Source: Candidatus Hodarchaeota archaeon (GTDB lineage: Archaea; Asgardarchaeota; Heimdallarchaeia; Hodarchaeales; Hodarchaeaceae). From it: a stretch of 46,104 nt of DNA. The notes under the pieces are model-generated. The model was given only the letters and a program-made list of their open reading frames with translations. It made no database searches and was not told the origin of the DNA. Below, one piece after another: positions 1-46,104 of the stretch. The translations under genes were made by a program, and so were the position numbers. The stretch lies in contig JAEOTQ010000075.1 of assembly GCA_016839785.1 (NCBI GenBank), positions 1-46,104 on the forward strand, given 5' to 3'. Within the stretch, counting starts at the first letter, position 1. Every line of letters starts with the position of its first letter.

Positions 1-39
1 CTTACTAATCTTACCTTATCTTGTCTTAACCTGAAGGGA

Positions 40-252
40 TTAGTAACAATGATCCTGTTTTAACTTTATATCAGGGGTGAAATCTAATTCTAATGTAAGA
101 ATATGTAAAAATTGACTTTTGGATAACATAATAGTTTGATCATTATGTTTTATCAGAATCTTCCCCGAATGAAACTTAAATTTAGTTAGTTTGTCATTGA
201 CTTCCTTAACTGACAAATCAGTAAAAGAAGCAACATTTTTTCCCTTTTGCAA
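40..252 (-). CDS. small hypothetical protein
   Basis: 70-aa ORF with a TTG start and a GGGGGA SD-like motif upstream, downstream of the hybrid kinase; no recognisable motif. Confidence 0.4.
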   Translation of the reverse strand: MQKGKNVASFTDLSVKEVNDKLTKFKFHSGKILIKHNDQTIMLSKSQFLHILTLELDFTPDIKLKQDHCY

Positions 253-287
253 AGTTCCCCCAAAGAATTACTTGATGTTTTGGAAAT

Positions 288-1790
288 CTATGTGGGAATA
301 GATATTTGGAAGTATGTTGACTCCTGACTTGAATGTACGGATATATACCAGCCATGAGCTTCAATTATTTTTTTAACAATGGAAAGACCTAGGCCCATAT
401 TGTTAGACATTGTTGTAAATCCATAATCAAAGATTTTTTCTTGGATTGTCATTGGGATTGGGATACCGTCATTAATCACGAGAATATGGATAAAATCATA
501 ATCCTCTATTAGTTTTAATTCAATTTTTTGCGGTTTCCCATGTATTAAAGCATTCTCAAACATGTTCTTGAATACTTGAAAGAGTTTTTCGACATCACCC
601 AAAACTTCGGGTAAAATATCACTGTTGAAAGATACTGATTTAGGTATTACAGTTTTTGCTACACTCCGAACAAGATCATTCAGATTAACCATTTCCTTGA
701 GTTCAACAACTATCCCTGCATCAGCTAGAGTAAGTGATCGCGTTAATAAGGTCTTCATGTATTCGACTTGTCTATTAATGATTGAGGCTTCATCATATTC
801 CATATCTAGAAGTTGAGCATATCCCTCAATCGATACTAAACAATTACTGATATCGTGAGCAATGAAATGTGCAAATTCACTTAATTCTTGTTTCTGCCTT
901 CTTAACGTATTCTCAACAATTTTTAGCTTTGTTATATCAATCACAGATACAATTATCTTTTCTAGGGTTTTTTCATATCCAGGAAGAACTGATAAACGGA
1001 CAATGACGTCTATTTTCTCCCCTGAAAATTTGTAGCCAGGAAATTCACTTTGATATATTAGTCTTCCATTAAAAAGTGCTACGATCTCCTCTTTGAATAA
1101 TTCCAGAGCTTCAGAGTTAAAAAATACAGGAAGCCCTTCAAAAAATTCCGTTTTATCCTTAGCATTGTACAATTTTAGAGTTGTATTGTTAATGTTGACT
1201 ATTTTGACCATGTTTGAGATTTTTCCAACTTCAGTAGGATTTAAATCAAGATATTCGCGTAAATCCTGTATCCCTTTTGTTTTCAATAGATCGAAATACT
1301 TTCTAACGGCAGAAAAGTCTTCTTCCCATAAACTAATAGGTGATTCATCAAAAATTATCCGATACCGTTCTTCGCTATCCTTTAGAGCTTTCTCCATACG
1401 CTTATGCTTCGTTACTTGAAGAACATTATGACGAAGTTCACTGAATAAGGTTTTCATATCCCCTCGTTTTTCCATGTAATAATTTGCCCCCAAATTCAAT
1501 GCTCTAATTGCTACTTCTTCTCTACTTCTTCCTGTCAAAAAAATAACTGGGATATCATTATTTGCTTCTCTCAGCTTATTTAATAATTCCAGACCATCCA
1601 TTAATGGCATATGGTAATCTGTTACTATAACATCAATTCTTCTTAATTTCAACTCCTCAAAAACTTTCATCGGATCTGACAATGGAATTATTTGTAGGTT
1701 CTCATCCCCAATTAGTTGCATAAATTTCTGGGCCAAATCTAAAAAACTCTGTTCATCGTCTACATGAAGTATAGAAATCGGTGTTTCCAT
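288..1790 (-). CDS. hybrid sensor kinase: receiver-PAS-HisKA-HATPase
   Basis: REC motifs ILHVDDE, VTDYHMPLMDG and FLTG; PAS region; H-box FIAHDISN; N-box NMFENALIHG; G2 GLGLSIVKKIIEAHG. Confidence 0.92.
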   Translation of the reverse strand: METPISILHVDDEQSFLDLAQKFMQLIGDENLQIIPLSDPMKVFEELKLRRIDVIVTDYHMPLMDGLELLNKLREANNDIPVIFLTGRSREEVAIRALNLGANYYMEKRGDMKTLFSELRHNVLQVTKHKRMEKALKDSEERYRIIFDESPISLWEEDFSAVRKYFDLLKTKGIQDLREYLDLNPTEVGKISNMVKIVNINNTTLKLYNAKDKTEFFEGLPVFFNSEALELFKEEIVALFNGRLIYQSEFPGYKFSGEKIDVIVRLSVLPGYEKTLEKIIVSVIDITKLKIVENTLRRQKQELSEFAHFIAHDISNCLVSIEGYAQLLDMEYDEASIINRQVEYMKTLLTRSLTLADAGIVVELKEMVNLNDLVRSVAKTVIPKSVSFNSDILPEVLGDVEKLFQVFKNMFENALIHGKPQKIELKLIEDYDFIHILVINDGIPIPMTIQEKIFDYGFTTMSNNMGLGLSIVKKIIEAHGWYISVHSSQESTYFQISIPT

Positions 1791-2009
1791 TCTTCTTTCC
1801 TCCTTTTTGATGAGTTTGGATAATACTTGTCTTTTGCTCTTAAAATATCTACACTAATTACTGATCTCAATCATAACTAGAACCCTGAAGACGAAGGCTA
1901 AAAAAATGTTAATTTTGAAATACAATGAGTTTTTTCTCCCTCAACACCCTCCTAAGCTCTAATTCAACCCCATATTAAAGGTGTAAAAAGAAGAAGTAAA
2001 GAATATTTC

Positions 2010-2750
2010 TCATACTAATTTTTTTCTCTCAATTCTAATAAAATCGAGACCTAGAAATAAGAACCATGGAATATAGAAAATTCCTGAAATCATTAATATG
2101 GAACTGGCAATAGAAGGAACAAAAATATGAATTAAGTGTTGAAGTAAATCTAATCCATTGGCTAATATTCCAGTGTAAGCCGTTCGTCTTTTAAAGGATG
2201 TGCCTCGCATCATCATGATTGAAAATATTAAGAATGGACCCTGCATCATGATACCTACAAAATAACCTGCAGTTGAATGCCATAAATTCGAAGCAATCAC
2301 CGCTTCTCCTGCTGCTAGAAGTTGCTGTCTCATACTTTCAGTTGAAGCAGCTGCAAATCGGCCACTAAGATGAAAAAGTGAGAGTACATCACTCGTTGCT
2401 AGTGCTAATGTAACAGAAACAAAGATCAGCGCGGTTAGGAGTACCGAAACTGCTTCATTTTTCCTTCTCAAAATCCCATACAATCCAAAACTAGTAAAAT
2501 AGGCCATAAATAGTAATAAATACATCGGAACATCTAAAAAACATATAGCTGCAAGTGGATCTTCTGTAATTATAGTGAAAAAGTCAAGAGCTGATTCTGG
2601 GGTATCAAAACCACTACCTGCAACTACTGGTAATTCTATCGCGAAAACCACGATTATATACCCAAGTTGTATAAAAGCTGCTATCCCTGCAACTTTAACG
2701 ATTGATTTCCAATCTGAGTGAGTATTTTTTGAGATTGTTTTTTCGTTCAT
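2010..2750 (-). CDS. multi-pass membrane protein, DUF4386-like
   Basis: About 5-6 hydrophobic helices; QQLLAAGEA and AYTGILANGL patterns resemble DUF4386 proteins. Confidence 0.6.
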   Translation of the reverse strand: MNEKTISKNTHSDWKSIVKVAGIAAFIQLGYIIVVFAIELPVVAGSGFDTPESALDFFTIITEDPLAAICFLDVPMYLLLFMAYFTSFGLYGILRRKNEAVSVLLTALIFVSVTLALATSDVLSLFHLSGRFAAASTESMRQQLLAAGEAVIASNLWHSTAGYFVGIMMQGPFLIFSIMMMRGTSFKRRTAYTGILANGLDLLQHLIHIFVPSIASSILMISGIFYIPWFLFLGLDFIRIERKKLV

Positions 2751-3038
2751 ACTTATTCATCCCTTTACAACGTATCTATGGATCATATATATTGACTCTA
2801 TATATAGATTGTGGTTACAGACCCTAATGACTTATAAATTGTATAATGTTTTTTTCGTGCTAAAGGGGTTACCATACGGATTCAATAAACCCTCCTTTCA
2901 GATTTAAGTCAGCCGCAGTGTTTCTTGACTTTTTCCTGATCAGAATTTCGATTTTTTTATTTTTTTACAGATTTAGAGGCATAATCCAGATTGCAAAAAA
3001 AGAAGGAAAAAATAAAGGGGAGAAAGCCTTTGAGAATT

Positions 3039-6000
3039 TTATTTCTCCAATTTGAATTTGAGATTGTCAATTTCAATAGTCTCGTAAATCTCGCCTGTTC
3101 TTTGCGTTCTTATGGTATCAATTCGTGAGATCAATCGTCTAACGTCGAAAATAAACGTATGACGCACATTACGTGGTAAATTCCGGATCGATTTTTCAAG
3201 TCGAGCCAAATTATTAAGGAATTCATCATGAGAAAGACCTTTACGCATCTTTTCCAATTTCCTAAGATCTCTCCAATAATGTTTCATTTTCCCACGGTAT
3301 TCTTTCAATTGATTATCAGTAAGATCCTTTTGTTTGTGATCCTGTTCGAGCTTCTCAAGCTGTGCTTCACGAATCCACTCTCTCTTTTCTTCACTGGGCA
3401 CTCGTTGTAATGATTTAATTGGATTCCACCAATTGGCTTTTTTCGCGACTACCATGATAGCAGGCACTAACAATTGTCTTACCAGTGTAGCATCTAATAA
3501 TATTCCTATGAAAAATGCAAATCCAAATAATTTCAGGATAGCCGAATCAGCGACGAAAAGTGACCCAAGAGAGGAAGCCATGATAAGACCTGCAGCCGTA
3601 ATAATGGTAGAACTTTTGTCTAAGGCTTCTAATATCGCATCTTCATCTGATAATCCCCTCAAAGCTACTTCTTCACGCATTCGAGTAATTATAAAAATAT
3701 CATAATCCATACCAAGTCCAAAGATAAGGACAAACAGCATTATTGGCATAACCCACGATATACCGTAACCAAGAAATTCTACAAAGAATAGCTGACTAGC
3801 GCCAAGTGTAATAATTACAGTCATTAAGATTGTAAGTTCTAATCGTATAGGGGTAAAGATGGATCCTGTAATCAGATATAATATGATAAAAATTCCTATT
3901 AAGACGAAGACAACAATTAAGGGGGTTTCCCGCTCAATAATATCTGACATATCCTTGAAACTAGCAGTTGTTCCACCAACAATGATATCAACTTCCTGAG
4001 TCCCAAAACCAGTAGCTGCATTTACAGTCTGGTATTCTTCAGTCCAGGAACGTAGATGACCAACAAATGCTAAAGAGTCTCCACTTATCGGATCAACATC
4101 CATAATGATATCAAGAACAACTGTTGTATTAGAAACTGGTCCTACAAATTGAGTCATTAATCCTATTGTTAGTGTATCGAGTGTTTCAGAGAAATTCAGA
4201 GGTACACCATTAGGTCGTGTTACCGTATTAATTTGACTAACCAGCACATCTCCATCTGATGTTAAACCGAATTCTTGCTCAATAGCCTCAGCATATTCTT
4301 CAATTTGCTGTAGTTTTACCAAATCATACATTGGATCATTAGTTGCTGAAAGGGGATTACTAAATTGCAGAACAACTTTGATGGGATAAAGCTGTCCTTT
4401 TGGGAAATTCCCCTCCATGGCTTGAAAACCATCCATGGATTCAACATTAAGGGGGAGTAGATCAGCGGTGTCATAGCTCACGCGAATATCCATTGTTTTA
4501 ACAGTAAAGAATGCAGTAACCGCTAAAAATGCTAATATTACTGGCCATGGATGTTTAACTGTCCAGTGGCTCATCCTTTTAATTGAAATTCTCCTTGGCT
4601 TATCGTTCTTACGTCGACCCTCTTTTTCTGCCTTAATATCTGCTTGAATTTTTTCTCGATTTTTGTCATATTCCTTTTGGAAATTTCGGGGGAAGAAGAC
4701 TTTATCCCCAAGGAAGTGTAAAAATATTGGAATGATTGTCAAAGCGGCTAATAATGAGAACGCTATTCCTACCATAGGCCCTAAACCAAGTTGATTCAAT
4801 AGTGGGAAAGTTGAAAGAAGAAGACTTCCAAAACCAATCATCACGGTTGACCCAGAGGAAACAACCGATTCTCCTGCATGAATTGTCGCTTCACGAATGG
4901 CTAAGTATCTATTACGCCCGTATTGACGTTCTTCTTTGTACCGCCACAGGATGAACAGACAATAATCAACACCTGCGCCAAGCATTGTAACAGATAAAAG
5001 TGCCAACATTAACGTGGGGATTTCTTGAGCAGACAACGTTACAACAATGAATACAAAACCGATAGCTTCTACAATAGCAATTCCAATCGCTAATAATGGG
5101 ATAATAGGAGCAATTATACTAAGGAAGACAAGCGACAAAAGACCGATTACTAATATGACTGCGACAATATCCACAGTTTCTATATCCTCGTTGATCGAAT
5201 GAGCACTATCGTACAATTGTGCGAGTCCACCAGTCACCCAATAATCAAGATCATCGTCAAGATTATTAGCCGTGACCAATTCTCTTAGCATTGCTCTGAT
5301 AGGTTCGACTGAATCGGAATAACTTTCACCCTCTTCACTTTCTGGAAAAGATATTACCAATAAAGTGGTTTTGTTATCAGCTGAAATCAATGACTTAGTT
5401 ACTGCTTGTGGAAGGGTATGAATGGTTGGTTCAGGGATAATTAAGGTAATTTGCGATACTAGAGTCTGACCAATACCCCCTGTAATATGTAGAGTTGTGA
5501 TATTACTTCCTGGGACAGTGCTTGCATATAGATTAACCACTAATTCTGTGAAATTAATTGATGCTAAAAGCTGGGTCGTATTAAGCTCAATAGAACCTAA
5601 ATCTGATTCTCCAAACATGGAGGGATCGAAAAATGACGTGATATCCGTACTTTCTAAGATGGTGACAAATAGATTGACAATTATATCCTGAAGAACTTGC
5701 GTAGGAAATCCTGTATCGCGATACAAGACTGCTAACGGAATGATTTGGGTGTTTAAAGCATTTGTAAGAATTGAAACATTCATTGGAATATCTGAAACAT
5801 ATTGTGACAATATACCAGCAGATAATTGTACTACGAAGGATTGTAGTTCTGTTTCATTTTTTATTGTTAATCCAATTACTTCCGAAATCGATTTCGTTGT
5901 ACTGATTTCTGATATCTTGAAAGAAAGGGGAACCCCAGCGTCAGTAAAGTTCATACTACTAAAGATCGTACTTGCATAAACCTGGAATGTGGAATTAGTA

Positions 6001-7658
6001 ATCCCCATCATACGATCTAAAACACCTAACTGAGAAAATTCCACATTAGGGCTTGTGAACGGTGTACCAAGAAAATCACCAAACAGTGGACCACCAATCA
6101 TTGCAGATGCATTCCACAAAGTTGACCAAGTATCCTTGAGAATCAGTAAAGATTGATATTCTGATGATAGACGGTATCCTTGGATATTAGTAGGATTGTT
6201 AATGACCCATTGTTGGAACGAAGACCCATTCACAATGTTGAACACAATCTCATTTAGAGTTGGATCTCCGAAAGCAGGAATAGTTGACATAGCTACCCCA
6301 AGGGGAACACCAAACGGAATGTAGGTCATATTTGTTGATGTGTAAGCCAACGATGATAGAGTGTAATCCTGATTAGGTAACCCATACAGTACTCCAGCCC
6401 ATGTATTATTAATTGCGTCAAGATCGTTCGGGATTGTCAATCCTGTAAAATATGCTGTAGTATAGTTATTAAGATAGAAGATTGCACGAGAAAGATCAAA
6501 CCATAGTCCCATATATTGGATGGGAGCATTATGCAATCCTTCAATGAGAGTACTATTCACTGTTGGAACCAAATCTCCTGATAAATCTAAAACACCCTGC
6601 AAGGATTCTAATCCTGCCTTTAGTTGCGAATCAGCCATAATGGCTTCAAATAGATCATTTAATGTTACTACTGAAACGTTTACTAATCTACCAAGCATAT
6701 ATTGTTGATTAAGTGAAGTTAAGGGTGTAAATTCTAACGCACCATACATAGGCCCGTTCAAAGTTGTTTCATTTGCAAAGTTAGCACCCCATACACTTTC
6801 TAACAGGAGTAGCAATTGATTGACCGCTGGTATGTGTTCTACTGGTACAGTACTTCCCATTGATTGATTAAAGAATCCTAACACTAAATCGTTTAGCAAG
6901 ACATCTATCATAAAATCAGGAGTTAGTAAAGGATTGATTACTCCAAATGTAGCTAAATAAGCTTGTAGAACCATAATTTGATTAAGTTCTCCCGTTGTAT
7001 TATCCCATACAGAATATAAAGTGTCATAATCAGAAGCATAGAAATAGGATTCATATGCCGTTGTAAGGTTTGAAAGGTAATAGATACTACGGGCGAAATC
7101 ATAATAAGTTAATAGATAGAAATCTAGCATCTGAGCAAACATTTCGATGGACTTAGCTAAAATAGTATACTCACCTAATAATTCTTTCATTAAAGTAATA
7201 TTACCCTGATAATCGTTGAGTATAGGCAACATGTTTGTCGTAAGTGTACTCTGAAGTTCGAGCATGGTTTCCTGAAAAATCTCTTGGATATCTTCTTCCA
7301 ATGATACCCAAGAAGTCAGATTTACTTCTGGAATTTCTTCTTCTAACTGGAGTTCGGTGTTTAAATCCTGAATAAGAGAGACAACCTGTTCATTAAAAAC
7401 ATCTAGCGATTCGTTTTTACTCTGCAATAGAATAACCACACTAGAATCCGATCGACCAGGGAACTCTTGTTCAAGTATGTAATCTGCATTGCCTGATTCT
7501 AAATTTTTAGGTAAAAATCCTGCAAAATCTGCATTAGTTGCTGTAAAAGCTCTCAAAGCGAAGGGTACAAACGTAATTGTTAGAATTAATACCATTGGCA
7601 CGATAAACTTTTTGTATGATTGATTAATATCAGCTATAAATTCAAATGGGTTTCTCAA
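3039..7658 (-). CDS. MMPL/RND-family transporter with very large extracytoplasmic insert
   Basis: Two MMPL halves with the TM4/TM10 motifs GAGVDYCLFILWRYKEE and GLGMDYDIFIITRMREE; DATLVRQLLVPA; ~700-aa first ectodomain. Confidence 0.9.
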   Translation of the reverse strand: MRNPFEFIADINQSYKKFIVPMVLILTITFVPFALRAFTATNADFAGFLPKNLESGNADYILEQEFPGRSDSSVVILLQSKNESLDVFNEQVVSLIQDLNTELQLEEEIPEVNLTSWVSLEEDIQEIFQETMLELQSTLTTNMLPILNDYQGNITLMKELLGEYTILAKSIEMFAQMLDFYLLTYYDFARSIYYLSNLTTAYESYFYASDYDTLYSVWDNTTGELNQIMVLQAYLATFGVINPLLTPDFMIDVLLNDLVLGFFNQSMGSTVPVEHIPAVNQLLLLLESVWGANFANETTLNGPMYGALEFTPLTSLNQQYMLGRLVNVSVVTLNDLFEAIMADSQLKAGLESLQGVLDLSGDLVPTVNSTLIEGLHNAPIQYMGLWFDLSRAIFYLNNYTTAYFTGLTIPNDLDAINNTWAGVLYGLPNQDYTLSSLAYTSTNMTYIPFGVPLGVAMSTIPAFGDPTLNEIVFNIVNGSSFQQWVINNPTNIQGYRLSSEYQSLLILKDTWSTLWNASAMIGGPLFGDFLGTPFTSPNVEFSQLGVLDRMMGITNSTFQVYASTIFSSMNFTDAGVPLSFKISEISTTKSISEVIGLTIKNETELQSFVVQLSAGILSQYVSDIPMNVSILTNALNTQIIPLAVLYRDTGFPTQVLQDIIVNLFVTILESTDITSFFDPSMFGESDLGSIELNTTQLLASINFTELVVNLYASTVPGSNITTLHITGGIGQTLVSQITLIIPEPTIHTLPQAVTKSLISADNKTTLLVISFPESEEGESYSDSVEPIRAMLRELVTANNLDDDLDYWVTGGLAQLYDSAHSINEDIETVDIVAVILVIGLLSLVFLSIIAPIIPLLAIGIAIVEAIGFVFIVVTLSAQEIPTLMLALLSVTMLGAGVDYCLFILWRYKEERQYGRNRYLAIREATIHAGESVVSSGSTVMIGFGSLLLSTFPLLNQLGLGPMVGIAFSLLAALTIIPIFLHFLGDKVFFPRNFQKEYDKNREKIQADIKAEKEGRRKNDKPRRISIKRMSHWTVKHPWPVILAFLAVTAFFTVKTMDIRVSYDTADLLPLNVESMDGFQAMEGNFPKGQLYPIKVVLQFSNPLSATNDPMYDLVKLQQIEEYAEAIEQEFGLTSDGDVLVSQINTVTRPNGVPLNFSETLDTLTIGLMTQFVGPVSNTTVVLDIIMDVDPISGDSLAFVGHLRSWTEEYQTVNAATGFGTQEVDIIVGGTTASFKDMSDIIERETPLIVVFVLIGIFIILYLITGSIFTPIRLELTILMTVIITLGASQLFFVEFLGYGISWVMPIMLFVLIFGLGMDYDIFIITRMREEVALRGLSDEDAILEALDKSSTIITAAGLIMASSLGSLFVADSAILKLFGFAFFIGILLDATLVRQLLVPAIMVVAKKANWWNPIKSLQRVPSEEKREWIREAQLEKLEQDHKQKDLTDNQLKEYRGKMKHYWRDLRKLEKMRKGLSHDEFLNNLARLEKSIRNLPRNVRHTFIFDVRRLISRIDTIRTQRTGEIYETIEIDNLKFKLEK

Positions 7659-7806
7659 TACAATCCCTCAATTTTTAGCTAAGAATAAAATTGTAAACAT
7701 CGAGAAAGCATTAATCGCGTTCTCCTTTATAAATATTTCAATTGTGTGCAATTATGGAAAATATTAAAAAACAGTTAATCATAGTAGAATTACAAGTTGA
7801 GACACC

Positions 7807-8337
7807 TTGCCCCTGACCACTCCCGACGAAGAATCATTAAAACAGGTAATTACGGAATTCACCACTCTTTTTGAGGCGTGGCTCAATGATGCTGGTGCTG
7901 GTCCTTATGCTGGACGGATCTTAATGACAATATTACTTTCTGACACTCCCTTAACTCAAAAGGATATTGCAAACAGGTTAGGAACATCAGTATCAACCGT
8001 TTCTCGTAATATAAAACTTATTACAGACAGTCCACCTTTAATTATGAAAACAAAGATTCCTAATACCAAAGAATGGCAATATGAGAAACGATCGAATACA
8101 CCTGTTGTCCTTCTCAGTGGAATGATATTATCCTTTACCTCAATGCTCAGAAATAATGTCACTCCAATGACAAACGCGTTACAGCGTATGGGAAATTTAA
8201 GTGAGGAATTTCTAACAAGACCTGATACCAAACGCTTTCAAAACACTCTTGAAAACCTGTTATCAGCAACAAAAATCATGTTGGACGAATTGGATAGTTT
8301 GCTCGTTAGCTTTCAAGCCCAAACCACAGAGGGATGA
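7807..8337 (+). CDS. GbsR/MarR-family winged-helix regulator
   Basis: AGRILMTILLSDTPLTQKDIANRLGTSVSTVSRNIKLI HTH; divergent from the MMPL gene. Confidence 0.8.
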   Translation: MPLTTPDEESLKQVITEFTTLFEAWLNDAGAGPYAGRILMTILLSDTPLTQKDIANRLGTSVSTVSRNIKLITDSPPLIMKTKIPNTKEWQYEKRSNTPVVLLSGMILSFTSMLRNNVTPMTNALQRMGNLSEEFLTRPDTKRFQNTLENLLSATKIMLDELDSLLVSFQAQTTEG

Positions 8338-8436
8338 GAGCGTTTATTTGAAGGATCTTTGATCGCTCTTGCCTTCAGAGGTACATTAAAAAAGCAATTA
8401 AAATCCCCATTATATACTCGTTAATTTTCTCCTTGA

Positions 8437-9348
8437 GTGATAACTATGGGAAACATTGAATATACTTTTTATGAGTCTGGTAAAGGATTTGAAAGGGTTC
8501 AAGCTGATCTATTTAATAGCAATACTAGGAGCAATGTTTCAGCAGAAGATATTGAACAAAAAATCATTAGAAATAAAAAGGACCCCCGATTATTACGTTA
8601 CGCTTTTACTGAAGAAAACAAACCCTTAGCATATATTCAAGCATCCCAAGTGTCAAGTACAATCTATTATCTTGGTTATCCATGGTGTACAACTGATTGT
8701 CCCCCTTCTGTTCAGGAGAAACTGTTCTCCGATATGTTGACGTATTTAAAGTCAAAAAAACCTAAGGAAATCCAATATTGGATTAGGTTTGATTGGCCAC
8801 AAGTCAAGGATTTCTTCTTAGAAAGGGACTTTAAACTTAAAGTTAAGGGCTTAGAATACAGCTTTGATATCGAAAAACTAAGCAATCAACACATTGATCA
8901 ATTATCGAAATATAAATCACGTTTAGCTGCAGAGGATGATATTAATTCATTGATAGACCTTGGGAGAAGCGATAAGGAACTTCACGAGGCAGGTTTAACT
9001 GAAGAATTTTTCCAAGATTATTTCAAGAACAAAGTCCTGAAGGATGGCCATTGCATTATCATCTCTCATGATTCGCAAGATGTTTGTGCCAGTGCACCCC
9101 TTTTAGATCAACCCTCTAGTGATTCTCCAAATCTTCTGTTACGTTTTACTGCTACTCGTCCAGGTTATGAGGAGGCTTGGCCACTCTTACTTACTGAGAT
9201 AGCAAAAGAATGTAAAAAAGCTGGTTGGACTAGACATGCATTACATTTGAATACAGATGAAGGGAGCAATATTGCAACCACACTGCTTCAATTTGGACCA
9301 ACAATTACTGAAAATTATTCTCTCTTTACATTGGAATTAAGCCAATAA
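8437..9348 (+). CDS. tandem GNAT-like fold protein (probable start ATG 8446)
   Basis: Two GNAT-like halves (PLAYIQ...GYPW...FFLERDF; RLAAEDDI...ATRPGYEE). Confidence 0.5.
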   Translation: MITMGNIEYTFYESGKGFERVQADLFNSNTRSNVSAEDIEQKIIRNKKDPRLLRYAFTEENKPLAYIQASQVSSTIYYLGYPWCTTDCPPSVQEKLFSDMLTYLKSKKPKEIQYWIRFDWPQVKDFFLERDFKLKVKGLEYSFDIEKLSNQHIDQLSKYKSRLAAEDDINSLIDLGRSDKELHEAGLTEEFFQDYFKNKVLKDGHCIIISHDSQDVCASAPLLDQPSSDSPNLLLRFTATRPGYEEAWPLLLTEIAKECKKAGWTRHALHLNTDEGSNIATTLLQFGPTITENYSLFTLELSQ

Positions 9349-9401
9349 TTAATGAATCTTCTAAAAATCTAGAGATTCAATCTTAATGTTACAATTCTTA
9401 T

Positions 9402-10220
9402 TTGAGTGTGAAAAATCTGTTATTTTTAATCACAAACGATGATGGCATTGATGCAATCGGGTTAAAAGAGCTGGTTATAGAAATAAGCTCATTAGGAGAT
9501 GTAGTTGTTGTTGCTCCATCCACACAACAATCAGGTAAGGGAAAATCAGTGACCTATACTACACCAGTCCGAGTTCACACAGAAGAAAATTACCTTTCTG
9601 ATTTGGATATTTATACCTATTCTGTTAATGGTACACCAGCAGATAGTGTGATAATTGGTCAAAAGTTATGTATGCAACATTTTAGCAAAATCCCTGACTT
9701 CATTCTCAGTGGAATAAATCATGGTGATAATACTTCAGTTCATGCCATTTTCACATCAGGTACTTGCGCAGCCGCTTTAGAGGGAGGAATTCTAGGGATT
9801 ACATCTATAGCGTTCTCTTTAGAACTACCTGATAATGAACTTTTCGAAAAAAATCAGAATTCTTCTTCGAGGTTTAGAATAGCTGCAAATCATGCAAAAG
9901 ATATCATTAAGTACATTTTATCTAATCCTCTCCCAAATTCAGTAAAAGTACTTAATGTGAATTTTCCTAATAGTGTAGATTTAGCTACAAAATGCAAAGT
10001 TGTTAGACTTTGTCCAGTCAAGTATATAGATAAAGCAATTGAAGCTCTAGATCCTCGAAATATTCCAGTTTACTGGCTTTGGGGACTAGTACAGGAAAAT
10101 CTGCCAAAGGACACTGACAGTTATGTTTTGATTAATGAAAAGCTAATTACAATATCCCCAATTTCCTTAGATTTAGGAAGTAGTCAATTAGCAGAAATAA
10201 AAAATTATTTCTCTAAATAA
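9402..10220 (+). CDS. surE: 5'/3'-nucleotidase SurE
   Basis: LITNDDGIDA, VVAP..QQSG, NGTPADSV, SGINHGDN, SGTCAAALEG, LNVNFP. Confidence 0.95.
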   Translation: MSVKNLLFLITNDDGIDAIGLKELVIEISSLGDVVVVAPSTQQSGKGKSVTYTTPVRVHTEENYLSDLDIYTYSVNGTPADSVIIGQKLCMQHFSKIPDFILSGINHGDNTSVHAIFTSGTCAAALEGGILGITSIAFSLELPDNELFEKNQNSSSRFRIAANHAKDIIKYILSNPLPNSVKVLNVNFPNSVDLATKCKVVRLCPVKYIDKAIEALDPRNIPVYWLWGLVQENLPKDTDSYVLINEKLITISPISLDLGSSQLAEIKNYFSK

Positions 10221-10238
10221 GCCTTAATGACATAATGA

Positions 10239-10865
10239 TCAAGTTTCGTCTTCTAAAGATTTTAGAATATTGCTAACTTGGTTTTGATACGTTAAAAGCA
10301 CCTGACCAAGAGAATCGAAGGCTTTGACTACGTTTTCTCCTGTTTGTGCAGAGGTTGTATGGAATGGGACTTTCAATTCATTATTTTCGTATTCATCATG
10401 ATACTCGTTCTCAATGCTACTGATGAAACTTTCGACGGGTTCGATATAAGAAAAATCTGATTCTACTAAATCGGATTTATTTCCAAGGATCATTATGGGA
10501 ACTTTGCGTTGAGAATAAATGAAAATCTCTTCCTTCCATTTTTCGAGAGATTGTAACGAAGTTGGGCGTGTGAGGTCAAAAACAAGAATACCTGCTCGTG
10601 CACCACTAAAATACATATTTCTGATAACATCAAATCGTGCTTGTCCTGCTAGGTCCCATAACTGAAGACTAAGCGTCTTTCCATTATGCTGCAATTGGAA
10701 TGTTGAAATATCGGTACCTATAGTCAATAAATAATTTGTAGTGAATGCTTTTCCAAGCAAGTGTTGAATAAGAGCCGTTTTTCCTACTCCTCCATCCCCA
10801 AGAACACATACTTTGAAATTTGTACGGAATATTCCCTCGGCGAAATCCATTTTTGCCCGTGGCAT
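10239..10865 (-). CDS. Rab-like small GTPase
   Basis: G1 GDGGVGKT, G2 YLLTIGTD, G3 WDLAGQARF, G4 GNKSDL, G5 TSAQTG; no C-terminal Cys. Confidence 0.93.
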   Translation of the reverse strand: MPRAKMDFAEGIFRTNFKVCVLGDGGVGKTALIQHLLGKAFTTNYLLTIGTDISTFQLQHNGKTLSLQLWDLAGQARFDVIRNMYFSGARAGILVFDLTRPTSLQSLEKWKEEIFIYSQRKVPIMILGNKSDLVESDFSYIEPVESFISSIENEYHDEYENNELKVPFHTTSAQTGENVVKAFDSLGQVLLTYQNQVSNILKSLEDET

Positions 10866-11143
10866 GATTCTATCTTCCTAAGGTATATGTTTCCCTTTTC
10901 GTGTAAATAACGCTTCTTTCTTAAAGCAAATATTTAGTTTCTTCCTTATTTCTACGTAATAGTTGCCTCTTAGAAGGATTTTCTTCCTCTAATTCTAAGA
11001 ATTTCATTCTCATATATTTTTCCAATCTAGAACCTTTGAAGTTGTAATTTATTACAATAAAGATAAAAAACCTAACAAAATTGCCGTCTCAGTGCAGTCA
11101 GTTCGAAAGTAAATTGACATGAAACATCAACAAATTATTAGAG

Positions 11144-13093
11144 ATGGAAGATGTGACTGAGGCCATTATAGATATTGGTTACGATTGCCAGATTTCAAAA
11201 GATAGTTTGATTGTTAAGAATCCAGACCATGATTGGTTTAGGATATTCCTACGAAGATATTATGTTCATACTAAAGATTATCAATACCTTTTCGGATCCA
11301 CTCAACCTGGACGACGCCCTGATCGCGCATATTATATGGTACCAGAAGGGTATCGACTAGGAGAAGGACAAAGGGCATTTGATCGTGAAAGAGGGAAGAA
11401 ACTATATGATGTTGTTCTCCGTTACCTTAAAGAGGAAAAAGTACCTGTTATTGTTCAAGATGGAATACAAGGAGAGCATGGTTATGAAATTGGTCTTCGT
11501 ATAACCATTAGCGTCAAAAATCCTCACTCAGCATATATCGGTTGGTTTGGAAAACTGATGGTATTTCCCCCAAAAGAGGATCAGAACATAGATTGTTGGA
11601 ATTTTATAATTCAAGAACCATTACCATTAGTGTATGTAAACGAAATACGGGAATTTTGGCCAAACTTCGATCCTAATGAACCTATCACATTATATGATTT
11701 CACTGAAATGGATCAGAATAAACGTCGTGTCATAAGTTTACGTGTTGATTACTTTGGAGGAGCCTACAAAAAGCCTAACCTCACTATGGTATGGAATAAA
11801 GCCGAATCTGATGGTTTTATTTCGTACCATGCAGGAATGACTTCAGATAGAGTTCTCAAAGGATTATCAGGGACAGGAAAAACCACTTTGACCGTTGGTC
11901 CTGAACTAGAGCAAGATGATGCATGTATTGGAAAGATAATTCGTGATTCTGAAACCAATAAAATTGATAAAGTTCAGTTGATTGGACTAGAGGCAGGATC
12001 TTTCGCAAAATCTCAAAATTTAGGCCCCCTATGTCCTGAATGGCCAGGTCTCATGAAATCCTTAGAAGTGGATGAAAATGGTGAACATCCTGTCGTTCTG
12101 GCCATGAATATTGATAGTGAAAATGTCAGTTACAAATTGAAGAAAATAAATGGATATACTGTAAAAGTTCCTGAAGTTGATGAAGGCAAAGAGCCAGGTT
12201 CACTACTTTGCACACGATATCACAGTTCGGGAACCACTAACGGTCGTTTTATCTTTTCCTTTTCTGAGCTAAACCCTGATTGGGGAAAAAGCAAAACACA
12301 CCGATATTTGAAAACAGTAGTTCTTTCGATGAAGCGGTTTGATTACATGCACCCCATGTTTCGTGTGGTTGATCCAGTGGTTGCTGTCGCACTTGATAGT
12401 GCTGTTGAATCAATAATTACCTCAGCCGTTGCTGCTCAAAAACCTGGAACGCGTGTACGTAGCTATTCAGCCACCGACTTCATGGCACGTGAACAATGTC
12501 ATCAAGCCTTATTAAAATGGGAAATGTACAGAGATATGGGTCTCGGCCCTGATGGTAAACTTGCTTTTATTGTTATTAATACTGGTGCTATTGGTGAACA
12601 TGATATCAATGGAAATAAAATTCAATTAACAGATGAAAACGGGGAATTTATACCAAAAATTGATCGAAATACTGGAAAAATCCTCCGAAATGAACTAGGA
12701 GAAATCGTTTATCAAGGTCAAGGGAAGAAAATTAGAGTTCCTCACTCAAAACAGTTGTTAGATTTAGCAGAACATCGTAAAATTGAAAAATGGTTACCTC
12801 ATCCCATTTTCGGGAAGCGAATTCTTATTCCAGAACCTAAAGAACTTGAGGATAAATGGAATATGAAACGATTTGGAAGGATGTTCAACCGTTTGCGTTA
12901 TTATAGTGAAAAGGAATATCTAGCTTTCGTTGTAAGAGATATAAAAGAACGAAGTAATTTTTTGAAGAAACTTTTCAAAGGACAAACCTGTGAAAAGGAA
13001 CTAGACGAAGTTATCAATGTTTGGCGTAATATGGATATTCCAGAGCCTGAAAAATTAGAAGAATTCTATAGAAAGTACTTTTGGGACTACTGA
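11144..13093 (+). CDS. pckA: divergent ATP-dependent phosphoenolpyruvate carboxykinase family protein
   Basis: YFGGAYKK, YHAG, kinase-1a GLSGTGKTTL, EQDD metal motif, LEAGSFAK, NGR, INTG. Confidence 0.72.
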   Translation: MEDVTEAIIDIGYDCQISKDSLIVKNPDHDWFRIFLRRYYVHTKDYQYLFGSTQPGRRPDRAYYMVPEGYRLGEGQRAFDRERGKKLYDVVLRYLKEEKVPVIVQDGIQGEHGYEIGLRITISVKNPHSAYIGWFGKLMVFPPKEDQNIDCWNFIIQEPLPLVYVNEIREFWPNFDPNEPITLYDFTEMDQNKRRVISLRVDYFGGAYKKPNLTMVWNKAESDGFISYHAGMTSDRVLKGLSGTGKTTLTVGPELEQDDACIGKIIRDSETNKIDKVQLIGLEAGSFAKSQNLGPLCPEWPGLMKSLEVDENGEHPVVLAMNIDSENVSYKLKKINGYTVKVPEVDEGKEPGSLLCTRYHSSGTTNGRFIFSFSELNPDWGKSKTHRYLKTVVLSMKRFDYMHPMFRVVDPVVAVALDSAVESIITSAVAAQKPGTRVRSYSATDFMAREQCHQALLKWEMYRDMGLGPDGKLAFIVINTGAIGEHDINGNKIQLTDENGEFIPKIDRNTGKILRNELGEIVYQGQGKKIRVPHSKQLLDLAEHRKIEKWLPHPIFGKRILIPEPKELEDKWNMKRFGRMFNRLRYYSEKEYLAFVVRDIKERSNFLKKLFKGQTCEKELDEVINVWRNMDIPEPEKLEEFYRKYFWDY

Positions 13094-13119
13094 GAGGTTA
13101 AACTTCTCTCATATTTTTC

Positions 13120-13410
13120 TTATCTCTGCCACGCTGGTTTATTTACAACCACCACTGGACTAGTTGACGCGTCATCAAATTTCTCGTTGCTAGACTTATA
13201 ATCTTCCATAGATTGATCTGAATGAGTTTTAGGACTTAAATCGGGACTATTGCCATATTTAGCAAAATACAAAATTGCATCTCGAACGAATAACGATTTT
13301 CTTTTCTGGTCAATTAGGGATAGAATTTGTTCAACTTCACTCGAGATTCGAATAGTGAGACGAGGTGATTCACCTTTGGATAGACTTTGTCGTGGAATTT
13401 TCAACACCAT
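13120..13410 (-). CDS. ribbon-helix-helix (CopG/Arc-like) DNA-binding protein
   Basis: RLTIRISSEVEQILSLIDQKRKSLFVRDAILYF fits the RHH strand-helix-helix pattern. Confidence 0.65.
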   Translation of the reverse strand: MVLKIPRQSLSKGESPRLTIRISSEVEQILSLIDQKRKSLFVRDAILYFAKYGNSPDLSPKTHSDQSMEDYKSSNEKFDDASTSPVVVVNKPAWQR

Positions 13411-13419
13411 TTCTTATTT

Positions 13420-13448
13420 TGTCAGACAAAAACTAATACTGTCTGACA
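13420..13448. promoter_or_regulatory. paired palindromic operator TGTCWGACA-N11-TGTCWGACA
   Basis: tgtcagaca (13420-13428) and tgtctgaca (13440-13448), directly upstream of the RHH start codon. Confidence 0.6.
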
Positions 13449-13621
13449 TTATCGGTAATTGCTACATCTTAAATATTTTTCTTGATTTAGTCATACGAAT
13501 CAGTTGTAAATTATGTCATCCATTCTTTGTGATAACGAGTTTTCTTCTATGTTATATATTAGAGATTTAAACAGTAACCCTCACAGAAATTTTCACAATT
13601 AACTAGGGATGTAGAACTGGT

Positions 13622-14770
13622 TTGACGTTTAAAAATGTCCTTGACAATTTTCCTTTATTAGAAAAGAGAAATTACCTCTCTACTGCAAGTATAGGATTAG
13701 TTCCTATTTCTGTCATCGAAAAATCAACTGATATATTCACTGAATTAGCTCAGGGAGGAACAATTGCTCTAGATGAAGAAAAAGAAGTATATATTTACGA
13801 AAATTTAAGAAATGAAAGTTCCAAATTGCTAGGTTGTAGCAAAGAGGAAATTGCAATTTTTAATAGTGTTACAGAAGCATTGAATATTATTGCATGGAGT
13901 ATAGGTCTGAAGTCTGGAAATGTAATCTCTACGTCTGAAGAATTTCCTAGCGTTACGTATCCTTGGATACGACAAGGAAAGGATAGCTCTCTCAACCTAG
14001 AGTTCATTAAATCAAAGGAAGGATGTATTTCAACGGAGGAGCTAATAAACAGGATTGACAAAAATACTGAGATAGTTGTGCTAAGTCATGTTGAGTATTC
14101 CACAGGGCAAAAGTTTGATCTTGCAGAGATTGCAGAAGCTGCACACGAAGTTGATGCTCTTTTAATTGTTGATGGAATTCAAGCAGCAGGTTACTGTCCC
14201 CTTGACGTTAAAAAGTGGAACGTTGATGTATACATCACTGGAAGTTACAAATGGCTATGTGCACCATTTGGAACCGCTATATCTTATATTTCTCCCATTC
14301 TATGTGAAAAGCTTGAACCTGCTTTTGCAGGATGGAGGTCAGCGGATGATATGTGGAATTTCAGACCAGAAGAACTAGTTTTTACAAACAATGCTAAGAA
14401 GTTTGAGTATAGTACTAGTGCCTATAGTGCAAAAATTGGATTAGCAGAAGCAATCCATTATATACTTAATCTTGGAATTAACAATATTGAAAATTATTCT
14501 GAGAAACTAATAAAAATTCTTTTAGAGGAGCTAGAGCATATCAAAGGAGTGAATTTAATAAATCCACCTTCACGTGGATCTATTGTAACATTTAACATGA
14601 ATCAAACAGATATAACAAAGATTGGAAAACTGCTTGGATTATTACCAAGACCCATCAACATTACAATAAGACAGAATAGACTACGAATATCTCCGCATTT
14701 CTACAATACAGAATCGGACATTCTTGATTTTATCAAGGAATTCAAGAAGATAATAAAAAAACATGAATAA
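13622..14770 (+). CDS. class V PLP-dependent aminotransferase-fold enzyme
   Basis: YLSTASIG, VDGIQAAG, TGSYKWLCAPFG (PLP Lys), LRISPHFYN. Confidence 0.88.
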   Translation: MTFKNVLDNFPLLEKRNYLSTASIGLVPISVIEKSTDIFTELAQGGTIALDEEKEVYIYENLRNESSKLLGCSKEEIAIFNSVTEALNIIAWSIGLKSGNVISTSEEFPSVTYPWIRQGKDSSLNLEFIKSKEGCISTEELINRIDKNTEIVVLSHVEYSTGQKFDLAEIAEAAHEVDALLIVDGIQAAGYCPLDVKKWNVDVYITGSYKWLCAPFGTAISYISPILCEKLEPAFAGWRSADDMWNFRPEELVFTNNAKKFEYSTSAYSAKIGLAEAIHYILNLGINNIENYSEKLIKILLEELEHIKGVNLINPPSRGSIVTFNMNQTDITKIGKLLGLLPRPINITIRQNRLRISPHFYNTESDILDFIKEFKKIIKKHE

Positions 14771-14806
14771 TGTAACTATAATTGTAATACTAATTCAAAA
14801 CTTGGT

Positions 14807-16594
14807 TCATACCCGACCCTGAAACTCATAATAAGTTTGGTACAAGTCCCGATATACATCGTTGTCCTTCATTAACTCCTCATGAGTCCCATCACCAATG
14901 ATTTCTCCCTGATTAAATACTAAAATTCGATCTGCTGATATAATTGTTGATAACCGGTGTGCGACTACGATGCTTGTCCGTCCTCTAAATAGATTATCAA
15001 TACCATCTTGAATTAAGCTCTCAGTATAGGCATCAACTGAAGCAGTGGCCTCATCTAAAATTAGAATTTTCGGGTCAGCGACTAATGCACGAGCAAAGCT
15101 AATCAATTGTCTTTGTCCCAAGGATACTTTGGCTCCTCTTTCACCAACATCAGTCTGTAGTCCCTCTGGAAGAAAATCTACAAAATCAATAACGTGTGTT
15201 GACATAATTGCCGATTGAAGAGTCTCAGCACTAACCTCATTTTGGGAACCATATCTTATGTTCCCTTCGATCGATCCACTAAATAGAAAGGGATCTTGTA
15301 ATACAATACCTAAAGTACTTCGATAAGCATCGATATCATAGGCTTTAATCGAATATCCATCTAGATAGATGTCGCCAGCCTGAAATTCATAAAATCGTGC
15401 AAGTAGAGAAATAAAAGAGGTTTTTCCTGATCCTGTATGACCTACTAATGCTATATTTTGTCCTGCAGGGATTGTAACATTTAAATGTGAAAATAAAGGA
15501 GTTTCATCTTTTGTATAACCAAATGTGACATCTTTAAACTCAATATGTCCTTGCACATCAGCTCCTGGAATAATATTACCCCATTTCATCTCGCTAGGAA
15601 TTTCAATCAAAGAAAATATACGCTCTGCGGCGGCTCGACCTATCTGAAATTGAGCAATTTGTTGTGAAAAACTTATTAGAGGCTGAATTAATAGTAAAGA
15701 ATAACTATAGAATAGCCACAAATCTCCAAGTGTTATAGATCCGTCAATAACAAATCCCCCCCCAGACGTTACAATTAAAAAGTATATTAGGGTGGAAACG
15801 AACTCTAGGATAGGAAACATTGTGGAAAATACTAAAGATCGTCTAATATTCGCTCGCAAATTCTCATTATTGAGCTCAATAAACTCCTCTATATTCTGAG
15901 CTTCTCTAGCAAAACTTTTCGTAACCATGATTCCAGCAATGCTTTCTTGAGTAGCCCCATTTACAGACCCTACTGTTCGTCTACAAATACGATTATATCG
16001 CATGAGCAAATATCCCAAGCCAATTGTAAACGTAAAAATTATTGGAGCAATCATAAATAATATCAGTGTTAACACTGAATGTATATAAAACAAAATTCCA
16101 ATCATGCCAATTATAGTAATTAAATTTGCAGCAAGTTCCACGAAAATTAGCATGAAATTGCCAAGTTCCCAGGCATCATTTACAACACGACTCATAATTC
16201 TTCCTGTTTTATTTTTGTCGTAAAATGAGAGATCATGGGCCTGTAATTGAATGAACATCCTTAGACGTAATGTGGTCACTGTTTTTGCAATTATTGACCA
16301 TTCACTGCGAATAATTAGGTAGAGACTGATCCACAAGAATATAGTTCCAAGTAAATTTCCCCAACCAAGGAATTGGACAAACTCAAAATTTGGACCAGGC
16401 TTATTCAGTTCATTAATAGCTTCACGCAGAAATAAAGGAACAATAATACTTATTACTGTATTTACCATAAACAGAGAAAGTACAAGAAGAAGTCTCATCT
16501 TTTCTGCTACTGCAAAGACCCATAAACGGGTAAGAATATCTCTAATAGAGTATTCTTGATCATACTCACTTTTTTGGGCGCTACTAAACGACAT
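14807..16594 (-). CDS. type IV ABC exporter half (TMD+NBD), subunit with catalytic Glu
   Basis: GHTGSGKT, degenerate signature VSLGQRQ, ILILDEATA, AHRLS. Confidence 0.93.
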   Translation of the reverse strand: MSFSSAQKSEYDQEYSIRDILTRLWVFAVAEKMRLLLVLSLFMVNTVISIIVPLFLREAINELNKPGPNFEFVQFLGWGNLLGTIFLWISLYLIIRSEWSIIAKTVTTLRLRMFIQLQAHDLSFYDKNKTGRIMSRVVNDAWELGNFMLIFVELAANLITIIGMIGILFYIHSVLTLILFMIAPIIFTFTIGLGYLLMRYNRICRRTVGSVNGATQESIAGIMVTKSFAREAQNIEEFIELNNENLRANIRRSLVFSTMFPILEFVSTLIYFLIVTSGGGFVIDGSITLGDLWLFYSYSLLLIQPLISFSQQIAQFQIGRAAAERIFSLIEIPSEMKWGNIIPGADVQGHIEFKDVTFGYTKDETPLFSHLNVTIPAGQNIALVGHTGSGKTSFISLLARFYEFQAGDIYLDGYSIKAYDIDAYRSTLGIVLQDPFLFSGSIEGNIRYGSQNEVSAETLQSAIMSTHVIDFVDFLPEGLQTDVGERGAKVSLGQRQLISFARALVADPKILILDEATASVDAYTESLIQDGIDNLFRGRTSIVVAHRLSTIISADRILVFNQGEIIGDGTHEELMKDNDVYRDLYQTYYEFQGRV

Positions 16595-16595
16595 C

Positions 16596-18599
16596 TTAAT
16601 TTCCCTCTATGACTAACGGAGGTAGTGTCATATAGCGTTTGAAAATTCGTATATATGGCGCAAAACTCGTAATTAATTCTGCGTGAGTCCCAATTCGTAC
16701 AATATTACCCTTTTCCATAAAAATAATTTTGCTTGCAGTCTTCAGAGTAGCTAATCTATGAGTAATAATGATGGTAGTTCGACCTTTCTGTATGTTTACA
16801 ATAGCCTTTTGGATTCGTTCCTCCGTTGCTGCATCAACAGCTGAGGTAGCATCGTCCATAATTAGAATTTTTGGGTCAGCCAAAAACCCACGTGCCATTG
16901 CAATTCGTTGACGCTGTCCACCACTCAGTGTAATCCCTCTCTCTCCTACAACGGTATCATATCCTTCATGAAATTCTTGTATAAAGTCATGAGCTTGAGC
17001 AGCGATAGCTGCCGCCATAATTTCCTCATTTGTGGCATTATCCTTTCCATAAACGATATTATTTCGAATAGAAGTAGAAAAAAGAAAGGTATCTTGTTCT
17101 ATTACTCCCACGAGTCGACGTAGAGCTTTCATATCCCAATTTTTCACATCAACATCGTCTATTAAAACAGCCCCTTTCGTCACATCATAAAGGCGATAAA
17201 TCATCTTCCCCAAGGAAGTTTTTCCACATCCAGTAGGCCCTATGATTGCCACAGTCTCTCCTGGTTTTATTGTTAAAGAGACATTATTTAGCACTAAAGG
17301 GCTATTTTCTTTGTATGAGAAAGATACGTCTTCAAATCTTATATGCCCTTGAGCTTCATCCTCAGGAACATAATCTCCAGTTTCTATAACATTGTCATGA
17401 ATTACAACATTAAATATCCGTGCAGCTCCTGCAAAACCTAAAAGGGTCATATCTAAAATCCAACGAAGAAACATTGTTGGCATAGCAAGTATACTCGTAA
17501 GACCCAAAAATGTTATTAGCTCAGCCATTCCAACCGATTGTATATAGGCAGAATAACCAAATATACTGACGTTTAAGGCTCCTAACAAAGTGATATCGAT
17601 AAGATACACTCCTGTAATAAATATCAATGCAGTTGTTATCCCTAAAACTAAACTAGGAATATAAAATGCTGAAGTCACTCCACGTGTTTTCAGAATGTCT
17701 TCTAAATCTTCAAGTGTTGATGAAAATTTCTTTATTTCCTGTTCCTGAACGGAAAAGGTTCTAACTACACGAACTCCAGTCAGATTTTCCTGTAACTCCG
17801 AATTCATTCGTGCTACAATAGCCTGTCTCCGTTTAGACATTGGATGTAATTTTCTTCCAAAACGTATCAAAAAGAAAATATAGAGTGGTAATGTGAGTAA
17901 GAATACCATCGAGAGTGTGGGTGACGCAATAAACATAGCAATCCATGTAAAAAACAATGTAGACACTGTAGTTACGGTTATTCTCACTCCAGGTGAGATT
18001 GAAGCATTTATTTGACGGGTATCTCCTGTGGCCATCTGAATCAGATCTCCCGCCCGAGCTGTATCATGAAAGCTCATTGATTTGGTCTCGAGATTCTGAT
18101 AAAATTCAATTCGAATTTGCATTTCGACATACTGTGCAATTATTTCATTTAATGCCGCTGCAATGGAGTTTGTTACAAGTTTCATTAAACCAATTGCAAT
18201 AACAAGTGTTCCTGCACTCAAAATTAGTCCAAGATCCCCTGATGGAATTGTTCCGAAAACATACCCCAGTATAAATGGAATTAGAGTTTGAAGAAATATA
18301 CCGATCACCGTAGTGACCGAAATAATTAGAATTTTCCATCTATGTTTAAGAACATGACCTAATAGCCACCACTTGTACCCACGCGAGTACCAGCGTTGAG
18401 AAAGATAAATCTGGTTACGGCTAGCGGAGTCATAATTCAATTTGAATGGCCTCAAAAAAGAACTGGGGGGGCTAAACGTAATTATATTCCCCGTTATATT
18501 TTTGTTGGTTTGAAAGCTCTGTTGGTGTGAATTTCCTCCGATTTTCGAATTATTTGCGGAAATACAGGGCAAGAATTTATTAATTCTCTCTCCGTTCAT
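16596..18599 (-). CDS. type IV ABC exporter half (TMD+NBD), degenerate Walker B subunit; true start probably about 120-150 nt downstream of 18599
   Basis: GPTGCGKT, LSGGQRQR, IMDDATS (Asp replaces the catalytic Glu); coupled to its partner, a TM287/TM288-type heterodimer. Confidence 0.9.
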   Translation of the reverse strand: MNGERINKFLPCISANNSKIGGNSHQQSFQTNKNITGNIITFSPPSSFLRPFKLNYDSASRNQIYLSQRWYSRGYKWWLLGHVLKHRWKILIISVTTVIGIFLQTLIPFILGYVFGTIPSGDLGLILSAGTLVIAIGLMKLVTNSIAAALNEIIAQYVEMQIRIEFYQNLETKSMSFHDTARAGDLIQMATGDTRQINASISPGVRITVTTVSTLFFTWIAMFIASPTLSMVFLLTLPLYIFFLIRFGRKLHPMSKRRQAIVARMNSELQENLTGVRVVRTFSVQEQEIKKFSSTLEDLEDILKTRGVTSAFYIPSLVLGITTALIFITGVYLIDITLLGALNVSIFGYSAYIQSVGMAELITFLGLTSILAMPTMFLRWILDMTLLGFAGAARIFNVVIHDNVIETGDYVPEDEAQGHIRFEDVSFSYKENSPLVLNNVSLTIKPGETVAIIGPTGCGKTSLGKMIYRLYDVTKGAVLIDDVDVKNWDMKALRRLVGVIEQDTFLFSTSIRNNIVYGKDNATNEEIMAAAIAAQAHDFIQEFHEGYDTVVGERGITLSGGQRQRIAMARGFLADPKILIMDDATSAVDAATEERIQKAIVNIQKGRTTIIITHRLATLKTASKIIFMEKGNIVRIGTHAELITSFAPYIRIFKRYMTLPPLVIEGN

Positions 18600-18605
18600 A
18601 AGTTA

Positions 18606-19586
18606 ATGCGATTTCCAGATCTACAAATTCCTTGGCTTTATCCTGTCACTCATGAAAGAAAATTATTTTCAGGACGAGTTTTTGAGATTCAATATACTAG
18701 AATCTTGGTTAGTATATTGACCATAGTTAGTCTAACTGCGGTATTTTTTTTATCATTAGGAACAATAGAGGGAATTTTGCCTTTATTGGTTTATTATTCA
18801 CGTTGTTAATATTTTTTCCGCTTTTCATAACTCCTTGGGATCTTGCTTTGTCCAATAAGCGCTTTGTTGGGAGAAAACGATTCTGGAATATTTCCATTTT
18901 CTCGAAAACTCATTCCTTTAACCTGGAGTTCATTGAAACCATTAATATTACTCCACGGATCAAAGTAGGATTTATCCTTACAGGTTTTTTCCTGATTCAA
19001 CAAGCTCTAATGGTTCTTGAGTTTAGTTTTTCTCAAAAACTTTCGTTGCCAATCGAGATTGACATCTTGGTATTATTATTAGAACAGATCGTAGGTGATA
19101 TAGGGACTCCTCTCAATTCATTCCTAATCGATTTGTTAAATCCATATATTGATACATTACCACTTTTGGGATTATTGCTCCTATTAATCGGTATTCTAAC
19201 TTTTTTGTTTGGATTTCCAAATAGGATTGAATAAAGGAGTACCGAGAAAATTTATTCAGGAGGTTCATTTGGGCGTTTTAGAGCGAGTACATCATACTAT
19301 GCATCATGAAGATCAAGAAGATATTAATGTAGTAGAATTTCCGTTAGAAAGCTCCAACATGTTAAAAAAAGCACTAATCTATGCTCAAACACCGAATGAA
19401 AAAACCGTTCTCAAGTTTTTAGATCAAAAACCGGCACAAGCAGAAGAATTGTGCCAGAACATTCCAGAGCTATCTCACGATCAAATTGACGAAGTATTAT
19501 CTACATTACAAGAAAAAAATCTTGTGAAGTATGAAATAGACACAGATGTATGGCGAATTTCCGACAATGAAACCATATCGTCATAA
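18606..19586 (+). pseudogene. membrane protein with C-terminal winged helix, split into three frames (pseudogene or assembly error)
   Basis: ORFs 18606-18809, 18803-19234 and 19209-19586 read as one protein; adding one T at 18775-18778 gives a continuous TM (GIFAFIGLLFTLLIFFP); the C-terminus EKTVLKFL...LSTLQEKNLV...W is wHTH-like. Confidence 0.65.
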
Positions 19587-19635
19587 TCTACAGATAACAT
19601 CCCCGATTAAATTATTTATATTTGGACTAATAGCT

Positions 19636-19887
19636 ATGAATTCACATTTTTATCTTGAAAGAAATCCTCACCCCATGCATACTCAACTTATCTCCCTTGG
19701 AGTATTAAGTCACAACACATTCTATCCAACAATGGCTGCGGATGTTTTTGAAATTCTTGTGAAAGAATCACGATTTCAAATAAAGGATGAAGAAGGTCAG
19801 AAATACTCTCTCAACGAATTTCATGAAAAGATTATGTACTCATTTAGTAATTCTCCACCAGTAATTTCACTAAACGCATTACCCTGA
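19636..19887 (+). CDS. small hypothetical protein
   Basis: 83-aa ORF from ATG 19636 (longer in-frame ORF from 19546 overlaps the upstream gene); globular composition. Confidence 0.5.
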   Translation: MNSHFYLERNPHPMHTQLISLGVLSHNTFYPTMAADVFEILVKESRFQIKDEEGQKYSLNEFHEKIMYSFSNSPPVISLNALP

Positions 19888-19902
19888 AGGCTTAAAATTC
19901 GA

Positions 19903-21003
19903 TTAGAAAAGCTGTTCAATTGGATTGAATAGATTAAATTTATCTACTCTTTCGCTTTCTTTAACATCTACCATCATTTTTCGTATGAGGGCAGCTGCGT
20001 ATTCTAATCCTTCATCCTCAAAAATTGAAATATGTTCATGTCCACTCACCTTCCACCCTGTTTTCGGGCTAAGTTTTTTGAGTTCTGAGACAAGATCAGT
20101 AATATCTGCTTCACTTGCTAGCAAATTGTTTAGGATGGTATCTTTTATTACATCTACGGTTAAATCATCCATATTAACTTGAGGTTCGGCACCTGCTTTT
20201 GGGTATTTTTGAAGTAAATCAACCCAATTCGTATCTAATTCTAGCATACTTGGTCTCATATCATTAAGTAAACTGAGGATTTGCATTTGGTCACCTTTAG
20301 GTTTTGTTAGCTCTTGTGTTAATGCTCTGCTAAAAATCCTGCAATTTACTAAACTAAATCCAGGTAAAAGTACTTTTCCTTGTCGAGCATTACCAGGTAC
20401 CAATCCAGTGAAATATTTTGACTCTAAGGAATTAATAATGACCTGTTCTAGTGTTGTAAAAGGAATTACATTACTTAGTAGGTGAATTTTCCTCTCTGTA
20501 ATACGGAAACCACGACTATAATATACTATCGGGGAAGTTTTAGCTTCTTTTAAACCGTCTACGATAGCCTGTGCAAAGTTCTCTGCCTCTTTACGAATAA
20601 TTTCATTCAAATCTCGTTTTGTTATAACCGCAGCTATAGGGTAATTGTCATAAGGTAAGAAGGAGGAAATAGATGAAGCTTGTGATAAGGAGTTTAGCCA
20701 GAATTTCTTAGTACAGGAATCTAAAATGATAATCATACCTTCCGCTGTACTACCGAACCGTTCACGTAATTTTTGCCATTTTTGCTGTCCACCTACAGGC
20801 AATAATAAACTAAAAAATCGTCCTTCATCAAATGAAAGTCGTAAATATTCTGTTTCAATTGTACCGCCAAAATCTTCCTCATAACTCATTGATTGATCTG
20901 TACGAGCAGCTAGTTTGGTTACTAACGCAGTTTTACCACCAGCTTGAGTACCTACTACAAGGAGTCTTCCCGCATTGATTGATTCTTCTCGTGTGTCTGA
21001 CAT
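19903..21003 (-). CDS. atypical Arf/MglA-like GTPase with large insertion
   Basis: G1 GTQAGGKT, G2 GGTI, G3 PVGGQ (no Asp), AEGMIIILDS, G4 TKRD; ATG 21003 lies 4 nt after the upstream TGA. Confidence 0.8.
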   Translation of the reverse strand: MSDTREESINAGRLLVVGTQAGGKTALVTKLAARTDQSMSYEEDFGGTIETEYLRLSFDEGRFFSLLLPVGGQQKWQKLRERFGSTAEGMIIILDSCTKKFWLNSLSQASSISSFLPYDNYPIAAVITKRDLNEIIRKEAENFAQAIVDGLKEAKTSPIVYYSRGFRITERKIHLLSNVIPFTTLEQVIINSLESKYFTGLVPGNARQGKVLLPGFSLVNCRIFSRALTQELTKPKGDQMQILSLLNDMRPSMLELDTNWVDLLQKYPKAGAEPQVNMDDLTVDVIKDTILNNLLASEADITDLVSELKKLSPKTGWKVSGHEHISIFEDEGLEYAAALIRKMMVDVKESERVDKFNLFNPIEQLF

Positions 21004-21007
21004 AACT

Positions 21008-22954
21008 TCAACTCCAATTGTACTTAATATTTCCAATAACCGTCATAAGATCTTTAGGATCTCTAGCACGTGCTTTTTCCAAGACTAAATGCAAATTGTT
21101 CTTTTCAGGACCCAAAGAAAGGTATTTATGAGGTCGATAAACAATTTCAACAGGATCAATACCTGCTTCATCCATAATATCGACTTCTTTAAAGGCTAAT
21201 GCAGATATTCCCTCAGGACTAGTATCATAATAGATAATATATGTTAAATCATCAACAGTAAATACTGTTTGTCTCAACTTAACATTATTATGAAGTGAGG
21301 AAACTTTAAAAGATGGAAGAGATAAGGCTTCAATCACAAGTGATTCTAACAGGAGATTTGTATCGTAAAACCAGGGATAACCGGCCATTTGGGCATAGCG
21401 ATATTCAAATTCGAATCCAGAACGTACCCAGATACTCATATTCTCAGGATGCACTCCTTTTTCGTCATGGTATATTCCGCGCTTAAAATCAATCGCTACT
21501 TGAAATATTGGTACAAATTTCTTCGCTGTAATTAAAGAGGTTGTATCTTCGCTTGAGAAAATATTCTTTAACAATCTAACAGATTGAATTTCCTCGTGAA
21601 TAAGCGTTTCTTCAAGAATTTTCATTAGTTGTTCGCTAACATGATTCCATATTCTCACTGGGAGTTTATTGGTTAAGATATAATTTCCATCAATTAGATC
21701 ATTCCGATCTACCCTTCCTGATAGAATAATATTAGCTAGTTTCTGACAAATCTCTAAAACATCAAATTTAGGTTGGCGATCACTCAGCATAAAGAGAGTA
21801 GATCGAAGAATTTCTGTTTCAACCCCGCTGTAGTCGTAAATCCATGCACGTGAGGGAATTTCCACTACATTGTCAATTACAAATTGCGAACTTTGCATAA
21901 ATGCGTTATTTTGTTTCAATTTATGAAACGGTGCAAGGATTCTTTCAAATGTCCCTTGAAGATTTCCGATATTACCTAGAATTTCACTATTGCGGTGTTT
22001 ATCCATCACTGAAAGACCGAGTAGGTGTTCTTTCTTAAGTCTTAATTCCCCAGGTTGGTCATCTCCCAGACTACTTCCCATAGTTTTCATACGCATGACG
22101 TCTGAAAGCCATGCGATGAATTTACCGATAGGATATTTGTCTATAGATGAATCATAGAATGTATTTAAACCCTTTCTGAGTTCGTCTCTAGGATAACCTG
22201 GTAGTAAATTATCCATAATTGAAAACACTTGACCTTCATTAAAATGCCCATCACTTGGATCCCGTTGGTATTTAGACCATTCAAATTGCTCTTCGATCCG
22301 TCTAAATGTGAGAGATGTCTCAATTAGGCTATCAATTTGATGAAAAGATTGCTTTGTTTGTGTTTTATGGGTTAATACGTCCTCTGATAATGCTGTTAGT
22401 ATTAAAGCATCAGTTAGTACGTTTTGTTTACGATAAGTATTGTTTGGACCAAAGTAAATATTCCGAACATCATTAACTGCTTCTCTGACATTTGTATATT
22501 CACTATAAGGCCAGAGGACTAAACCAAAAAGTTCTGGTAGTTCATGACGATGAGCCGATTGGAGTAGTTTCAGACGTTGTTCAAGTATATATGCGCGTAA
22601 TGAGTCGATATCAGAAAATAAGGACTTAATACTTGCATTTTCACTGTTCACTACATCCTTCCAGTAAGTAACATCTTCTTCAGTAATTAAATGCTTTATT
22701 TGGGTTTGAAGATCGTGTAAATGTGACTCTAATCCAAATAGATTATCATTAATTGGGACAATCACTGGAGCTAGCCACTGCTCAATCATTTGATAAGATA
22801 GGAAGAATTTTTCAGTCATTAGTTGAATATCTTCAAGATCTGAGGGTAAATTTCGAGCGGAACGAATTATATCTAGCTGGGGAAATAGATAATTTATACC
22901 AAGTTCTCCATATGCCTCTTCCAATTGTTTTTCAATATTCGATAAATCAACCAT
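21008..22954 (-). CDS. large hypothetical protein (648 aa)
   Basis: Long soluble ORF; GGAGG SD before ATG 22954; operonic with its neighbours. Confidence 0.85.
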   Translation of the reverse strand: MVDLSNIEKQLEEAYGELGINYLFPQLDIIRSARNLPSDLEDIQLMTEKFFLSYQMIEQWLAPVIVPINDNLFGLESHLHDLQTQIKHLITEEDVTYWKDVVNSENASIKSLFSDIDSLRAYILEQRLKLLQSAHRHELPELFGLVLWPYSEYTNVREAVNDVRNIYFGPNNTYRKQNVLTDALILTALSEDVLTHKTQTKQSFHQIDSLIETSLTFRRIEEQFEWSKYQRDPSDGHFNEGQVFSIMDNLLPGYPRDELRKGLNTFYDSSIDKYPIGKFIAWLSDVMRMKTMGSSLGDDQPGELRLKKEHLLGLSVMDKHRNSEILGNIGNLQGTFERILAPFHKLKQNNAFMQSSQFVIDNVVEIPSRAWIYDYSGVETEILRSTLFMLSDRQPKFDVLEICQKLANIILSGRVDRNDLIDGNYILTNKLPVRIWNHVSEQLMKILEETLIHEEIQSVRLLKNIFSSEDTTSLITAKKFVPIFQVAIDFKRGIYHDEKGVHPENMSIWVRSGFEFEYRYAQMAGYPWFYDTNLLLESLVIEALSLPSFKVSSLHNNVKLRQTVFTVDDLTYIIYYDTSPEGISALAFKEVDIMDEAGIDPVEIVYRPHKYLSLGPEKNNLHLVLEKARARDPKDLMTVIGNIKYNWS

Positions 22955-22958
22955 CTTT

Positions 22959-24659
22959 TTATTCCTCCTGTACTCCACCAACAGAGGTGTTGGTTAATAA
23001 TTCCAGAAATTTAAATTCTTCTTTAAACAACTCTATAAACGATTGAGTAATTTTCCTTTGTTGCAAAATAGAGATTTTTCCTCCTCCAAATGCTAATTCA
23101 GTACTTTTTAATGCGAGTATGCTTGAATATATATCGGCTATTGAAGCTTCATCGTCAACGAGATTCTGTGCTTTGTTACCGTACTGTTTCGCTAAATTCT
23201 GTGGCGTATCGGTTGTTTCCATTAGCTCTTTTCTTATATCCATATCTCCTGTTTCGGTGAGAGCTGCCTTTACTTCTTTCTCTAATTCACTGAAATATAC
23301 TTCTCCTCTTGGAACCAATCTATCATAAGTAAATTTGAAAGCATCTTCTATAGATTGTTCCTCTGATTCGCTCCCCAAATATGTATGCATATTTGTTACA
23401 ACATTTAATACTTCTGCTTCCACTTCCTCTTTTAGAACGTGTTTTTCAAGATTATTTATTCTTCGATTTAAGATTAATCTTGACTGAATCTTACTTACAC
23501 CTTCAGGCTCGGGAATTTGCCTTCCTAAATTTTTAAGTACTGAAGTAATCATAACATCACCTAATTCTCGACATAAGAATTGAGGCTGATAATTTGCTAA
23601 ATCAAGCAAAGATAGAATGGTAGAGTTTGGTTTGTCGGTGAAAAGCTCTTTTTGACTTTGTAGGATATGGATATACTCTGACATATAACCGCTATAATTC
23701 CGCTGCTGGGCGTATTCACTTCTCATTCTAGCCCTAAAGTTACTTTTTACCGTATTAAATTGGTTCAATCGGATTGAAAAGAGTAGTGCACTTTTCATGG
23801 ATTCAATATCAGGGAATTGGTCAACAACATCTATTTTCATGTCTTCTATCTTTGTAACTGCTTGTGCATCAAACGCTAACAATAATCGCAACCATAAATG
23901 AAATATCCGATAGGGATAGTATTCAGGATTATTCCCCGCAATATAACGAAGTAAAAAATTTGGTTTTAATTTTGTATGGGGATTTTGCTCTCCAATAAAT
24001 GGTCGATTGTCATCTCTATTGGGTTGGATGAAGCGACGAACTAATAATTTGTCAGCAATTTCATAATCAAGCAAAAAATCAATGACTTCTGATATTTCCT
24101 CATCAGTCAGAATATAAAGTTTTGTTATAATAATGGATAATAATCCGTAAAGTTCAATTTGACATTTGGCATATTTTTTTGCAATGTCTTCAGGCCGATT
24201 TATATCATATAAGAACGACTGTTCAGGTTTTTCCGTGATATCGGGATCTAAAAAGCTAAGAAGTTCTACTCGTGTATCTTTAAAACGATCTCTGCTAGAA
24301 AAATGATCTTCAGCCAATAATGATTTTCTGACAACGAAATCTAATTCATTTTCTGGCACAGGAGGTAAAAATCTGATTTGATCAGCAAAAAATCCGAGAT
24401 CTCCATACCAAGGACGGATTTTCCATTCTGTACTGTCGATCAATCGTTGAATAATCTTATGACGAACACCTGTTGCTTCCCACGCGTGAACAGAATCATC
24501 CCCCAAGAATAGTGAACGTTTGTAAGTTTTTGCTTCTTCAGTCCCTATTGTATCAACAGGATAGCGGACATACCATGTTTCCCCTAAAACTGTAGAAAAC
24601 CACTTTCTATGTGCGACATATGTTTTCCACAGGTCTTCGGCTTCTTCGAAAATTGTCAT
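22959..24659 (-). CDS. large hypothetical protein (566 aa)
   Basis: Long, soluble, helical-looking ORF; first gene of the three-gene operon. Confidence 0.85.
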   Translation of the reverse strand: MTIFEEAEDLWKTYVAHRKWFSTVLGETWYVRYPVDTIGTEEAKTYKRSLFLGDDSVHAWEATGVRHKIIQRLIDSTEWKIRPWYGDLGFFADQIRFLPPVPENELDFVVRKSLLAEDHFSSRDRFKDTRVELLSFLDPDITEKPEQSFLYDINRPEDIAKKYAKCQIELYGLLSIIITKLYILTDEEISEVIDFLLDYEIADKLLVRRFIQPNRDDNRPFIGEQNPHTKLKPNFLLRYIAGNNPEYYPYRIFHLWLRLLLAFDAQAVTKIEDMKIDVVDQFPDIESMKSALLFSIRLNQFNTVKSNFRARMRSEYAQQRNYSGYMSEYIHILQSQKELFTDKPNSTILSLLDLANYQPQFLCRELGDVMITSVLKNLGRQIPEPEGVSKIQSRLILNRRINNLEKHVLKEEVEAEVLNVVTNMHTYLGSESEEQSIEDAFKFTYDRLVPRGEVYFSELEKEVKAALTETGDMDIRKELMETTDTPQNLAKQYGNKAQNLVDDEASIADIYSSILALKSTELAFGGGKISILQQRKITQSFIELFKEEFKFLELLTNTSVGGVQEE

Positions 24660-24823
24660 TATGTATCGACCTAGTTAAATACTAATTCTGATTGGTTAAA
24701 TAACCTACGAAATACCTACCTATTATGCTACATCTGGTTAGCGAGAGCTTGTAAACCAAGTAATTAATCCCATAAATAGTCTTTTTTTGTCCCTCACTAT
24801 AAGAACACGAGTTTAGATGTGCA

Positions 24824-25666
24824 ATGTCTTTACCTGGTGACTATCATACTCATTCGTATCTATGTAATCACGCTAGTGGTCAGTTGGTAGATTATATTCA
24901 AGCAGCGATCTCTCTTGGGCTACCAGAGATTGGATTAAGTGGGCATTTTCCAATGCATCTATTGCCTTCTCAGTTTCACAAGTATGCAATGGATTTTTCA
25001 GAACTGAATACTTATTTAGAGACTGCAAAGGAATTAAAACTAAGATTTAAGTCAAAAATCCAAACCAAGGTAGCTTTTGAAGTTGATTTTCACAAACCTA
25101 TTCTCTCACGTTATCAACAAGCATTAAAACCTCACTTACCAAACTTAGATTATTTAATAGGGTCCATCCATGGATTAAAATGGAAAAATTACATTATACC
25201 AATTGACGGGTCATTTTCATTGCCAGACGAGTTATCTCGTGAAAACAATGGGAAAGATACTCTTATTTTGTCATATTATGATGATTTACGAGAACTAGTT
25301 AGAAGCAAATACTATGATGTTCTGGGACATTTCGATGTAATAAAGAAACTCGGTTTTAATTTCGATGATGAGGAAAGAATCTGGGAAGGAGTCTTAAAAG
25401 TGATTGATGAACTCGAAAATAGTAGTATGGCAGTTGAAATAAATACGTCGGGATTGAGAAAACCAGAAAATGAATTATACCCAAATAAAGCCATTATTAA
25501 AGAGTTAATAAAAAGAGAAATTCCCGTTGTTATTAGCAGTGATGCACATCAACCCACAGATGTTGGTTATGCATTTGATTCCACCCTTCAATTTTTGAGA
25601 AAGAATGGTTTGAGATCAATATGTCAAATTACCGCATATGAACATTCTCAAGTTCCTCTCAATTGA
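24824..25666 (+). CDS. PHP-family phosphatase, HisJ/histidinol-phosphatase-like
   Basis: DYHTHS, GSIH, GHFD, EINTSGLRK, SSDAH. Confidence 0.85.
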   Translation: MSLPGDYHTHSYLCNHASGQLVDYIQAAISLGLPEIGLSGHFPMHLLPSQFHKYAMDFSELNTYLETAKELKLRFKSKIQTKVAFEVDFHKPILSRYQQALKPHLPNLDYLIGSIHGLKWKNYIIPIDGSFSLPDELSRENNGKDTLILSYYDDLRELVRSKYYDVLGHFDVIKKLGFNFDDEERIWEGVLKVIDELENSSMAVEINTSGLRKPENELYPNKAIIKELIKREIPVVISSDAHQPTDVGYAFDSTLQFLRKNGLRSICQITAYEHSQVPLN

Positions 25667-25681
25667 AGAAATATGCTTTTT

Positions 25682-26623
25682 CTAAGAGAAGAATGTCATT
25701 CGTTCCGTAAGTAGCTCTTTTCCAGCCTCAATGAGAGATGGAATGCTGTTTTTGACTCCATAAAGGATATAAGGAATGCAGGACCTTGAAAAGGTAAATT
25801 GCATTCGTTCTTGGAAATCCTTGTCAATTATCCCATCATAAAATGCCAAAATCTCATCTTGAAAAAGTTTTCCCTCTCGATAAAAGAGAAAATCGACTGC
25901 AGGATCGAAAATTCTCGTTTCTTCAAAATCGATGATTCCTGAAAGTTTACAGGAACCAGAGTCAACAAGAATATTAGAGGTATCGAAATCACCATGAATT
26001 ACAGTCGGTTCAAAGGAAAAATGGTCAATTTTGGACAAAAAACGTGTGTAGAGAGCCTGAATCCACTTCTTTTGTTCGGAATTGACAAGTGGCAAAACGA
26101 TCGATTTTGTTTCCTGATACTCCTTTTCCCAAACCTTAGTATATTTAGCTAGAAAATCTGAATTGTTGAGATTCATGCAGTTGGTGAATTTTTTAGTTAA
26201 TTTTACAGAGTGGAGTTGTGTTAAAAAAACTCCAATGGATCTTGCGAGCTTTTTAAGACACTTATTATCGTACTTTCGAATACATTTAGATAGTGATATA
26301 CCTGGTAATTTTCTATAACCCATTGCTGGAACTGTTTCCTCTAAATTAACATAGATTGGATCAGGAATAGGAATTGACAAGTTAGGTTTTAATAATTTTA
26401 GATTTTTATATTCACTCTCTATCATTTGTATTCCTTTCTTATTTCTCAGAGATTTATCAGGTATACGAAAGATAAACCTCCCCTCAACTTCAAATACATT
26501 ATAAGTTCCATGATAGAGAAATTTTATATCATTTACCTTAGAATCAGGTAAAAATTTATTTATAGCAGGCACTACTCTAGATATACTGATATCTTTAGGA
26601 TTCCGTTCTTCATAATATGTCAT
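25682..26623 (-). CDS. aminoglycoside phosphotransferase (APH)-family kinase
   Basis: Brenner motif HGDFDTSNIL, GIIDFEE, DPAVDF. Confidence 0.88.
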   Translation of the reverse strand: MTYYEERNPKDISISRVVPAINKFLPDSKVNDIKFLYHGTYNVFEVEGRFIFRIPDKSLRNKKGIQMIESEYKNLKLLKPNLSIPIPDPIYVNLEETVPAMGYRKLPGISLSKCIRKYDNKCLKKLARSIGVFLTQLHSVKLTKKFTNCMNLNNSDFLAKYTKVWEKEYQETKSIVLPLVNSEQKKWIQALYTRFLSKIDHFSFEPTVIHGDFDTSNILVDSGSCKLSGIIDFEETRIFDPAVDFLFYREGKLFQDEILAFYDGIIDKDFQERMQFTFSRSCIPYILYGVKNSIPSLIEAGKELLTERMTFFS

Positions 26624-26653
26624 CGTGAATGGATCACATCAATTTGAGAAGTA

Positions 26654-27625
26654 TTACCTTGGATCCCGAAATCCAAGGTCAATAAGCTGGCCATATACAA
26701 GAGCTACTATAATACGGGTTAAGAATCTCATATCAGTTTTCGAGGTTTCAACTCGCCCTTCGAGTTCATTCTCAATGAACTGTTCAACTATCCAACGTGT
26801 TTCATTTTTCTCTTCAAATTTCTCTTTAACATATGTGCGAAAACGATGTGTAAACTCAAGGTTTTTTTTCATCAACTTTAGAGTATTATCTGTCCCTTTA
26901 ATTACTCCAAAATGACCTAGACCTATATTCATTGGATTTAACTCAATTAAATGCTCCAAACTTTGAATATAGGTTGCATAATTAAATTCAGGGGGCATAC
27001 TTGTACCCAAAGTTAGGAGATTTTGCGAATGCATTCTTGTACCTGCAGCTTCACCGAGAAACATAAATTCTGTTTTCTGATGATCGAACAATGTAGGGCA
27101 GACATGATCTTCACAATGACCAGGTGAAGGCACCAAAGATAAAGATTGTGTGTCAGTAAACCCAGGCAGCAAAACTTCTTCGTTTGGATTTACAATTTTA
27201 AAAGCTTTATCAGGAATGGAACGCATTTCTCCAATCATTTTTCCAAATGTTCGGTATGCTCGTTTCATATGAAGCTCAGGATCCTGAAGTTGCTTTTTCG
27301 TTTTAGATGTCGTGAGAATCTTAACATCTGGATTATATTCTTTAATCTGATTCCACAAGGACCATCCTCCACCAAAATGATCAAAATGATAATGTGTGGG
27401 AATTAAATACTTGATTTTCTTAAGAGAAATCTGGTGTTTCGAGGTAAGATAAGTTAATAATGTAGGTACATCATTCGATGTCCCACAATCTAGAATAGCA
27501 TGAGAATCTGGAGTTATTATTAAAAATGCAGAGCAGATCTCAAATGAATTGTACTGCTCGAGATCAACGTGAATAATATTATCTGTAATATGACCAGAAG
27601 AATGGACAATCCCGAGTAAACTCAT
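26654..27625 (-). CDS. MBL-fold metallo-hydrolase
   Basis: ILDCG, THYHFDHFGG, SPGHCEDH, GEAAG, GHFG; ATG 27625 preceded by GGGGGA. Confidence 0.88.
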   Translation of the reverse strand: MSLLGIVHSSGHITDNIIHVDLEQYNSFEICSAFLIITPDSHAILDCGTSNDVPTLLTYLTSKHQISLKKIKYLIPTHYHFDHFGGGWSLWNQIKEYNPDVKILTTSKTKKQLQDPELHMKRAYRTFGKMIGEMRSIPDKAFKIVNPNEEVLLPGFTDTQSLSLVPSPGHCEDHVCPTLFDHQKTEFMFLGEAAGTRMHSQNLLTLGTSMPPEFNYATYIQSLEHLIELNPMNIGLGHFGVIKGTDNTLKLMKKNLEFTHRFRTYVKEKFEEKNETRWIVEQFIENELEGRVETSKTDMRFLTRIIVALVYGQLIDLGFRDPR

Positions 27626-27684
27626 AATTCCCCCCAGTTTAGGACTCCTTTTAATTTTTCTCAAACTTAATTTTACTCTTGATG

Positions 27685-29160
27685 CTAAATATAGAAGGAC
27701 CCACCACCACGTTCTCTAAAAATAAAGCAAACTGGTTCAAAATTATTGTCCAGAAAGAGCAATTGAGCTATATATACAGCACGACCACCGAAGAACGATC
27801 CACTGTTTGTAATCCAATTGAATTCTCCTTTATACAGCCATTCAGCATATAGCTCTGAACTATTGAAGGACTCTAAATTACCGTACCTGTTACCATCCAC
27901 CCAATAAATGAAGACGGTGGCATAGTCATTGAGTCTATCATATGATTGGGAATACCAATAATCTCCGACAACAGAAGTATCTAGCAAGACGTCACCAAGA
28001 TTGACTATATTCACATCCCAATATAAACTGATAATTTTCGGGGAAGAACGGAAAATGTAGGTGAAATCTATGTTCTCTGATTCTTCTATCTGATTCAACT
28101 TATTATTCAGTGTGTTATTAGTCATTGTATGTTCAGAAGTAATACTTGTAATACTATTCAGAGGCAAACTTTCGATATATAGCAAGGCGTTGAGAGCATC
28201 GTTATCGGGGTATTGCCTATTAATTGTTACCGATACTTCAGGTCCTTTGTACATACTGGTGATAAAGAAAGGGGAAAAAGGGAAAATAATCAGGAAGATT
28301 CCTATGATCACTATTGCGTTCCTTACCTTCCTTGTGTTCTTCAGATATTTCGTTTTTCTCATATTAATGATAATTGGTCTTCTAGGATCACCATCAGAGG
28401 TTCTGACTTCAGATTCAAAAATTTGAATTATTTCGATTCTTCCGGCTTGCTTTCCTAACACTGGGGTAATTATGTACTTTGATACTACAAGTCCAAGTAA
28501 GAGATAAATTAGTGAAGATCCATATTCCTCAAAGAGTGCGAAAGAACTAAGAGAATCTAAAAACACGTTTCCAAGAAGGAGGATAAATACAGGCAATAGA
28601 GAGAATAATCCAAACTTAGAGCGATGGTCTTCGAAAAATCCTTTTCTAATTTCTAAAGGATTGATTTGTGAATCAACGACTAGAAGTACTATTAAAAGGA
28701 TATTTGAAATAACCCAGACTATAAGGAAGCCAGTATCGGAGAGTAGACTTAAATATTTTGAATAAAAGTCTATTTCTGTGAGGGGTGTTGAAATATTTGC
28801 TTCAAATAGTATCATTCGTATAATTGAGGCGAAAAATAACCAGAATCCCACGAGTCCAAGAAATCTCTTTTTTAAGATATTCAAACTGGAGAATTTCTGA
28901 TTATATGCAACACTGGCTCCAATTAATGCTATCGCAACTAAATCCAATATTAAGAAAAAACTGAAGATAATTCTTAATACGGATACTAAGAAGTACCCTA
29001 CTTTCCAAAGGGAAGTATTTGAGATGAAGAAAATAGGAATAAAACTGATACTAATGGCTAGCACGAACGTATTTTGAATTGACCAAATCTTCCACCCCAA
29101 GTAACGGAATTCAGCCTGGGTGTCGATTTCGAGATAATGAATTTGTTGTTCAGAAACCAT
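27685..29160 (-). CDS. hypothetical multi-pass membrane protein with C-terminal extracellular domain
   Basis: About 6 N-terminal TMs, a basic cytoplasmic linker, one more TM, then an Asn/Tyr-rich domain. Confidence 0.7.
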   Translation of the reverse strand: MVSEQQIHYLEIDTQAEFRYLGWKIWSIQNTFVLAISISFIPIFFISNTSLWKVGYFLVSVLRIIFSFFLILDLVAIALIGASVAYNQKFSSLNILKKRFLGLVGFWLFFASIIRMILFEANISTPLTEIDFYSKYLSLLSDTGFLIVWVISNILLIVLLVVDSQINPLEIRKGFFEDHRSKFGLFSLLPVFILLLGNVFLDSLSSFALFEEYGSSLIYLLLGLVVSKYIITPVLGKQAGRIEIIQIFESEVRTSDGDPRRPIIINMRKTKYLKNTRKVRNAIVIIGIFLIIFPFSPFFITSMYKGPEVSVTINRQYPDNDALNALLYIESLPLNSITSITSEHTMTNNTLNNKLNQIEESENIDFTYIFRSSPKIISLYWDVNIVNLGDVLLDTSVVGDYWYSQSYDRLNDYATVFIYWVDGNRYGNLESFNSSELYAEWLYKGEFNWITNSGSFFGGRAVYIAQLLFLDNNFEPVCFIFRERGGGSFYI

Positions 29161-29243
29161 GAATATCCACCACTCACAAACATACCTCCACTATACTAGA
29201 ATAATCCCAAAGGAATGTCTTCTTTGTTGAGTATCTATTCCAT

Positions 29244-30359
29244 TTAACTTATAGCACAACGATTTGGTCCGATTTCAAGCTCACCTACTTGTATGGGGGA
29301 TAGTATGAGCTTTCCGGAATTTACTAGACGTATTGTTTGATGGGAGGACGGTTGTTTTGTTTGTTGGGATGTTTGGACGGCATAGTCTATAAAGGCTTTT
29401 TCATCTTTCTGAAGAATCGGATTCTCTTTAAATGTTTGAATATCTGAAACTAAAGGAGAATTGAAATTTTCTAAAGTAAATTTACCATGATGTGCCGGAG
29501 CATAAAACATCTTGTCAGGTAAGGTTGCTAGACGGACATTCAAAGAATTGTACAAGTCTTTAGCAAATTCTTCTGACTTATCAGCCAAATCTGGACGACC
29601 AATTCCATCAATAAATAATATATCACCAGTGAGTACTCCTAAATCCCTCATCAGGAACGAAGTGCTGCCTGGCGTATGGCCTGGAGTATTCATAGCTTTC
29701 AGAAGTACCTTGTTCCCAATAGAGAACGTTTCATTCTCCTTTAATGGTTCAAATTCAAAATCATAAGGATCCTTTGGACTTACGAAATATTCAGCCCCAG
29801 TCTTTTGGGTAAGTTCTCTGGCCCCAGATATGTGATCAGCATGCAAATGTGTATCAATAATCTTGATAATCGATAAATCCTTTTCTTCAGCCATCTTCAG
29901 ATATGGAGAAATGTTATGAGCAGGATCTATTACAATAGCTTCTCCATTAGAATACAATAACTATGATAGACAACCTTTTGCCACCCTTCGTAGTTGAATG
30001 AAATGTAGGTCGGTATCACTTACGACTTCTACTGTATCAAATACACTGTTCCATGCCGTCATTCCACCAACTAACGATTTCGCGTTGTAACCGAGAGCCT
30101 TTAGTTTTTCTGCCCCAGCGTAAGAGTCATTTCCTTTTCCACAGACTAAGACAATTTCTTTATCTTTGAACTGATCAGGAAAGTCTCTTGCTGCAAGTAA
30201 TTGCATGATAGGAAAATTTATACTATTAAAAATGTTCCAGTCAGTATAAGCTTGTGAATTTCTTACATCCACTATGAGTGGAACATCTCCAGATTGTATT
30301 TGTTTATGAAATCTCTCAGGAGATATTTCTAGGTCACTATTCCGTTTCATCGTTCTCAA
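29244..30359 (-). pseudogene. rhodanese + ETHE1/persulfide-dioxygenase-like MBL fusion interrupted by one in-frame TAG (29961-29963)
   Basis: Both ORFs are in the same frame; junction reads GCLS*LLYSNGEAIVIDP; rhodanese VLVCGKGNDS; DTHLHADH, TPGHT, GRPDL, GPNRCA. Confidence 0.85.
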
Positions 30360-30577
30360 TCGAACCCTTCCCTAAATTTTTTTTATGTGTTGTTCTACGA
30401 AGATGGGTTTCCAAGACCAATACTCAAATTCCCCCACTTATACAATAGTATAGCTCTTTTAAATAGTTTAATACGAAGATAAGCTAGAGAAAAAAGAAAA
30501 TTCCAAAACCAACATAAATAATGTTTAATAAAATAATACCTAGCTCATTTCAATTGGATAGTATTAAGCAATATTCA

Positions 30578-30652
30578 AGCCCCGTGGTGTAGAGGCTATC
30601 ATATGAGGCTTTGACCCTCACGACTCCAGTTCGAATCTGGACGGGGCTGCCA
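30578..30652 (+). tRNA. tRNA-Gln(UUG), CCA encoded
   Basis: Acceptor AGCCCCG/CGGGGCT; anticodon arm TGAGG-CTTTGAC-CCTCA; T arm TCCAG-TTCGAAT-CTGGA; G73 then CCA. Confidence 0.95.
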
Positions 30653-30693
30653 TTTCTTCTCTACATAATTTAAATGAATATAAACATTAGTCA

Positions 30694-30765
30694 AGCCCCA
30701 TAGTGTAGTGGTTAGCACCTCAGGCTCTGAATCTGATGACTCCAGTTCGAATCTGGATGGGGCTG
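30694..30765 (+). tRNA. tRNA-Gln(CUG), no encoded CCA
   Basis: Acceptor AGCCCCA/TGGGGCT; anticodon arm TCAGG-CTCTGAA-TCTGA; same T arm; G73. Confidence 0.95.
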
Positions 30766-30870
30766 TTCTAATTTTTCCCTATACGCAGCCTGCGGAAAAT
30801 TTATCTCAATGCTCGAAATCAGATCACATTTATTAAAAATTTGAGAAATATTTGAGCTACCTGAGCCAAG

Positions 30871-31269
30871 ATGAACCAAAACACACACCCATTTGACTAT
30901 TTAGCTGGACATCGGACGATCAGTTTGACGACTTATTATAAAAGTGGTAAAGGTGTAGCTACACCTATAGATTTTATTAGGAAGAATGATCACTTATATG
31001 CATCAACTAGAGTGGATTCGTATAAAGTAAAACGGTTGAGAAATAATCCCGATGCCAAAATAGCCCCGTGTACGATGCGTGGAAAGCTTAAAGGCCCAGA
31101 AATTAATGTGAAAGTGTGGATAATTCCGAAAGCAGAGGAGCAATTCGCATCTGAAACGATGGAGGAAGCGATCACTCTCTTATACAAAATTCTTATTAGA
31201 TTATCGAAATTAGCTTTTTGGAGAAAAGAGACAGAGCGACTTTACTTAGAAATCACTCCACAAATCTGA
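30871..31269 (+). CDS. PPOX-class (F420-dependent) oxidoreductase-like protein
   Basis: ISLTTYYKSGKGVATPI, SYKVKRLRNNP, IAPCTMRG. Confidence 0.85.
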   Translation: MNQNTHPFDYLAGHRTISLTTYYKSGKGVATPIDFIRKNDHLYASTRVDSYKVKRLRNNPDAKIAPCTMRGKLKGPEINVKVWIIPKAEEQFASETMEEAITLLYKILIRLSKLAFWRKETERLYLEITPQI

Positions 31270-31302
31270 GGAGTTTGATTCCTGGATTCAAAGAAAAGAA
31301 TG

Positions 31303-33039
31303 TTACTTCTTTTTTTGCCTCTTTTTCTTTGAATGAGGATGCTGTTTAAATATTTTTGCCCATGTATCACGCAATGTGCTCGTACGATTAAATACTAGGT
31401 TGTCTTGGGAAAATTCCTTTGGATCAGTGAAAAAGTATCCTAACCGCTCGAATTGATAATGGCTAGCTGGTTTAGCATTTCCTAAGCTAGGTTCTACATA
31501 TCCTTTTGTTGTTGTTAATGAGTCAGGATTGTAATCAGGCAACCCAGAGGGATCTTCACGCTTGAATAACCGATCATATAATCGAAATTCTGCTTCCAAC
31601 GCATGTGGTTTTGAGAGCCAGTGGATTGTACCTTTTACCTTTCTTCCATCTGGGGACGATCCACCCTTTGTGTTGGGATCATATGTACACTGAAGTTCGA
31701 TAATTTTTCCAGAATCATCTTTTACAAAATTGGTACAAGTAATAAAGTAAGCATTCCGGAGTCGAACTTCTCTACCCACTGTTAATCGATAAAATTTCTT
31801 TGGAGGATCCTCCATAAAATCCTCTTGCTCTATGTACAGCTCTCGTGAAAATGGTACTTTCCGAGTACCTTTAGATATATCTTTTGGATGGTTTGGTATT
31901 TCTAAATGTTCTACCTGGTCATCGGGATAATTTTCAAGAACGATTTTCAATGGATTTAAGATAGCCATTACTCGATTAGCTTCTTGATCTAGTTCTTCAC
32001 GAACACAGGATTCCAATAAACCATAATCAATATTCTTCTCTCGCTTTGTAACACCTACTCTACCAAGAAAAGTTCTCATCGCGCTTGCAGGAAATCCACG
32101 ATTTCGCATTCCTGCTATTGTTGGCATTCGTGGATCATCCCATCCCGAAACATAGTTTCCATCAACTAATTCTAACAGCTTACGTTTACTTGTAATCGTA
32201 TAGGTTACATTCAATCGAGAAAATTCAATTTGCCGAGGTTTATGCTTTAATGCACCAACGGCTAGAAGTTCATCCACAAACCAATCATATAAGGGTCTAT
32301 GGGTTTCAAACTCAAGGGAACAGAGCGAATGAGTTATTCCCTCAATGGCATCTGATTCCCCATGTGTAAAATCATAACTGGGGTAAATTATCCAATCAGT
32401 CCCTGTTCTATAGTGGCTAACCCTTTTAATTCTATACATGATTGGATCACGCATGAGTAGATTGGGAGATGCCATATCTATTTTAGCACGTAAAACCTTT
32501 GAACCGTCCTCAAATTCACCGTTACGTATCCGTTTAAATAAATCGAGATTTTCCTCAATTGTTCTGTCTCGGTAAGGACTATTAACCCCTGGTTCTGTTA
32601 AGGATCCTCTTTGTTCTCTTATCTCGTCAGCACTTAAATCACAGATGTATGCCTTTCCAGCATTAATCAAAGCCACTGCAAGATCATATAATTCCTCAAA
32701 ATAATCTGAAGCAAAATATAACCGATCCTCCCAATCAGCTCCTAACCATTGAATATCCTCTTTAATTGCCTCTACATAGTCCATGCTTTCTTTGGAAGGG
32801 TCAGTATCGTCAAAACGAAGGTTAAAAAGGCCATTATATTCTTGGGCAATACTATAGCTTAAGTAAATCGCCATTGCATGGCCAATGTGCATCCAACCAT
32901 TGGGTTCTGGAGGAAAACGTGTATGAACTCTTCCTTCGTTTTTATTTGTTCGTATATCATCAACCACAATTTTTCGGATAAAATCAAGTCCGGAATCATC
33001 CTTCTTTGTTTCATCAGGCGGATTCTCTGAGGTTTTCAC
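31303..33039 (-). CDS. glnS: glutamine--tRNA ligase (GlnRS)
   Basis: VHTRFPPEPNGWMHIGH, LRFDDT, YDFTH, ITHSLCSLEF, PRQIEFSRL, ITSKRKL, GWDDPRMPT, KVKGTIHW, QFERLGYF; AGGTGA SD before the GTG start. Confidence 0.93.
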   Translation of the reverse strand: MKTSENPPDETKKDDSGLDFIRKIVVDDIRTNKNEGRVHTRFPPEPNGWMHIGHAMAIYLSYSIAQEYNGLFNLRFDDTDPSKESMDYVEAIKEDIQWLGADWEDRLYFASDYFEELYDLAVALINAGKAYICDLSADEIREQRGSLTEPGVNSPYRDRTIEENLDLFKRIRNGEFEDGSKVLRAKIDMASPNLLMRDPIMYRIKRVSHYRTGTDWIIYPSYDFTHGESDAIEGITHSLCSLEFETHRPLYDWFVDELLAVGALKHKPRQIEFSRLNVTYTITSKRKLLELVDGNYVSGWDDPRMPTIAGMRNRGFPASAMRTFLGRVGVTKREKNIDYGLLESCVREELDQEANRVMAILNPLKIVLENYPDDQVEHLEIPNHPKDISKGTRKVPFSRELYIEQEDFMEDPPKKFYRLTVGREVRLRNAYFITCTNFVKDDSGKIIELQCTYDPNTKGGSSPDGRKVKGTIHWLSKPHALEAEFRLYDRLFKREDPSGLPDYNPDSLTTTKGYVEPSLGNAKPASHYQFERLGYFFTDPKEFSQDNLVFNRTSTLRDTWAKIFKQHPHSKKKRQKKK

Positions 33040-33232
33040 GGTTATTCACCTTTTTAGAAATCGAAATTTGTATACTTCTATCGTCTAATCAGACTGAGTG
33101 GTCTTTTGGCAGAATTTTAAAAATAGGATTGTTAGTAAACCAGTAATTTTGGGTTCATTTACTGAAAATGCTATTCCCTTTGCAATGATTACTCGAATAA
33201 CATTTTGATCACTGAAGATGGGATATTCTTAA

Positions 33233-33631
33233 TTGAATCCTGAAAAACCTTTTCTTTCAAATATAACTATAGAGGCAAATAATTATCTCAATGATGTGTT
33301 TTATGAGTTATTGCTCTTTATTATTAACTCTAACTTAAGCGTTCTTGACCCTGATAATTCAACCTTTTCTATTAAGATAGAAGCTTCAATTTCATCCTTT
33401 GATTTATCTATCCGAATTCGCGATACTAATTCACGCCCTATCTCTCGTCTTCTCAGTACTGAATTAATCTCCTCAATTACAGAAAAGTGGGAGTCTAGAG
33501 GCTATTATCTTCCCATTGCCCTCGCTTCTGTAATAATGAAGTATTACGCTGGAACCTTGAATATAATACCTCTAGATCCAAAGGGCAATGTTTTCGAACT
33601 CCTTTTTCCACTCAAAATGGTAAATGAATAA
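33233..33631 (+). CDS. orphan degenerate HATPase_c-like domain (possible gene remnant)
   Basis: IEANNYLNDVFYELL...IRIRD...LPIALASVIMKYYAGTLNI...GNVFELLFP follows the HATPase topology, with the N and G boxes lost. Confidence 0.5.
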   Translation: MNPEKPFLSNITIEANNYLNDVFYELLLFIINSNLSVLDPDNSTFSIKIEASISSFDLSIRIRDTNSRPISRLLSTELISSITEKWESRGYYLPIALASVIMKYYAGTLNIIPLDPKGNVFELLFPLKMVNE

Positions 33632-33782
33632 TCCGTTTAAGATATTACATGAATAGCGTTATCGAACACCTCTTAAAAAGAATTCTAGACAGAATAGGAG
33701 CCACATCCGCTATATAGCCGGTAGTAGTCGTGTCTTTTCCCCAAAGGATTACTCCCTTCCCTCTATCGTCCTTTATCTGCTA

Positions 33783-34550
33783 TTAGAATTTTCTTTGATT
33801 TTTCAGCTCGTTTGAAATTGTAGTCAATTTATCCTCTAGGTTTTGGAATCTCTGCGATAAAATTGTTTTAATATCCTGAAGAGCTTTTAAAAGATCATCA
33901 TCCTTTGATACAGTGATAAAAGACTGCGAATCTAGTTCAGAGCCAGTTTCTTTCAATTCCTTTCGTTGAAATGAACGAAGCTGGGTTAGAATATAATCGC
34001 GGACTTCTCGATATATTATAATCCCTTCTAATTTTTCTTCTGCCATTGATTCCAAAGATGAACTAGAACCCCCTGCCGTTTGGATTTCTACGGTTCCAAT
34101 ATTAAACAATCGATCGAATGGGCCTGCTCGCATACTAATATGAGTAACGGTACGATAAGGCACGTGTTTCTCAGTTCGATTAATCAGGCCCTTTTTTACA
34201 ACTATTTCACTTCCATGTACAATAAACACCATTTGTTTAACGTAGATATACATTCCAATACCATAAATCACAAATATAACTAACCATAATACAGAAAATC
34301 CTACTGACATGAGGATATACATATCATTCAACTGCTGTTGGACAGTAGGCCCTCGCGAGCTTCCAATCAGGATATTGACAAATAATAAGAAAATAATCAT
34401 TGCAATAATAAATACGGCTGCTGTAAGAAGGAATAAGAAATAATTCTTATATAAAAAGTTTCTACTAGGCCTGATTATTCGTGGTTTATCTGGGGGAGAG
34501 GGAGGAATATCAGAACCGACTATATGGGGGAGATCAGACATTTTAATCAC
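33783..34550 (-). CDS. membrane protein with bacterial PH (bPH_2) domain
   Basis: Two TMs, then EIVVKKGLINRTEKHVPY...GPFDRLFNIGTVEIQTAG; C-terminal coiled coil. Confidence 0.85.
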   Translation of the reverse strand: MIKMSDLPHIVGSDIPPSPPDKPRIIRPSRNFLYKNYFLFLLTAAVFIIAMIIFLLFVNILIGSSRGPTVQQQLNDMYILMSVGFSVLWLVIFVIYGIGMYIYVKQMVFIVHGSEIVVKKGLINRTEKHVPYRTVTHISMRAGPFDRLFNIGTVEIQTAGGSSSSLESMAEEKLEGIIIYREVRDYILTQLRSFQRKELKETGSELDSQSFITVSKDDDLLKALQDIKTILSQRFQNLEDKLTTISNELKNQRKF

Positions 34551-35083
34551 GTTTCACGAGCAACAATTTCTTTAATAGTAATATCGATTAGATCAAGAAC
34601 TTCTAATTGTATATTTGGAGAAGGTAATCCATGTTCCGACCGAAGAGTTCCAAGAATACTCTTACAATCGGTTTCACACTGAGGACGACATTTATGGGCC
34701 TGCCATGGAAGAATAGATTGTTCTTTGAGGGCGAAGAAGAGATAAACCATAGCGTTTGAGCGAAAATCAAATCCTTTTAATATCCCATTACGCAAAAGAA
34801 TCTCATTAACTTCCTCTTCTTCCTTTTTTTCCTCAGGAGTATCAGCCTGTAATGAAAGATCCAGTCTAAAATCAGTAGCTAATTTTATTAACCCTTCTCT
34901 GATCTTTTTATTTCCAACAGATTTAAATTTAGAGACAGAACGTAAGTCTACTGCTTTGTTAGGTTTTCTTACTTGGCGATTTTCAGCGTTCTCTAGAATT
35001 TCTGCTAATTCGTTAAGTGTGCTTGATGGTCTTCTAAAGATCTCTCGAATTACAATCAATTCAGAATCAGAGAGCTTTTTCAT
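34547..35083 (-). CDS. HTH-type regulator-like protein with Cys cluster
   Basis: N-terminal HTH-like segment (STLNELAEIL); HKCRPQCETDC putative metal site; ATGA overlap with the next gene. Confidence 0.55.
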   Translation of the reverse strand: MKKLSDSELIVIREIFRRPSSTLNELAEILENAENRQVRKPNKAVDLRSVSKFKSVGNKKIREGLIKLATDFRLDLSLQADTPEEKKEEEEVNEILLRNGILKGFDFRSNAMVYLFFALKEQSILPWQAHKCRPQCETDCKSILGTLRSEHGLPSPNIQLEVLDLIDITIKEIVARET

Positions 35084-35126
35084 GAGAAGACCATACCTTT
35101 CGAATGTGTTATTACTATAATTAGTT

Positions 35127-35357
35127 AATTACCAATTTCCTTTTAAACCTTCTGGTAACAAGAAATAACAAAATATTGGATAATTGAATCAGTAGTACAA
35201 ATCATTTATCGTTATCAATAATTCTAGTTGTATTTGAGATAAAGATGCAATTTCTTTTCAGATCATTAACACCTATCTACCTTTTTCGACAATTAAGAAA
35301 GAACAGTGATAATTGGTAATTTTTTCCACAACCGAAGCTTATATAAACATGTTACCA
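35127..35357. promoter_or_regulatory. divergent promoter region with four TTACCA-core sites flanking TATA-like boxes
   Basis: aattaccaatt 35127-35137 / aattggtaatt 35311-35321; tggtaaca 35153-35160 / tgttacca 35350-35357. Confidence 0.45.
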
Positions 35358-35368
35358 AAAAATAGTAA

Positions 35369-35815
35369 TTGACGAATAATGTCAATCATCACACAAAAAT
35401 TATTGAAAATGGTGAAAAATTAGTGATCCCAATTATCCCTTTTATCCCTCCCTCTCAAAAAGGGCAAAAACCGAATTTAGTTGCTCTACTTGCCAGTAGT
35501 TTTCTTCTGATATTTCTTGCTCTAGGTTTGGTAGGATTCACACTTCTAAATGGAATGTCTATCAGCATGATTTTTGCTATACTAGGAATAATCATAGTAA
35601 TTGCATCTTTAATTCCCATGATTGTTCTTCTAGAGTCAAAACAAAGTAATTGGGGTACTGAAACTCCAGTTAGATATGTTTCAAGACGCCCTCAACCATC
35701 AGAACCAACTTGGACTGATCATTCCAAATCCAAATACGAATATTGTATTGATTGTGGTTCATTAGTCGATCCTACTGACTTTTTTTGTGCTACTTGTGGA
35801 TTACGACTAAAATAA
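35369..35815 (+). CDS. 2-TM protein with C-terminal zinc ribbon
   Basis: Two hydrophobic helices; YCIDCG...FCATCG. Confidence 0.75.
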   Translation: MTNNVNHHTKIIENGEKLVIPIIPFIPPSQKGQKPNLVALLASSFLLIFLALGLVGFTLLNGMSISMIFAILGIIIVIASLIPMIVLLESKQSNWGTETPVRYVSRRPQPSEPTWTDHSKSKYEYCIDCGSLVDPTDFFCATCGLRLK

Positions 35816-35835
35816 ACTAAATTATCAATGGAGAC

Positions 35836-36633
35836 TTGATTATGAAGACAACACAAATACAAAATAAATCAAATGGCTTAATACAAATAAAAAACCTTTC
35901 CAAATTGTATTCGAAAGGTAAAATTAGAGCGGTTGACGATCTAGAATTAACTATTAACCAAGGTGAGACCTTCGGTCTTCTTGGCCCGAATGGGGCTGGA
36001 AAAACAACAACTATTCGCTTGTTAAATGGACTTATCAAACCAACAAGTGGAACAGCCAGTATTAATGGGTTTGATATTCTTGAGGACACTCAGGAAGTAA
36101 AAACGATTTCTGGACTCCTTGCTGAATCTCCTGGAGTATATGCAAAACTTTCAGCTTATGAATTTCTTGAATTCATGGGTGCTCTCTATAACATCCCTAA
36201 ATCTAACTTGAAAACGCGTATAAACGAACTCTTGACATTTTTTGATCTTTTAGATAGAAAAAATGATCTAATTGAAGGATTTAGCACTGGTATGCGTCAA
36301 AAAGTGCTTTTAGCATCTGCTATTATCCATGATCCGGAAGTAATCTTTTTAGATGAGCCAACTGCAGGTCTTGATCCACGAGCTGCTCGTATGGTCAAAC
36401 AGTTAGTAAAAGATTTTTCAAACCGAGGAAAAACAATTCTCATTAGTAGTCATCGACTTCCAGTGGTGGAAGAATTATGTGATCGTATAGGGATTATCCA
36501 TAATGGCCAGTTAATTGCGATGGGAACAATTTCAGACATTATAGATCAAACTCAAACGCAGACACTTGAGGAGGCATTTATCGCGATCACAGGGGGTAAT
36601 CCTAGCTCAAGTATTTCCCCTTGGAGGGCATAA
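35836..36633 (+). CDS. ABC transporter ATP-binding protein (DrrA/CcmA-like)
   Basis: GPNGAGKT, FSTGMRQK, FLDEPTAGLD, SSH. Confidence 0.93.
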   Translation: MIMKTTQIQNKSNGLIQIKNLSKLYSKGKIRAVDDLELTINQGETFGLLGPNGAGKTTTIRLLNGLIKPTSGTASINGFDILEDTQEVKTISGLLAESPGVYAKLSAYEFLEFMGALYNIPKSNLKTRINELLTFFDLLDRKNDLIEGFSTGMRQKVLLASAIIHDPEVIFLDEPTAGLDPRAARMVKQLVKDFSNRGKTILISSHRLPVVEELCDRIGIIHNGQLIAMGTISDIIDQTQTQTLEEAFIAITGGNPSSSISPWRA

Positions 36634-36635
36634 AC

Positions 36636-38231
36636 ATGATGAACACCTTTCAATGGTGGACAATTGCTAAAGCAGATTATCGAATGATAACGAGTCGTTT
36701 TAGACAATTCCGTCCAATTCTCCCTTATATTCTTGGTGGAGGGTTATTATTCTGGATTTTCTACTTGGGACCCTCACTGGCCGAGTCTTTACTCTCAGAA
36801 GTGGAAATGTATCTTTTTTCTATTGTTGCAGTTGTTCTTGTCCAATTTATACTGTTCTTTTGTTCCTTAGTATTCTTTGTTTTACCCATGATGAGCATCC
36901 TTCAAGATATTCGCGATCATCATTTTGAGAATTTATTTTCCACTCCCATTCGTCCAGGAAATCTTCTCTTTGGAGAATTTCTTGGTAAAATGCCATTTTA
37001 TGCAACTTTTGCTATAATAGTCGGTAGTTTTTTTACGATTGCACTGATCCCATTGGGTATCAACGTTACACAAGTACTAATAATAATCGGAATATTCGTC
37101 ATCACTTTCTTGACAGCTTCTTGGATTGGTAATGTCATAGCTGTAATCGTTAGATCATTTCTCATGAAAAATGCTAGAGGTCGTGATATTGGGAAAGGAG
37201 TAGCCTTTTTATTGATCATTCCTTTAGTAGGTCTGATGTATGCAGCGATGGGGGGCTATTTTGATTTTCTCCTAGACCCAGAGCGAGGAAAGTGGTTTGG
37301 AGACTTGATGGAATTACTCCCAAGTTCTTGGGGTGCGCAAATTATTGTTGAATTTGCACGATCTCCTGGGACTCTTACTGGAATTAATCCATCAACCTTA
37401 TTTCAAGGAGTATTATTAATTATATTTACTATTGCCGTTTTTCTCTTAGGAATGGGTTCCGCAGATCGATTATATAGTCTCGAATTAAGATCATTTTCAG
37501 CTGCAAAAGCAAAACCAGATAGAAGATTTTATCAATTCATGTCAAAGCTACTTGGCAACGGGTCATTTGCGGTATTAGTTACTGCTAGTTGGAAAGGATA
37601 CGTTCGTACAATAAGAAATTTAACGATGCTTTTATACGTCATTGCACTGGTAGCGGCAATGAATATCTTTCTGATGCAACCTGAAGATACAGAGGGTGCA
37701 ATAGTCAGTACAATCATGATTACTCCACTCTTAGCTGCTTTTATCGTAGGAGAAATCGGTATCCAAGGAAAGGAAAATCTTCTGCTTTATAAACAAACTC
37801 CTACCACAACATATTCTTTTGTGAAGTTTAAACTATGCCATTACTTCTTAATCATCATTCCACTAGCAGTAATGTTAGAAGTAGTTGTTTCTCTCCTCGT
37901 CCCAAATATTCAACTACATGAGCTCCTGTTCAATGTAAGCTTTCAATTGATTATGGCGACTGGATTAACCCTGTTTTCCACTGGTTTATTTTTGCGAAAT
38001 CCTGCATTTCATGAAAAAGCTCCTGAATATATGATCAATATGCAAGTTATCATTTTTTTGATAATGATTCCTTTTTTCTTTGGATTAATTATTTTGGATA
38101 AGTACTTATATGTAACTTTTGGCATTGTTGAATCTTTCTACTATATAATGGGAGTTGTGGCGATTTTTACCATGTTGTTAGGACTTATATTTCTCTACAT
38201 CGGAGCTAGACATCTAGATAATCTCGAATGA
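36636..38231 (+). CDS. ABC exporter permease (about 12-14 TM)
   Basis: Two ABC-2-like halves (LFSTPIRP; LLYKQTP); follows the ATPase; GGAGG SD before ATG 36636. Confidence 0.8.
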   Translation: MMNTFQWWTIAKADYRMITSRFRQFRPILPYILGGGLLFWIFYLGPSLAESLLSEVEMYLFSIVAVVLVQFILFFCSLVFFVLPMMSILQDIRDHHFENLFSTPIRPGNLLFGEFLGKMPFYATFAIIVGSFFTIALIPLGINVTQVLIIIGIFVITFLTASWIGNVIAVIVRSFLMKNARGRDIGKGVAFLLIIPLVGLMYAAMGGYFDFLLDPERGKWFGDLMELLPSSWGAQIIVEFARSPGTLTGINPSTLFQGVLLIIFTIAVFLLGMGSADRLYSLELRSFSAAKAKPDRRFYQFMSKLLGNGSFAVLVTASWKGYVRTIRNLTMLLYVIALVAAMNIFLMQPEDTEGAIVSTIMITPLLAAFIVGEIGIQGKENLLLYKQTPTTTYSFVKFKLCHYFLIIIPLAVMLEVVVSLLVPNIQLHELLFNVSFQLIMATGLTLFSTGLFLRNPAFHEKAPEYMINMQVIIFLIMIPFFFGLIILDKYLYVTFGIVESFYYIMGVVAIFTMLLGLIFLYIGARHLDNLE

Positions 38232-38359
38232 GATGGTACGGAAACAGACGAGTTGGTAAGGAAATTTTTTCCTCTTTTTTTATCAAAACTATTCAAATTT
38301 TTCACGAAAAATTGTTTATTGGGACCAGATGTTCATATTTGGGAGGAGGTTGATATCTA

Positions 38360-38593
38360 ATGCTATCGTTCCTATATAAGCCTCTCTAGAGAAAATCCTC
38401 TCGAATAATTATAAAAAACATGATATGGTAGTAGTTCCTCAATCACGCTAGAGAATCTGGATGGTATATCATTGAACTTGAATGTTCAGTTTATGTATAT
38501 CGTGATAGATTTACATCCAAATATTCTCTTATCTTTGATCCCCCAGATGGGATTGGTGGAACCGAACCTTTGTTAACAAAATTATTCATGTAA
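38360..38593 (+). pseudogene. 77-codon frame with strong SD, interrupted only by three TAG codons
   Basis: GGGAGGAGGT at 38341-38350, ATG 38360; MLSFLYKPL*RKSSRIIIKNMIW**FLNHARESGWYIIELECSVYVYRDRFTSKYSLIFDPPDGIGGTEPLLTKLFM then TAA. Confidence 0.35.
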
Positions 38594-38650
38594 ATGATAT
38601 GTAGATATCATAAATCAACATAATAAACATAGATAATTGTGTGAAATTGA

Positions 38651-39763
38651 ATGGAGCTCAGACTTGAAGATTTTGCGATTCTTTTGGCGCTTTATCAGGA
38701 CCCTTTTATGTCAATGAGTGAGCTCTCCCGCCAAGTTAAGATTCCAGAATCTGAAACAACTGAAAGGTATCACTTTTTAAAAGAGAAAGGGGTAATAAAG
38801 AATCCTATCGCTATCTATAATCCCGAATCTTTAGGTTTACAACGAATTCATGTCATTACTGTCCTCCCTGATATTCCTTGCTTAGAAATCATGGAAGAAT
38901 TATGTAATGCTCATCCTTATACTCACTATAGAACAAGAATATTTGGGGGAAATATTGGATTATTTATTCAATTTGATATCCCAAGTGGTACAAGAGAAAA
39001 GATCGAAAAATTATTCGAAAAATTAGTAGAACAGAAAATGATAACTTCTTTCGAAATTTCAGAAAGTAGTGGAGTAAGAACGGAATCCTATCCAAATCTA
39101 GATAAATATAATGCAGGAACATCCAGTTGGAGTTTCATTTGGCCTATTTGGTTTGCAGCCCTTGAAGTGGATCCTCCACCTCTACCTTTCCATTCAAAGT
39201 TCATAAAAAACCTAACAAATTTTACCCCTGCTCAGGCACAAATCCTTCGTTTCTTAACTTCTAATGCCTCACTATCAATAGAAGAGCTTTGTAATAAGAC
39301 AGATCTGAATAAAGAAGTTGTGGAAAAAGAATATCCAATCGTTAAAGAGAATTATGTGGGAGCAATTAGATTCATATACGATAGAGAAATATTTGACCTA
39401 ACAGAGACAATTCTCGCCTTTGGATCAGAAGTTGATCTCCGTAGACAAGAACAGTTGTATAACGGTATAAAAACCGATGCTCCTCCTTTCTTTCTATCAC
39501 TGGATATACTACAAAACAATAAAATACTCATTTGGATTACTATGAGTCCAGGACAAGCCTCAGATTTTACTTATGCTTGCTGGCAAAATATCCCTAACTT
39601 TAAAATACAAGTTCTTGATACAAAATCTCAAGGTTCTATGCTTTACTGTTTCTATCCTGATAATTTCGATTTTGCGAACAGAAAATGGAAATCTTCTACA
39701 GTATATATGGTAGATGAACCTCTTCAATCAACCAAGAAAGCGTTAGTTAATATACAAAAATAA
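38651..39763 (+). CDS. tandem Lrp/AsnC-like winged-helix regulator
   Basis: Two HTH units (DFAILLALYQDPFMSMSELSRQV; AQILRFLTSNASLSIEELCNKT), each followed by an alpha/beta domain. Confidence 0.75.
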   Translation: MELRLEDFAILLALYQDPFMSMSELSRQVKIPESETTERYHFLKEKGVIKNPIAIYNPESLGLQRIHVITVLPDIPCLEIMEELCNAHPYTHYRTRIFGGNIGLFIQFDIPSGTREKIEKLFEKLVEQKMITSFEISESSGVRTESYPNLDKYNAGTSSWSFIWPIWFAALEVDPPPLPFHSKFIKNLTNFTPAQAQILRFLTSNASLSIEELCNKTDLNKEVVEKEYPIVKENYVGAIRFIYDREIFDLTETILAFGSEVDLRRQEQLYNGIKTDAPPFFLSLDILQNNKILIWITMSPGQASDFTYACWQNIPNFKIQVLDTKSQGSMLYCFYPDNFDFANRKWKSSTVYMVDEPLQSTKKALVNIQK

Positions 39764-39887
39764 TTTAAAACTAAGGAAATTTGTTTTAAAAATAGTAGAG
39801 TTAGTTACTCATCTTGCCGATTCGATGTCAACCGAATACATTAAAAAATAACAAACTCCTCAAGAGTACAGAAAGGATTGGAAATAA

Positions 39888-41402
39888 TTGCCTAAAACGG
39901 TAAGTACGAATACTAATTTGCGTCAAACTAACGGCGTAACCGTCAGTCAACTTTTTCAGATATTTAACCTAATTTCTGATCCAATCTTTATTGTAGACAT
40001 TCATTTAAAATTCCAATATTTCAACGAAGCTTTCTTACGACTTATACATAGCTGGAATTTACCACCTCCACAGAAGGATCAACATATTGCTGAGGTTCTC
40101 CCATTCATAACTAATGATTTGATAGTTGATTACAGAAAAATTATACATTCAGAAGAAGTGTTAATCGAAAGAACAAAAACCTTCCCAGATGATCCTACTG
40201 CCTATACTATCAGCATTTTGCCTTCAATTGGGGAGAAGAAGCCTGATTTAGTTACAACAATCATCAAGTATCAATCCACGGAAATAAAAGTTGCTAAAAA
40301 GATAAAATACGTCGAGAAGAAGTACGAAGGAATAATGAAAGCCCTTCGCGAGAGTGAAGATAAATTTAGAAAGCTTATTACTCAAATGGGAGAAGGTGTC
40401 TGGTTATTTGACTGTTCTAAGAAAACAACTTTCATAAATGACGCTTTACGCCATATGTTAAGATACCCCGAGACTGAGATAATTGGTCATTCAATTACTG
40501 ATTTCATGCTCTCAACTTCTCAGAACGAGTTCAATAAAGTACTACTTTCTCTAGATAATCAATCAACATCTAATCCTATAGAAATTACCTTTTTAAATAA
40601 ATCGGGTGTTGAAGTTGATACAAGGCTTATTCTATCTACTTTAACTGACCCAAATAATCAAAAAATCGGCAGTTTCTGTGTTATATCGGATATTACACAA
40701 GAAAAATCCCTTCAGGATCTGCAGGAACGCTTCATTGCTACGACAGCTCATGAACTTCGAACTCCCTTAACAGTTCTTAATGGATATCTTGACGTTTTGC
40801 AAATAGGTCCTGACCTCTCCCAAGAAGATCTCCTCGCTATAATTGAGAAAATGTCACGAAATGTTAATCGACTTATCAGACTAGTTAGAAATGTACATGA
40901 TTTATCCTCAGTCCGTGCTAATCTGTTTACCATTAATCGTAAGAAAGTTGATTTATTTGAGTTCATTATTGAGGTAAAGGATCAAATTGGAATTCTCTTT
41001 CCAAAACGAAATATTTTCTGGGATACTAATGTTACATCTGATTCCAAAATTACATTTTGTTTTGACAGTGAAAGAATTAAGCAGACCATTGAGAATTTAA
41101 CACAAAACGCGGTTAAAAATTCCCCTAAAGAATCACCAATTAACATCCGAATTCAGAAATTAGGTGACGAATTGACTATTGTAGTTCAAGATCAAGGAAT
41201 CGGTATATCGAACGAAAGTATACTTCAATTATTCAAACCTTTCGCTCACAAACCGACACGATATTCCCAAACTGGAACAGGTTTAGGGCTTTATATAATA
41301 AAAATTATTGTTCAAGCCCATGGTGGTAAAATTGAGGTTGTTAGTGGTGAGGAGAGCAGCGGAAGTATTTTTACAATTAAAATACCTGAATTCAGAGATT
41401 AA
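39888..41402 (+). CDS. PAS-PAS sensor histidine kinase
   Basis: TAHELRTPL, ENLTQNAVKNS, VQDQGIGI, GTGLGLYI. Confidence 0.92.
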   Translation: MPKTVSTNTNLRQTNGVTVSQLFQIFNLISDPIFIVDIHLKFQYFNEAFLRLIHSWNLPPPQKDQHIAEVLPFITNDLIVDYRKIIHSEEVLIERTKTFPDDPTAYTISILPSIGEKKPDLVTTIIKYQSTEIKVAKKIKYVEKKYEGIMKALRESEDKFRKLITQMGEGVWLFDCSKKTTFINDALRHMLRYPETEIIGHSITDFMLSTSQNEFNKVLLSLDNQSTSNPIEITFLNKSGVEVDTRLILSTLTDPNNQKIGSFCVISDITQEKSLQDLQERFIATTAHELRTPLTVLNGYLDVLQIGPDLSQEDLLAIIEKMSRNVNRLIRLVRNVHDLSSVRANLFTINRKKVDLFEFIIEVKDQIGILFPKRNIFWDTNVTSDSKITFCFDSERIKQTIENLTQNAVKNSPKESPINIRIQKLGDELTIVVQDQGIGISNESILQLFKPFAHKPTRYSQTGTGLGLYIIKIIVQAHGGKIEVVSGEESSGSIFTIKIPEFRD

Positions 41403-41405
41403 CGA

Positions 41406-41591
41406 TTACTTCTGTTGAATTTGAAAATCGGTACGATCAGATTTCGACACGAGTCTTGTTCCGCATACCACACAATAGGCGAAACACTTGCCTTGCTGTT
41501 TCCCACATGAGGTACATATCATTTTGTTTTCGAGCTTTCTAAAAGACATCTGAATCGCTTTTTGTTTTAATTCGCAAAGATGGATATTCAC
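41406..41591 (-). CDS. small zinc-ribbon protein
   Basis: CTSCG...YCVVCGTRL; start uncertain. Confidence 0.55.
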   Translation of the reverse strand: MNIHLCELKQKAIQMSFRKLENKMICTSCGKQQGKCFAYCVVCGTRLVSKSDRTDFQIQQK

Positions 41592-41635
41592 TTATGGTCC
41601 TAGGAATTACATTCCAAGAAAAGTCGAAAATGACT

Positions 41636-42214
41636 TCATTCTTTTGGTCTTCCAACTGGAACAATGGGACAGATCATCTCTGCACCAATCCAACCTAGGT
41701 AACTAGCTATCCCAAACGCGGAAAAGATCAAGAGTCCTTCGATTAAACCAGTTATCACATCTGTTCCATCAAGATTATGTACAAATAAGATTAGAACGGA
41801 TACAACAAAGAGAACACTTCCTAAGATGATTTTTCGTTGGAGGTATGGAGTAGACAGTTTTCTAAATCGTATTTTTCCGTCAATAATTCCTGTAATTCCA
41901 CCTCCAATAACCAAAAATGGGAAGAAGATAATCTGAAGATCTCTTGTTCCTTCAATGGATATTCCCAATATTTCTGAGGAGAAAATTGATATTATATAGA
42001 GCAATGCTATTACAGCAATATAACTTATAGTAAAGTGAACAGATACTGGATGTACATCTAATTTCAGAAACATTCGTCTTTGTTCTGAGGCTTTATGTTC
42101 ATATGGAAGAAATGCTCTTTCTCGGGCTCCACAGGCAGAACAGACTCCACCCTTTCCCACTTTACGTACATACCCACACAATCGACAGTATTCATATTCA
42201 GCTTTGTCACTCAT
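41636..42214 (-). CDS. rubredoxin-like domain fused to DUF2231-like membrane domain
   Basis: CRLCGY...VCSACGA; HPVSVHF followed by four TMs. Confidence 0.8.
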   Translation of the reverse strand: MSDKAEYEYCRLCGYVRKVGKGGVCSACGARERAFLPYEHKASEQRRMFLKLDVHPVSVHFTISYIAVIALLYIISIFSSEILGISIEGTRDLQIIFFPFLVIGGGITGIIDGKIRFRKLSTPYLQRKIILGSVLFVVSVLILFVHNLDGTDVITGLIEGLLIFSAFGIASYLGWIGAEMICPIVPVGRPKE

Positions 42215-42398
42215 TACTAATTCCTCATTTAAATGATTGTTATTATACTCCAGTTACTTACTAGCTGGAAAATTCATTATTCTTTTATGATTAATATTTT
42301 ATTCAAGATCAAGAATGAAATATAAAGGATTGTTGAAAGATTGATAATCAGAAGAGAATTTTCCGTTACAAATCTTTTTAGTTGGGGTGTAAAATCTG

Positions 42399-43289
42399 GT
42401 GCTAGAACTTCTTCTCCAATCAATCTTGGTTACTGCTCTGATCATTTTTATTTATTTAAGTGGTTGTTTAGTAATCATGCTTGTTTTAGCAAAATTTCCA
42501 AGGGATCCGATGCCTGATACACCCGACTGGGGAATTAAAGAAGAACATTGGATTCCTACTGTGAACAACAAAAAGCTCGAATGTTGGGTTGTTCGACCAA
42601 ACGAAAATAACAACAACCGAACAGATCTAAATGGCAAATTCCCTGCAGTCATACTTCTTCATGGATGGGGACGAAATAGAGGGCGAATGGTAACTCGAGC
42701 CCGAATTTACGGGGAAAAGGGGTATACTACCATTTTATTTTCAGCTCGTGATCATGGACAGTCTGACAAAGAATTGATTGGAATGAGCATTATACGCTTC
42801 ACCCAAGATCTGAAGGCATGTATAGATTGGTGGGGCAAACCTGTAGTACTATGTGGTCATTCAATTGGGGGAGGGGCAGCGTTGTTAGCAGGGGCACAAA
42901 GTTCTCATGTAAAGGCAATAATAGCTGAATCACCTCCTTATGCGTTTCCATTCAGTTTAAAATATGTTTATCAGCCTGCACTCAAAATGTTGACTCCCAT
43001 TCTGATGCCAGGAATCACATTTATCACTCTGAGGTTATTTCGACGATTTAAACAAGGGGAGTATAGTCCATTAGCGAGTACAACAGAGATCAATGTCCCC
43101 ACCTTAATCATCCATGGGAAACAAGATATCATTTTTCCTTACGAATATTCTCAGAAATTAAATTCAAGGATTAAAAATTCCACTCTTTGGACTCCTGAAG
43201 ATGGAACCCATTATAATCATGAGTTTCTTCCTGAATACAGAGATCACGTTTTAAAATTCCTAAATCAAAATTTAGAAGAATTTATCTAG
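42399..43289 (+). CDS. membrane-anchored alpha/beta hydrolase
   Basis: N-terminal TM, LLHGW, GHSIGG nucleophile, IHGKQD, GTH. Confidence 0.88.
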   Translation: MLELLLQSILVTALIIFIYLSGCLVIMLVLAKFPRDPMPDTPDWGIKEEHWIPTVNNKKLECWVVRPNENNNNRTDLNGKFPAVILLHGWGRNRGRMVTRARIYGEKGYTTILFSARDHGQSDKELIGMSIIRFTQDLKACIDWWGKPVVLCGHSIGGGAALLAGAQSSHVKAIIAESPPYAFPFSLKYVYQPALKMLTPILMPGITFITLRLFRRFKQGEYSPLASTTEINVPTLIIHGKQDIIFPYEYSQKLNSRIKNSTLWTPEDGTHYNHEFLPEYRDHVLKFLNQNLEEFI

Positions 43290-44721
43290 GAATTTCTTTA
43301 TTTAAGCTAGGAATGGTGACGGTAAAACAGCTTCCCTTATTTTCTTGAGTTAAAACACTCAATCTACCGTTCTGAGCCGATATAATAGATTTTATTATGT
43401 AAAGGCCTAGACCTGTGCCTCTTTGCGAATATTCTGTTGGAATGTGAGAAAAGGGTTGAAAAAGTTGAAATAATATCTGGTTAGAGATTCCTATCCCTTC
43501 ATCTTGGACGGTAATGATAAGTGAGTTATCGAAGTAACTGAAATTAACACTGATAATCTTATCAACAGGAGAGTTTTTGGCAGCGTTATCAATAAGATTT
43601 TCCAGAACTTGGTTTATGCGATCGGAATCAATCATCATTTCAATTTGTTGGGATTGACTCTGTTCATCGATAATTATTAAGCGATTTGGATAAAGCATGT
43701 TAATGTGCTTTTTGAAATGATCCACAAAGTCAAGAAGACTTGTTTTTTTCGGGTTAATCGTAAATACATTTGCTTGTATGGCTGTCAGGTCATGTACGGA
43801 CTGTACTAGATCTTGTAACCTAACTGTATTTTTGTACATGGCTTTATAAATCTCTTGATGTTCCTGTGTATTTACCGTACCTTTTTGGAGAAGTTCCAAG
43901 TAGCCAGAAATAATTGCTAAAGGTGTTCTTAATTCGTGAGCAGTTACTCCAATAAATCGTTCTTGAAGTTGCTGAAATCTCTTTTCTGTAGATATATCCG
44001 AAATGACTCCAAACGAACCAATCATTTCATTCTCTTCATTATACAGTGCTGTCCCCGCGACTCGTGTATGAACCGTTAATCCATTTTTTGTTAAAAAGAC
44101 AAGTTCATATGTAGAAGCTCGGACCTCTTCTGCTAATCGTTGTTCGCGAACATCATTAAAAAACTCCAAAGATTCTGAACTTAAGAAATCCGTAACTTTT
44201 CTCCCAAGCATTTCTCCCTCTGTATAATTTAACATCTTCAAAAGAGTTGAATTAACTAGAATCGTTCTATCTAGTTTATCAGTTACCCAAACACCTTCTC
44301 CCATTGTTTGAACGAGTGATCGATATTTTCTTTCCGACTCTTTCAACGCTTCCATGATAGCTACGTTTTTTGAGACATCACGTATGATTGTGATTATATG
44401 AGTCACTTTAGAAGAAGTTTCATCCATTATAGGTATTCGTTGAATGTTATAGAAATCTTCTCTCCTAGGATTTGTCCTTTCAGCAATAGCCATTGGTTCT
44501 CCTGTATTAAAGATGTATTCATATTCAGCTAACGGTCGATCTGACAGGAAGGGGAAAATTTTAGTCAATTTTTTACCAATGACATTCGTATTAAACCCAA
44601 GGCGAGTATTCCATTTTTTAAACGCTTCATTTAAATATTCAAACTCATAATTCTTATTTATGATATGCACTGGATCGATCATGGCATTTAAAACAGAAAT
44701 GAGTTCTGGAGAGAGTCCCAT
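43282..44721 (-). CDS. PAS-PAS sensor histidine kinase
   Basis: TAHELRTPL, ENLIDNAAKNS, VQDEGIGI, GTGLGLYI. Confidence 0.92.
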   Translation of the reverse strand: MGLSPELISVLNAMIDPVHIINKNYEFEYLNEAFKKWNTRLGFNTNVIGKKLTKIFPFLSDRPLAEYEYIFNTGEPMAIAERTNPRREDFYNIQRIPIMDETSSKVTHIITIIRDVSKNVAIMEALKESERKYRSLVQTMGEGVWVTDKLDRTILVNSTLLKMLNYTEGEMLGRKVTDFLSSESLEFFNDVREQRLAEEVRASTYELVFLTKNGLTVHTRVAGTALYNEENEMIGSFGVISDISTEKRFQQLQERFIGVTAHELRTPLAIISGYLELLQKGTVNTQEHQEIYKAMYKNTVRLQDLVQSVHDLTAIQANVFTINPKKTSLLDFVDHFKKHINMLYPNRLIIIDEQSQSQQIEMMIDSDRINQVLENLIDNAAKNSPVDKIISVNFSYFDNSLIITVQDEGIGISNQILFQLFQPFSHIPTEYSQRGTGLGLYIIKSIISAQNGRLSVLTQENKGSCFTVTIPSLNKEIPR

Positions 44722-44823
44722 TAAATATCAAAAGGGGGAACTACATAGAAAATAAAAATCTCTCCCTTCAGAATTATAATTTACCTACTGAAGTGCTAGG
44801 AGAATTTGAAATTGATTGATTTT

Positions 44824-45939
44824 TCAAGAGCCAATTGAGACAATTTTATATGAAGGGAGGAAAGCGAAATACAGGTCCAATAATGCTCCTGCTTCAGTAT
44901 ACTGACTAATCTCAGAAGAGTCAATATTCTCACCAAATTTCTCATAAAAATTCTTTGTAAATTCTTTTAAGGAGGATTTGATCAACATTGAAGTTTTATC
45001 AGCAATAACAAAGGCTACTATGTCTTTATAAGCCTCAAAAATAAAATAATAGTTATCTGTCTCAATAGCTTTTATTTTTTCCGTATCATGAATAACAGAT
45101 TGAACAAACTGGAAATTTGCAGTCATTAAATGAGGAATAAGAATGCTAGAATCAGGACCTGATTGTTTAGCATCAAACAGAACGTCAAAAATCGATAAAC
45201 CAATATTCATGTTGATAACTGAAATCCTGTATGTATTAAATGGTAAAACCCTTAGGACCCGTTCATCGATTAATATCGCAATAATTACGATAAATGTTCC
45301 TAAACCTACGCTTAATATTTCAATCCCGAGAACTAATAACGATAATTTTGTACTCACAAGCACTAAAGGAAAGAGGATCGGACTTAAACATCCAAAATAA
45401 AACAAGAGGGCTGGTTTCAGGTAAACACGTGGCACAAAAGGAATGAACCTGCTAATTCTTATTGATAGAAGAAAAGCTAAGCATATTAAATCTACTCCAA
45501 AAATAATACGTGCAAGATCAGACAGATATGGTCCAATTTCTAAACTAAAATGCACAGACTCTGGAATCACTGATAAGACTAAACCATTCCCCAGTCCTAA
45601 ACCTAACATCATTAGGATCAATGGTGATGGTTTATCAGCTCTTAGTGATTCAATGAAAAAGACGAGAAAGAAGACAACAATGAAAAGAAATATCATTTGT
45701 ACACGGAAAAAGAAAATCATAAGAGATTGATTTTGAAAACCAACCAAGAAAAGTAAACCATGCGCAATATTATAAGGAATTAGAAAGATTAAGATTAATT
45801 CTAGATAAATTAACGGCTGAGCTCTCAATTTTCGATATTCTCTAAAAACAATCATCGTTCCGCTTAGAGCCAATAGAACTGAAAACCAAGAAAGTACAAT
45901 ATATTGAATTTGAGGAAATGTATACTCGGTAAGAATCAT
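44824..45939 (-). CDS. 7TM protein with C-terminal longin-like domain
   Basis: Seven hydrophobic segments in the first ~225 aa; C-terminus ISVIN..GLSIF...LMTANFQFVQ...IKAIET..YYFIF...VAFVIAD...LKEFTKNFYEKF fits the longin topology. Confidence 0.72.
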   Translation of the reverse strand: MILTEYTFPQIQYIVLSWFSVLLALSGTMIVFREYRKLRAQPLIYLELILIFLIPYNIAHGLLFLVGFQNQSLMIFFFRVQMIFLFIVVFFLVFFIESLRADKPSPLILMMLGLGLGNGLVLSVIPESVHFSLEIGPYLSDLARIIFGVDLICLAFLLSIRISRFIPFVPRVYLKPALLFYFGCLSPILFPLVLVSTKLSLLVLGIEILSVGLGTFIVIIAILIDERVLRVLPFNTYRISVINMNIGLSIFDVLFDAKQSGPDSSILIPHLMTANFQFVQSVIHDTEKIKAIETDNYYFIFEAYKDIVAFVIADKTSMLIKSSLKEFTKNFYEKFGENIDSSEISQYTEAGALLDLYFAFLPSYKIVSIGS

Positions 45940-46104
45940 TACTTGTTATTCCGACTATGTCGTTTGATAATTTCTCACTCCAACTATATATTATAATCAT
46001 ATACATATAGCTGATTGCAAAAAGCTTTCGGAATTTATTCATTTTAGGTAGATAAATTCGCTCCAGTTTGGAATTCAGTCATTTCAAGTCCAATACACTT
46101 AATC

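Follow-up and report, generated by a model that had tools for sequence, protein, structure and literature searches.

How does a glutaminyl-tRNA synthetase (GlnRS) come to lie beside two tRNA-Gln genes in an archaeon, and do the enzyme and the tRNAs belong together? According to two reviews, GlnRS is absent, or almost always absent, from archaea, which invariably take the indirect route; the reviews explain the missing enzyme by its incompatibility with archaeal tRNA-Gln (A1:U72, A73), an idea of Tumbula et al. 2000 (PMC9499178, PMC8762117). The locus described here lies in a 46,104-nucleotide stretch of contig JAEOTQ010000075.1 (the window, analysed at its full length) of a Candidatus Hodarchaeota assembly (GCA_016839785.1, here G000), which has 248 contigs and is 84.5% complete. 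The contig is Asgard-like in that it carries two Ras-family GTPase genes. A passage of a preprint mentions GlnRS in passing near cox genes of Hodarchaeales and Kariarchaeaceae (bioRxiv 10.1101/2024.07.04.601786). Within the parts of the literature returned by searches on GlnRS in Asgard, Lokiarchaeota, Heimdallarchaeia or Thermoplasmatales, or on G73 and the discriminator, we found no tRNA-side study; Di Giulio 2020 (Biosystems), cited in PMC8762117, may list archaeal GlnRS.

Both ARAGORN and Rfam place two tRNA genes, and no third, in the 46-kb window (Table 1), with RF00005 scores of 56.9 bits at 30578-30649 and 62.9 bits at 30694-30765 (gathering score 29). A tRNA-Gln covariance model that we built from G73 genes (R1), and that still recovers A73 genes at 60-80 bits, also finds both. 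The anticodons, UUG and CUG, each sit in a 7-nt loop with U33. The two genes have A1:U72, G2:C71, C3:G70, G10 and G73 (at 30649 and 30765) in common; the anticodon loop is CTTTGAC in the UUG gene, which gives A37 and C38, and CTCTGAA in the CUG gene, which gives A37 and A38. Both D-loops are 8 nt long (AGAGGCTA in the UUG gene and AGTGGTTA in the CUG gene), and the T arm TCCAG-TTCGAAT-CTGGA is the same in both genes at 17 of 17 positions.

Table 1. Features of the GlnRS and tRNA-Gln locus, in window positions
Feature	Position	Strand	Evidence
tRNA-Gln(UUG), 72 nt plus encoded CCA at 30650-30652	30578..30652	+	ARAGORN, Rfam, R1 93.5 bits
tRNA-Gln(CUG), 72 nt followed by TTC, no encoded CCA	30694..30765	+	ARAGORN, Rfam, R1 91.6 bits
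132-aa ORF between the tRNA pair and GlnRS, weak PNPOx-like match	30871..31269	+	PF01243 29 bits (cut-off 28.1)
Bacterial-type glutaminyl-tRNA synthetase, 578 aa, convergent with the tRNA pair	31303..33039	-	TIGR00440, Pfam

An earlier note on this DNA had pointed to A1:U72, G73 and A37 in both tRNAs, to their identical T arms and to a CCA encoded in one copy alone, and direct reading of the sequence confirms each of these. The background that it cited is also in print, as far as the relevant passages go: A73 is given as the discriminator of archaeal tRNA-Gln (PMC9499178); GatDE reads A1-U72 and the D-loop, with the GatB_Yqey domain contacting the D-loop and the GatE tail reading positions 19/20, with no extra bases (PMC2330236); and G73 and A37 belong to a bacterial identity set tabulated as G73, U1-A72, G2-C71, G3-C70, G10, U34, U35, G36, A37 and U38 (PMC9976931 Table 1). 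Measured against that set, the window pair has G73, G10, U35, G36 and A37 and lacks U38, position 38 being C in the UUG gene and A in the CUG one. In the acceptor stem the 1:72 pair is weak but reversed (A1:U72), G2:C71 is kept and C3:G70 stands in place of G3-C70. The GatDE determinant A1:U72 is thus present in both genes, and the archaeal A73 is absent, its place being taken by G73.

The synthetase gene on which the earlier note relied is real: its product scores 707.3 bits against the NCBIfam glnS model TIGR00440 (cut-off 425.8), compared with 337.2 bits against archaeal gltX, below the cut-off of that model (401.75). Three Pfam domains are recognized, namely tRNA-synt_1c (319 bits) and both C-terminal domains. 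Matches to chains in the PDB reach 647-671 bits for GlnRS of about 550 amino acids, which we take to be bacterial (662 bits for the 1gsg and 1qtq chains), versus 407-417 bits for GlnRS chains of 776-817 amino acids, which are presumably eukaryotic. The closest named relatives, at 84-85% identity, are in records titled Candidatus Heimdallarchaeota; the remaining matches are at most 62% identical and all bacterial except one labelled Thermoplasmatales (L083). In a single-gene tree of 92 GlnRS sequences (SH-aLRT supports), the proteins of the window's genus (g1) form one clade (99) nested among bacterial GlnRS and those of the Asgard families f3 and f4 form another (100), and the two group with one Syntrophales sequence (91). 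The L083 protein is placed elsewhere, beside Cloacimonadota (94) and apart from the Heimdall GlnRS. To judge from these scores and this tree, the window GlnRS is bacterial in type and does not represent a eukaryote-like ancestral form.

Residue equivalents in the protein were counted by hand in an alignment to chain 1gsg_P. Asp235 of GlnRS reads the 2:71 and 3:70 pairs of the tRNA. Its equivalent in the window GlnRS is Thr246, and the position is occupied by Thr or Ser in all 11 g1 proteins, Val in f3 and f4 and Asn in L083, with Thr or Ser in none of 77 bacterial GlnRS. That Thr246 replaces Asp235 alongside C3:G70 in the window tRNAs (G3:C70 in E. coli) is only a lead. The HIGH motif is conserved, as is the equivalent (L147) of Leu136, a residue that part of PMC9976931 names as critical for specificity.

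The GlnRS stop codon lies 538 nt beyond the end of the CUG gene, or about 0.5 kb from the pair, and the 132-aa ORF in this interval is probably outside the GlnRS/tRNA module. The interval between pair and synthetase narrows to 34-93 nt in eight other g1 genomes and amounts to about 600 nt in three. No RNA data set was listed that covers window positions 30400-33100.

Elsewhere in G000, a second class-Ic synthetase besides GlnRS is taken as GluRS, and the genes for GatD (472.5 bits) and GatE (347.9 bits) are adjacent, so that parts of the direct and the indirect routes are both present. The R1 model gives seven matches in this genome: the window pair, one Gln-like gene on contig C137 and four other tRNAs. 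Two further 'tRNA-Gln' calls by ARAGORN in intron mode were rejected after reading by hand; C69:31230-31343 is tRNA-Pro(UGG)-like and C95:9167-9273 is tRNA-Val(GAC)-like, each with an intron in the D region.

To see how stable the association is within g1, we surveyed 21 genomes in addition to G000, most of them incomplete drafts. GlnRS exceeds the cut-off in 12 of the 22, and neither the family search nor a query with the window protein found it in the other 10. The G73/A37 UUG and CUG genes are both present in all 12 GlnRS-bearing genomes, a co-occurrence that is partly trivial where adjacent genes of a draft share a contig. In 11 genomes they follow the 3' end of GlnRS at 34 to about 620 nt and are encoded on the other strand; in G016 the distance is 117 kb. 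Only one of the 10 genomes in which GlnRS was not found has the pair (G021); there it sits at the end of a 1.7-kb contig, and the 3' end of the CUG copy is missing. Three such genomes (G004, G005 and G018) stand beside GlnRS-bearing genomes in a single-gene RadA tree that is largely unresolved at its base, which suggests that the module was patchily lost or is unassembled, rather than marking one clean clade. The loops CTTTGAC and CTCTGAA and the base G73 are unvarying in all 25 complete linked genes of the genus, constant while the GlnRS proteins diverged to 65-67% identity, and A1:U72 is kept in every g1 gene with G73.

Eight of the 12 GlnRS-bearing genomes (G003, G008, G009, G010, G012, G015, G016 and G020) also have tRNA-Gln genes of the A73/G37 type elsewhere, and two of these, G010 and G016, in which both sets are present, are single-contig assemblies. 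The dispersed genes are UUG and/or CUG, have a 9-nt D-loop and usually carry an intron at the canonical 37/38 site or in the T-loop. The linked and the ordinary genes of the genus therefore differ at position 73 (G versus A), at position 37 (A versus G) and, mostly, in D-loop length (8 versus 9 nt). A73/G37 is the sole tRNA-Gln type seen in G001, G006, G007, G013 and G018, in none of which GlnRS was found. Because the two types coexist in eight of the 12 genomes, we regard the window pair as an extra, synthetase-linked set and not as native genes that were changed in place. GatD and GatE are found in 36 and 37, respectively, of 41 relatives, GlnRS hosts included; given this retention and the A1:U72 of the pair, the linked tRNAs could still enter the indirect route.

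Across 301 Asgard genomes, GlnRS (E ≤ 1e-120) occurs in 41, all of families f1, f3 or f4, and in none of the 222 genomes of the other 27 families; f2 and f5 are among the families in which it was not found. G73 was sought with a pattern for the 3' half of intron-free tRNA-Gln, which passes over genes whose intron lies 3' of position 33; it matched 30 genomes, of which 26 were kept and four were discarded for non-complementary T-stem halves. Such G73 halves are found in 19 of the 41 GlnRS-bearing genomes (12 in g1 and 7 in genus g8) versus 7 of the 260 others, a contrast that overstates the signal because kin are not independent; counted by genus, it is 2 of 8 GlnRS-bearing genera versus 4 of 62 others. 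The seven GlnRS-less genomes with G73 are G021, G205, four of family f5 and one of family f11 (97% complete). Those of f5 and f11 have only GluRS-level matches to the glnS model, and the f5 genera concerned (g14, g15 and g18) belong to the same class as the GlnRS hosts.

Families f3 and f4, likewise of the Heimdallarchaeia, show a different pattern. Among 24 tRNA-Gln genes from their 12 GlnRS-bearing genomes in our first sample, 20 have A73, three G73 and one U73. The three with G73 are the CUG genes of G032, G036 and G040, 1-5 kb from GlnRS, while some A73 genes lie 78-150 nt from the synthetase, and A73/A37 genes lie within 150 nt of it in G024 and G032. The six tRNA-Gln genes seen in f2 and f5, two further Heimdallarchaeia families, are all A73/G37. 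G73 is strongly enriched with GlnRS, and is neither necessary for it nor exclusive to it.

The earlier note had called for tabulating positions 73 and 37 in genomes with and without glnS, expecting both G73 and A37 to reflect a fit to GlnRS. In Asgard archaea the tabulation bears out the first base and not the second. A37 occurs together with A73 in at least 19 genomes of family f14 and at least 3 of family f27 (at least 22, among the 150 of 296 matches listed), and GlnRS was found in 0 of 68 f14 and 0 of 7 f27 genomes. It is also present in 16 of the 24 f3 and f4 genes. This common occurrence in GlnRS-less families is what the note itself had named as evidence against its idea, and nine of ten bacterial tRNA-Gln genes near GlnRS (see below) have G37 instead. 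A37 ought therefore not to be taken for a GlnRS adaptation.

A second archaeal lineage offers a comparison for G73. In L083, labelled Thermoplasmatales, GlnRS is flanked on the same strand by tRNA-Gln(CUG) and tRNA-Gln(UUG), both with A1:U72, G73 and G37; its genome, G041, shows no further tRNA-Gln among the matches examined and has GatE at 538 bits. With the best tRNA-Gln locus examined per genome, 12 of 31 relatives of L083 have GlnRS over the cut-off and all 12 have G73 genes, usually flanking the synthetase. Twelve GlnRS-less genomes of the lineage have A73, and two in which GlnRS was not found, G043 and G050, have G73. G043 is a single contig of 1.79 Mb, on which the neighbours of the G73 gene are a CinA-like gene on one side and a C25-peptidase/HTH gene on the other. 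The G73 genes of the two lineages also have an 8-nt D-loop in common, AGYGGTTA, which is present in 11 of 12 g1 CUG genes and 17 of 17 genes of the L083 lineage, whereas the D-loop is 9 nt in every A73 gene of both lineages.

Where did the linked tRNAs come from? The window pair shows 0.75-0.80 identity with archaeal tRNA-Gln from each of the two lineages; in pairwise comparison the values are 0.76 for the native g1 set, 0.76-0.80 for the G73 set of the L083 lineage and 0.63-0.72 for the linked tRNAs of f3 and f4. Identities this similar are compatible both with an old duplication and with transfer between archaea, which they do not tell apart. For bacteria we scanned 60 GlnRS loci and found ten tRNA-Gln genes within 4 kb, from 9 of the 60. 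They are only 0.51-0.68 identical to the window pair and all ten have U1:A72, and we therefore rejected co-transfer of the tRNAs from bacteria together with the enzyme. The archaeal scaffold that the earlier note had seen in the pair is thus well founded. Seven of these bacterial genes have G73 and three A73, and A37 is found in one and G37 in nine; the identity set of E. coli is accordingly not universal among bacteria.

The close relatives of the window differ from the rest of the genus. The subclade comprises four genomes with GlnRS (G000, G002, G014 and G019) and two in which it was not found (G004 and G005), and the sole A73-type gene seen in the six has the loop TTCTAT, that is, a CUA anticodon followed by U37. 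Of Gln-type genes, the R1 search of the G000 draft yielded the window pair and this CUA gene only, with no A73 gene for UUG or CUG. In all six genomes the CUA gene has a canonical bulge-helix-bulge intron at 37/38, like the CUG genes of other species, and lies 1-2 kb from radA; in G000 it is between the gene for uS2 and a RimK-like gene. The native A73/G37 CUG gene is likewise 1-2 kb from radA in 9 of the 10 other g1 species that have this gene, and about 4 kb from radA in the tenth, G008; by position, the CUA gene is therefore its orthologue. UAG is all the same an ordinary stop codon in G000, and a genome-wide reassignment was considered and rejected, as 425 long open reading frames end in TAG and read-through downstream of it would extend as far as after TAA and TGA. 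GatE scores are 333-352 bits in the subclade versus 533-578 bits in other g1 genomes; at E ≤ 0.01 the G000 protein has only the catalytic GatB_N domain and is without GatB_Yqey, which scores 63.9 bits in the GatE of G010. From the gene content it seems that the direct route took over in this subclade and that the old tRNA set is fading, in which case CAA and CAG codons are probably all read by the window pair.

We propose, as the probable reading, that the window holds a module for direct glutaminylation, composed of a GlnRS of bacterial origin and a dedicated pair of G73 tRNA-Gln on an archaeal scaffold. The gene identities, their linkage and co-occurrence, the contrast between the paralogues and the distribution across lineages are the observations on which we build. 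GlnRS would charge the linked G73 tRNAs directly with glutamine: the weak A1:U72, G2:C71, G10, U35 and G36 would already be compatible with the enzyme, and G73 would supply the discriminator determinant. The intron-bearing A73/G37 genes would stay with a non-discriminating GluRS, followed by GatDE reading A1:U72 and the D-loop, while in the subclade of the window the linked pair would by now serve as the working tRNA-Gln. Which enzyme charges which tRNA, that G73 and the D-loop are adaptive, and in what order the changes came are points that we infer from these observations. The earlier note had put it that native tRNAs were retuned to fit the neighbouring GlnRS. That G73 is rare in Asgard archaea, concentrated near GlnRS and recurrent in the L083 lineage speaks for a fit of this kind; that the G73/A37 pair coexists with separate A73/G37 genes in eight of 12 genomes, and that f3 and f4 have A73 in 20 of 24 genes, speaks against retuning of the native genes themselves.

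A rival reading is that G73, A37 and the short D-loop are neutral variants of archaeal tRNA-Gln, products of lineage drift and hitch-hiking, and that GlnRS integrated or became fixed beside a tRNA-Gln locus while tolerating either discriminator. A37 is widespread without GlnRS, five Asgard genomes and G043 have G73 with no GlnRS found, the GlnRS hosts of f3 and f4 mostly have A73, bacterial tRNA-Gln genes near GlnRS have A73 in 3 of 10 cases and G37 in 9 of 10, and the association by genus is weak (2 of 8 versus 4 of 62). We nonetheless think this unlikely. In any one genome every linked copy has G73/A37 and every unlinked copy A73/G37, in eight species with up to about 35% difference between their GlnRS, and drift or gene conversion would blur this contrast; moreover, G73 and the 8-nt D-loop recur in a second lineage with a separately placed GlnRS, and G73 is found in 7 of 260 GlnRS-less Asgard genomes.

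The pair could instead be charged both by GlnRS and by GluRS with GatDE, G73 and A37 broadening its acceptance so that the two routes are redundant and not partitioned. This would account for the retention of the GatDE determinant A1:U72 (PMC2330236) in every g1 gene with G73, for GatD and GatE in G000, where no A73 gene for UUG or CUG was found, and for G041, where all the tRNA-Gln genes found have G73 and GatE scores 538 bits. However, the D-loop, which GatDE reads, differs between the two tRNA sets, the GatE of G000 is without a recognizable tail domain, and eight genomes maintain both sets, which would be puzzling if a single set sufficed for the two routes; we judge this arrangement quite improbable. 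It is highly unlikely, in our estimation, that G73 variants arose first and that only lines with such permissive tRNAs could fix a transferred GlnRS, with no retuning. G73 without GlnRS in g14, g15 and g18 of f5 and in G043 and G050 of the L083 lineage would fit that order of events, but the latter two may equally be secondary losses, and the G73 genes of g1 are extra, GlnRS-linked copies beside intact A73 genes.

If a direct module is indeed at work, the CUA gene of the window's subclade raises a further, rather doubtful scenario. Some Heimdallarchaeia would hold two naturally orthogonal glutamine systems in one cell, one of bacterial GlnRS with G73, short-D-loop tRNAs and the other of GluRS and GatDE with A73 tRNAs, and this redundancy could have freed the native CUG gene to turn in situ into a CUA tRNA, nascent in reading amber codons and served by a remodelled GatDE. 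The CUA change is seen in six species and has possibly arisen twice.

How does the proposed module compare with known systems? It resembles the GlnRS/tRNA-Gln system of E. coli in its full-length bacterial-type GlnRS and in tRNAs with G73, a weak 1:72 pair, G2:C71, G10, U35, G36 and A37, and differs from it in its archaeal host and tRNA body, in A1:U72, C3:G70 and C38 or A38 in the tRNAs, and in Thr at the equivalent of Asp235. With the archaeal indirect pathway, for which M. thermautotrophicus is the model (GluRS and GatDE acting on A1:U72/A73), G000 shares GluRS, GatD and GatE, and its relatives keep A73/G37 genes; the window tRNAs, by contrast, have G73, A37 and a shorter D-loop and lie beside GlnRS. 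For H. pylori, Salazar et al. 2003 reportedly presented GluRS2 and tRNA-Gln as a case of co-evolution of a duplicated synthetase with its tRNA. The likeness there, as far as one account of GluRS2 goes (PMC2777447), is that two routes serve one amino acid and are separated by identity elements at the acceptor end, but a duplicated GluRS and a single tRNA set are involved, whereas the present case combines a foreign enzyme with a doubled set of tRNA genes. Deinococcus, Thermus and Bdellovibrio also combine direct and indirect machinery in one genome, having GlnRS and an amidotransferase; their GatCAB is thought, according to a passage in PMC4206432, to serve Asn, unlike the Gln-specific GatDE and the two tRNA-Gln classes seen here.

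Two archaeal lineages thus carry a bacterial GlnRS, each with G73 tRNA-Gln beside it, and the idea that the tRNA forms a barrier to the transfer of GlnRS becomes directly testable. A borrowed enzyme with its tRNAs may show how the two get fitted together, and such pairs are candidates for natural orthogonal tRNA/synthetase pairs. Should the scenario for the CUA gene be true, a nascent amber-reading tRNA would exist in the closest archaeal relatives of eukaryotes. For the Heimdallarchaeia themselves, which belong to the archaeal group closest to eukaryotes, the genomes described here may represent natural stages on the way from the indirect to the direct pathway.

All six genomes of the window's subclade encode a CUA-anticodon tRNA that has the body of a tRNA-Gln (A1:U72, A73) with U37, and its gene is interrupted at 37/38 by a canonical bulge–helix–bulge intron. 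At the radA-linked locus it occupies the place of tRNA-Gln(CUG) in other species. Despite this tRNA, UAG behaves as a normal stop in the window's own genome (G000). Because one member of the subclade (G005) stands beside genome G020, which retains CUG, in the RadA tree, the change from CUG to CUA may have occurred twice.

Coordinates of the features discussed (genome:contig:positions unless stated)
Feature	Position	Strand	Remark
CUA-anticodon tRNA	G000:C137:7569-7677		locus L128:30-138; outside the window
CUA-anticodon tRNA	G002:C10:37765-37873
CUA-anticodon tRNA	G014:C20:11132-11240
CUA-anticodon tRNA	G019:C184:61714-61821
CUA-anticodon tRNA	G004:C135:18617-18724
CUA-anticodon tRNA	G005:C175:5083-5189
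GatE	G000:C24:34142-35857	minus	locus L004:1372-3249
GlnRS, f4 example	G033:C20:8756-10348		GatE/GatD 30306-33664
GlnRS, f4 example	G037:C54:17088-18686		GatE/GatD 67246-70580
Match with one in-frame TAG, example	G025:C9:94926-96440
Match with one in-frame TAG, example	G039:C291:37-1923
Match with one in-frame TAG, example	G027:C173:3429-4298
tRNA-Gln-like, f3	G032:C72:6538-6609		among loci L203, L204, L205
tRNA-Gln-like, f3	G036:C173:20164-20235		among loci L203, L204, L205
tRNA-Gln-like, f3	G040:C30:9307-9378		among loci L203, L204, L205
tRNA-Gln(CUG)	L083, 2826-2897	same for all three	labelled Thermoplasmatales
glnS	L083, 3031-4602
tRNA-Gln(UUG)	L083, 4689-4760
Pro(UGG)-like tRNA	G000:C69:31230-31343		D-region intron
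Val(GAC)-like tRNA	G000:C95:9167-9273		D-region intron
Ras-family small GTPase	window 10239-10865	minus	131.5 bits
Ras-family small GTPase	window 19903-21036	minus	28.5 bits

GatE is divergent in the window's subclade, scoring 333–352 bits compared with 533–578 bits in the remaining genomes of the genus. Its GatB_Yqey tail domain was not found in G000 at E ≤ 0.01 and is present in G010 (63.9 bits); G020 has two GatDE pairs, one standard and one divergent. Two pairs also occur in genomes of the GlnRS-bearing family f4, one of them on the contig of GlnRS. The tRNA-Gln(UUG) of these genomes is of two kinds, with A37 or G37 and A73 in both, and one copy in G033 has U73. In f4 genomes, several matches to GluRS, GatE and RadA paralogues are reported to be interrupted by a single in-frame TAG codon while being intact in all other respects.

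In another such family, f3, tRNA-Gln-like genes with A1:U72 and A73 lie a few kilobases at most from GlnRS. Their anticodon region (TTTAGG or TTTCGG) does not fit a normal 7-nt loop on a 5-bp stem, the loop being 6 or 8 nt. One possible reading is that these genes are pseudogenes, another that they are unusual decoders. L083 and its relatives G042–G059 belong to a separate archaeal lineage, and the operon-like order tRNA-Gln(CUG)–glnS–tRNA-Gln(UUG) of L083 recurs in most of the 12 GlnRS-bearing genomes of that lineage; some of the tRNAs in this arrangement have G1:U72 in place of A1:U72.

Only 22 tRNAs were recovered from G000 with Rfam at E ≤ 0.01, and many of its tRNA genes are therefore interrupted or unassembled. 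ARAGORN wrongly assigned two intron-containing genes to Gln, which we read by hand as Pro(UGG)-like and Val(GAC)-like; the former has A1:U72. The window also carries two genes for Ras-family small GTPases, which are typical of Asgard archaea.

Follow-up and report, generated by a model that had tools for sequence, protein, structure and literature searches.

The window analysed here, a 46,104-nt stretch of DNA of a Hodarchaeales genome, was found to encode a bacterial-type glutaminyl-tRNA synthetase (GlnRS) together with two nearby tRNA-Gln genes (Table 1), which probably form a working direct-glutaminylation module in which both linked tRNAs are charged by the GlnRS. Of all archaeal orders, Hodarchaeales has been placed closest to the eukaryotes. 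Passages of two reviews (PMC9499178; PMC2978374) state that no archaeon has GlnRS, in agreement with the preliminary description of the window, which had stated that characterised archaea generally lack it, and present the discriminator base of tRNAGln, G73 in bacteria versus A73 in archaea, as a proposed barrier to GlnRS transfer. The gene has already been annotated in Hodarchaeales by NCBI, and a 2024 preprint (10.1101/2024.07.04.601786) mentions it in passing; no report of co-adaptation of the tRNAs with this GlnRS, or of the GatDE paralogy, was found in the literature searched.

Table 1. Features of the GlnRS locus, in positions of the 46,104-nt window
Feature	Position	Strand	Remarks
tRNA-Gln(UUG)	30578..30652	+	ARAGORN; A1-U72, G73, A37, CCA encoded; GlnRS-associated isoacceptor
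tRNA-Gln(CUG)	30694..30765	+	ARAGORN; A1-U72, G73, A37, CCA not encoded; GlnRS-associated isoacceptor
PNPOx-family ORF, 132 aa	30871..31269	+	Between tRNA pair and glnS 3′ end
glnS, bacterial-type glutaminyl-tRNA synthetase	31303..33039	-	578 aa, GTG start, ORF call

The window protein scored 707.3 bits against the glnS equivalog model TIGR00440 (cut-off 425.8), matching model positions 1–524 of 524, and 337 bits against the archaeal GluRS model TIGR00463, which is under the cut-off of 401.75. It contained the Pfam domains PF00749, PF03950 and PF20974; the catalytic Rossmann domain, with the HIGH motif (...HIGHA...) and a KMSKS-type motif (...TSKRK...), was aligned with bacterial GlnRS, and the anticodon-binding domains were two beta-barrels. 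The closest solved structures were those of Pseudomonas aeruginosa GlnRS (E 8e-201; approximately 58% identity over 545 residues) and Escherichia coli GlnRS (E 5e-198), and the identity to bacterial GlnRS was about 57–62%. In an alignment of the window GlnRS with six other GlnRS and six Heimdall GluRS, the site of the Cys in ...THSLCSLEF... was occupied by Arg in 6/6 GluRS, and the Gln of ...PRQIEF... was present in 7/7 GlnRS and 0/6 GluRS. Based on the E. coli literature, we take these two sites to be residues of the amino-acid pocket by which GlnRS and GluRS can be told apart. Since the TIGR00440 cut-off was passed, the archaeal GluRS cut-off was missed and both pocket residues were present, the protein is, judged from its sequence, a genuine GlnRS and not a GluRS, as had been proposed earlier from the same Cys and Gln residues.

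The enzyme had also been described as bacterial-type and lacking the eukaryotic N-terminal extension, which agrees with the present results. An appended N-terminal tRNA-binding domain of the eukaryotic type was found neither in the ORF nor by Pfam, human GlnRS (E 1e-123, 416.6 bits) was aligned from its residue 262 onwards, and in a careful tree search including eukaryote-like proxies the window GlnRS was placed with bacterial-type enzymes, apart from the proxy (86/77). No YqeY tail was found in the window GlnRS, in which the match to NF011291 spans model positions 11–572 of 769 and the protein ends at residue 578; the NCBI name for these proteins, 'GlnRS/YqeY fusion protein' (NF011291), is over-specific.

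The tRNA pair and glnS are convergent and 538 nt separate tRNA-Gln(CUG) from the glnS stop, close to the approximately 540 nt given in the preliminary description. Both tRNA genes were also recognized by Rfam RF00005 (56.9 bits for UUG and 62.9 bits for CUG; gathering score 29), and they were the only tRNAs detected by ARAGORN in the window. The PNPOx-family ORF is probably a passenger, since the tRNAs follow glnS within about 35–100 nt in most congeners (among them G010, G012, G015, G003, G008, and G009). The linkage recurs in related genomes: the G73 tRNA pair was located approximately 35–620 nt from glnS in 11 of the 12 GlnRS-positive congeners, the exception being G016, in which the distance is 117 kb. 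For E. coli, a passage of PMC9976931 names base pairs 1-72, 3-70, and 10-25, together with U35, G36, and the discriminator, as Gln identity elements; from this paper and PMC9499178, the bacterial set comprises G73, a weak 1-72 pair, G2-C71, G3-C70, G10, U35, and G36. The window tRNAs were shown to contain G73, a weak A1-U72 pair, G2-C71, G10, U35, G36, and A37; they depart from the E. coli set in having C-G at pair 3-70 and A1-U72 in place of U1-A72. A37 is presumably a Gln identity element for bacterial-type GlnRS.

An enzyme 60–62% identical to bacterial GlnRS, in a bin that is 84.5% complete with an estimated contamination of 3.4%, could stem from contaminating bacterial DNA or from chimeric joining within the metagenome bin. 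This explanation has a negligible probability and is effectively refuted by several observations. The tRNAs beside glnS have acceptor stems with the archaeal A1-U72 pair, and the locus recurs in 11 more congeners and in single-contig assemblies of 3.1–4.9 Mb. Ras-family GTPases and other Asgard-typical genes are present on the contig, and the closest homologues, at 64–95% identity, bear the labels Hodarchaeales, Heimdallarchaeota or Promethearchaeota. The composition of the contig is typical of the bin: tetranucleotide correlations to the bin mean were 0.994–0.996 for contigs C26, C24, C137, and C183, compared to a median of 0.993 over the 91 contigs of at least 15 kb. Besides, contigs from public runs of two studies cover the locus in part, and run X2 contributes pieces that span from the tRNAs to the glnS 3′ end. 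The window contig is authentic Hodarchaeales (Heimdallarchaeia) DNA, in line with the preliminary description, which had called the genome Asgard-like. No RNA data set was listed as containing the locus; the only run labelled as metatranscriptomic is probably DNA and yielded a single 233-nt contig.

Of 400 Asgard genomes, 41 contained a GlnRS over the curated cut-off, and each of these belongs to one of the Heimdallarchaeia families f1, f3, and f4; none of the 335 Asgard genomes outside these families, which include f2 and f5, contained one. Within the three families the distribution is patchy (41 of 65 genomes). Among relatives of the window genome GlnRS was present in 24 of 41, including four single-contig assemblies (G010, G016, G028, and G038), and among 22 congeners it was present in 12 and missing from 10; related genomes are not independent samples for such counts.

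The tRNA-Gln genes were surveyed with a 15-nt 5′-end pattern (0 control hits) and ARAGORN, and the sequences of the 55 genes found were then read. All 25 complete GlnRS-associated tRNA-Gln genes of the genus were G73/A37, whereas all 22 unlinked genes with a UUG or CUG anticodon were A73/G37. The G73 pair was present in every one of the 12 GlnRS-positive genomes of the genus and, among the 10 genomes without a GlnRS match, in G021 only, at a contig end. Two genomes without GlnRS (G001 and G017) and two of family f2 (G022 and G023) contained the A73/G37 set only. The GlnRS-associated tRNAs are, on these sequence states, a dedicated, re-engineered G73/A37 set distinct from the ancestral A73/G37 set of relatives. 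The earlier statement that both tRNA-Gln genes accompany the synthetase was correct as to their presence but understated this difference.

In the window genome and in G002, G014, and G019, exactly three genes were found by the pattern: the two G73 genes and a single A73 gene, a remnant of the ancestral set, in which the anticodon now is CUA. An A73 tRNA with a Gln anticodon, which is the substrate type of the archaeal GatDE route, was not found in these four genomes by pattern or ARAGORN. Ancestral sense tRNA-Gln genes are missing in 4/4 genomes of the window subclade with the locus assembled, in a pattern-based census that an ancestral-type gene of the 84.5% complete window genome could have escaped. 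In family f3, tRNA-Gln has A73, with A37 in the UUG and G37 in the CUG isoacceptor, and in family f4 it has A73 and A37, so that some Heimdall GlnRS do without G73. A37 was also found in one GlnRS-less f5 genome (G034).

The tRNA-Gln(UUG) genes of G019 and G021 are interrupted by D-loop introns. Two additional ARAGORN calls of 'tRNA-Gln' in the window genome, at C69:31230 and C95:9167, contained forced introns; read by eye they are Pro(UGG) and Val(GAC), respectively, each with a D-loop intron, and they were not counted. Reassignment of UAG by the CUA tRNA was rejected for the window genome, in which TAG is the stop of 445 among 2033 long frames, and read-through of TAG gained the fewest codons (36,538 versus 104,879 for TGA and 128,178 for TAA).

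These states suggest how the module may have been formed. The G73/A37 tRNAs would be duplicates of archaeal tRNA-Gln that retained the acceptor stem and A1-U72 and were altered at two positions read by bacterial-type GlnRS, from A73 to G73 and from G37 to A37. Such changes may well be adaptive, and they would remove the identity barrier proposed to bar GlnRS from archaea. Three states are seen in the genus: the indirect route only, with A73/G37 tRNAs and no GlnRS; a dual state, in which the G73/A37 pair and GlnRS occur beside A73/G37 tRNAs and GatDE; and the state of the window subclade, in which CAA and CAG would be readable by the G73/A37 pair only. The order of change would have been duplication of the tRNA-Gln pair and alteration of positions 73 and 37, with the linkage to the synthetase kept, while the earlier tRNAs and GatDE remained beside the new module and were reduced later. 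As only the G73/A37 pair appears to read CAA and CAG in the window genome, GlnRS, which we infer to charge these tRNAs with Gln, would supply all or most Gln-tRNA there.

A simple replacement of the indirect route, for which a search for gatD and gatE had been suggested, was not found. Both genes are intact in the window genome (gatD 472.5 bits, cut-off 324; gatE 347.9 bits, cut-off 319.55), adjacent on contig C24 and free of stops, and an intact archaeal GluRS is encoded on contig C183 (508.7 bits compared to the TIGR00463 cut-off of 401.75). The previously suggested switch to direct charging is, given these intact genes, only partly right. GatDE is kept in 36–37 of 41 relatives, among them each of the four single-contig assemblies with GlnRS, and co-occurs with GlnRS across the class Heimdallarchaeia. 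The GatDE of the window subclade (type II) was shown to be a divergent paralogue, approximately 33% identical to the congeneric type (33.8% for GatE compared to G010), that clusters with the f3/f4 copies with a support of 1.0 in both the GatD and the GatE FastTree trees; both types are present in G020 and G033. The low-scoring GatE was for this reason not regarded as a decaying gene. AsnRS was also detected in the window genome (395 bits, cut-off 342.6), and GatA was not found there.

Since GluRS, gatD, and gatE are intact and over curated cut-offs, and since the G73 tRNAs still have A1-U72, which a passage of PMC9499178 reports as a determinant for GatDE, the indirect route may still charge the G73 tRNAs. 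The G73/A37 tRNAs could be charged both by GlnRS and by GluRS with GatDE-II, GlnRS being an accessory that, for instance, saves ATP or amide donor or serves particular conditions and replaces nothing. The wide retention of GatDE is in line with such redundancy, as is the lack of GlnRS in 10 of 22 congeners, which shows that the indirect route alone suffices in the genus. However, the strict partition of G73/A37 and A73/G37 genes within the same genomes suggests a division of labour rather than sharing, and the subclade no longer has the ancestral sense tRNAs. We consider redundant charging possible but rather unlikely, and favour direct glutaminylation by the GlnRS, with GatDE-II and archaeal GluRS kept in the window genome all the same.

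The position of the GlnRS in the tree bears on where GlnRS originated. Eukaryotic GlnRS was represented in the trees by virus-borne proxies only; proxy L282 is eukaryote-like by PDB scores, the GVMAG proxies are ambiguous, and L248 is bacterial-type. Quick trees were contradictory, one placing f1 within Bacteria beside Syntrophales and Bacteroidia (97*), another f3f4 basally, and a third showing Bacteria as monophyletic (97*). In the AU test the better tree joined all 21 Heimdall GlnRS (lnL +61.4, p-AU 0.909), and in the careful search with eukaryote-like proxies Bacteria were monophyletic in 35% of bootstrap trees and the backbone was a polytomy. After this test and the collapse of the backbone, two independent acquisitions of Heimdall GlnRS, and their nesting in Bacteroidia/Syntrophales, were dropped. 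Horizontal transfer from bacteria, previously put forward as the simplest explanation, is compatible with the trees but not demonstrated by them, as the polytomous backbone fixes no direction.

The reverse view, that GlnRS is old in the stem of Heimdallarchaeia and eukaryotes, inherited vertically or even the source of the bacterial-type enzyme, with no bacterial import, was also considered. In a GluRS-rooted ML tree a branch (54/99; present in 58% of the bootstrap trees) set Bacteria apart, a provisional tree had the topology (euk-like,(f3f4,(f1,Bacteria 97*))), the single Heimdall clade was not rejected, and the gene is restricted to the Asgard class nearest to the eukaryotes. Besides, an N-terminal domain known from archaeal GluRS is present in the f3/f4 GlnRS. 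Fold relatives of this domain were not found by Foldseek at E ≤ 0.001; the best hit of a wide VIA search (Z 6.7) was in the noise range for helical models, the yeast GlnRS N-terminal domain (3tl4) and YqeY (1ng6) reached Z 5.1 and 5.0, and hhalign gave 4.9% probability for the GatE C-terminal region, so kinship with the GatB/YqeY tail was unsupported. However, the monophyly of Bacteria was recovered in a minority of the bootstrap trees of the finished search, the distribution in the three families is patchy, and the sole eukaryote-type reference is a virus-borne proxy. Against human GlnRS, moreover, the Heimdall enzymes reached 417 and 443 bits, less than the 474 bits of a bacterial enzyme, which suggests that they evolve fast and may be drawn to the long branch of the outgroup. 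An old GlnRS is, on balance, improbable. If it were true, the f3/f4 enzymes with their GluRS domain would be relics of a GluRS duplication, bacterial-type GlnRS would trace back to an Asgard rather than a eukaryotic donor, and the G73/A37 pair of Hodarchaeales would record identity re-tuning as direct glutaminylation arose.

The GlnRS of Hodarchaeales and its fitted tRNAs would contradict the textbook view that Gln-tRNA is never made by a direct route in archaea. The identity barrier appears to have been crossed in this order, and the comparative series suggests how, providing a natural stepwise case of a direct route replacing indirect aminoacylation, the same transition that has been postulated for early eukaryotes and some bacteria. 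With four tRNAs and three enzymes the identity-barrier hypothesis is now directly testable, and genomes with two tRNAGln sets differing in the discriminator may offer naturally orthogonal pairs for genetic-code engineering.

Compared to the bacterial system (E. coli and P. aeruginosa GlnRS; TIGR00440), the window GlnRS is similar in domain order, HIGH- and KMSKS-type motifs, pocket Cys and Gln and both beta-barrels, and its tRNAs share discriminator G73; the host, however, is archaeal, the tRNAs appear archaeal in origin (A1-U72 instead of U1-A72; C3-G70), and GlnRS coexists with GatDE and archaeal GluRS. All protein parts of the archaeal indirect pathway (non-discriminating GluRS and GatDE acting on tRNAGln with A1-U72/A73) are encoded in the window genome, and congeners without GlnRS match and with A73/G37 tRNA-Gln only represent that pathway; unlike it, the window genome has no detected A73 tRNA with a Gln anticodon, a divergent GatDE and an added direct route. 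Deinococcus, Thermus, and Bdellovibrio similarly combine a direct synthetase, GlnRS, with a tRNA-dependent amidotransferase (PMC4206432), but theirs is GatCAB, mainly for Asn, whereas the window genome has AsnRS and the Gln-specific GatDE, with GatA not found. In Helicobacter pylori, PMC2777447 and PMC9976931 describe GluRS2 as a synthetase co-evolved with a dedicated tRNA, tRNAGln, through acceptor-stem identity. Both cases pair a duplicated or acquired synthetase with tRNAGln; in H. pylori the synthetase was duplicated, whereas here the tRNA set would have been duplicated and its identity bases fitted to the incoming synthetase. Finally, the window GlnRS shares the catalytic and anticodon-binding core with eukaryotic GlnRS, but it lacks the added N-terminal domain for tRNA binding, and the tree sets it apart from the eukaryote-like proxy (86/77).

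The product of glnS was a GlnRS by all tests applied. It scored 707.3 bits with TIGR00440 (cut-off 425.8) and 337 bits with the archaeal GluRS model (below the cut-off of 401.75), and the tree split GlnRS from the GluRS of Heimdallarchaeia with 100/100 support, in agreement with the preliminary description of a GlnRS and not a GluRS. Pfam searches detected the class-Ic catalytic domain and both anticodon-binding barrels. The closest solved structures were GlnRS of P. aeruginosa (E 8e-201) and E. coli (E 5e-198), compared with E 1e-123 for human GlnRS and E 6e-50 for an archaeal GluRS. In an alignment with six Heimdallarchaeia GluRS, the Cys of THSLCSLEF corresponded to Arg in all six and the Gln of PRQIEF was GlnRS-specific, so that the two pocket residues previously proposed to separate the enzymes did so. 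Profile matches included neither a eukaryotic N-terminal domain nor a YqeY tail; the name "GlnRS/YqeY fusion" in public records thus specifies more than the protein contains.

Judged from its sequence, the enzyme is of bacterial type, as domain searches and tree confirmed for the earlier claim of a bacterial-type protein lacking the eukaryotic extension; placement is robust only to clade level, the backbone between clades not being robust. GlnRS of Hodarchaeales (family f1, to which the window's genome, G000, belongs) formed one clade (100/99), and those of two further Heimdallarchaeia families, f3 and f4, another (98/90 in a 56-row tree; 98/100 in a tree with a eukaryote-type proxy). Quick tree searches gave contradictory placements among these clades. 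The careful 56-row tree was a polytomy, in which a branch separated Bacteria from the remaining sequences in 58% of the bootstrap replicates, and in the AU test a single Heimdallarchaeia clade was not rejected, a better tree with such a clade being found (lnL +61.4; p-AU 0.909). The proxy was a virus-borne GlnRS whose best solved match was human (444 bits vs. 406 for E. coli), added together with three giant-virus sequences; Bacteria and both Heimdallarchaeia clades were separated from the proxy group (86/77), and Bacteria were monophyletic in 35% of bootstrap trees. Against human GlnRS, the window enzyme scored 417 bits, an f3 enzyme 443 and a Cloacimonadota GlnRS 474.

Bacterial-type GlnRS (49–58% identity) were also found on many IMG/VR contigs (L210–L231, L244–L272), and eukaryote-type GlnRS with the N-terminal extension on viral-collection sequences L282–L285. 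A contig labelled Thermoplasmatales archaeon (L083) carried a GlnRS 57% identical to that of the window, which grouped among bacterial sequences beside Cloacimonadota (87/87) and may reflect mis-binning or a further archaeal acquisition.

The f3 and f4 enzymes carry an additional N-terminal domain of about 85 aa, which is missing from the window GlnRS. It is homologous to the corresponding domain at the N-terminus of archaeal GluRS, with BLASTP matches to Heimdallarchaeia GluRS N-termini down to E 8e-19 (40% identity), and the match to PDB 3aii began at residue 4, not 94. Pfam held no model for this domain, and fold and profile searches gave no placement; the AlphaFold model was helical (pLDDT 83). 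The f3/f4 GlnRS are thus chimeric in architecture, with an archaeal N-domain on a bacterial-type body.

The window is an entire contig (C26) of the G000 bin, which comprises 4.04 Mb in 248 contigs (84.5% complete, 3.4% contamination). The window carries Ras-family GTPases, histidine kinases and further Asgard-like genes; its two Ras-domain genes belong to the "eukaryotic signature" genes typical of Asgard archaea and aided the placement of the contig. The closest homologues were 64–95% identical and labelled Hodarchaeales, Heimdallarchaeota or Promethearchaeota, and the closest bacterial homologues showed 60–65% identity. Tetranucleotide correlation to the bin was 0.994–0.996 for the window and for the contigs with gatDE, GluRS and a third tRNA (bin median 0.993 over 91 contigs). 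GlnRS exceeded the curated cut-off in 24 of 41 related genomes, including four single-contig assemblies. Among 400 Asgard genomes it did so in 41, which belong without exception to three families within a single class (f1, 12/22; f3, 21/31; f4, 8/12), and in none of the 335 genomes outside these families. Contamination or a chimeric contig is excluded for practical purposes by composition, Asgard neighbours and occurrence in relatives, including single-contig assemblies; the assignment to Asgard DNA was thus borne out.

Features of the window, of other contigs of G000 and of related genomes (window positions where no contig or locus is named)
Feature	Position	Strand	Evidence or remark
Ras-family small GTPase, 208 aa	10239-10865	-	PF00071, E 3e-38
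377-aa protein	19903-21036	-	weaker Ras-domain match, E 1.3e-6
tRNA-Gln(UUG)	30578-30652	+	ARAGORN; Rfam tRNA model 56.9 bits (gathering score 29)
tRNA-Gln(CUG)	30694-30765	+	ARAGORN; Rfam tRNA model 62.9 bits (gathering score 29)
glnS (GlnRS), 578 aa	31303-33039	-	ORF
gatD + gatE, G000	C24:32674-35857		profile scores above cut-offs
Archaeal GluRS, G000	C183:32098-33816		L002/L290
CUA tRNA, G000	C137:7569-7677		outside window; 36-nt intron
CUA tRNA homologue	G002:C10:37765
CUA tRNA homologue	G014:C20:11240
CUA tRNA homologue	G019:C184:61821
CUA tRNA homologue	G004:C135:18724
CUA tRNA homologue	G005:C175:5189
f3/f4 GlnRS	L009:1483-3435	-
f3/f4 GlnRS	L173:355-2313	-
f3/f4 GlnRS	L175:136-2058	+

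ARAGORN detected exactly two tRNAs in the window, both tRNA-Gln, with the archaeal first pair A1-U72 yet discriminator G73. Searching with a 15-nt pattern for the 5′ end of tRNA-Gln yielded 67 matches in 31 of the 41 genomes (reversed control, 0), which were then read as sequence. The 55 tRNA-Gln-type genes found in this way in the f1 genus comprised 25 complete G73/A37 genes and one truncated by a contig end, always as a UUG and CUG pair; 22 A73/G37 genes with either anticodon, the majority intron-bearing; six A73 genes with a loop reading CUA; and one aberrant gene (G006). Since the G73 and A73 sets share the acceptor stem, the G73 set was not imported but is a duplicate of the archaeal tRNA. 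All 12 GlnRS-positive f1 genomes contained the G73 pair, about 35–620 nt from glnS in 11 and 117 kb away in G016. Among the 10 f1 genomes without a GlnRS match, only G021 had the pair, at an extreme contig end; G001 and G017 (94 and 90% complete) had A73/G37 tRNA-Gln only, as both isoacceptors and as the UUG gene, respectively. Both sets were complete in seven genomes (G003, G008, G010, G012, G015, G016, and G021), and G009 and G020 had the G73 pair with a single A73 gene. Some of the GlnRS-linked G73 genes of G003, G008, G019, G020, and G021 contained insertions of about 30–35 nt at non-canonical positions, in the D-loop (L158–L161) or T-arm (L141), because of which ARAGORN mis-names them.

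In the families without GlnRS, G37/A73 was found in 3/3 tRNA-Gln genes (f2) and 3/4 genes (f5, the exception being a UUG gene with A37 in G034). All seven f4 genes were A37/A73, and in f3 the UUG genes were A37/A73 (4/4) and the CUG genes G37/A73 (2/2). G73 is therefore confined to the Hodarchaeales module, and A37, which is part of the E. coli Gln identity set, follows GlnRS beyond Hodarchaeales, imperfectly. A tRNA-Gln-like gene with A73 and encoded CCA (L205, G032:C72:6538-6612), 2.5 kb from the GlnRS gene of G032, showed UUA in the anticodon region within an irregular stem-loop (ARAGORN call "Stop|Leu"), and is a second suppressor-like derivative, from another family than the CUA tRNA.

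The indirect route is still encoded in G000: gatD (472.5 bits against a cut-off of 324) and gatE (347.9 against 319.55) are adjacent and without stops, and a full-length archaeal GluRS scored 508.7 bits (cut-off 401.75). GatA gave no match in G000, and the GatB model matched GatE only; AsnRS is present, so that GatDE is not required for Asn. GatD and GatE exceeded the cut-offs in 36 and 37 of the 41 relatives, respectively, and both did so in all single-contig genomes with GlnRS. The GluRS of G000 and G001 (L172) reads HIGN instead of HIGH and is set apart from that of their congener G010 by a very long branch (3.94 substitutions per site), one genus thus containing two very different GluRS types.

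GatE of G000 was 83.5% identical to that of G002, 42.8% to that of f3 genome G028 and 33.8% to that of G010. FastTree analyses of GatE (15 sequences) and GatD (16 sequences) grouped G000, G002, G019, G005, and one of two G020 copies with f3 and one of the two copies in f4 (support 1.0 in each tree), which divides GatDE of Heimdallarchaeia into two paralogous systems (loci L186–L200 and that of G000). Type I is the sole type in the sampled GlnRS-less families, f2 (GatD only) and f5; type II, that of G000 and f3 and of one copy in f4 and G020, was seen in GlnRS-bearing families only. Within the same genus, type II GatE is about 33% identical to type I.

G000, G002, G014, and G019 each contained exactly three tRNA-Gln-type genes, namely the G73 pair and a single A73 gene; G004 and G005, in which the GlnRS locus was unassembled, showed just the latter. 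This gene is homologous to the intron-bearing A73 tRNA-Gln(CUG), and its exon-1 loop reads UUCUAU in all six genomes vs. UUCUGG in others, giving an amber anticodon (CUA) and U37, as against CUG and G37 in other congeners. By hand, the G000 gene forms a canonical, perfect bulge-helix-bulge, at which splicing would yield CUA with U37 (register checked against the homologues of G016 and G012). In G000, TAG nevertheless serves as an ordinary stop codon. The tRNA may act as a natural supE-like suppressor, may have been repurposed or may be decaying. Where GatE was placed, genomes with this tRNA had type II only (four by trees, G004 and G014 by score only); as they are kin, the association may reflect shared history and not function. 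The 5′-end census found no A73 tRNA-Gln(UUG) in them. If it is complete, only the GlnRS-linked tRNAs would read CAA and CAG in this subclade, and to that extent the switch to direct charging suggested in the preliminary description holds; a genome-wide loss of the indirect route does not, gatD, gatE and GluRS being intact.

In NCBI, these proteins are already annotated as glutamine--tRNA ligase, and a preprint places GlnRS beside coxABC in Hodarchaeales and Kariarchaeaceae (10.1101/2024.07.04.601786); no cox genes were found within the window. The G73/A37 set, dual tRNA sets and GatDE paralogues were unreported in a full-text literature search, subscription journals and closed supplements lying outside its reach. 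The presence of GlnRS is thus already public; its significance is not yet. Compared with one another, these genomes form a series that leads from indirect charging, by way of a dual state, to direct charging. The tRNAGln discriminator is G73 in bacteria, A73 in archaea and U73 in eukaryotes, a difference proposed as the reason that archaea never acquired GlnRS (PMC9499178; PMC2978374), and the discriminator belongs to the E. coli Gln identity set (PMC9976931). In Hodarchaeales, tRNA identity appears to have been co-adapted with GlnRS, which in the window is an ordinary member of its family in an unexpected host.
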